Translations under genes and position numbers: made by a program
The notes under the pieces: model-generated
What the model was told of the DNA's origin: nothing
Seen by the model: the letters and a program-made list of their open reading frames with translations, nothing else
Databases searched by the model: none
NCBI GenBank assembly: GCA_963924565.1
Contig: OZ004609.1
Span: 5,828,001 to 5,892,000, forward strand
Length of the DNA stretch: 64,000 bases
Direction: 5' to 3'
Source: Ascidiella aspersa
Lineage: Eukaryota
Part shown: positions 1 to 64,000 of the stretch, one piece after another
Position numbering within the stretch: the first letter of the stretch is position 1
Layout: the number at the start of each line of letters is the position of its first letter

Positions 1-14615: not shown

Positions 14616-17600
14616 ATGGACGAAAATCACAAGTGCGGTGCAACTAACGAAGCATTTGAGATAGTAAGTGTCAATTGGCAGATGATTTACGATTTAGTGT
14701 TTAAACTAAGTCAGATGCTGAATGATGTAGGCTACTACTATATTTCTTACCTATTAACTAAAATTCACAAGCGTTGTTTGAATTTCGAGATTAATGAAGT
14801 GAGTGTAATCAATTTACGTACGTCGGCATCTTTGCAGAAAACACCATGGATATTATGTTAAACAATACATTGCAATTCTTATGATTGCCATTCTCTGGCA
14901 ATAAAAGCCTTTGAAATTATTCAAGTATTCCTGACTGTTAAATTGGACCAAGCTTGTGCCTTTTTAATTTTTTTAGCCGGATCTTATTTTTAACCGTCGT
15001 AAGTAAGCAGTAAATTTTTACTGATGACAGTAGTATTTACTTAGAACGAAAAACTGGTGATTATTAAATAATACAATGTCTAATATTACCTCCGTATTGA
15101 ACTTAGCTAATGTCCACTCATGTGTGACTATCGCCCAAAGCAGAGTTATAGTTTTCCGTTGTTCGTCATTCTGTCCATTATTAGCGAATAGGTTAAGTTG
15201 CCTTTTGAGCCGTTGTCTACGCGTTGATATGTACTCGATAACTTGTAATTATGAATAAACGTTCCAACAAAGTCGACTATTAGCTGAGTAAAGCAACACT
15301 GCTCTTTAAGAATGGGTGTAACAAAAATGAATTAGCATATGTATACGAATATATTTTCGGAGATCTGGACAAGTCGCCATCCTCGATTTAACTACCTAGC
15401 TCCGTAGCATCCTAAACCAGTTACTGGTCTCCACACCTATCTTGGCCAAAACAATGTTGCTTTGGATTGAGATTTCCAGTTTATTGGCTTGCTTTAACTT
15501 CAGGATGACCAAGCTACGGCTGAGCAAACAATTAATGTGGAAGGCAAAACAACAGATGGTCTGCTTTATTCTGTGGAAGATACACCTCCGTGGTATGTTT
15601 GCATTGGACTTGGATTACAGGTAGGACTTCCTACTTCTGCGATAATGCTTTATATTTCAGTAAAAAGTGTATAATGTTGATGACGTGAATGTCACTATCT
15701 TTTACCTTAAAACAAGTGTTATTAAACGGGGGTCCATGGACCCCTTGGGGGTACATGAACTAGTTTTACGGGGTCCATGAAGGCCACATTGAACTATTAG
15801 TGTATATTAAAGTAATCGATTTTTCAAAGAAAAGAGTTTAATTAAAAATAGATTATTTTAGCACTGAATTGAGACACCATTTCACTTTCACATTTTTTGA
15901 TCGGAAACACCATAAGTCTTTTTGTAATGCGACATCAATTTGTGACGTCATTTTTAAAGATTCCTTATCCACAGGGTCCGCGGTAAAAAAGTTAAAAAAC
16001 CCTTGCCTTAAAATTATTTTATAATATGTTACTAATGTATTGGGTAAAAAAACAAAAGTGATTCTGGTATTAAGATGCCGGCTCACAGTTGCTTGTTTGT
16101 GTTCATTATCAGCACTACTTGGTAGCAGTTGGGTCTCTGGTGGGACTTCCCCTGTTACTTGCCCCGTCACTCTGCATCGCCGATGACGACAGAGGTGACG
16201 TCACGCGGTCTTACCTTATCAGCAGTATCTTCTTCGTTTCTGGAATTTGCACACTCTTGCAAACCACCATCGGAAACAGGTAACAATCCTTTTATGATTA
16301 AGAGTGTTGGAAAATCTCGCTTCCCAACACATATTATAACAACAATATTTCACTTCATATACATAAATGTTTAACAAACCATAAACTTATATTGATCATG
16401 ATAATAAATTTCAAAGCCAAAAAGGTCGAATAGATCGAAATCTTCTTGACAATTAGGACGTTTCGATACGAGCTTGATCATCTTCAGTTAATGTGACTGA
16501 GAAGCAATTCAAGCATCACTTATAAGAGATGGGACGCAATTGTTATCATTCTGAGCTTCTATAGTCGGAGCATTTTTTTTAATTAACAACTTCAGGTGTT
16601 GAACAGGTACAGCGGTGTTCATAAGGGTTCAACGTTCAGTTCGAGGTCGCAGTCTTGGATAGATGCATAGATCGTATCGATACGTCTTAATTATCAAGAT
16701 GATGTCAATCTACTCGACCTTTTTGGCTTCGAATTTTATCACAAGCTACATTACAGATCCGTGCATAGTGTAGCCAATTATATTGATCACCTCTGCGATA
16801 ACTGCGTCTGCTTTTAAACTAATAAAACAATAGAGATAGGTGCTACATATTTAAACCTCCAGAATTCGTCATAGTTTTTAGGCGATCGTCATTTGTGGTA
16901 GCATTGAATACAATGTAAAGTATCCTTAAAATCGCAACAAATATACAGTTAACAATTGCCCGTATTCTTTTGTTTTTGAAGACTTCCGATCATGCAGGGC
17001 AGTACATTTACCTTTCTTCCTCCAACATTCGCCATCTTAGCGTTACCCCACAACATTTGCCCCCCACCGTTACCCCCTGACTTTAACCCCAACTCTTCTG
17101 AAACCTTGTACAACGACACAGACGGGATGATCGTGAATGGAGATGAGCTTTGGATGCGAAGAATGAGAGAGGTATGGTTATTCTTGCTTTTTCAACTCTG
17201 TGTAAAAGTAAAATAGAAAAGCTCTTTAAACTTGCAGAGCGTTAAGGTTTTCAATGTGCATAACTGTTTTAAGGTCAAAGCTAAGTCGCAATGTACTGAC
17301 TAACCTTCTGTGTTTATTACCCAGTGTTTTAATGGCTTAAGTCAATGACTTAACTTAAGCGCACTTCAGTAACTGTTTTCAAATGACTTGACTTTGACTT
17401 GACAATTCTTTTAGACAATTGACTTTACTTGACTTAAGTCTTTTGGAAAATGACTTGAATTAAATGCTTCATTAAGCATTTTTCACTATAAAAGTGGGTT
17501 ATTTAACCTAAGTTTTGTGCGTCAAAAAAATGCTTGTTACACGTTGTGTTTCGTTTTAGTTTTCAGTTAAGTTACTGCTAATAAATCGGACTATTTTACA

Positions 17601-20600
17601 AATTTTAATAGTTTAACTTTTAATTTTTATGACATCGACTTGACCTGAAATTGACCAATCTATGACAAACCAATACGTTTAAGTTATGCAAGGGCATTTC
17701 GATCGTTATAAAACTGACCAAAATTCAACACTATAAAAGTAACAGACAAGAAATATCACAGGAAAATGCAATTATATAATGTGGAAATAATTTACAAACC
17801 TGACCAGACATATTAAGTGTAATACGGTTCTACATATAGATCTATCACTAACGAATATAAATTGAAATAAAAGTGTTATTATTCTTTATCTTGAAAAGTC
17901 AACTCTCACCCAAGTATGGCGTGAGCTGTTAAATGAAATGGCATAACAGAAATGTCGGCCTTATACTTAAAATTAACAAAGCAAATTTCGTGTAAAGGTC
18001 CAAGGCGCCATTGCGGTCGCTTCTTGTGTCCAACTTCTCCTGGGCCTTACTGGCGCCATTGGGTTGCTGCTTCGGTTCATTGGGCCGCTCACCGTCGCCC
18101 CTGCCATATCTCTTATCGGATTGAGCCTTTTTTCTGCGGCGTATTACCAAGCAGAGGCGCATTGGGGAATCGCAATGTTGTAAGCTCAACATTTGAGACA
18201 TGTGCTATCAACATTAATTTCTGTTAAACTAATATATTTTGTGTTTTTATTAATAAAATTAGTGCTAGTAATTAATATATTATATGTGTTGATGATCTAA
18301 GTGCAGTTGTTTAATTCGTCGTAGAAAATTAACAGATAATTGTACATTTTTTTACCAAGAAGAGAGTCGAACTCACGCCTTTGTTTAAAGGACAATTCAG
18401 TTTTCCTCAATGAATGTTTTTCGCGTATACATGACCATCAACTTTAATCATGGAGCACGCTGTATATTTCATAATATAAGCCTATACGGTGTAAAAACGA
18501 AAAGCAGATAGCACCATGACTTGCATTTTAGAATGCAATATGCGGAAGTTTGTAATGTTGATCTTCTTCTCTTTTCTGTTTGTGTGTAGTACATCATTCG
18601 TGATGATAGTGTGTTCGCAATACCTCAATAACGTCAAAATCCCACTGCCTGCGTACACCAAGAGAAAAAAGTTCCATTTAGCGTGGAAGGCACTTTTCAA
18701 AATGTACCCGGTAAGAACACTCGTCATAAACCTATTCAACTCTTGCGCTTTTAGATCTAAAAATAAACTAGCATAAACTTATGCTCTTGATACTGCCAAA
18801 CAAACCCCAGTAATCCCGGTCACAACTGTAAAAGAAATGTAAGTTTAATATAATGATTTTGATAACTATTTTTGTTTGTAAGGGAACCAAGGTGATTAAT
18901 TTATGGTCTGCCCGCTAACGTTTTTGCAACGAGTCATTTTAGTTAGGAAGCTTTGTAAAAGTTAAAGTTTCCTATAAATGCGCTTTTTTTAACGTGTCGG
19001 GAATAATTTAAAGAAAGTGTTGCGGTATAGAAAGAATGTAGTTATCTAGTTTAGAACAATTGTCAGTTAAACAACGAATTGATATGACAACCAGTAGATT
19101 TCTTCAATGAAAGATATGTACACACATATGTGTGTTAACAACTGAAATCTACCCCTTCTGAAGCTACTTTTTGACCAACGATTACGGTTTTGACCAACGA
19201 TTATCATTGGTACACTGAAAGTCATTGCAGACTCACCGAATCTGTCGATCAATGATCTAGAAAAACAACTAGCCTGCAGTGAGGTTCGATCTCACGACCT
19301 CCGGTCAAGCCGGGACCGTCGCTCCACCAACTGAGCTATGCAGGCTATTATATGATATGGTACTGTGAAATCCCCTTAAATATGAAGTTGCTTGTACTAA
19401 CAGATTAAGCAAGCATTGGCGTATGGTAGTTTCTCGACTCGCTCCTCTTTGAGCTTGTGTAGCTCAGTTGGTAGAGCGACGGTACCGGCTTGACCAGAGG
19501 TCGTGAGTTCCAAACCTCACTGCAGGCTAGTTAATTGTTTTTCTAGCCTGCTCTGCTTGCATCATTAATCGACAGATTCGGTGAGTCTGCAATGGCTTTC
19601 AGTGTGACAACCAGTAGATTCATAAATTTATTTGATAAATGAAAATGCCAAACCCACCCAATATGGATTACTGAGGTTTAACAAAAAATGGTATCTATAG
19701 GTTTTATTTGCCCTTGTTTCCGCCTGGCTGCTGTGTCTGATTTTTACCGTCACCGACGTTTTTCCAACGGACCCTAACAACCCAAACCACAGGGCTAGAA
19801 CCGATCTCCGGTCAAACGTGATCTCCAACGCACCTTGGTAAGGACAAAACTCATCTATAAACAAAACTTGACACATAACTTTACCTAAATTACGCTTTCA
19901 AGTCATGGGCTCAAGCTAGCAAGCGTTTTCCAATAGTGTAACTAAAAACGTGGAAAATGGGTATAGATATGTTTGAGGCCTCTTATCTAAAATTTTCTAG
20001 TTTCTTGTTCTTTTCTTTTAATTAGGCCTGCAAAATATCTGCCCAGTTTAGTGCGGCATTTTAACACATGGTGTTACGAAGTTAAATCTAATAAAGCACG
20101 GTCGTTATATTTTATTAATATAAGAGTAATTAACTGGTCTTTAGTATTATTAAGGCAGGTTCCCGCCACATCTATAGTAGAGAACGAATATTAGATGGAA
20201 TGGCATATTAGGAAAATTTTATCCAAATAGTTGCACCGCAAATAAAACTTCGAGAAAAAAAGCGAATCAGTAATATTGCGATATTTATCAATTTTATTTC
20301 CAAAAAAATGGTGTACACTTGTGTATAGCAAAGTTCGCTGGATTTGTGTTTAATTTTGGCATAATCAATGGCTGGTGTTATTTAGTTCAAGCAGTTCTTA
20401 CCAGAAAACAAACTAGGGATGCAGCTAAATACTGATTTCATTTTATTTAAATTGGGGTCGACTAATAAAAAAAGACCACTTAAGATACCTGTGGAAAACT
20501 CAAAGCGCAGACGGTAACCTCACATCATGTGATCATAACTAAAGTTTGATCTTTACTTATCTTCATTGTAGTATAGGCCTATGAGCAATGCAAAGACCTT

Positions 20601-23600
20601 CATTGCAGGTGAAATACACAAGGGACACGTTACATTAGCAATTTACCCATCAGGTTCCGCTTTCCTTACCCTGGTCAGTGGGGAATCCCCCGGGTCACGG
20701 TAGCTGGGTTCGTCGGGATGCTGGCGGGGGTCATGGCAGGAATGATCGAGTCGGTGGGAGACTACTACGCATGCGCAAAGCTGTCGGGGGCTCCGAACCT
20801 CCCGAGTCATGCCATTAATAGGTGAGTGGTTTCCTGCGCAAAGCAGTAATAATTACCATTTTATCCGATTTACGATTACGTAAGTATAACAAAATCGATT
20901 TTATGATTAGTAGCTTCGTATGGCGAATCGCAGATCAATTTATGTATTTTGCAAGCCATTCTTTGTGGCCATTTTCGGTGAGCTGAATTGCTGTGTAGAT
21001 GCCTTCTACCTTGGTGATAGACCAGCTTGGTATTAGATTGTTGAGACTCAGTGGTGTAAGCTTGTAAATATTATTGTATGATTTAATCTTACCAAAGCTA
21101 GCAGTTCAGGCCAAGGACTATTAAAATATCTTGAAAGATATATATATATATATATATTTCGCCAGAAAAGGCGAAGTATGTAGCTTATATCTATATTCGA
21201 ATTAATACTAGATACTTTTTTGAATTGCTAGCTTTGTTAGAGTATTCTGCTGTTACTGAGCAGGAATTAAAGTCGACATTTATCTTGCAAGGGTCAAGGT
21301 GACTTCTGTTATCACATATTTAGCGCTACAGTTATCAGTGATATTGTTTCCTGTTGTATTACATTTTTAAAAGAATTGCAGTCTCTTTTAACAGCGGTTT
21401 GAAGAAGTCATTTCAAAATGACTATATCCCAGTCAAGTCATTCTTAAAATAACATAAGCCGAAGTCAAGCATTTTCGAATAAATAAAACGTCAAGTCCCC
21501 GTCCAAGTCATCGGTTGCCCAAGTCAAGTCATATTTAGAGAAAGTTAACTTCAAGGCACGTACTTGTCATAAAAATAAAACTTCAAACTATTAAAACTGG
21601 TAAACTCATCCGATTGTGAGCAATAACTCAAGTAAACAATAACATAAACACAACATATAAATATGATCTCATTTCTATGCATTGTGCTACTTTAGGGGGA
21701 TTCTAACAGAGGGTTTCGGCTGCATTTTGGCTGGCGTGATTGGGACTGGTACGGCGACCACCTCATTCAGTGAAAACATCGGAGCCATTGGAATAACGCG
21801 GGTCGGAAGCCGAAGGGTAATACAGATGCATTTATAAATGATGTTGGGCTTTATCGATATACGAACCTGTGTTCGTCAATATTAACGTCTAACGAAACAT
21901 GGTTTAAAAGCAAACGGCATCAATCCTTTGCAATATACGTAAGCCTGTCGTAGTGATGTTTTAGGCTTCTCGTCACACGATCTTGCTGGGTTATCTTTTT
22001 TAGCAACTTGTTAAAACTTAAAAATCTTCACTTAACGCCAGTTATAGTTTTCTTTTTTCCTCGTTTAGGTATTACAGGTAGCCGGTTGTCACTTTATTTT
22101 GCTCGGGATGTTTTGTAAGTTTGCAATCCTTGGTATTTTGGTAATCTTACTAGCATGTACAAATATCCATTATATGCCAGCCAACCCAACCTTCTGTCAC
22201 GTTTAGGTTTTACAGGTAGCAGGTTGTCTCTTCATATTACTCGGGATGCTTTGCAAGTTCGGGAGCATATTCGTTGCGATCCCGGACCCGGTTTTGGGAG
22301 GACTCTTCTGCGTTCTCTTCGGTATGATCGCAGCCGTGGGAATCAGCAATCTTCAGTACGTGGACCTTAACTCGCCCAGGTAATACAAAACTACCTTGTT
22401 ATAGCAATTTTTGTTGAAAAGAAAATAACACGTTATTAGCTCACGCAACCACGTCATTCAACACTAGTTGCGTGTGCCTTTCTTCTTAATACTAGGAATT
22501 CATAACGGATAATGTAAAATTTAGAAAATGCATAGCCTATAAAGTCAAGACTGAGAAACTGAGAAAGTCAAACTTTTTTTCACAGTCAGGGGGCAGCCGA
22601 CTAGATAAATTAATAGTCTTTCGCCGCCCCCTGGAAACTACGGCTTTTTTTTCGTTGAAATTTTTTGCATGTATAAACCGTTTTCCCGAAATAAAAAAAA
22701 ATTATCTATCTATTTTGTGTATAACGGCTGACGATTGTAGTTATACGTAGAATAAATATCAAAGCCCATACAGAAATAGATGTATATTTTAAACGTTTCG
22801 AATTCATTGTACGTTTAACTTTCCATAAAATCATGTGTTTGATATCGTTTAATTTAGCATGTGTATCTACGGGTTCTTCACTTCTATTCCGAGCAGAAAC
22901 CTGGTGATTGTTGGTTTCTCGATGTTTATGGGCCTGACTGTACCTGAGTGGATGAAGGCAAACCCAGGTGTTATTCAGACCGGATCTACCGAAGGAGATC
23001 AAATCATCACCGTTCTTCTTGAAACCTCAATGCTAGTCGGCGGAATGCTGGCCCTCATACTTGACAACACTATTCCAGGTTGGGTGACGTATGATGCAGT
23101 ATACAGGCATTTTTAGAAAATCAGTCTATTTATTTCAAGATAAATGTTGTGGTTGTTTGTTTGGGTAACACACAAACAAATGGTACGTAACAAAAATCTT
23201 TTATTTTGACAGTATTTTGATGAACACATTTTTCACAATACTGGAGTCGTACTTTTGTGCAATCGTTTATTAAATGCATCGTATTTGCTTTTAATAAAAA
23301 GCAAGCATTCCATTTTGCGTACATTGTTTGAAATTTTAAAAGGAAGAACACCGGTTTAACGGTTATGCAGTTAAGCGCCGAAAATAGGTTGAAAGACTTG
23401 TAGGAACGTAACCAACTTTTACAAATTTAATTAAAGAACATATTTATTGGGTCCAGCTCTTTAAGAAACAGATTCAATCCCTGCTTGATTTTTTCAAGGA
23501 ACTGAAAGCGAACGCGGAATCGTAAAATGGCGTAAATCGCAAAGCGGAACTGAAATTGACGACGAAGAAGTGTTGGCGGAAAAAGTCGCCGCGTGCTACG

Positions 23601-24211
23601 ATCTTCCCTTTCCAACAAATTGCTGCAGGTTTGTCAGACTATTTATTGTTTTAAAATATTGCAACAATGCACCCTATCTCAGACTCACAAAGTTTAAATT
23701 TGCTTATCGTTTTAAAGCGCGCTGTAAATTAGTCTTAATTCCAAAGCTTACAGAAAACGTCCGAGATAATTAGATGTGTTGCTAAAATTTATTCGGCGTA
23801 CAATGACTGCAGTCGACCAAGAAATCAAAACTTAAAGGGATGTTTCAAAATGTTGTCATTTGATGAATATGTAATAAGTATATAAACAATACATAACAAG
23901 ATAGTCAAAAAAATTTAAATTACACAAAGAATTGTATGTAAACATGGTGCCAAACAAAATAAAAAATTCCAACGCATACAAATAGTTTTTGGTCTTTTGC
24001 AGTACTTCAAAAACTTCCTGAAAATAAAATATATGAAACTTTCTTATAACAACTTAATGCATCCAACATAAGCAAAATAGCATTTTTTTCTGCAGTAAAA
24101 TCCAAACCATATTTTTGTGACAGACTATCGAAGTACGTCCCGTTTTTACCCGAATACGGCAGAAAAAGCATAACATCATCACCAGACCAAGCATATTCTA
24201 CAGAGCTTTAG
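14616..24211 (+). CDS. SLC23/NAT (NCS2) transporter, tandem copy 2 (E-type NAT motif), 13 exons, 607 aa
   Basis: Exons 14616-14663, 15504-15620, 16113-16279, 16982-17171, 17998-18179, 18590-18710, 19701-19837, 20654-20821, 21696-21816, 22207-22379, 22897-23078, 23499-23628, 24124-24211 (1824 nt). Exon phases match copy 1; NAT motif [18 protein letters not shown]. Confidence 0.93.
16400..16765. mobile_element. Second Penelope-like foldback element with a degenerate hammerhead motif (16452-16492, minus strand)
   Basis: Inverted arms at about 16402-16470 and 16672-16740; minus strand reads CTGAAGA-TGATCAAGCTCGTATC-GAAA-CG-TC. A related copy lies at about 33216-33331. Confidence 0.6.
19101..19604. 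mobile_element. Inverted dimer of a tRNA-like repeat
   Basis: tRNA-like units at 19272-19345 (-) and 19453-19527 (+) with A/B boxes and inverted tails; 16-bp flanking duplication TGACAACCAGTAGATT at 19085 and 19605. Confidence 0.75.
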
Positions 24212-26752
24212 ATTTGTGGACGTCATTTGTACACCCATTTTTACCAATACATTTTATCATTGAATTTATTATTCGTCAAGTTTGCAACTATTACCACTGC
24301 AAGTAACACCACTGTGTGGTTGTATACCTGCATGTGTTCCTTTTGTAACAATTGATAAATTAAGTATGAATTACTGTTTCTTAATTGATAAGCATCGTTT
24401 GTGCTAATGTTAGGCCTACTTGTTCAATAAAATTGCTGTTGCAATATTTTGTCTTAAAATCGGCCTATATGGTAATAGCTTGTCACATAAAATTTGGATT
24501 TACTAACCTTTGAAGCCGTCCCGTGTTCCAGCGAAGTTAGTACGACATCTCAAACGGTTTGGCCCCTTCTTGCCAAACGGCGTATAGTTTTTGTCAATCC
24601 AAAGGAATAAAGGCAATAAAGCAGGGATTCCCAACCTTTTTTACACCGTGGCCCCCTTTGAACATTTTGATAAATCATTGGCCCCTAATTTTTTCAAACT
24701 TTTGAAAAAACTAAGAAACGTTATTTTAATTAAAAAACTGGTTTATATACAGTAGTTAGAATGATAAAATGAGATAAATACAACACACAATAAACATGAC
24801 AGTACAACAATTATAGTTATTACATATTCAGTTTATGTGATGATTGAGCTTGTTTTTGCACTGACAATGTCTTAATTGCATATTTTTAATTTTTTTCTGG
24901 TCCCCTTAAGCCCCTGCAATACCCACCTTAAATTCCTGCAAACATATTTTTAATATTTTTCATGGCCCTCTTAGAACCCTGTAATAAAGGAAAATGCTAC
25001 CACGAGTGTCTAAATTGGTTTAAATAAATCAGCAATTTCTGCAACCAGCCAATTTAATGACAGGAGGACCCTTTGGCCTCGAAGTGAATTCTTATCGCCT
25101 CTCTACATTCGGAAGGGCGTACTAAAATTTTGTCCAATAATATGACGTCGGAACTCGGAGCCTATAAAGTTTGATTACCGCTATAAGGAAAAAACAGTTA
25201 GATAGATGAATCGCTTTTAATATATTTCACTCTTCACGGCTGTTTGTCGTGCCTGACGTTATAGAAATCTTTATAAATGGCCGTATTTGTCTAATTCTAA
25301 ATAGAAAAACAGAGGAATAGTTAGATAGAAAGCGCTTTATTTGATTTACTTTGCGATGAAGTTTTCAGTTTGAAGCACCTATACCAGAACAACAAATATG
25401 CAAGTGCGTCACAGGTGTTGGTGCAACCCTAACACGTGATAGGGAACCTTTCAATGCCCTAACTCACGGGCTCTGAAACTAGGGTCTATGGGCCCCTTGG
25501 GGGCACGTGAACTAGTTTTAGGTTATCCATAAAAGTCTAATTGAAATATTACTCTATATTTAAAACGTAATTAATTTAAAAAAAAAAGTTTAATTAAGAA
25601 TAAGTCGTTTTTCCACTCAATTGCATTTACCTTCCATTTTACCTATACATTTTTTGGACAAAAACAACATACTTCTGAAGTCTATTTGTATCGTCTCGTC
25701 GATTTATGACGTCATCCCTAAACATTTCTTGCCTATACTGGTCCACGCGAAGCAAAATAAAATTAAGGATACAAGGCAAAAAAGTTTAAGAACCCCTGCC
25801 CTAAATATTTTATATTTCGTCCGATTAAGGATTTCACCTTTGGTAAAATTAAGCATATTTAAACCAAGCCTGTGAAGCGAAAGCCGTAGACTAGGCCTAC
25901 TGGGGATTCGGGATCGCCTGAGTCGGTGAATTTGCCCGAATTTCGACTTGCGGTTGCGCAGCAGCAAATTCGAAACTGATAAGGTCGCACATTATAGTTC
26001 GTAAAAAGTGGAATAGCATAGACCAGAACTGCATTATTTTAACCTGGGGGAAATTTCCTCGATTTAAGGTGTAAATGAGATATAAATCAAAATATCAACA
26101 TCAGTTGGCTGGACAGAAAAATTGTGCCATTGGCAGCCTACTTTCTTAGGTAGTGATAGCCTACTTTCCTAATTCGTATCAGCTGCTATTTCGAAGCTAG
26201 CCTAGTAGCCTATTGATTCTTTATCGTCTAGTATCGGTAAAGTTATGCTGTGCTAATTGATACTTTTTATTCATAAGTTACTTCATTGTTACGTCATGAA
26301 TGAGCATCTTTTATATATTGGGGAAAAGGTGGTAAATCTGATATTTGTCTTTGATAAAAGAGTAAAGCATACAAAAAAGGTTAAGAACCCTTAACTAGAA
26401 TATTTCTGCGAGTTATTTAACAACCATGGGAGTCGATTTCTGTTTGTCCACCTTATTTTCGTCACTTGGATGGGTGCAATACCGTACTGTGGAGTCGTAG
26501 CCTGACGCGGACTTAACTTCATTTTGTCGGCCAGGGGCGGACAAGAGAGTGTTGTTTTAAACCGACTGCACGTACGTTATTTTAACTTACTGCCTTGGTA
26601 TTGACATAAGCATTGGTTATAACATAAACTGCGTTTCTTGTAAATCACGTAATTTATGGTTGCAATTAATGTACCGCAATTGCACGTGTTTAATTAAGTT
26701 TATTCATCGCGTTAAATTACAGGTTCAACATATTTTTTTTAGATTGTATAGA

Positions 26753-28454
26753 CTAGCGATAGAATATCAGAAACGTTGACTCGATTAGGTATTTGTCAAC
26801 GCTGTAGGTTGTGTGGCTTCCATATCCGCTGTAGGACCAACCAGCGAAATCACCGCACATGTTGGCGTGGACGTTGTAGCCAGTCGAGCCAAGGCAGCTG
26901 AACTCGGCATGGTTGTCGACCCCGTTCGCAACTTTGTGTCCTGGACATAAGGCGTACGCCCTGTCTTCAACTGTAATAGCTCGAAACTGAGGAAAAGGAA
27001 AAATTTGTTAATCAACGAAGCAGATTTTAAAAGTAGACTGGTATAAAAAAATACAAAAACGGATAAAATCAACCATGGTAGTACCCGATCAATGATCAGG
27101 ATCAGTATTTTTGTTTTATGGGGCCTGAAAAATTTTCGTAATGATGTATCAAAACTACAGTTTCAGCCTTATCTCACAAAGCGCAAAAAATGTGCGTTTA
27201 GTTGGTTTGATTGGCAAACCTTCAGTTTAAAAACGTACGCTATGCATTCGGCATATAAATATTATTTGCATATTTCTTTAAATAACAGCATTTATTTTTT
27301 TATAATTTAACCACAAAAGTTGCACTTTGTAAAGTTTGTGTTTGCTCCGCGTAACATACTGCAGTATGTTTGGCGTCTTTGGGAACAATATATTGTCTTT
27401 AAACAGACAAAAATGGATAAAGTTTCGCTTGTACATACGTCAAAATTACCTGCATATAACCCGGGGTCATCTTTGACTTTGTGCTAGGCCCGAAGTGCGC
27501 AACATAATTCGAGGCGGTGCCTTCGTCGAATATTATTGGAACAGAAGGCCCGTTTGACTGTTTTTGCCCAGAAACTATGGGGAAATGGTGCTTAAACAGG
27601 TTATAGAGGTTGCCTTGGTAAGTTTGCAGAAATTCGGAATCGGTGCGATAGCGCAGGTAGGCGCTTTTTCGCCAATTCGGAAAGGGCGTCTCGTTGGGAA
27701 CTTGCCATATCATCACGTCTTTGGCGTTGATACTGAAGTACCCGGGGTTCTTGTAATCATCAGCAGTTGCCGATATCACGTTGCCGAACGTGTTTTCGTT
27801 TTCCCAGTTCGGGCTACGGAGCTGATTACCTGAGTTTCCCTGGTCGCTTGACCATCGATCACCGGGCGAGCACCGACCGTTATTATGCGCGTTATTTTCA
27901 TGTACCGAGGCCACCAACGACCAGCTACCCCCGTTGGTCAACATGTCGCAGTAAGTCTGGTATTGGAAGCCGTTCGAATCAGCCAGAGTGTAGATGCCAC
28001 TGGGGAGCACTGAGCCTGCGGCTTCGCGTAACGCTTTGCACGATTCGTTCCGAGCTACAAACACAGAGGACGGAATCAAAATGTTAAACTATAAAGTAGC
28101 GCTAAATACTATTGTAGGTTTAGCAAAATGTTACATAACAATGCAAATATACCATATCTTGATAGCACAAAGTCGTTTAATATATTTTTCAGTCAATTCG
28201 ACATGTGTTGATTCGCAAAAGGTTAAATGTGGACCGCGGTACAACAATTAAAAAATCACCATGAAATAACATTGTTAAGCGTAAGGTACGATGGATGTCA
28301 TGTGTGCACATGCTACAAAATCAATTTGAATAGTTGCTGCTAAAACTTTTATTACAGAAAACCTAATGTAGAACTATACCTTACCTTGAGTAGCTCCTTG
28401 AATGCAACATATTTTTACTATCACTAGCAGGACAATTGCTCCCACTTTGTTCAT
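26753..28454 (-). CDS. ITLN: Intelectin (fibrinogen-like X-type lectin), secreted, 3 exons, 302 aa
   Basis: Exons 28454-28385 (signal peptide MNKVGAIVLLVIVKICCIQGA), 28054-27450 (YCDMLTNGGSWSLVASVHENN...GDRWSS...DDYKNPGY) and 26986-26753 (FRAI...CGDFAG...GYG...FLIFYR*), 909 nt in frame. All are intelectin signature segments. Confidence 0.93.
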
Positions 28455-28510
28455 AATGACGACGTAGAGTATTCTTGTAGCCGAAATGAGTGGGTTGCAC
28501 TTCGTTTGCA

Positions 28511-28518
28511 TTTATATA
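28511..28518 (-). promoter_or_regulatory. Candidate TATA box of the intelectin gene
   Basis: TATATAAA on the minus strand, about 57 nt upstream of the ATG at 28454. Confidence 0.45.
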
Positions 28519-29504
28519 CTGGGTATGATCACGCAACAACAAGTCCAGTTGTGAAACGTTGGATTGTTTTGCGGCCAGGTTCCACGTACTTTTGTCACGT
28601 TCGCCTTCCAGAAATACTTCAGATGTGAACATTCCGAACAAAGTTAATTTGTCTTTTTTCATTACGTCGGTAAATATTAAAACCACATACGCGTTAACAC
28701 AACACAACATAATGTAGAGCATTGTCTAAGCTTTATTATCTTGAGACAATGTTTACATGAATTGTGTGGATAAAAGTTTTCCTTTCTATAGCACTTGAAA
28801 TTCGAACGTGCCACGAAGATATTATTCCTGCTCGTTATTTGCCATATTCCGCGTGAAGAAAATTTGTCATATTAATGTTTGATCCCTGATGCCACGAGTA
28901 AACCTAGCAGAATGTCTACACAACCCGAAAGTCAATTTAACTTTACCGTAAGTGCCTGAATTAAAAGCGTGTCAATATGCCTTTTGTTTTTATCGAATAA
29001 TATATTGAAAAAATTTGCCACTTAGGTTAAGATTCTGTGGTAGTCCCGAGGTATTGCAAATATTTAGTCCCAGTCAAAATGTGTTGATCTACTTATTGTT
29101 TTTTGTGGAGCGCTGACTGTAGGGTGTGATGTCTACGGCAGCGCTAAAAAAAATAAGTGCTCAAAGCAATCTTGAATATCGCTTTCAACGACCGGATTTG
29201 TAAACGTCTGGACCAGGCAGTGACTCTGTCGCTTTTGCCAAACCCGTCAGATCATAATATAAAGTGATTCCGCGCGATTCCAAACAAAACTAGCATATTT
29301 AAGTTACCAAGGCACGAAGCAAAAACATTTTAAACGATGTTGGTGTTCTTTAGTTTGGAGAACACTATAGGAGATTGCGTCTGCACACGTCTTGGCAAAC
29401 CTGATATCTGGATTCCATGCTATTAGGAGGGGCACAAACGTACCATGGGTAATCCTATGATGCAACAGACTTATCATGAAATTCGTTCCCACTACCCTTG
29501 GTTA

Positions 29505-29642
29505 TGTAGGAGCCAGAGCAGTGCACAAGTCAGCTTGTATTTTCGAATGACCGAGCGAATGACCGCTTGGCACTAGCACGATAGAATAGGCGTGTCGCGT
29601 GTAGCATGTCGCGTAACGCACATAATAAACGGATACGCTACA
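29505..29642 (-). repeat. 3' LTR of the Gypsy element
   Basis: 138-bp direct repeat of 31121-31258, 3 mismatches. Confidence 0.93.
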
Positions 29643-31120
29643 AAGTCCCGTTCGGTAACGAGCAGGCACAGTAATAACGCGACCACGTCGAGTTAACCTC
29701 GGTCGAATGGGAACAGAGGGTTGCGGTGGTATACAAGGAATATCGGGACGTTGCGGTAAACATTGGGTAAAAGTGGGGCGAGTATTTTCCATGTTTATTA
29801 AATCAGTGTAAGTCGGTTTAAGTCGGTCAATCGAGACAGTATCTACAAGGCCATTAGCATTAATTTTTAAAAATTTACTGTTCTTTCTATAACGTTAAAC
29901 GGGCCGTCGTAAGGACACTGTAAGGGCGATCTATGACAGCCACGACGCACGAAAACAAATTTACACGATTGGAGTATACGCGGTACACTACTATGCGATT
30001 GTCTGTATCGTGATGTCGCAATGGCGCGAACGTTCTCCATTGATTTCCGGAAGTTGGACAGGAATGTTGTTACCTCCGCTGGGGTTGTAGAGGTGCCGTG
30101 TGACGGTGGTGAGAAAAACTCCCCTGGTAACCGCAGTGTCGTGCCGCACACCAGCTCCGCGGCAGGACAACCAATGTCTTCCTTCGGGGCCGTGCGAATG
30201 CCGAGCATGACTGCAGGAAGTTGATCCACCCTTGTGGCAGGAACAACACTGATCGCAGCACCGAAGTCCACGAGGTACCTTTGTCCATTGGTGCGGTCAT
30301 TAACGTGGAGAAGGCGGCGAGAACAACCAGCGGCACTAGCCGCCATTAGTGGCTGGTTGAGGCGTTTTCCTTGTACTCGCAGGGAGAAACGCACTTTTGT
30401 GCTTTAGGGCCAAATCACCTGTGGTACCAGCACAGTTGTTGAGCGTCGCGCAGGTTTCTTGTTTGCGGCGTATTGCGCTTCAGAATTGCAATTTCTTTTT
30501 GCAGTTGATTGACTTGAGCCAAAATGGGTGACGTGTCTACAGGTCAATCATGTTGTCGGCTTTCAGCGCCAAAGCTGATACTTCCAGATCAAGTGTTGCC
30601 AACACCACTCGCAAATTACCTGGTAATCGTTGAAGAAAAAGTTCGCGAAGCAAATTTTTCGAATCTTCTTCGCCCATAAGATGTTGCATTTCTCGCAACA
30701 TGTCTGATGGCTTGCGATCGCCCAGGTCTTCATGTCGAAGAGGTTTCTGTAAGCGTTGATGCTTGGTCATCGAAACCCTGCTGATGAGTGCGTATTTTAA
30801 CTGCGCGTAAGGATTCGCGTCATCTGGGTTTTTTATAAAGTCCCGCAGAACGGCGGCGATTTCGGGTGACACTGCTGCTACCACATTGTGGTACTTTGTT
30901 CTCGATAGTGTCACGCCTTTCACAGTGAATTGTGCTTCCACTTGTTAAAACCATAGTTCGGCGTCTTGTGGTCATAATGGCGGAATTTTAACAGCAACGG
31001 CTGCGACATTTTCTTCGTCCATCATAGAATTAGGTTTGAAGTGCGTTGAACATAAGCTAGCCTACAGCCTAGCAATGTGTTTTTAACCTTGCACTTACTT
31101 TGCTTGCCGGGTTCATCATT

Positions 31121-31258
31121 TGTAGGAGCCAGAGCAGTGCACACGTCAGCTTGTATTTTCGAATGACCGAGCGAATGACCGCTCGGCACTAGCACGATAG
31201 AATAGGCGTGTCGCGTGTAGCATGTCGCGTAACGCACATAATAAAAGGATACGCTACA
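31121..31258 (-). repeat. 5' LTR of the Gypsy element
   Basis: 138-bp direct repeat of 29505-29642, followed by the TSD GTTA. Confidence 0.93.
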
Positions 31259-32975
31259 GTTAAATTTTTTTGACCAAACTTGAAATGCGTGACAACGATT
31301 TTGTGCACACTTTTACTACTTCTTTTAAGTGTGTCAACCCAAAGGAGGTCATATTGTAAACAGTTTATAACCTTTAGACAACTCTTTACATATTGGCTTA
31401 GTCAACTTCAGTTTCAGGTCAAATACTTGAAATGTTAGCGAGTCAAACAGATGTTTTGGGCCTAGTAGTGCGCACCCTTTTACGTTTTTTTTCTGAACAA
31501 GTGTTTTGCAACATTTCATCAAAAAGTCATCCAATTGATAACGTCAAAAACATGTTGATATTTGTTTACCCAAATTTTTCACTTCATTCGCATTAATACG
31601 AATCTTTTAGAAAGGTTTGCATATTTATATGTGTAAAATAAATGGTGAGTTTCCTATACATTTCGTTTCAAGAAATATCGTCAAACATACCTCCTTATTC
31701 ACTTCAACAGTATTAAAACAACAGATCGTTTAAGAATGGTCATGTAAACTAAAACTCACTGTTTATCACAATGATATATGGCACCTGTTTCATTTCTGAA
31801 TGTGTACTGATGAACGGTGTATGCGTAGCCGTAGTTGAGTTTCTCTCCGGCAACTAACTGACCAGACTTTATTGAAGCAGACGCTTAGACAACAAAATTT
31901 TGGGTATTAGAACAAAATGCACTTAAGGTCGCCTCGCAGGTTTCTCTGGGAGAAAGTGTTAAAGGGTCTGTACAACACATTTTTATTTTATTGACTAATG
32001 AATTTTATTAGCTAGAGCACAAACTTCCAAAAAGGTTTTGGTTATAACAGATCAATGGACTGGGTAACAACAAGTTTGAGTAGGCCTACTACTAATTTAG
32101 AGCAATTTTGAATACTATTTTACTGGATACTTCGTAATGTTAATTGATGTGGAGTTTAGGTTCATTGTATTGCTGCCTTAATTTTTGAAATGTTCATGTT
32201 TAATTACTTCCTTTGTAAAAAGGGCAGGCCATAGACAGTAGAACACCTCAAATTGGGTTTTAAGTTTTGCCCGTTTGTTTGAAGTGGACCCCAAATTTTA
32301 GCAACAAACTTTAACCAACGTTCTACAGCGTCTTACATTTTGTTTAACCACACAAAATTTGGGTAAAATTGGCAGAATACCAAGTTTATTGCAACGGTAG
32401 TTATTCTACTTCAGGACAACGCCCGTAGGCAAAGAAACTTGATTCAACACGAATTTTAAGGCGATATGGTTTTAAAGTTGGCAAATACTTTATTCAACTG
32501 TTAAGAACGGGTATTTCTTCTAGCAATAAATACCGATCTTTGAAGTCAGGAAGCTTTTAGGCTTGGTCATTTGCCAAAGGAAACTAGGCGTTTTAATTCG
32601 TGCGTTCAATTCAATGTTTCTTAAAGCCACCGGGTTTTCCAAAACGGAACTTCTTGTTTGGATACATCTTTACTATGCCACATTTTAACGTAACGTTGTT
32701 TCCTAATATTTGGCTGGCCCTAATGCTTTCTTTTTTCCCCGCGTTGCTGTAACAGTATAAACTATAATATATGGGACATTATTCAGTTCAGTTTGTTAAT
32801 TGCACATCAGTTTATATAGCGGCGAATACAGCTTTAAGTTGTCGTATACTTTAAACGCTGCGAAAGAATGGACACTATTGTACTGTATGTCACATTGCGG
32901 ATTAGTAAACTAATATATTTTAGCCAAAAGCGTCTAAACTAACCGGCATATTAAAGAACACTATAACAGTTAGAT

Positions 32976-33149
32976 ATATAAGCTATTGCTGCCAGGCATA
33001 ATATCAGGTTTGTAGAGCTCTTCTGGCAAATGTAGTTTTTATTCCGACGTTTCGACGTCCTATACAGGTCGTCTTCATCAGGGTAAATAACACTGAATGT
33101 CGAAACGTCGGAATAAAAATTACATTTGCCAGAAGAGCTCTACAAACCT
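32976..33149. mobile_element. Foldback element of Penelope-like origin with a minimal hammerhead ribozyme motif
   Basis: About 50-bp inverted repeats (33006-33056 / 33099-33149); 16-bp flanking direct repeat ACTATAACAGTTAGAT at 32960 and 33150. Confidence 0.75.
33040..33090 (-). ncRNA. Minimal type I hammerhead ribozyme motif
   Basis: Minus strand reads CC-CTGATGA-AGACGACCTGTATAGGACGTC-GAAA-CG-TC-GG: conserved core, paired stem II and palindromic ACGT stem III. Confidence 0.7.
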
Positions 33150-34348
33150 ACTATAACAGTTAGATTTACCACAAGTATTCGTTTTGATAATCTTTGTACA
33201 AACGTAAGTGCACAATGCACGGATCTGTAATCTAGCTTGCCAATGAATTGTAAAGCAAAACAGGCGAGTGGATCGACATCATCTTCATTAAGACTCGAAA
33301 CGAGCTTGTATCATCTTTCAGTTAATGTGACGAAGTTTACTGTTTTTTTTTTTTACAAAGACTGTGAAATTTTGTCGCATATCTTTCAATTTTAAAACTT
33401 TTATGAGACCAAGAACTCAGTATCTGTCAGCTTCACATTGTTTTCTGTTGGAATTAAATTTATCAACCAACAAAATTCATAAATGCTGTTTACTTTCGGC
33501 AAGTGGCCTTAATCATGGATAAGTGATGAGTAAGCATCATATAATATGTGTTAAAATTGTTTGGCTGTAATTTAGTGGTAAAATGTTAAACAACTGTATA
33601 CGTCTACTGACAGTTTTTTATCGTGTCTATTTTTTTGGATAGATTTGAAATCTAGTATTTCAAATCGGCCATAATTCGTTAGCCTTTCGCATTTAAAATT
33701 TGAATAATGATCGAATATTTCTTACGAAAATCCAGAGGCGAATGTAAGCCGGAATTAGTCAGAAGGGTTCACAATGGAGTTTCACAAAAAGTTTATTTTC
33801 CTTTTCTAAATTGCGTTAGTTCATTAAACAATTAATTAACCGAAATTGTGTTTGTATTTTTGTTAACGTTCTTAATCTATAAGAACGATACTTTTTTATT
33901 ATGACCGTCATGAAATGCATTTGTATTATGTCTGATACGAAATGCTTATTTATTTAGTAGATTCTGCAAAAAAGAAACGTCAATTTTAATAATATAATTT
34001 TTGAAGGTTGTCAGTTTTTGTAGACACATTTTTTTATCTGCTGTATTATTGGCCAGCTAGACACGGTAGGCCACATAAGTACAAGGAATACAAAAACGTA
34101 TACAGTTATTTAAAATTTAAAACTCGAAAATAGACAAATAATTTCAACAGATATGCTGTTTACAGATTATAAGTGAATTTGTAATTAGCGACAACAGTGA
34201 TTATTGCCAGTTTTTTGAGCGCATAAATCAACATCTTTTCGGAAAACGCTTTCTGCTCGTTAATCCTCTGATATTATAAAACCGACATTGGACAGCGATC
34301 TGATGTTTTCCATGTTACATTTAATGACGTGCTTGCGTGGGTTATACA

Positions 34349-34768
34349 AGTGCTCCGCAACTTCTTTTTACTTGCGGCACACCAATTAGCTAAAACAATT
34401 CGGCGGCACACCCACGAAATATATGTTGATCGATGATAGACAAAATCAGTAAATATCCTAGGCAGCCAAGAGAAAAAGGAGCAGTTTATTATGAAACGCT
34501 CTGAAGGCGCACAAATTTAACGTATTACATATATACTTTAATCTTTCGATTTTGCAGTTTTACAGACTTTTTAAAATTTCTAATGTCAGTCAAAGAAAAT
34601 TGTACTCCCTTGCAAGAGCGGTCAGAGAACAGATGGTTTTAACTTGGACAGTTTAACCTGACATTGCTGCTTTGTATTTTTAGCATCAGTTTTTTTGCAA
34701 AACAAATCCCAAGACTAATTATACAATTACAAATGTCAATAATCGCGGCACACCGGTCGCGGAGCACT
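34349..34768. mobile_element. hAT-like MITE, same family as 10778-11499
   Basis: Inverted termini AGTGCTCCGC ... GCGGAGCACT; internal homology to the 10.8-kb copy. Confidence 0.7.
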
Positions 34769-35094
34769 TGACTATCGAATTGTGATTTTTTAGATTGTTA
34801 AAAATAATAAAATACTCGACAGATAAAACTGCCTGGTGACATTAAATTTATCCGGCCAGTCTGGTACAACTATGTATTGGTCAGTAAGTACAGGTAAACA
34901 TAAATTTCCTGGAATTGTTACCTGTATAATTTTTAATTTCTGTTCCATGCACAGTCATACTATACAAATTTTTGCTTCACATAATTGCTTGTATCTTGAA
35001 ATAATTTATATCGATAGATAGATTTTTCTAATATCGTTTTTTAAATTTATTATTAGGCACAACAGTTATTTTTAACACGCGCGTTTGAACCGAA

Positions 35095-35802
35095 ATGACT
35101 TTGCCAGCAAAAATTATGAAGAAAGTTCTTCAAAACAGCAATGGTGCAGAAGTTTTACCTGGCCTGGTTTGTAGAGTTTTGGACGAAACGCATTCGCCGC
35201 AAGTTCACAAAATGCTTGCAAGTGATTACGCCAACAATCCGATCCAAGAGATCTTTAAGTTAAACGGGAAAAGAGTAGACTCTGATGCAGTCGAAAAATA
35301 TCTGAAAAGCCAAGCTTCTCTTGGAATTTTCTCGCAACAGACTGATCGCCTTGCGGCCTTGCTGATAAATTCTGTACACAGCAAGGCGCATGGGGGCGAC
35401 CCGCTGCACGAAATCACACCAGCACTCAGTGAACCGTTAGCCGTGCAACTTCGATTTATAAATGAGCTGGTTGGCGATGTTTTTTGCGACTTAAACACCG
35501 ATTGCTACTTGCGCGGTAGATACGCCTGCGCAAGTGCTAAGCACCGCTTAAATGGATTGAATGGCATTTTAACTCAGATCGCCTTCTATCTTGCCAAAGC
35601 AAAAGGATGTGAATATGGTGTGTCCTTCGTCGGCTCACTTTACATACAAAAGGTTCTAAAATCGGAAGGCTACAGTGTTCTGAGAGAGATAAGCTATGCT
35701 GACTACATTGACCCTCAAACCGGATTGAAACCTGACTGGAAGCTATCTCCAATTCATAAAACGGCTCAATTGGTATACAAGAAGACACCAGCCAGCATCT
35801 GA
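35095..35802 (+). CDS. GNAT-fold N-acetyltransferase, insect-type arylalkylamine N-acetyltransferase-like, single coding exon, 235 aa
   Basis: Uninterrupted ORF. The C-terminal half (ACASAKHRLNGLNGIL...AKAKGCEY...SLYIQKVLKSEGYSVLREISYADYID...HKTAQLVYKK) follows the AANAT-like GNAT motif A/B pattern. Candidate 5'UTR intron at 34884-35056. Confidence 0.75.
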   Translation: MTLPAKIMKKVLQNSNGAEVLPGLVCRVLDETHSPQVHKMLASDYANNPIQEIFKLNGKRVDSDAVEKYLKSQASLGIFSQQTDRLAALLINSVHSKAHGGDPLHEITPALSEPLAVQLRFINELVGDVFCDLNTDCYLRGRYACASAKHRLNGLNGILTQIAFYLAKAKGCEYGVSFVGSLYIQKVLKSEGYSVLREISYADYIDPQTGLKPDWKLSPIHKTAQLVYKKTPASI

Positions 35803-36825
35803 ATGCGGGACAAACTAAAGACATATATCGAAATCAGAAACACAAGGGTCTTTTGTTCAATGTTATTTACGTTATTCCCTCTATTTTTGGGTGTCGTTGC
35901 AATCAATTGTGAGCTCACCGTTATAAATATTTCCAACACATGACTTTAATTGGACTTAAGTCTTTGAGGCAATCCACTTGACTTAGACTTTTATGTTTTT
36001 AAATAATCTTTGGTTAAATTTGGTTGGTGTTTTTCCCAATATCTGCTTGTCAAACACTTTGCTCGATTAATATATCGTTTTTAGGATTTTCTAACTTGAC
36101 TTTCGTGAAAATATAATGATTCATACTGGAACGTGACTTGAAGTATGCAATTTCAGACTGGAAACGTGACAAAGAAGTAAAATAGTTTCGGACTGGAACG
36201 TGACAAGAAGTAATCAATTTATTAAAGAAAATAATTTAATTAAAAATAAAACGGCTTTGCACTGAACGTTTTTTGACTCCATTTCACTTTCACATTTTTA
36301 GACCAAAATCAGCAAATTTATAAAGTCTATTTTTACTGTGACGTCAATTTATGACGTCATTTTTGATTTTTTGCCTACACTGATTTTCGCGAGGTAAAAT
36401 AAAGTTTTAGGAGTCCGCCGTAAAAAAGGTTTAAGTCCCCCTGATCTATTTTGTTAAAAGCAGGACAAATAAGTACACGTAGTTGTTGGGCGCGTTGTAC
36501 GTGTTAAAAAGACCGATAGGGAGGTTCAAATGTACTTCCTAAGCCTAAATGATAATTTTTACCTAATCGCCCCTATCGTTGAACATTTTGTTTCTTTGAG
36601 CATTTTGTTTGAGGCCTTTGTTGTGAAGGGTAGCTTTTTCTATAAAACAAACAACCCTTTATATCGGGTTGTTGCACTGGACTGAACGTTTTCTTATAAG
36701 GAGCATATTCGAAAGAAGAATACAAATGCGAGGTCACACCATGCCCTACAGAACAAGCTCGCTAACCGAAATAGGGTGATAATGCAGAATAACTGCTTTA
36801 GCACTGTGCTACTCAACAAAATCTC

Positions 36826-37680
36826 AGGCTTGGTGCTACTTGCAACTGGGCAAGTTTAAAGCGGCGGTGCAAGTTCTGGACAGCATTTGGTGCAAGTGGA
36901 AAAGCAACCAGCCCTTCATCTACTTTTGCCTGGACGCCTCGGAAACCTGTTACTTCGAGATGCAGCATTACGACGTCGCCCTCAAGCGGAAAGAAAAGTG
37001 CCTTGGCTTCTGCCGCAAGATGGCGGACAACGAAATGCGCGACGCCAACGTTGCCTCGCAGAGCTTGGATTTAGGAAAATATTACTTGAAGCTTGGAGAC
37101 TAAGAAAAGGCCGAACATTATTTCGCTGCCGCTCTTTCAATACTCAACAAGACAACGGAAATTAACAGCATCGAAACGGCCGAGTGCTTCGCTTGTTAGC
37201 AGGTGGAAGTCGCGAAGAAAAACGTCCACGAATCAAGCACGGTTGAAATGACTTTGTCAGAGGAGGACTTTATCTACATCAGGGAGCGCCACCACAAATC
37301 GCGATCAGTCCCACGTCGCTTGCTGCCGAGACTGCCGCCAAATGTTACGATATAAAGGTGCTCTTCCTCAAAGAGATGGGTACGTTTACCGAGGCTGCAG
37401 GGTTGTTCGAATCAGAGCTTCAGGCTTACCAGGTGCTGGTTGGGAAGCCGAGCAGCCAAGTTGAGCAGAAAATCATGGAATACATGGCGGACCTGTCGCT
37501 GTGCTACGATAAATCCGGACAGCACGAGGATTGCATGCGAGTCTCGCACAAGGCCGAGGAATATTACAGTAATCGCGGCATCCCGGATTCCGGCTACCGC
37601 CAAATGGTATGCATCTCGCTGATGCGGTTAAAAAGATACAAAGAGGCACTGCGTTATTGCCAAGAAGATTTGGAAGCTCG
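36826..37680 (+). pseudogene. 5'-truncated pseudocopy of the NTase-TPR gene, part 1 (TPR region)
   Basis: Aligns to about 47510-48428 of the intact gene. In-frame TAA at 37101, internal deletion and frameshift. Confidence 0.9.
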
Positions 37681-40600
37681 ATTCATTCGAATTAAGGCAT
37701 TAGGTCAACAATCACACTAACTATAACACGAAATTTTTTTTATAATAATTCAATATCACTGACAACATGGTAATTGACGCAAATACATTAAAGCAAATAC
37801 AGCAAGACCTGAAAGAGGTAAAAGTTTCAATGAGAACATTAAAAAACATTAAGAAGGCGGTCGAGGAAATCAAAGAAGAAACGGTGGACACAAAAAATGA
37901 AATAATTATGTTACGAAAAGAACTTGAAGAGACAAGAAGCGAAATGGCAACTGTAAAGGTACACAACGAGAAACTGAAAAGGGAACTGCATAGTACAAAA
38001 TATAAACTTGATAAATTACATCAGTATGGGCCACGCGAGAACTAAGAATTTACGGAGTCCCTGAAACAGGGAATGAAATTGATGATGGTGAAGAAAAACT
38101 AACGGATATTGTCAAACCGCTCAATATCCATTGAGAAGTTAAAGACATTCAAAGAGCTTATCGGATCGGAAAAAGAAAGAACAAAAGGAACGCCCAATAA
38201 TTGCAAGATTTATTTCGTATAAAAAAAGAAGAGAATTTATCAAACAAAAAAGATCTTTGTCATTAAAATGTATTTATATTAATAAAGACCTCATACCAGG
38301 CATAAACTGTTATGGTATTTGAAACACCTCCCTGATGTGGAAGCTGCCGGAACATCAAATGAAGTATTAACTTTAAAAATTGCAAACAAATGGTATAAAG
38401 TTGATTCTCCAGAGGACTTACTTCAAACAGGTTTGGAAATTGACTGGCTAGAAGTTGCTAAATTCTACTAAGGTCTCGCATAATGTTTTTTTTTTTATTG
38501 ATTTGACGACAATCAGGTGTCAGTCTTACGACTGAAGAAAACCTTTTGTCGCGACACCAATTACAGCGAGTAACAAACAATTTTAAGGAACAACACGTAA
38601 TAAATTAATACTGGACACTGGAAAGAAATTGCATCAAAATCTACAAGAAAACAGAGAACAAATTGCGCTCAATAAAACGGAAAACGGACCTTTCGGCATA
38701 ATGTTTTTCAACTACTGGCGTCATTTAGCCTTTTTTATTGTTTGTTATGACAACAAATCTACCTACAAATATTGAAATTTCAAATATTCTCAAAGAAAAT
38801 AGCTGAATGCTCCTATTAAGATGAAAAAAGTTTAAATTATACTTTACGCAACAATAGCCAAAATATACTTTTCATTATACACAAAAATATACGTAGCCAT
38901 TCAAAAAATAAACACAAACTAGAGGAACTACTAAATACTTTGACTATCAAGCCAAATATAATAATGTTATCAAAAACAAAAATTCAAAAGGATAACTGTA
39001 ATTTTGACGTCAATTTGAATGGTTATGATTTTTTCCATAATGACTTGCCATGAAATGCGGGAGGGGTAGCTGCTTACATCAGTTCTAATATTAAATCAAC
39101 AATTCTACCACACATACAAATACATACAAATGAGGAAATGCAATGTGAAAACTTATGGATCAATGCAGCAATAAACAAATCTCAAAATACAATTGTGGGC
39201 ATCGTGTACAGGCATCCTGGGTTAAAATTTAATTTATTTGAAGAAAATTTTGTTAAAAATTTAGAAAATTTGCCAAACGAAAGATCAAATTATAGGGGGA
39301 GATTTTAACATTAATTTGCTTCAAGGTACTATTTCTAGGAACACTAACAACTATAACACCAACATTTTAAGCACTGGAACAAACATTTACATCAACAAAC
39401 CCACTAGGTTTCAACATCACCACAATGACTCATTACTCGATCACTTTTACTCTAATGCAATACACCAGCACATAACACCAAGTATCCTAGAATACGATAT
39501 CTCTGACCATTTACCAATATTCTTGATAGCAAAAAATTCCATACATATCCAGGACAGGCAACATTTAAACGGGACAGCTCGCAATTTAACAAAGAGCAGT
39601 TTTTAGATGACCTAACAATCAAATTATATTATGAACATCCAAAAACAAATTTCATTAATGATCAATTTCTCTATCTCATAAATACATTCAATAAGACTCT
39701 TAATAAGCATGCACCTCAGCGCCTACTGACACGCATAGAGAAAAAACTTTCAATAAAACCCTGGATAACAAAAGCTAAAGGTTAAAAATAAAATGTTTCG
39801 CAAATGCTACAGGACAAACAACGAGGATCTAATTCTGAAATATAAAGCCTCCAACAACAAATTATCTCATATTAAAAAACTCTCAAAATAAATGAACTTA
39901 CATAAACAACTGCAAGAGAGCAAAAGCTCCACCGAACCTGGAAAATAATAATAAAATCATTACAAAACAAGGAAACAAATAAAGTAATTACCACAATAAG
40001 ACATAATAACTTGGAACTACATTCACAAAATAAGATGGCCGTAGCAACAAACACTTTAATAAAATTGGACCAGAAATGGCAAGGCAAATACCTTTATCCC
40101 AAGGATATTTTCAAGAGTACTTAAAAACATCAGATTCACCGGTTAATTCTTTTTACTTTTCACCTGTTTCTGAATTAGAGATAAAACAGTTTATTATATC
40201 CTTAAACCCAAATAAATCCAGAAATTCCCAAAATAACGCCTGTGCCAAAAACCTCACATACCAAAACGCCACGCATGATTATAGGCCAATAGCAGTAACA
40301 TCGGTATTTAGTAAACTCTTAGAAAAAGTATTATATACCCAACTTCAATTTTTTTCTCAAAAAACAAAACAATAACACAGCATCAACATGGTTTTAGAAA
40401 ACATCATTCCACAGGACTTGCAACGGCACTACTATACGAAAAATTGTTATCAAACCAAGACAAACACAATCACAGTTGTGTAGTGTTTCTAGATTTGGCA
40501 AAGGCCTTTGACACTGTTGACCATGAAATTTTATTACATAAGCTTAATCACTACGGTGTCAGTGGCCCACCGTTGGCATTACTATAAAGTTTTTTTAAAA

Positions 40601-42520
40601 ACCGGCAACAATATACAAAAGTGGGTTCTCACATTTCACCTTGTTTAACGCCTGTATGCGGTGTCCCGCAGGGATGTATCTTGGCCCCCCTTCTTTTTCA
40701 AACATATATTAATGATTTGCCGGCAAACACTAAGATTAACTGCAGCCTATACGCCGATGATATTGTGTGTTGTACGTCTCTCATTCCAATCTGAAAAGCC
40801 TAGAAAATATAATGCAAAATGAAATACAGAAAATTGATGATTGGTTTTGCTGCAACAAATTATCTATAAATTATTCTAAAATTCATTGTGACAGATTTAA
40901 AACATAAAAATTGCAATAATCTGTGTAACATAAAAAATAGGGGAAAAACATTTGATCAAGTATCTTCTGCAAAATGTTTAGGCCTTACTATGGACAACTA
41001 ACTAACTTGGTTACCGCATATTTAACAAGTAGAACGAAAAGTCTCCAAAGCAGTTGGTCTTCTAGCTAAAATGAAATTGTACCTAAATGTAAATTCCTTC
41101 CACCTTGTTTGTTACAGTTTAGTGAATACACACCTACAGTATTGCGTTCTAAGTTGGGGTAGAGCTTGCTTTTCAAACTTAAAACACATCACAGTCCTAC
41201 AAAACAAAGCTATCCAAATTTTAAGCAGTAGCCCTCCCAGAACAAGATTATTGCCGTTATACCAAGAGCACGCCATTCTAAAATTAAATGACATATTTAA
41301 ACTTGAAATCCTCAAACCAGTACACAAATTTCAAACTAAAAATTTACCGGATGCGATTTCCAGTTTGCTTGTACCCTTAACCACTATACACTCTTATAAT
41401 ACACGTCTACAGGATCAGCAAAACTATTCCGACCTAAAGTGAAAACAGAATCTGGAAAAAAGATCTTGGCATATTTAGGCACAAAACATTGGGAATCTAG
41501 TCCTTCTAACCTTAAATCACTTCCCTACAAATCATTTGTACGTTCACTAAAACAAGCTTACTTTAAATCATACCACGTGTGATCAAAACAAACCAAAACT
41601 TCAAACCGACGTGCCTGAAAAAAAAAATGGTAAACGCAGCCTAGCAACCGTCACGCTTGAACAACCTCCAGGCACTAAAGAGCCTCTTAATTCGTCTGTC
41701 GTTCCTGTATTATTGGTTTATTTTTTTGGCTGTTGTTACGTTTCCGCTCTGTTCTGTCCCGTTGTTGTACTTTTTGTTTATGGTTGTCGTACCCGTTCCT
41801 GTATAATTGGTTTATTTTTTTGGCTGTTGTTACGTTCCCGCTCTGTTCTGTCCCGTTGTTGTACTTTTTGTTTATGGTTGTCGTACCCGTTCCTGTATTA
41901 TTGGTTTATTTTTTTTGGCTGTTGTTACGTTCCCGCTCTGTTCTGTCCCGTTGTTGTACTTTTTGTTTATGGTTGTCGTACCCGTTCCTGTATAATTGGT
42001 TTATTTTTTTGGCTGTTGTTACGTTTCCGCTCTGTTCTGTCCCGTTGTTGTACTTTTTGTTTATGGTTGTCGTACCCGTTCCTGTATAATTGGTTTATTT
42101 TTTTGGCTGTTGTTACGTTCCCGCTCTGTTCTGTCCCGTTGTTGTACTTTTTGTTTATGGTTGTCGTACTTCTACTTGCCTTTTTTTTATTCTATGACAA
42201 TTGTGTCGTTCGCAAACTGTCCCCCTTCTGTCTTCTCTGTTGCACTGCTGCCCTTTGTTAGTTCTAAATTTGTTTGTCTGTACCTGTTTTGTATATACAA
42301 GCGCTGTTCACTGATGTAGTGGCCTCCATTGCGGCCGAAATTGTGTTGTTTTATTGTCTTTATATTGGTTACCTAATCAATTATTTCTTCTCTTAAACGT
42401 AGCCTATACCTACAGATCTATTCCGATTATATTGCGATCAGAGAGCGGCTGACTTTGATGACCTAACGGTGTTTCGCTGCTCCCTGGGAACCTTCTTTCC
42501 AAATAATAAACTATCTATCT
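37681..42520 (+). mobile_element. Degenerate near full-length CR1-group (CR1/L2/Crack-like) LINE
   Basis: ORF1 has a coiled coil plus an RRM-type segment (QYGPREN*..YGVPE..R.IGK..RPIIARF) from 37767. ORF2 has an APE endonuclease (GGVAAYI, VYRHP, GDFNINL, SLLDHF, SDHLPI) and RT ([40 protein letters not shown]), with many stops and frameshifts. The 3' end has a stem-loop, AATAAA and a CTATCTATCT tail. Confidence 0.92.
41701..42169 (+). repeat. Minisatellite: 5 near-identical copies of a 94-bp unit within the LINE 3'UTR
   Basis: Units start at 41701, 41795, 41889, 41984 and 42078, with no spacers. Confidence 0.95.
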
Positions 42521-42522
42521 GT

Positions 42523-43070
42523 GAAAAAAGTCGTTTGGGACGGATTTCAGCGATAACACAAACCTGGCATCGTTCGCCAAATCCTACTTCAACCTTGGCC
42601 TGGCTTATCAAGCTAACGAGATGAACGCACAAGCTTCATTGCATTACTGGTTTTGTCTTGACGTTTGTCTCATAGCGGGCGACCCATCGTTAAAAGGTTT
42701 GAGCGACTTACGAAGCCCACATGAGCCGATTAAGATGGGTCGTGGCTGAGGTTTTTTGCGGACTTATATAGCGAGCTCCTTTGTAGGAATAGGCACTGTA
42801 ATGAAAAATTTCAATATGTGAGTTTTTACCAGCTGTCTTGCGTATGACTTCTTTAATGCTGTTCTATAAATTTGACTCTTGTTAATTTATCAAATAGAAA
42901 TCCTTAAGTCGCCACTCTAAATCTTTAGCTTTTGGTTTTATTTTACTTTTGTTTTTCCTAATTTGCCGCTTTTGTTTGATTCTACTGACGCTTATAGTAT
43001 CAAAAAACAATTTATTCATATTTAAGAAAATACATGATTTCTTGTTTAGTGCAATAACAATTACCGGTTA
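42523..43070 (+). pseudogene. NTase-TPR pseudocopy, part 2 (C-terminus and 3'UTR)
   Basis: Homology resumes where part 1 stops (AAAAAAG..GGATTT..ACAAACCTGGCATCGTTCGCCAAATC, matching about 48430 onward) and continues through the stop codon and about 250 bp of 3'UTR. Confidence 0.9.
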
Positions 43071-44039
43071 TATAAACTTAAGTATGCGCCCAGCGAAATG
43101 TTTTTTTTGTCTGTTGTTGCCCCTTTTACAACTTTGAGCTTTTCACTGTGCAGGTTTGCTCTGTTGATTCAGTGGTACGGTTACGCTTCAAAGAATATAA
43201 AAAAAGGCCGAGGTTGCAACCTTCACACCAGACGCAGGGCTCGAAATGGTGCAGGTGTATGACAGTGCTGTATGACCGTATGGCGTATGTGTACCGTTAC
43301 CCAGTCATACGTGGAGCTGGTAGCATACAGCTTACGTTAAATTCTGCAATGCTCAACCAAATGTTAATCTGCAATGTCCAACCAAAACTGAATGATCAGT
43401 ATAGAGAAGCCGAGGTGTTAATTTGCACGTGGTAAGGAAATAAGGCTATCGTTGGCCGCAGAAGCATTTTGTACGACACATTTCAATCTCTGCGCTGTAT
43501 TGCGCTAAAACAGGAACCGCTTAGATTCGTTCAGCTTTCTGTTTATGTATACGGGTCATTCTTATAAGGTAATTGTCGTAAAGGTATTGTTATGAGGTAA
43601 AACTTAAACATAATTTTAAACTTTGTTTTGGTAAATTAAACTGTTATCATCAATCGTTGCTGTTTGTAGCTGGAGAACAGAGTAGAAACGCTTTTGTAAG
43701 ATGTAGAACAGTAACCACAATGAACAATTGGGTCGAATTACTACTGGCCTTATAAAACCTGTGACTGACGTTTAGTTGGTTATGTTGCAAGCAGGGATAC
43801 CACAAAGCGTTATCTTCAACGGTTTCATGCAATGAAAAGCAAGTTCAAAATGCCAGTGTTTGGTAATATCTACTCGCCGTTTCATTATTATTCAGACTTA
43901 ATACCATAGGTGAGGGCATTTATGACATATGGTACGCTTACCCCAAAAAATTGCAACAAAAGGTTTTTCAACTGATTTAATTAGTAATGAGTGTCAGTTT
44001 TAACATATCAAAAATCTTAAGGATTCCAATTTCCGGAAC

Positions 44040-45160
44040 GTGGCTATTTTCAAGATGGCCGCCAAACCTTAAAATGACAGAAAATTGGTCATAACTCAGT
44101 CATCTTATGACCAAAACATGTAGTTTTGTAGTCTTTATGTAGGTTTTTATACCTCTTGAAGTCGATGAAACTATTCTCAGACTTATTGAATTATCTGATA
44201 GCTTATAAATATAACATGGCAATCCAAGATGGCTGCCAAAACAATTAAAAATGAACAATAATAATGTATTGGTTATTAAAAAACGGTGAATTTCTATATA
44301 TATTTGGGTAAACTTAGCAGACATAAAGAGTTCATACAATGTTGTCATGTATACTTCTGACCTAATCAGCGTAAAGAAAGCACATGGGCCATGTTTTGCT
44401 AAAGCTCGTCGCTGTCACTCTCTATGTCAGTGGTTTTCAACCTGGGGGTCGCGACCCCCGTGTGGGTCGTTTGCCTTTTCTCTGGGGGTCGCGAAGACGA
44501 CAATCAAAAATACAAACCACTATTGCTAGAATGAGAATGAATTAGCATAAAAAATAACTGTAATGATATTAGTGAATGTTTAAACAGTTGAATAAAAAGT
44601 TGAATATTCAAACACTGAACGGCCAGAAGGCAAGTTGTGAGATAGACCTTTTGTAACAGTACAAACTTTTAAAGACAGAATTCACAACTTAAACACGTGT
44701 TTACTGTACTGCAAAAAAAATTTTAACGTTGTGACGAGATTAGTTATCACAAATACTGATTATTATTACATCACAATAACGAATATTATCACGAGAAATA
44801 TTTGGTTATGTTGTCACAAATAAAACATAGTATCTTAATACTGTGTCTTTAAATAAATGTTTGTGCCATTTTTGTGCTATTGCGCATACACAAATGCATA
44901 TGCCTGAAAGGGGGTCGTTAGTTATATTGGGTTGTTAAAATGGGTCGCGTCATGTAAAAGGTTGAAAATCACTGCTCTATGTCATCGTCTGTAATGATGT
45001 AATTTCTGTATTGGTTGTCACGTAAACCAGTTTGGCATGGCACACATCCAGCATGGCATGGTAGTCCACATCTCCGGCAACTACAGTGAGGTGGACACGA
45101 TTCGCATTTGCAGTGTATTATTTTTAGTAGGTTGTCCGGGGCAGCTTTCATGTCCGTCCT
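44040..45160 (-). mobile_element. DNA-transposon remnant (Academ-like) with a C-terminal Cys-rich domain, interrupted by the hAT MITE
   Basis: AAPDNLLKIIHCKC...CSCRRCGLPCHAGCVPC at about 44990-45151; repeated CAAGATGGC(C/T)GCC motifs at about 44051 and 44225. Confidence 0.4.
44428..44974. mobile_element. hAT-type MITE (547 bp)
   Basis: TIRs CAGTGGTTTTCAACCT / AGGTTGAAAATCACTG; 8-bp TSD CTCTATGT. Confidence 0.9.
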
Positions 45161-45610
45161 TTAGGTAAAATTACTTAACATAATACTTTTTGACAAATGA
45201 CTTCACTTGGACATCATTGAGTCAATTAACTTGGATTGAAATTAAGTGATTCCAATTTTTCATTGTTATATAAAAGCGTGCAAAAACATTTGTTCGCTAT
45301 ATCTTCAGTTTTTTTATTGGTTGTTAAGTTATTGCTCAATATAGGACGAGTTCACCTATAGCTTAAGGTTTTATTCTTGTATCAATGACTTGATTTGAAG
45401 TTGACTTGCTCTAATAATGACTTGACCGGGGCTTGACTTGGGCAACTGATGACTTACAGTCAACTCTGTTGTGAAAAAGTCAGGACTTGTGCTTATATCA
45501 TTCTATAAATGACTTCACTGGTGTTGTGTCATTTCAAACTGACTACACTGGGATAATACATTGTTGTTGTTTTTGTCGAAACAGCATTTTGAGTAACATT
45601 TTTGTGCAAC

Positions 45611-48600
45611 ATGGAAGGTCTGGCAATTCCGAGCTTGGAAGAGACAAAGATCGCTCACTTGGCTGCTGAACTGAAGGACAAGTGCCACCCGAACGGAAAA
45701 GAAATTGACCCCAAAGAGACGGCAAAGGTGCTGCACAGACTGGGCAAAGCGTACAGCGAGATCGCAGAGTTGTACAGAGAAAGCGACCCGTACAAAGAGA
45801 AAATCTCGCTGATTAGGAGCGCGGTGCTGTACAACGCCGCCTTGGTCAGGAACGTTGACAGCAGGGAAGAGGTTAAAAAAGACCTTGAAGTTCTTTGCGC
45901 CCGCGTTTTGTCACAGGCCTTAGGCTCAGATGGAATAGCAGATGGGCTTAATGATTGTGTCATTAGATGCAAGCGTAAAGCGACAGCAATGCGAAATATC
46001 GTAATCGAAACCCTGAATCATATTGGCGAAGAGATGCTTTGTAACCAAAGGACGAGGGCCGTAGAGGCGCTGCAGGAAAGGGTATACATCGACTATGGGG
46101 AGATAATGAAGGACGTGATGGCGTTTTGCCTGAACGCGTTCGGCGACGCGCCCTGTCGTTTCGCCCTGGTCGGAATGGGTTCGTATGCTCGCAAGGAAAT
46201 AACTCCCTTCTCAGATTTCGAGCATATCTACGTTCTGGATGACGCCGTAAAGTCGCGCGACGATTACGTCCAAGTGCTGGAAACGTTCAGGTGGATGACC
46301 GTGCTTTTCCAGCTGGTCGTTGTCAATATGGGCGAGACCCTGGTACCGCACGCTTCCCTGCCTTTGATCAATGACCCAGCGAGTGGAAATGACTGGTTCT
46401 TTGACGCTTACACAACGCGCGGCATCTGCTTCGACGGTATGGTGCCCTTTGCGTGTAAGTTCCCGCTGGGCATGCCGCCCACAGACCACAAACCGTGGAA
46501 GGTGGAGCTCATCAAACCGGTGTCCGACATGCTGTTTTATCTATCTGAGGACCAAGACATAAGGAACGGCTATCACCTTGCCGACATGCTCACCAAGACT
46601 GCTTATGTTTGCGGCGACAGGTGTGTATTCCAACAGTTTGAGGACGGCGTCAGACAAGCTCTCCACTCAGGCTTCTCGCGCCAGCAGCTCTGCAAACAAG
46701 TGAAAGAGGACTGGCGCGACTTCAATCTGGTGGTGAAACTCTTCACGATCACGAACGTTCCCAAGGTGAACATGAAGCGCATCATCTACCGCAGCGTGAC
46801 CCTCTTCGTGGCATCGATGGCGCGCATTCACCGCCTCTTCGCTAAGTCGTCGTTCGACGTAGTACGGTCTCTTGCGGCCAAAATGGATTACGAGAACGCA
46901 GAGCGGGACGACTTGCTCTTCGCTGTGGCTGTGGCCTGCGAGGTAAGGCTGCGACTGTACAGCGAAGGCTGCGGGGAAGCTGACTGGTTGGACACGCGAA
47001 GGCACGACATTCCCTATCGCGATTTTCTGCTGCAGACTTTCGGGCTCGAGAACACGGTTCGCTTTCTGGTCGCCACTTGTAGGCTCCAGATGTCGGTCGG
47101 CCTTGACCTCTTCCCGGGCGAGGATGGACCGATTAACCCGAGCGTTCTCGAAGTAAGAATGCTCGGAGCGTTGAAAATGCACCGCAAGGCAATTGAGCTG
47201 TGCGAGAATTGGCTTCGAGAGAAATCCAAAGAGGAAAACCTGAAGGACTGGCGGCTGTTCGTTGGCTGCTTGATAAAGCAGAACTATCTGGTGGGAAATT
47301 ACACCGAGTCCATAACTGGGTCCAAGTTGTTCTTAGAGGAAAGGAACATCGACTCGGTTTATCTCAGATTAGCTAACAACACGATCGGCGACTGCCATTT
47401 TATGAGGGCGGAATACACAGAGGCGATCAAATACTACGAGCAAGCGGCGGAGATCAACCCTCCTACAGAACACAGAAGGCAAACGCTCCTGACCACCCTC
47501 AAGTGCGTAGCTTTGTGCTACTTGCGACTGGGTAAGTTTCAAGCAGCGGCGAAAGTTCTAGACAGCATTTGGTACAAGTGGAAAAGCAACCAGGCCTTCA
47601 CCTACTTTTGCCTGGACGCCTCGGCAACCTGCTACTTTGAGCTTCAGCGTTACGACGTCGCCCTCGAACGGAGAGAAAAGTGCTTGGGCGTCTGCCGCAA
47701 GATGGCGGACAACGAACAGCGCGACGCCAACGTTGCCTCGCAGAGCTTGTATTTAGGAAAATACTACGTGAATCTTGGAGACTTAGAAAAGGCCGAACAT
47801 TATTTTGCTGCCGCTCTTTCAATACTCAAAAAGACAACGGAAATTAACAATATCGAAACGGCCGAGTGCTTCGCCTGTATGGCAGAACTTAAACAAAGTC
47901 AGGAACTATATGCGGAGGCGCTTGAACTAGCAAACAACGCACTGAAGCAGGTGGAAGTCGCGAAGGAACACGTCCACGTATCAAGCATGGTTAAAATGGC
48001 TTTGTCAGAGGAGGACTTGATCTACATGAGGGAGCGGCACCTAATATTCGCCAGCAGTCCCACGCTGCTTGCTGCCGAGACTGCCGCTAAATGTCGCGAG
48101 ATAAAGGCCATCTGCTTCAAAGAGATGGGGAAGTATTCCGAGGCAGCAGAGTTGTTTGAATCAGAGCTTCAGACCTACCAATTGTTGATTGGGGAGCCGA
48201 ACAGCCAAGCTGAGCAGAAAATCATCGAATGCTGGACGAACCTGTCGCTGTGCTACGACAAATCCGGACAGCACGAGGATTGCATGCGAGTCTCGCACAA
48301 GGCCGAGGAATATTACAGTAATCGTGGCATCCCGGATTCCGGCTTTCGCCAAATGGTATGCATCTCGCTGATGCGGTTAGAAAGATACAAAGAGGCACTG
48401 CGCTGTTGCCACGAAGATTTAGACGCTCTAAAAAAAGCATGTGGGGCGGATTTCGACAGCGAGACCACAAACCTGGCATCGTTCGCCAAATCTCATTTTA
48501 ACCTTGGGCTGACTTATCAAGCTAACGAGATGAACGCACAAGCTGCATTGCATTACAAGTTTTGTCTTGACGTTTGTCACAAAGCAGGCGACCCATCGTT

Positions 48601-48757
48601 AAAAGGTTTGAGCGACTTTAGCGCTGAACAAATAGCTTCAATTAAAATCGAAGGCCACATGAGGAGATTGAGGTTGGTCGTGGCTGAGGTTTTCTGCGGA
48701 CTTATAGCGAGTTCATTTGTAGGAATAGGCACTGTAATGAAAAATTTCAATATGTAA
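45611..48757 (+). CDS. Intronless GlnD/GlnE/DUF294-type nucleotidyltransferase + TPR-repeat protein, 1048 aa
   Basis: 3147-nt ORF from ATG 45611, with an in-frame TAA at 45593. Pol-beta NTase motif FALVGMGSYARKEITPFSDFEH (core 46172-46222); distal D in GICFDG; helical substrate-binding segment (NMKRIIYR...ACEVRLRLY); TPR-like repeats (IGDCHFMRAEYTEAIKYYEQA, LGKYYVNLGDLEKAEHYFAAA, FNLGLTYQ). Confidence 0.88.
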   Translation: MEGLAIPSLEETKIAHLAAELKDKCHPNGKEIDPKETAKVLHRLGKAYSEIAELYRESDPYKEKISLIRSAVLYNAALVRNVDSREEVKKDLEVLCARVLSQALGSDGIADGLNDCVIRCKRKATAMRNIVIETLNHIGEEMLCNQRTRAVEALQERVYIDYGEIMKDVMAFCLNAFGDAPCRFALVGMGSYARKEITPFSDFEHIYVLDDAVKSRDDYVQVLETFRWMTVLFQLVVVNMGETLVPHASLPLINDPASGNDWFFDAYTTRGICFDGMVPFACKFPLGMPPTDHKPWKVELIKPVSDMLFYLSEDQDIRNGYHLADMLTKTAYVCGDRCVFQQFEDGVRQALHSGFSRQQLCKQVKEDWRDFNLVVKLFTITNVPKVNMKRIIYRSVTLFVASMARIHRLFAKSSFDVVRSLAAKMDYENAERDDLLFAVAVACEVRLRLYSEGCGEADWLDTRRHDIPYRDFLLQTFGLENTVRFLVATCRLQMSVGLDLFPGEDGPINPSVLEVRMLGALKMHRKAIELCENWLREKSKEENLKDWRLFVGCLIKQNYLVGNYTESITGSKLFLEERNIDSVYLRLANNTIGDCHFMRAEYTEAIKYYEQAAEINPPTEHRRQTLLTTLKCVALCYLRLGKFQAAAKVLDSIWYKWKSNQAFTYFCLDASATCYFELQRYDVALERREKCLGVCRKMADNEQRDANVASQSLYLGKYYVNLGDLEKAEHYFAAALSILKKTTEINNIETAECFACMAELKQSQELYAEALELANNALKQVEVAKEHVHVSSMVKMALSEEDLIYMRERHLIFASSPTLLAAETAAKCREIKAICFKEMGKYSEAAELFESELQTYQLLIGEPNSQAEQKIIECWTNLSLCYDKSGQHEDCMRVSHKAEEYYSNRGIPDSGFRQMVCISLMRLERYKEALRCCHEDLDALKKACGADFDSETTNLASFAKSHFNLGLTYQANEMNAQAALHYKFCLDVCHKAGDPSLKGLSDFSAEQIASIKIEGHMRRLRLVVAEVFCGLIASSFVGIGTVMKNFNM

Positions 48758-49943
48758 GTTTTTACCAGTTTTTTTTTACCTTGCGTGTGGCTATCTTAAT
48801 GCCGTTCTATAAACTGGCCTCTTATCAATTTATCAAATCAAATCTCCTCTCTAAGTTTACTTTATTCTACTGTTGTGTTTGTTAATTTTTCAGCTTTTCT
48901 TTGATTGTACTGACGTTGATAGGATTTCTTTTCATATCACAAAACGATTTATTTATATTTAAGGACAAGATTTTCTATTAGGGCAATACCAATTACCAGA
49001 TTATGGCGTACAACGAACAGAGCGATTCCATTGTTGCTTTGTAAATCACAGCCAATGAAAACTCGCCGCCCCTACACCCAAACATATTCACAAAACACCG
49101 ATTCTGGTTTACAATGCACGGCAATATTTTAAAGGCTTTCATGAATTGTTTTACGTTTTGGCCTAAAGTTGATTCGAAAATTCTTCTAGAATTTAGTGAC
49201 TTTGTCAGGGCGAATAACAGACTTTAATGGTGTAATCTTAAATCACATATTTTCCAAGTTATGTGCACAAATATATATGAAGCTTTGAAAAGGTTTGATG
49301 TATTCATATGAATATATAATATAAACCATAGCCAGTCCTGCTAGATTTCTTTTGATATTTACATATTTCGGCAAAATAGACCACGTTAGCTATTGTGAAA
49401 ACACGATCAAATTCAGAGCTCTATGCGACAGTTATTACGCCTCTCTGTTGTACATTTATAATATATATATTATTTTTTTAAATACAATAGTATTTATGCT
49501 CCACAACAGCAATTCTAATCCAAAATTGTCCAAATTACTAACAAGCAAATATTAATGTAGGCCTATGTCTAAATGTTTGCGGTTAATGGGCATTTGTACA
49601 CGTCAACAATAATTGTTTTGATTTTAGTGAAAGAGATGTTAAAACACCACTCTTAAGTAGTGTAGAAAAACAGTTCAAAGCCACAAAAAAGTTGAGTGGT
49701 TACAAGAAAGCCGGTGATTATACTAAAACCAAATTGGGAACACAAATGACACACTTCACACAATAGGTCTAGAAAGCAGTATTACAAGTTTGTCAACCTG
49801 AATTTGTGTTTACGTTTTTTATCAAACATCGGTATGGAATTTAAATATCGAACACCAACGTAGCCAGTGATGTGATCTTAAGCGTAAGCATGAGATTCTA
49901 TTTATTTCGAAGCAAAGTTGTCCTCTGGTATAACATAACAAAT

Positions 49944-52900
49944 CTATAACTTCGTAGATTTGTCGTATTCTGGTGTTGGCACGTTCTTCCGTCCGTATTC
50001 GGGTAAAAACGGAATGTACTTTGAAAGTATAGCATATATGCTGAAACAAAATGGCGTTGAATGTATCTTTTTATGAATAATAAAATAAACAGTATTTAGA
50101 GCAGGGGTTCTCAGATAGGGCTCTGTGTAACCCTTGAAGTGGATAAAGTTTAAAGTGGTGTATATAACATCTTTTAGTGTGTTTTTTCATTGTTATAATA
50201 TATAGGTTGGAGAACACGCTCCTTAAAGCAAAATAAAAGGTCCGCATGGTAAACTAGGTTCGAGAAAATAGACTATTGGTATCAAAGCTTTCATGATTTC
50301 TTAAAATTTGTGACCTTCCTGCTCTAGTTTCGCAAAAATACGCCACGGAATGACACATACAAAAAGGTCAGTAAAATTAACTTTTTGAACCGGATTTGGC
50401 CCGCGGGTCATAGACACCCAATATTTCCAACAACTAAAAACGAAGTATAACGCAACTCCAAAATTTGTTAGACTATCAAATAATTAGCATAAGAGTGTGA
50501 CAAACCTGCAGCAATTTGTGGGAAAAGGAAGATCGTAGCAAGCGGCGACTTTTTCCGCCAACGCTTGCTTATTGTCAATCTTGGTTCCACTTTACGATTT
50601 GCGGTATTTCACAATTCCACGTTCGCATTCTGTTCTTTTCATACAAGCACATGTTTTAATTTGCTTTGAATTTACTTTATTGAACACATTTGGTTGGGAT
50701 CTAGGAGTATGTTTTCGCCTAAATCTACTTTGTATACCTTTACAGGATATCAATTTGCCGTTATTGGTATTCATGCGTTTAAATGCGACCACCAAAAAAC
50801 GTGAATTGCACCCTTTTGAATAATGTTAGCTATCTTGCTTTACACAAACAAGGGTTTCCCTATTTTTACAACAGTTAGGTTTTGGAGTTTTTGAATTTAA
50901 ATTTTGCACAGTTCAAGACCAATCTAAAAAATATTAGCATTCCTTCTTATTAATCAATGCTTATGTCCGGTTGTGCTTTGATTTTAATATGAGTGATAAA
51001 ATAGGGAAGTACAATCAAGTGATGAACGTAATTTGTTTTGTTTTCATTTTATTATCTGGATTTGCATTTAATGTAAATTCCCTATGAAGAAGTTGGTACG
51101 ACATTTGTTAGCCAAAATTCATACAACGAAATAGACAAAGTTTTAAGAACACAAGTTTTTGCTATAATTGACGTTAAGTCCTTGAAATACCGATTGGTTA
51201 ATTTACTTAGGCCCAATGAATTTCTCTATTTCCAATTGGTAACATGAACTTTTAGCATATTGTATTACATTATCATTGTCTTTTGCATTGACTGTTTAGG
51301 CTTGCTTGTATTTCTTAACATTTCAAAGATTTGTGTTTTTTTTATAATTGTTGTTGCGCCTCGATTTTACGGTTAGTCGATTGCCAGTTTTCGCAACACT
51401 GAGTGTGATACGCTTACAAACGTGTTCGCCTTAAGTTTCCTACTCTGAAGTAAAGCACCCAGCAAGTCTGAAAGCACAACAGTTATCTAGCGTTTACAGT
51501 TATTTTTCAACGAAATGTATGTTTGTCTTTCAAGCAGGCATGGTGTTATCTAACACGCAGGCCAGCATTCCACCCGATTGAGGTTTCAAGAAGCACGGTG
51601 ATTATTTGATCTCCTTCTATGGATCCGGTCTGAATCACTCCCGGGTTTGCTTTAATCCACCCAGGAACAGTCAGGCCCATAAATATTGAGAAACCTACAA
51701 TTGCAACTTTTCTCATACTAACCTGTCAACGGCATGACTCGGGGGGTTCGGAGTCCCCGACAGCTTTGCGCATGCGTACCACTCGCCTACCGACCCAAGC
51801 ATGTCTGCCACAACAGCCGCCAGCATTCCAACGAACCCCGCTACCGTGGCCCTGTGTATTGCCCACTGGCCGGAGTAGGGGAAGCGAAACCTGGGTAAAT
51901 TGCAAAGCAGAGTAATACGTTCCTATCACAGAGGATGTCTTCTGAAATGCTTGACAAAAGCAGTCATTCTGATCAGGATTATAGGGCAATGAAGTCAAGG
52001 CAAAAATCAACTAGCCTGCAGTGAGGTTCGAACTTACGACCTCTGGTCATAACGGGACCGTTGCCCTACCAACTGTGCAACGAGGTATGCAAACAAACAC
52101 ACTATTCTGGAGTGATTAACTATAACAAATCTTGGGCCATACAAAAGTACTATTTTATTCCAAAGAAAATAGTCACCATCGTTAAAAAACGATTCGAAAT
52201 TCGATGTTTCGCTTAGATAGGTGATTATATTTTTATAGGGTTGCAGTTATACCGTAATTTTACAAGTCAATGTGCTCCATTTACAAAAGGGCTTTAGTTC
52301 TTTCCACTTACCAAGGTGCGATGAAGATCACGTTTGATCGCAGATCGGTTCTAGCCCTGTGATATGGGTTGGTTGGGTCCGTTGGAAAAACATCGGTGAC
52401 AGTAAAAATCAAACACAGCAGCCAGGCGGAGGCGAGGGCAAACAAAACCTGGAAATACAATAACTATTAATAGTATCGTTTAAAAATCAATGTTGGCATT
52501 TTAACTATGAAATTACAGTAGGGCCTAATTACAGTTGGACCTAGTTTTGTAGTTTTTAGGGGAAAATTGCAGTAGGGTTTAAGCTTTTTTTTGGTACTTT
52601 TAACGGGCATATGGGAAAATTTATTTGGCGATTCTTGCCAAAGATCAGAAGTTCACTTTATGCTGTTCCATTCAAGATTGCGAATCAGACATTTAAATTA
52701 TTATTGTACGTCATTTAAACGTCCAACCAAGCTCCGTTAGAGATTTCTATAGTCTTGTATTTTGTAATCATACCGGTTACGTTCTGAAAATCGCCTTCTT
52801 TGCGAAGTGGAACTTTTTCCTCTTGGTGTGTGCCGGAAGCGGTACTTTTACGTTGTTGAGGTATTGCGAACACAGTATCATCACGAATGACGCGTACTGC

Positions 52901-55067
52901 ACAAAGAGAAACATATTATAATGTTTAACGCCACAAACTAATACTTTAAACGAGTAGTTTTCAATATTTCTATAGGACGTGATTTACATAACGCCGAAAC
53001 AATTTCAAAAACAAATTACATCATGATTTAAATGATTGCCTTGAAGAATATTACAACTGAAGCGTACATATACACAATGTGTACTATAACCTCCGTCAAG
53101 ACCTTGTGGAGTCGCACTGGACGACGATACCGGCACTCATTATATAGTACACAAGATGCTTCAAAAAAGTTTAGCGTTGTTTTTCAAGCCTGGTTTTGCT
53201 TGTGCCATATTCATGATCAGGCTGAGGAATTTTGGTAAGCCTTCGTAAAGGCCTCTTGTGTATGAAAAAAACTAGGTGGCTTTAAAGGTAATGTTCGGCA
53301 ACACAATACCAAACGTACATTCCAGACTGGCTGTCAATAAACTCGTTGACTTTTTCATCTTTCATCTAAATAACAACCTGAAAAACACCTCGAAATTTAC
53401 TTACAACATTGCAATGCCCCAATGCGCCTTCGCCTGTTGATAGGCAGTAAAAAAGAGGCTCAATCCGACAAGTGTAATGGCAGGACCGATCGTGAGGGGC
53501 CCAATGTACCTGAGAAGGAATCCGACCGCGCCGGTCATACCGCAAAGAAGTTGAACGCAAGCCGCCACGGCAATGGCACCTTGGAACTTAAGAGAATTAG
53601 TTGATCTCAAATGTTAGATCAGGGTTATGGAACTATGCTTAGTACTAGAGATGTTAGAGCCATATCCGATGATAAGTGGTAGTATTGGCACGTGTCGGAT
53701 ATACTATGTTGGCATCGGTGCCGATCCGATATTGAAATTGTTATAAGTATTTCAGCCTTGATTTGCGATCCAACGCAAAAAAATTATCGTGAAAGGGTAA
53801 TTTATTAAAACATAGCAGGTAAAGAACATTGGGTTACCCAACACTAAATCTTATATCGGTGTGATGATCTCGAAAATTGATCTTTGAATGCTTCAATTTC
53901 GTCTGGTTTGAGCATATAATGGCGCGATTTGTTATCGGACCAGATCGCAATACTTTTTCTTTAACATACCGGGTTTTGGTATCGAAATAAAAAGTCAGGT
54001 ATCGGACATCCCTACCTAGTACTGCAGTCTGCATTAAATGCGCAACTTAACTACTGCGGGCCATCTCAGTTAGCCCAGGTCACAAATATGACAAGCGTCG
54101 AATGTGTGCAAATCCGTTGGGAATTAAAGTAGTCGTATAAATTGTGACCAATTTTTGAGACAGGGGAACATTAAACACAGTTTTGGTGACTGTGGCTTGA
54201 CTTATCGTAACCTTAACTAATTTAGGCAAATAAAGGTATTTATTAATTTGAAAAAAAGTGTGTTGGCAACTTGTTTTGTTTTTTAACGGTTGCGATTTGA
54301 TAGAATGCTGAGTGTTGTTTAATTTGACAAATTCCATTTTTATGCTAATGAAATGACTTGAACTTGATATGCCATGGCAATGATTTCGACTGGGGGTTGA
54401 TTTATATCAGTAAAGATTTGCATTGAGACTTTAAATATTTTAAATGACTTGTTTACAACACTGATTTTAACATAAGTGTTTGGGTTATGTAGCTGCGGTA
54501 CAACAACACTACGACGTTTGATATAAAACCTGTCATGTTATACAAGTTTACAACGTACACTTTATAGAAGTCATTCCCGAACTGTGTGCCCCGACACTGT
54601 TTGTAACTTTGTAAATTATGTTATTTGTAGGCATACGACATTATTACACAATATTCTTTACATATTAGTAATATTAAGTCATTTACATATAGTTCGTCAA
54701 AAATACTTAATTGAATTCAAATTATTTGAAAAAAGTGACTTAAGTGCACTTGTCAAGACTTGTCATTTCAAACCTTTTATTCATAGAAGGTTACAGTAAC
54801 TACATCATTGCACAAACGTAACGCGTGCTACTGTATTTTACTTTTACATAGAGTTGAAAAACCAAGAGTGACCATACCTCTCTCATCCTGCGCATCCAAA
54901 GCTCGTCTCCATTCACGATCGTCCCGTCCGTGTCGTTGTACAATGTTTCCGAAGAGTTGGGGTTAAAGGTCGAGGGGTAACGGCGGGGGGCAAATGTTGT
55001 GGGGCAACACGAGGATTGCAAATGCTGGTGAAAGAAAGGTGAACGTGCTGCCTTGCTGATTGGAAGT
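49944..55067 (-). pseudogene. SLC23/NAT copy 3, inverted pseudogene
   Basis: Remnants of exons 4 (about 54878-55067, frameshifts), 5 (about 53405-53586), 6, 7 (about 52312-52448), 8 (degenerate), 11, 12 and 13 (stop at 49944-49946, acceptor AG mutated). Exons 9-10 are deleted; exons 1-3 were not found. Confidence 0.88.
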
Positions 55068-55589
55068 CTTCGAAGAGGGAAATATGCTATATTGAATACC
55101 TATATGTTTGGTGGTATTTCAATTAGTTAAGTTTACCATTGGCGAAAAAAAGGTTAGTGACCCTAACGATTGTGATTCGCTGTTCACCTTACACAGCGCG
55201 TCTGATAAGCAAAAATACTCCAGTAAAATACCAAATTATCTCTAATGTTAGTCTATAATAATTAACTAAGGCTGAAAATATGAACAATATTGTAATACGA
55301 AACACATTACGTTACCTTGTTGCGGTTAATGCGCCTTCTTGCCGTAGACTATGTAGACCTATCTGTTAGCACTTGCTCGCATTATCAACTACATGTTGGT
55401 TAGCATAAGCCATGTGATGCCCTTATAGTTGCTGTAAGTAGCGACGTTGTAGTCACGTTTCGATCCTATAAATGCAGCACACTTTGGCGAGACGAACAAA
55501 GTAAAAACATACCGCTGTTTCCGTATGAATCCCATTGGCGATAGTTTCAGGGTTTTTCTGTCAAATGCACCCAAAGTTGTTCAGCTAAA

Positions 55590-56140
55590 CGTGTTTTTAT
55601 ATGATTTGTTTTTTTACTCACGCATAATATATTAAACTGTAATTTCAACTCAAAAATGTCAACTAGGTGAATTAGAGTCTTACAAAGCAGGCAAATTCAA
55701 AATACTACAACAAACACGGGAATCGTGCACGCGACTAATGCCGATGTAGAGGTGATCAACAAATACGTTATGCATCATGTCAATATTTTAGTCAAACAGA
55801 GTGGTAAAAATTGAAAATTATACGACCTTAAGGTGGTATATAACTCAAATTTGTCCTCATCAAGACCTGAACTCCATTAAACACAGTATAACAAAACAAA
55901 AAATTGAATGCAGTCGGCACCAGCACCAATACGAAGACACTACAGACGCCCGACATAAAACTTTGAAAACCTGCACCGTTTCTGTACTGTTATTGCTTTG
56001 GACGGCAAACAAAATAATCGTAAATATTAAAAGAAACCAATGACGAACAAAATAAACCCATAAACTGAAACGAACAGATGTTTTATTATAGAAATGCAAA
56101 CGATAAGGATGCACACGAATTACGCTTGGCATAAATTTTT
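55590..56140 (-). pseudogene. Possible degenerate class A GPCR fragment
   Basis: Hydrophobic segments in shifting frames (HPYR...WFLLIFTIILF; VFVLVLVPTAFNFLFCY; LLITSTSALVACTIPVFVV) spaced like TM4-TM6, with stops. Confidence 0.25.
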
Positions 56141-56228
56141 TGCAACTGTTTATAACGGCGCATCAAATCAAGGCAAACTCATTCTAGAAAAATTGGCAAA
56201 TTAAATTTCATCGAAAACTTTGCGAAAC

Positions 56229-59200
56229 TTATTTAGAACTAAGTGGCTTAGTTTCCTCCAGACTGATTTCCTCCTGGTGATTTTTGGCCCAAGACTGGAG
56301 ATCGCTCGAACCGAAGATGAGGAAGAAAATTGCTCCGAGAAGATAAATCCCTGATCCAAGGGCAAACGAGGCTCTCCATCCGTAAATCGGATTCGCTTTC
56401 TGGCGGAAGCGATAATAAAATGAAATGATAAAGCATTGAAGCGTTAATAAGTTTAATATAGTATTCGTTTTACAGTTGGTTGCGACATAATTTGATGGAA
56501 TGAACTGTTAATGGAAAGATGCAACCTTTAGACTGGTTATATGTTTGGTCGCCACGCTTGGTCATTTTAATGAGATTTACAGTCTCGGAAAGAAGTTGAT
56601 AAAAATCTGCAAAATTCTCGTGTGTTTAATTATAATTTAATAATTGTGTATAAGCTGCGAGATATTAAGTATATGCTCTACAAGTAATTTCTTGAGATAA
56701 TTGCACAAAGTGTACAAAAAATTCCCCCCAAAGACAGAACTTGAAATACGGTACGCCCTAAACTGTATCGACCTATGTTTTAAAATAAACGTAAAGTTAG
56801 CAATATTGGCTTATTGTTTTAAAGTTTAGGCTATTATTGAATAAAATCAAAAAGCATGTTGGTCATTTCTAGCAATGATAACCTTGAATGACGAGAAATC
56901 TGCATTTACTAAAATGACAAGTAGCACTCACATAAGTCTCTCGGAAGGCTCCTACTATCTCAGGTCCGGCGAATCCTGCTATGCTACTCCAGGTGTTTCC
57001 CACGCTGAACATAATGCCACAAAACTGAGGGGCGATATCAACCAGGCACGTCTTAAAACCGGGAACGGTTAAGGCGTCCATACCCACTGTGAACACATAA
57101 ATTCGTTTAAAAATGTGTTAGAACATAAAATACACTCGTTTCGTCTGCTGAAGGGAGGCTGTGGTTACAAACAACCAAAAGGCCGAATTTACCGATTTCC
57201 CAAGTTCCGCTGTATTACACTCATGCCAATAACTAAAATAGGGAGGGTATACACAATATGCTTTAGGGAAGATTTACACAATGCTCTATGCTATTTAACC
57301 TTAACAACTTGCAGTGAGACTCGGGACTCGGGAAAAGTCTTACACAATCTTACTGAAGTCAGAAATTAAAACGGAATGGCCCTTGCCTAATTTTGTTTTA
57401 AATTTGACGGCGCCTGTCTTTGTTGGGCAATATAAATGTTTCTGGTATTTTGAACATACCGCCTTTATTTTTATTTTGTAAAAATTTGCTCTAATGAAAA
57501 ATACACACACGCAATCACACATACGAGTACAAAAACTGTTCTAAAGTAGCTTTTTGACCAACGAAAACGGCTTAAATGTCATAGTACACCGGAAGCTTTC
57601 GACAGACTAGCTGAATGATTCTATCAATGATGGAAGCAAAGCAGGCTAGAAAACCAAATATACCGTGTGAGGTTTGAACTCAGGACCCCCGGTCATACCG
57701 GGACCGTTAATCTACCACCTGAGTTACAAAGGCTTAGTGGGGAGCGAGTCGCGAGTCAACCAGGACATCATTGATTGCTGCAACATGCTAGTACAAAGAA
57801 CTTTATATTGAAGTGGATCTTCAGCACCACATTCAGTCATGAAGTTACACACACATACGTGTACAACAACTGTAATCTAACGATAAGTGTTATTTTTGTT
57901 TTCGCCAGATTCTAAACCAACCCTACAAAATTTCATTAGTACTTAAAGGCGTTACGTCGGCCTTAGCATAAATTTATAATTAAACAATAAGAATCCACTC
58001 ACCCACTGCGGTGAAAAATACAACCGTTGCTGTGACGTTGCAATCCAAGAAACTGACAACCAGAATTCCTACTGCCGGGATCATCAGGGCTGCGTTAAAA
58101 AATTTGGGGTAAATATACTTTGGGATTAAGTAAAGAACAGGCGTAGTACAGATGTGTTTTAGGGTATGTTTTTTAGGCTAAGGCCTGATAGAGCTTGTAA
58201 AAGTAGGCAGGCCAACATACTTAGGGATCGAAAAGTCTGCCACTTTAACCAAATGACGATTTCATTGAAAACTAACTTTTTTCAAAAATAACGTCGGTTT
58301 TCGTTTGTGGCGAAAGGGAAAAAGCATATATAAAAATATCGACATGTCGGTAGATTTGATTGCATGTGGTACGAGCCTTACACAAGTACGCTAAAAATAG
58401 TGCAAACACGCACATTCAAAAGTATTAGATTAATAAATCTATATCTGTTATATGATGCACGGATGTACGAAAACTTTCCGACATTAAAATACAATTTGTA
58501 AACAGTGCCAGTTATGTTTTATATACGTATAAATCAATAAACAAGGCTGGACACTCACAGGCAGTCCCGAAAGCCTTTCGAACGTAAATAGTCTTTATTC
58601 CTTTTGAAATAATCCAATCGGCCAAGTATCCAGTAGTTAAAGCCAGAGTTGCTTTGAGAACAAACGGAATGGAACTCAGTAGACCGCTCTACAAATATTA
58701 TAAAAATAACGGTTTAAATAGAAGAACCAATGAGTCCAAATGCAGAACATCAAACCAGGAGACAGTTCATTTGTTTGCACGGTAACTCACATAAAGCTAC
58801 AAAGCTATTTTTAACATTTATAATACGCAAAGGGTCACCATTTTTTTTATTAAGGGCAGGACATAAGACCTGACCATCGCGGGCTGGATAATTGTTAAGA
58901 TTTTTGATCGCGTGCCGAATATAAACTTTTGTCGGACTTTATTGGCTTGATTCTATGGTTTGAGAAAAGCTGGTGTTGGTATATTAGCCAGCTTAATTCA
59001 AACGAATCAATGTGTTGGGTTCGACAAACGAATTTTCAATCAGCTGACCGTAAGAATTGCAACAAAAGTTAATGATAAATGGCAATTTAGCTAAGCGGAC
59101 TCCTTTCAGTATTTTTATTCTGTTTTTTTTATGAGCATGTTGATAGAACAACGGGAAAGGTCAAATGTTTACCGCTTTTGCATCGAAGTGCAGTATCGTG

Positions 59201-62200
59201 GCCAAATAAGTGGGCAACATCGTCATCACCATGAAGCTGCCAAGGTTACTTGCAAACTGAGCAAACGCCACGCAAAGGAACGGAAGAGAAGTGAACATCT
59301 TTTTCCAGGGCACTGCCCTTTTTCTTTTGTCTTTCACCTTCATAAAAGCATCGGATGGTCAATAGTATTTAATTCATTAGCATTAGACTGTATCGCCAAA
59401 CAGTGTGAAAAATACTGAAACATTTTCGCTTCACTCTACTGTAAATAATTGTTTTTAACTTTGGGCAAAGCTTGTCATTAATTCAAGATTATTATCAACT
59501 ACTTTATTATTACTTATATATAATATTTTTGTAACAAGATTGTGCCAAAATATCGGAGCTTAATTGTTGGAGGTTTTAGTACGGCGTATAAGAATATTAA
59601 AGCCCATTCAGAAATATAGGTATCATCTTGAACGTTTCGAACATCTTTTCTTCATTTCAACAAAGATGTTAAAAATGAATAGCGATATATACTCCTATAT
59701 GGGCTTTGATATTTTTACTATGTGCCAAAGTATTGTTCAAATTATTTCCAATTTTTTATTTTGCTGGAGTAAATTTATACTGTGGTTATGTTTTAAAATA
59801 AATTCTACATTCCTTTCACTAACACTGCCAGCACTCTCGTCAAGGGAATTTTGGATGTATTCCCTCTCCTTTATTGATATCCTTGGATGTTCTGCAGGTG
59901 TGTCGTGTTCAAGCAGTAACCAGCAAACAGACCAAACCAAGCCCAAGCTACCTGCAAAAACAAAATCTTATACAACAAAACACTCTTTATCTCATGCTAC
60001 AAGAATCAGAAAGTTTGAAGAAAATAAGATTTGTACACCGAAAAGCCATCGCAGACTCACCTAATCTATCGATCAATGTGCAAGCAGGGCAGGCTAGCAA
60101 AACAGCTAGCCTGCAGTAAGGTTCGAACTCACGACCTCCAGTCATACCGGGACCGTCGCTCTACGAACTGAGCTATACAGGCACAAAGAGGAGCGTGTCG
60201 AGAAACAACCATGCGCCCATGCTTGCCACATTATGTTAGTACAATCAACTTTATGTTGTTTGAAGATTATTTTTGTTCTTCCCATGGATCAAACTAAATT
60301 TTCAGTCCACTTAACAGTTCCTTAACCCAGGGTTTCCCAAACTGTGGTCCGCGGACCATTGGTGGTCCTCGACGACTGCACATGTGGTCCGTGGCGATTT
60401 GACGAGAAATTAACTGTCACACATATACGTTGTACAGTGGGCTACGTAATACGTACCCTTTTAATAATTGCCACATCTGCTCACAGCTCGAAGATTTCGA
60501 AAGCTTTTGCTATCCATTATCGTAAATCTTACTTATGCGCGAAAACTAGTGAGTAAAAATTGTTGTGAGGCTGAGCTGAGAAACCAAGTGAAGTTATAGG
60601 ATAATTTAACTGTGTAAGTAATTACATTTCGGTCCGCGAAAAAATATTCACAAATAGTGGTCCGTGGTCCAAAAAAGTTTGGGAAACCCTGCCTTAACCT
60701 ACCTGAGGTATAAAACACCGACTGCCATCCGCAGGTTTTTGCCAGAAATCCCGAAAGAGGAAATATAAGGATGGCACCAACTGAAGAACCTTCAAATAAA
60801 ATAGAGTATTATGCATTACATGAGTGCAAGATTACTTTTAAGAGCATGAACCCTATATGATTCTCTTTGACCCAGAAAAAAATAACAAAAACTCATAGCG
60901 TACACCGTCAGAGATATGGTCGGGGATGCCGTACTCCAAACATTGATATGTTAATAATCTTTAATATCAATGTAAGTTTTTATTCTGACATCAATACGAT
61001 CCATAAGACATTTTTTATCGAAAAAAATTTTCGAAAATTTTAACACATATTTTAAAGCGATATCATACAGATAACTTTACGCCAGTTTTCAAGATAGCGG
61101 CAAACTTGTATTAGTATTAACATTGAAAACTCGTATTTGTATTATTACACTCATCCATAAAATATCAAAGCAACAATATTTGATAAAATTAACATTTCGT
61201 TGTTCACAAACGTTTCGGCAATACCTCATGCCATTATAAATAATAAATAATCGAACACGTTCGTAAACAAACAAAAAACAATAATGCCAGAAACAAACAT
61301 ACCCGCGAAATGAATGGAAGCCAATCTGCTTCGTTCGTTAGGTGGCGCCCAATCTCCCCATATTCCATGCATTATGGGGTACGACACTCCCTGGAACAAG
61401 GGTATATTGCTACAGCTTATTTATGCACAAGTTTAATGCTAACAATTTGCTGTTGTAATATATTACAAATAGGGATGGCCCACACTTAGTATTTTGTTCC
61501 GATGTGTTGGCCAAAAAATGCACATTGTTCGATTCTATACATGACTACCAGGTCAGTGTATCTAAGAAACGTTGACAAATTGGAACGTCCAAAGGTAATG
61601 CGCTTGACGTTATTAAACAAAGTTTTGCTTTGGAGATATTAATTGCCTTCAAATGCTCTTCAATATTTTCGGAGATATTTACCATTCAAGGTACTGTAGG
61701 ATACTTTACGTGGATTGCAAACCATGACCGAAATTGGTAAGTAACCTGGCATTGAGACAGCACTAACAACAACCTTGTATCGCAAGAGTAATGCTACTAC
61801 TTGGTGGGGAATATAGCTCCGATATTCTTGGGCTTCCTTAACCCCGTTCTACATGATTGATAGAATTACTTTGTATAGTTTTACAAAGAGGGTAAATCAA
61901 CATTAGACAATTTCCGTTGTAATTCACTGCACGATAATGCGTTACAATATATTTCATGTATTTTCGTTGTTGAATGAAGAGTTAAATAGAAAAATGCGTT
62001 TCTAAAAGCTGCGACAGCGTTTATTACTTCTTAAACTAACATTGGGTTTAACGAGTGCCCAAGACTTAAAAATAAAAATCTCACTTCTCGTCAATGCTTA
62101 GGCAACGTGATCTAGTTTAAGATAAAAACAGGCAAAATACAGACTAATACCTACCGAGAAAAATCCGACAAGAAATCGCATCACAAAAATACCGACCAGT

Positions 62201-63985
62201 CCTCCGCTGGATGTTGCTAGGGGCGTCAAAATGGTTGCTAGGGAAGCGAGGAGAATGCAGATCCCCCAGACCCTTACCCTGCTATATCGACGACCCAACC
62301 ACGCTCCTGGTGTCTAGTGATAAAAATATGATCAAGATGGACAATACAACGCCATTGAACATTCGTTATTTTGTTTGTGTTAAAAAAACACATAGGGGGG
62401 CGGTCATAGTTTCATAAATAACAAACATAGCACACATTTACATCACATTTATAGTGGATAGACTAACGAAAGTAAAGCACGCAGTTCGAAATTTATTTGC
62501 GTAATATCTCCGGATGTAAACCAGATAGCGATCAGAATTTTTTACACATCAATCAAAGCAATCTAAATTAGCCAGCATCAGGCTTTTATTGAAAGAGTAA
62601 GATTTTTATATTTATGAATATTATTTTTGCAGTTTAATCGTGCCAAAAGTGACTAACCTATGGTGCCTACGTGTCTTCTTTTGAAAAAGAGCATGGCCGC
62701 TAGTTATTCGGGGATAGGACATTAATATTCGTTTATTTTTTTTTTTTTTTAAATTAATAAACGTCCAAAATTCATTGCTTAAGTAATGTGTAAAAAATGA
62801 TAATATTTGAAATGTGGCGTTCGCCAGAATATTATTAATATAAAGTATAGTGAAGTGCTATGAGCTTACATAAAAGCATACCAAATATAAAACATTGATA
62901 TAAAAAATAAACTACAAATTTGTGGTGACACAAAGTGATGCGGTAAACACAGAAGTAAAAACAAAGTAAAAAAATAGGTTTTCTGAAGTTCGGAAGAATA
63001 CATATATCACAACAAGTGAATATTAACTCGGTATATAGTTGCACATAGGAACAATAAGTTGACAGTCTGAGACTTTTAGCGGAGAACTATACATGAAAAG
63101 ATTGGAATCTTACTTGCGTCACAGCGTATCCGTAAAAATAAGCGGCCAAAATTCGTCCCTGGTCACTTTCGTCCCAGATGAATTCACCACCACTTGTTAT
63201 AACTGATGATGTGGTTGAATTGGCTGAAAACAAAGCACATAGTTAAAGCGACAAAACAAACAAACTAAGAATGTAAATTAGAAGTAACGATCTCAAACAA
63301 CTGCTGTAGTAGCGTTTCAAACTGAACTTTGTATAGCCTCAAAATATACGTTAATATTACAAGACCACCTACAACATCCTAATTTGGAAAATTGACAATT
63401 TTAATTTCCAAATTTGCGTATGCATTAACATAGAGAAGCGTGTTGATTAGTTATTACAATAGTTTTTTTTCCAATTTTATAAAAAAATTGAAAAGCACAA
63501 ATCAGAAATTTTTTTAATTTCGTTTCAACAATTTAAAGTCTTGATTTGAAACCTGACTAAATCTAATATTTGCAAATGTCGTATCTACAATGTCCAGTAT
63601 TGTAATGCCAACATAAAGGTTGATTTGATTTACGCTTACTGTTTGATGTTAGTGCTGGTATTTAACTTGAAAAGTGACTTCGAACTTTACTTATTGTAAA
63701 ACAAAAACTTGTCTAGCAAGTAATTTCAAAATGACAAGTCGTAGATAACGATTTAGTAAACTCACAAGTTGCCTTAAGGTGTGGGCAGGTATCTGCTACC
63801 GGTGTGCCGCTTTGATTTCCCGCCTGCTTTAAGTTGAGGTCTTGAACCGCCGTGTAGTTTACCATAGCCACGATAGCTGGACTAAGACACACTCTCAGCG
63901 AGTAGACTGTGAACATTCCCATGAAGCCCATCATGGCCAACGAGTAGCGGGCGGAAATGCAGTTTGGCCAACTCTGGAACAACAT
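56229..63985 (-). CDS. SLC17 family (sialin/NPT-like) MFS organic anion transporter, 11 exons in the window, about 499 aa (an additional upstream exon may lie outside the window)
   Basis: Exons 63985-63766, 63223-63114, 62313-62155, 61390-61303, 60789-60703, 59951-59824, 59337-59173, 58688-58559, 58089-58003, 57086-56932, 56399-56229 total 1500 nt. Motifs: CISARY...LRVCLS, WD...ILAAYFYGY..TQTPG, WAPPNERS, DTPAEHPRIS..EREYI, VPWKKM, DIAPQF, LQSWA. Confidence 0.9.
60033..60255 (-). mobile_element. tRNA-like repeat family copy (core 60109-60182)
   Basis: Core GCCTGTATAGCTCAGTT...GGTCGTGAGTTCGAACCTTACTGCAGGC, with the same flanks as the 19-kb copies. Further copies at about 52014-52086 and 57516-57880. 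Confidence 0.75.
60328..60691. mobile_element. hAT-type MITE (364 bp)
   Basis: TIRs CAGGGTTTCCCAAACT / AGTTTGGGAAACCCTG; 8-bp TSD CCTTAACC. Confidence 0.92.
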
Positions 63986-64000
63986 TCAACATCTGTAGTA

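What the first reader, a model, noticed from the sequence alone, without database searches (positions are those of the whole stretch)
45611..48757. Intronless animal gene fusing a bacterial GlnD/GlnE-type nucleotidyltransferase to a TPR array: candidate sensor-coupled nucleotidylation system
Seen: a 1048-aa single-exon ORF, whereas the neighbouring transporter and lectin genes have 3-13 exons. It has GMGSYARKEITPFSDFE (46172-46222), a candidate third acidic ligand (GICFDG, 46433), a helical domain ending ACEVRLRLY, and then many TPR-like repeats. Established: hGSxxRxEhxxxSDhD/E is the pol-beta NTase signature of GlnD (PII uridylyltransferase), GlnE (glutamine synthetase adenylyltransferase) and DUF294. 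GlnD and GlnE transfer NMP to proteins, and animals lack that nitrogen-control pathway. Characterised animal signalling NTases (cGAS, OAS) belong to other subfamilies. Inference: TPR ligand binding may switch on protein AMPylation/UMPylation or second-messenger synthesis, in the manner of an innate-immune receptor-enzyme. The local pseudocopy fits birth-and-death evolution. I recall similar architectures in amphioxus and endosymbiotic bacteria, but this must be verified.
Basis: partly seen in the sequence, partly recalled or inferred. Interest (0 to 1): 0.85.

Follow-up and report, generated by a model that had tools for sequence, protein, structure and literature searches.

The report
Sea-squirt AMPylase-like enzyme with TPR array
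This intact, intronless animal gene joins a bacterial-style protein-AMPylating enzyme domain (the kind Legionella injects as DrrA) to a TPR repeat array and a probable membrane anchor. It is one divergent copy of an unstudied family of about 80 genes in this genome, so animals may have a third class of AMPylase, but no activity has been tested.

Summary
Window 45611-48757 (+) is an uninterrupted 1048-aa ORF with the pol-beta motif GMGSYARKEITPFSDFE at the stated coordinates, and a decayed partial copy lies 9 kb upstream.

- **Domain identity:** Pfam DUF294 scores above its cut-off. The AlphaFold model of residues 1-530 (pLDDT 90.6) matches the AMPylation domain of Legionella DrrA (Z 22.5) and both GlnE domains (Z 18-19). 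It does not match cGAS/OAS.
- **Rest of the protein:** residues 544-992 form about 11 TPR-like hairpins. Residues 1022-1043 form a hydrophobic tail, which only a minority of family members have.
- **Family:** this genome holds at least 80 loci, about 60 with open frames, mostly in one tandem cluster. Relatives are numerous in Ciona, Clavelina and Branchiostoma.
- **Bacterial relatives:** the nearest have the same architecture and occur in intracellular symbionts (Holosporaceae 'Namur'; the published Neochlamydia NEX2 family).
- **Selection:** this copy keeps 69 of 70 family-conserved NTase positions. In recent paralogs the TPR part evolves faster (dN/dS 0.61 against 0.33).
- **Expression:** evidence is thin, only a few RNA reads.

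The best reading is a TPR-guided, membrane-anchored protein NMP-transferase. The immune-sensor role remains inference. The scan has already reported this family on other DNA of this genome (s1-801573, s1-801596, s1-788675).

The parts
45611..48757 (+). Complete intronless ORF of 1048 aa, stop codon included
   Evidence: The start methionine aligns with the start of paralogs.
45611..46045 (+). N-terminal helical region, residues 1-145 (TPR-like hairpins), conserved in the family
   Evidence: AF2 helices 9-137. TPR-like structural matches at Z 7-8 only. Residues from 47 onward are part of the alignment to DrrA.
46046..46660 (+). Pol-beta nucleotidyltransferase core, residues about 146-350
   Evidence: Pfam DUF294 over residues 149-220. 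Beta strands 184-189, 204-209, 301-303 and 330-335. DrrA and GlnE fold matches.
46172..46222 (+). Catalytic signature G188-M-G-S191 ... S201-D202-F-E204
   Evidence: Seen directly in the sequence. Conserved in 30 paralogs. S201, D202 and F203 are invariant in 44 sequences.
46433..46435 (+). D275 (FDG), a conserved acidic residue and one of four candidates for the third metal ligand
   Evidence: Conserved in at least 90% of sequences. Its role was not established.
46670..47128 (+). Helical substrate-binding domain (KNTase_C / HEPN-like), residues 354-506, containing ACEVRLRLY
   Evidence: VIA matches of model residues 354-506 to the DrrA C-lobe, YutE and HEPN proteins at Z 8-10. Pfam DUF294_C is weak here, E 0.17.
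47240..48586 (+). TPR-like array, residues 544-992, about 22 helices or roughly 11 hairpins
   Evidence: Pfam TPR_12, TPR_1, TPR_2 and others. Consensus-TPR matches in the PDB. Full-length AF2 model.
48674..48739 (+). C-terminal hydrophobic segment L1022-M1043, flanked by RRLR and K: candidate tail anchor
   Evidence: Kyte-Doolittle 19-mer mean of 2.04. It lies within the last helix, 995-1047. Similar tails occur in 4 of 31 own-genome and 8 of 256 tunicate-type relatives.
36804..37678 (+). Pseudocopy, first part: matches residues 626-939, with in-frame stops and a frameshift at 37292/37298
42525..42818 (+). Pseudocopy, last part: matches residues 941-1048, with a stop inside the tail segment
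44297..45478 (.). High-copy repeat directly upstream of the gene
   Evidence: Contig word depth of 1,000-47,000 here against 60-160 over the gene.

Best explanation
The gene encodes a cytosol-facing enzyme that is probably held on a membrane by a C-terminal tail anchor. Its N-terminal half is a GlnE/DrrA-type nucleotidyltransferase, which most likely transfers AMP (possibly another NMP) from an NTP onto a hydroxyl side chain of a target protein. Its C-terminal TPR array selects the partner, either the substrate or a ligand that controls the enzyme. It is an old, divergent, single-copy branch of a family of about 80 intronless genes that grew by tandem duplication in this tunicate-type genome. 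The family is shared with other sea squirts and lancelets, and its closest non-animal relatives are same-architecture proteins of intracellular bacterial symbionts. Shown: the fold, the intact motif, family size and distribution, conservation of the enzyme half, and faster change in the TPR half. Inferred: the transferred nucleotide, a protein as acceptor, membrane anchoring, and any role in immunity or conflict.
For: (1) Fold. The AF2 model of residues 1-530 has pLDDT 90.6 and pTM 0.91. Foldseek gives DrrA 6yx5_B at E 2.5e-8 and GlnE 3k7d and 1v4a at E 1e-7 to 2e-6. VIA-align over 48,161 chains gives DrrA at Z 22.5 (324 of 339 residues aligned), GlnE at Z 18.9 and 18.0, and the next unrelated entry (7n6g) at Z 10.5. 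(2) Active site. The motif G-S...D-x-E is present, and it is kept in 30 paralogs. This copy keeps 69 of 70 columns that are at least 90% conserved in 43 other NTase domains, at only 34-46% overall identity. (3) The ORF is open in three independent sets of contigs, with no indel or stop. Allelic SNPs give 20 non-synonymous to 11 synonymous changes, pN/pS about 0.5. (4) Family. The genome has 85 matches, mostly uninterrupted frames of 850-1100 aa in same-strand tandem arrays. There are 1212 clusters at 50% identity with E <= 1e-3. Named relatives come from Ciona, Clavelina and Branchiostoma. (5) In 78 of 78 pairs of recent paralogs, dN/dS is higher in the TPR half (median 0.61) than in the NTase half (0.33). 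(6) Bacterial same-architecture relatives exist. Holosporaceae 'Namur' has about 10 such genes beside an IS5 transposase and a patatin-ankyrin effector-like gene. Neochlamydia NEX2 has F-box + DUF294 + TPR in 50 members (PMC4209131). (7) A few RNA-seq reads lie inside the ORF and carry the same four SNPs as the DNA-like contigs.
Against: No activity, substrate or localisation has been tested. Expression evidence is only about four or five reads from 6% of one RNA run, and most laid reads fit only in part. pN/pS of about 0.5 from 23-31 SNPs cannot be told from neutrality at this sample size. The third catalytic carboxylate is not pinned down, and its loop is poorly modelled. The fold matches the deadenylylating N-terminal domain of GlnE as well as it matches the adenylylating domain, so the direction of the reaction is open. 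No pair of paralogs has TPR dN/dS above 1, and dS is also higher in the TPR half (0.52 against 0.23). Relaxed constraint, gene conversion in the enzyme half or repeat misalignment could therefore explain the contrast. The hydrophobic tail is only moderately hydrophobic and contains E1026.
Confidence: 0.55

Rival explanations
1. The enzyme is the same but the purpose is different: a housekeeping or regulatory AMPylase or de-AMPylase, for example controlling chaperones or metabolism as FICD and SelO do, rather than an immune or conflict sensor. On this reading the expansion reflects subfunctionalisation.
For: The known animal AMPylase FICD also combines a membrane anchor, TPRs and a catalytic domain (PMC12409994). 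This copy is an old single-copy branch with a strongly conserved enzyme half. The fold matches the deadenylylating GlnE domain equally well.
Against: About 80 tandem copies with pseudogenes and fast-changing TPRs are unusual for housekeeping regulators. No 1:1 orthologue was seen: the best hit outside this genome is 41-45% identical.
Confidence: 0.2
2. The NTase acts on something other than a protein. It might make a nucleotide second messenger, or nucleotidylate RNA, tRNA or a small molecule, as CD-NTases, MenT or aminoglycoside NTases do.
For: Pol-beta NTases with KNTase_C/HEPN-like helical domains include aminoglycoside NTases, which appear as weak fold matches (ANT-4 at Z 8.0, AAD(9) at Z 7.6). 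Sequence alone cannot fix the acceptor.
Against: The three strong matches, at Z 18-22.5 and covering the whole domain, all act on proteins: two add AMP and one removes it. No cGAS, OAS or CD-NTase entry appears in the Foldseek or VIA lists. PADLOC gave only a marginal motif-level hit, E 5e-4.
Confidence: 0.12
3. This copy is a silent or decaying relic whose open frame persists by chance or recent origin.
For: RNA coverage is very low. pN/pS is about 0.5. A dead partial duplicate lies next door, and a high-copy repeat abuts the 5' end.
Against: A 3.1-kb frame is open on a long branch (0.77 substitutions per site). 69 of 70 conserved NTase positions are kept. There are no stops or indels in three samples. 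By contrast, the neighbouring pseudocopy has acquired stops and a frameshift at only 10-19% nucleotide divergence.
Confidence: 0.1
4. The gene is bacterial contamination or a misassembly rather than a true animal gene.
For: The domain type is otherwise bacterial, the gene has no introns, and its GC (0.51) differs from that of the flanks (0.37).
Against: It lies 5.87 Mb into a 39-Mb contig. About 80 paralogs lie on at least six large contigs. The flanks are AT-rich, ORF-poor and rich in repeats and transposons. Contigs from three samples run from the ORF into the 3' flank and show allelic SNPs. The bacterial relatives have GC 0.30 and only 26% identity. The query nests inside a clade of own-genome copies.
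Confidence: 0.01

Closest known systems
DrrA/SidM AMPylation domain of Legionella pneumophila (PDB 6yx5, 3nku)
   Same: Best structural match: Z 22.5, with 324 of 339 residues aligned and covering both the NTase core and the helical lobe. It has the same G-S...D-x-[DE] motif region. Some lancelet relatives touch Pfam SidM_N just under its cut-off.
   Different: Sequence identity is only about 14%. DrrA carries a GEF domain and a PI4P-binding domain, not TPRs. It is a secreted bacterial effector, whereas this is a host-genome gene with a TPR array and a hydrophobic tail.
GlnE (glutamine synthetase adenylyltransferase) and GlnD (PII uridylyltransferase)
   Same: Same NTase plus helical-domain fold (GlnE Z 18-19). 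Same signature motif, with weak motif-level NCBIfam hits to GlnD.
   Different: There is one NTase domain rather than GlnE's two. There are no HD or ACT domains as in GlnD. Scores fall far below the equivalog cut-offs (12 bits against more than 600). There is no nitrogen-control context.
Neochlamydia NEX2 family (Domman et al. 2014, PMC4209131) and the Holosporaceae 'Namur' NTase-TPR proteins
   Same: Same order of DUF294-type NTase followed by a long TPR array. They are also expanded into multigene families: 50 in Neochlamydia, and about 10 genes from 18 matches in the Holosporaceae genome. The Holosporaceae protein aligns over residues 61-460 at 26% identity, with a profile E of 1.8e-68.
   Different: These are bacterial, presumed effectors. 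NEX2 usually has an N-terminal F-box, sometimes OTU, which is absent here. None has a hydrophobic C-terminal tail. I could not fetch the NEX2 sequences to align them.
FICD/HYPE, the metazoan Fic-domain AMPylase
   Same: An analogous design: membrane anchor + TPR + AMPylating domain in an animal protein (PMC12409994).
   Different: The catalytic fold is unrelated (Fic rather than pol-beta NTase). The anchor is N-terminal and there are two TPRs. It is single-copy in animals, against about 80 copies here.
Uncharacterised chordate proteins auto-named 'Protein-PII uridylyltransferase N-terminal domain-containing protein' (Branchiostoma, Clavelina, Ciona)
   Same: True family members: same NTase and TPR architecture, with E values of 1e-95 to 1e-118 and 36-45% identity for the tunicate-type members.
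   Different: None is close to this copy, and there is no 1:1 orthologue. Lancelet members are longer, sometimes carry several NTase stretches or the NTase at the C-terminal end, and never have the hydrophobic tail.

Membership tests
Pol-beta nucleotidyltransferase superfamily, GlnE/DrrA/DUF294 branch | Signature hG[GS]x9-13Dh[DE]h on strand-helix-strand | tested here: met
   G188-M-G-S191 ... D202-F-E204, flanked by strands 184-189 and 204-209.
Pol-beta nucleotidyltransferase superfamily, GlnE/DrrA/DUF294 branch | Third catalytic carboxylate on a neighbouring strand | tested here: inconclusive
   Four conserved acidic candidates: E242, D265, D275 and E299. No model coordinates were available, and the 272-287 loop has pLDDT below 50 in the full-length model.
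Pol-beta nucleotidyltransferase superfamily, GlnE/DrrA/DUF294 branch | Pfam DUF294 (PF03445) above the gathering score | tested here: met
   26.9-28.1 bits against a cut-off of 21.
Pol-beta nucleotidyltransferase superfamily, GlnE/DrrA/DUF294 branch | C-terminal helical substrate-binding domain (KNTase_C clan; DUF294_C) | tested here: met
   Met by fold: model residues 354-506 match the DrrA C-lobe and HEPN/YutE-type proteins at Z 8-10, and the whole-domain matches to DrrA and GlnE include it. Not met by sequence for this copy: DUF294_C scores 12.2 bits against 22.5. A lancelet relative reaches 33 bits.
Pol-beta nucleotidyltransferase superfamily, GlnE/DrrA/DUF294 branch | NMP transfer to a protein hydroxyl | not testable with these tools
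   Needs a biochemical assay.
GlnD (PII uridylyltransferase) orthologue | NTase + HD + ACT architecture, reaching the NCBIfam equivalog score | tested here: not met
   Best GlnD equivalogs score 11.6-12.6 bits against cut-offs of 631-1299, over the motif region only. No HD or ACT hits.
GlnE orthologue | Two tandem NTase domains (deadenylylating and adenylylating) joined by a linker | tested here: not met
   There is one NTase domain followed by TPRs. No Pfam GlnE hit.
cGAS/OAS/CD-NTase (Mab21-type) signalling NTases | Mab21/CD-NTase fold | tested here: not met
   No such entry appears in the Foldseek or VIA-align lists, and no Pfam Mab-21 or OAS hit was found.
Neochlamydia NEX2-type proteins | N-terminal F-box, then DUF294, then C-terminal TPRs | tested here: not met
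   The order DUF294 then TPR is present, but no F-box or OTU hit was found. The family definition comes from PMC4209131.
Chordate NTase-TPR family (unnamed) | Full-length similarity of the roughly 500-aa NTase module plus a C-terminal TPR array, and placement inside the clade | tested here: met
   E values down to 1e-118. The query sits inside a clade of 23 rows (SH-aLRT 96) in which every other row is an own-genome copy, within a tunicate-type clade of 59 rows (SH-aLRT 100).
Tail-anchored membrane proteins | A single hydrophobic segment within about 30 residues of the C-terminus and no signal peptide | tested here: inconclusive
   L1022-M1043 lies 5 residues from the end and is flanked by basic residues, with a 19-mer hydropathy of 2.04 and one Glu inside. 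No dedicated predictor or experiment was available.

The most novel reading that the evidence does not exclude
Sea squirts and lancelets use a large, diversifying family of GlnE/DrrA-type AMPylases as receptor-enzymes. The TPR array recognises a microbial or danger-associated protein and thereby releases or directs AMPylation of a host or pathogen target. A tail-anchored subset, including this gene, would signal from an organelle surface. That would be a third, bacterial-derived class of animal AMPylase and a new logic for innate immunity.
Probability: 0.2. Interest if true: 0.85.

Novelty: new variant of a known kind. Interest (0 to 1): 0.6.

Why it matters
Protein AMPylation in animals is currently attributed to two enzymes, FICD and SelO (review PMC12409994). 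The GlnE/DrrA-type adenylyltransferase is treated as bacterial. Here that fold occurs with an intact active site in an animal genome, in about 80 copies. It is fused to a fast-changing binding array and, in this copy, to a probable membrane anchor. The same family is numerous in lancelets and in other sea squirts. I found no paper describing it. If the proteins are active, they open a new set of animal post-translational writers with ready-made specificity modules. Their kinship with symbiont effector-like families also bears on how effectors and host defences exchange parts. This gene is one more member of the family rather than a discovery by itself. What it adds is the tail-anchored, GC3-rich, single-copy branch with a dead duplicate beside it.

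Tried and rejected
- **Sequence search of solved structures:** searching with the protein gave only designed TPRs. Searching with the 44-sequence profile gave nothing significant, with DrrA at E 0.28 over the motif only. The link to DrrA and GlnE therefore rests on fold.
- **A rooted tree:** canonical bacterial DUF294 proteins were fetched from 11 of 81 alphaproteobacterial genomes, but only one aligned to the family profile (E 5.5e-5, about 110 residues). No outgroup could be used, and the direction of transfer between bacteria and animals stays open.
- **Contigs encoding the metagenome and Logan hits:** The origin of the short-contig relatives P0281, P0307, P0349 and P0389-P0397 is unknown. 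The JGI 'metagenome' loci look eukaryotic, with 2 ORFs over 150 aa in 21 kb.
- **Range outside chordates:** the last homologue search was swamped by Branchiostoma. The 'soft coral' range reported by an earlier scan agent was neither confirmed nor refuted.
- **PADLOC:** only a marginal motif-level hit, PDC-S09 at E 5e-4.
- **Flanking repeats or inverted repeats that would mark a mobile element around the gene:** none found. The same-strand tandem arrays argue for unequal crossing-over rather than transposition.
- **NTase remnant of the pseudocopy:** none found in the window at E 1e-3.
- **Contamination:** rejected; see the rival explanations.
- **Not checked:** I did not identify the species, and I did not check the neighbours' exon structures.
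Full report
**Observation.** Window 45611-48757 (+) is one uninterrupted ORF of 1048 aa. The coordinates given for GMGSYARKEITPFSDFE (46172-46222), for D275 in GICFDG (46433) and for the ACEVRLRLY helix are correct. The gene is GC-richer (0.51; GC3 0.64) than its flanks (0.37). Pfam reports DUF294 above its gathering score over residues 149-220, a weak DUF294_C, and many TPR families over residues about 560-900. NCBIfam shows only motif-level, far sub-threshold hits to GlnD.

**Structure.** I modelled residues 1-530 with a 44-sequence alignment of paralogs and homologues (A1). The model has pLDDT 90.6 and pTM 0.91.
- Foldseek against the PDB puts the DrrA AMPylation domain first (6yx5_B, E 2.5e-8), followed by the two domains of E. 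coli GlnE (3k7d, 1v4a). Everything else is at E of 0.04 or worse.
- An independent all-against-all structural search gives DrrA at Z 22.5 (324 of 339 residues, rmsd 4.2) and GlnE at Z 18.9 and 18.0. DrrA fragments follow, then a large drop to generic helical matches at Z 10.5 or lower. Residues 354-506 also match HEPN/KNTase_C-type helical domains.
- No cGAS, OAS or CD-NTase appears in either list.
- Profile-to-sequence search of the PDB finds nothing significant, with DrrA at E 0.28 over the motif only. The relationship is therefore visible at fold level, not at sequence level.
- The full-length model (pLDDT 82.9, pTM 0.72) shows helical hairpins from 544 to 992, about 11 TPR-like repeats, and a final long helix 995-1047.

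**Tail.** The last helix contains L1022-M1043, a moderately hydrophobic stretch flanked by RRLR and K and ending 5 residues before the stop. There is no N-terminal signal-like segment. Such tails are a minority trait. They occur in 4 of 31 sampled copies in this genome and 8 of 256 tunicate-type relatives, but in 0 of 117 lancelet proteins and 0 of 5 bacterial ones. A tail-anchored, cytosol-facing topology is my inference.

**Family in this genome.** A six-frame search of the 308-Mb assembly gives 85 matches, a lower bound that corresponds to about 80 loci.
- About 60 loci have full-length NTase matches without stops in open frames of 850-1100 aa.
- About 8 have one in-frame stop, and the rest are truncated.
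- Most lie on one strand in a tandem cluster at 0.7-2.7 Mb of contig C6.
- The window's gene is a lone copy on C3 and is only 46-49% identical to its nearest paralogs.
- The catalytic motif and the FDG element are kept in nearly all 30 paralogs I extracted. One clearly degenerate copy is L016.

**Family elsewhere.** An exhaustive HMMER search finds 1212 clusters at 50% identity with E <= 1e-3, of which 358 are at E <= 1e-30.
- Named relatives are 'uncharacterized' proteins of Clavelina, Ciona and, in very large numbers, Branchiostoma. Several are auto-named 'Protein-PII uridylyltransferase N-terminal domain-containing protein'.
- The many JGI 'metagenome' loci come from a few related samples and look like host DNA, with 2 ORFs over 150 aa in 21 kb.
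- In one representative genome per bacterial or archaeal species, the family's motif patterns recover a single confirmed relative, Holosporaceae bacterium 'Namur'.
- That 1.9-Mb genome has 18 matches in roughly ten genes of 1200-2270 aa with the same NTase-then-TPR order. They sit on GC-0.30 contigs, beside an IS5 transposase, a patatin-ankyrin effector-like gene and a pentapeptide-repeat giant.
- Only 2 of 301 sampled genomes of its class match the family profile.
- The best non-self hits of the Holosporaceae protein are lancelet proteins (E 1e-140), ahead of its own paralog.
- The literature describes a matching bacterial family, Neochlamydia NEX2: 50 proteins with F-box, DUF294 and C-terminal TPRs (PMC4209131). 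The ESM Atlas also lists a Chlamydiota TPR+DUF294 cluster.
- I found no paper on the animal family.

**Phylogeny.** I built a 90-row maximum-likelihood tree of the NTase module.
- It contains a tunicate-type clade of 59 rows (SH-aLRT 100, stem length 1.13) holding all copies from this genome, Ciona, Clavelina, the unnamed ENA proteins and the JGI contigs.
- The lancelet copies lie outside that clade. 23 of the 24 form one strongly supported group (SH-aLRT 98), and the other, P0342, branches alone beside them.
- The Holosporaceae and unnamed short-contig sequences fall outside both.
- The query sits inside a clade of 23 rows (SH-aLRT 96) in which all the other rows are own-genome copies, on a long branch of 0.77.
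- Canonical bacterial DUF294 proteins are too distant to serve as an outgroup. Whether animals received the gene from bacteria or the reverse is therefore not resolved. The lack of introns and the bacterial range of the wider fold favour bacteria-to-animal transfer, but that is inference.

**Selection.**
- This copy keeps 69 of the 70 alignment columns that are at least 90% conserved among the 43 other NTase domains. The one exception is L192Y. This argues for long-term constraint on the enzyme.
- Among 13 recent C6 paralogs (78 pairs), median dN/dS is 0.33 in the NTase half and 0.61 in the TPR half. It is higher in the TPR half in every pair and never above 1.
- dS is also higher in the TPR half, so gene conversion or repeat misalignment may contribute to the contrast.
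- SNPs between the assembly and contigs of three other samples give 20 non-synonymous and 11 synonymous changes in the ORF. The ratio is 15:8 if a stretch that may be contaminated by the pseudocopy is excluded.
- That corresponds to pN/pS of about 0.5. There are no stops, no indels and no change at catalytic residues. The numbers are too small to exclude neutrality.

**Pseudocopy.**
- Pieces at 36804-37292, 37298-37678 and 42525-42818 match residues 626-1048.
- Nucleotide identity is 88-90% in the first two pieces and 81.5% in the last.
- The copy has two in-frame stops, an internal deletion, a frameshift and a stop within the tail.
- A 4.8-kb interruption separates the pieces and includes a 94-nt x5 tandem repeat.
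- No NTase remnant is present in the window.
- This fits birth-and-death turnover.

**Expression and assembly.**
- One RNA-seq run of the same species label was read to about 6%. A handful of reads fall inside the ORF (bins 46267-46463, 46661-46857, 48237-48433).
- Their first mate lies on the minus strand, which fits a plus-strand RNA if the library is of the usual stranded type.
- Two of them carry the same four SNPs as the DNA-like contigs, so they come from this locus. This is weak evidence of low expression.
- Contigs from three samples cover the ORF and run into the 3' flank. The 5' side abuts a very high-copy repeat (44297-45478).
- One contig in one sample joins 45426 to 49461, skipping the gene. 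Only 20 letters lie on one side of the joint, so I treat it as a hint, not a finding.
- Contamination is excluded by chromosomal context, copy number, composition and phylogeny.

**Mechanism.** The shown parts are the fold, the motif, the architecture, the expansion and the asymmetric evolutionary rates. From the three closest structures, two of which transfer AMP to a protein tyrosine and one of which removes it (DrrA on Rab1, GlnE on glutamine synthetase; established knowledge and PMC12409994), I infer protein NMPylation. The TPR array would act as the specificity or control module, and the tail would hold this copy on a membrane. The immune-receptor reading is plausible but untested. A regulatory AMPylase or de-AMPylase, or a non-protein acceptor, are the live rivals.

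**Relation to earlier scan reports.** Three follow-up reports on other DNA of this genome reached the same family-level reading (s1-801573, s1-801596, s1-788675). My family count, fold assignment and TPR/NTase rate contrast were obtained independently and agree with them. Their statement that soft corals also carry the family was not tested here.

**Limits.** No model coordinates were available to check active-site geometry. Only one read-laying run was allowed.

Noticed in passing
window 48752-48759: The stop codon TAA (48755-48757) lies inside a perfect splice-donor-like GTAAGT (48754-48759). If that donor were used, the frame would continue into a downstream exon instead of ending after the hydrophobic tail. 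The pseudocopy ends in the same way (NFNM*).
   Followed up: no
window 45505-45583: TATAAA at 45505-45510 lies about 100 nt upstream of the ATG. A pyrimidine tract ending in AG at about 45568-45583 could be an intron or spliced-leader acceptor just before the start codon.
   Followed up: no
window 49003-49037: A 35-nt stretch 250 nt downstream of the stop is 83% identical to an internal part of the ORF (47702-47736, encoding MADNEQRDANVA). It may be a small leftover of a duplication.
   Followed up: no
window 45426 / 49461: One contig of sample X3 (depth 95) joins 45426 to 49461, which would remove the whole gene. Only 20 letters lie on the shorter side and both ends are near repeats. It is either a presence/absence allele or an assembly artefact.
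   Followed up: partly
window 45611-48754 against loci L002-L032: This copy has GC3 of 0.64, while 30 paralogs have a median of 0.355 (range 0.28-0.60). Dispersed single copies tend to be GC3-richer than copies in the C6 cluster. The cause is unknown; biased gene conversion, expression level or local recombination are possibilities.
   Followed up: partly
window 30540-30941 (-) and 26-32 kb: An ORF with Pfam DUF7041 (E 2.5e-16) lies in a GC-richer block (0.40-0.44). I take it for a transposon remnant.
   Followed up: no
window 41700-42169: A tandem repeat of a 94-nt unit, 5 copies, 97% matches, lies inside the 4.8-kb stretch that splits the pseudocopy.
   Followed up: no
G001 contigs C59, C79, C7 (loci L119-L121): The Holosporaceae 'Namur' assembly carries about ten NTase-TPR genes, two or three per contig. 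Beside them lie an IS5-family transposase fragment, a patatin-ankyrin protein resembling Dot/Icm effectors, and a 1383-aa pentapeptide-repeat protein. It looks like an effector island.
   Followed up: partly
proteins P0121, P0134, P0263, P0306, P0390: Lancelet gene models hold 3-4 NTase stretches in one protein, or place the NTase at the C-terminal end. Some combine it with PGRP-amidase, Sushi, CUB/LDLa or M28 peptidase domains. I could not tell whether these are true fusions or merged tandem genes.
   Followed up: no
loci L004-L012, L027-L031 (C6 cluster): Synonymous divergence is about twice as high in the TPR half (0.52) as in the NTase half (0.23) of the same gene pairs. This suggests gene conversion that homogenises the enzyme half, or repeat shuffling in the TPR half.
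   Followed up: no
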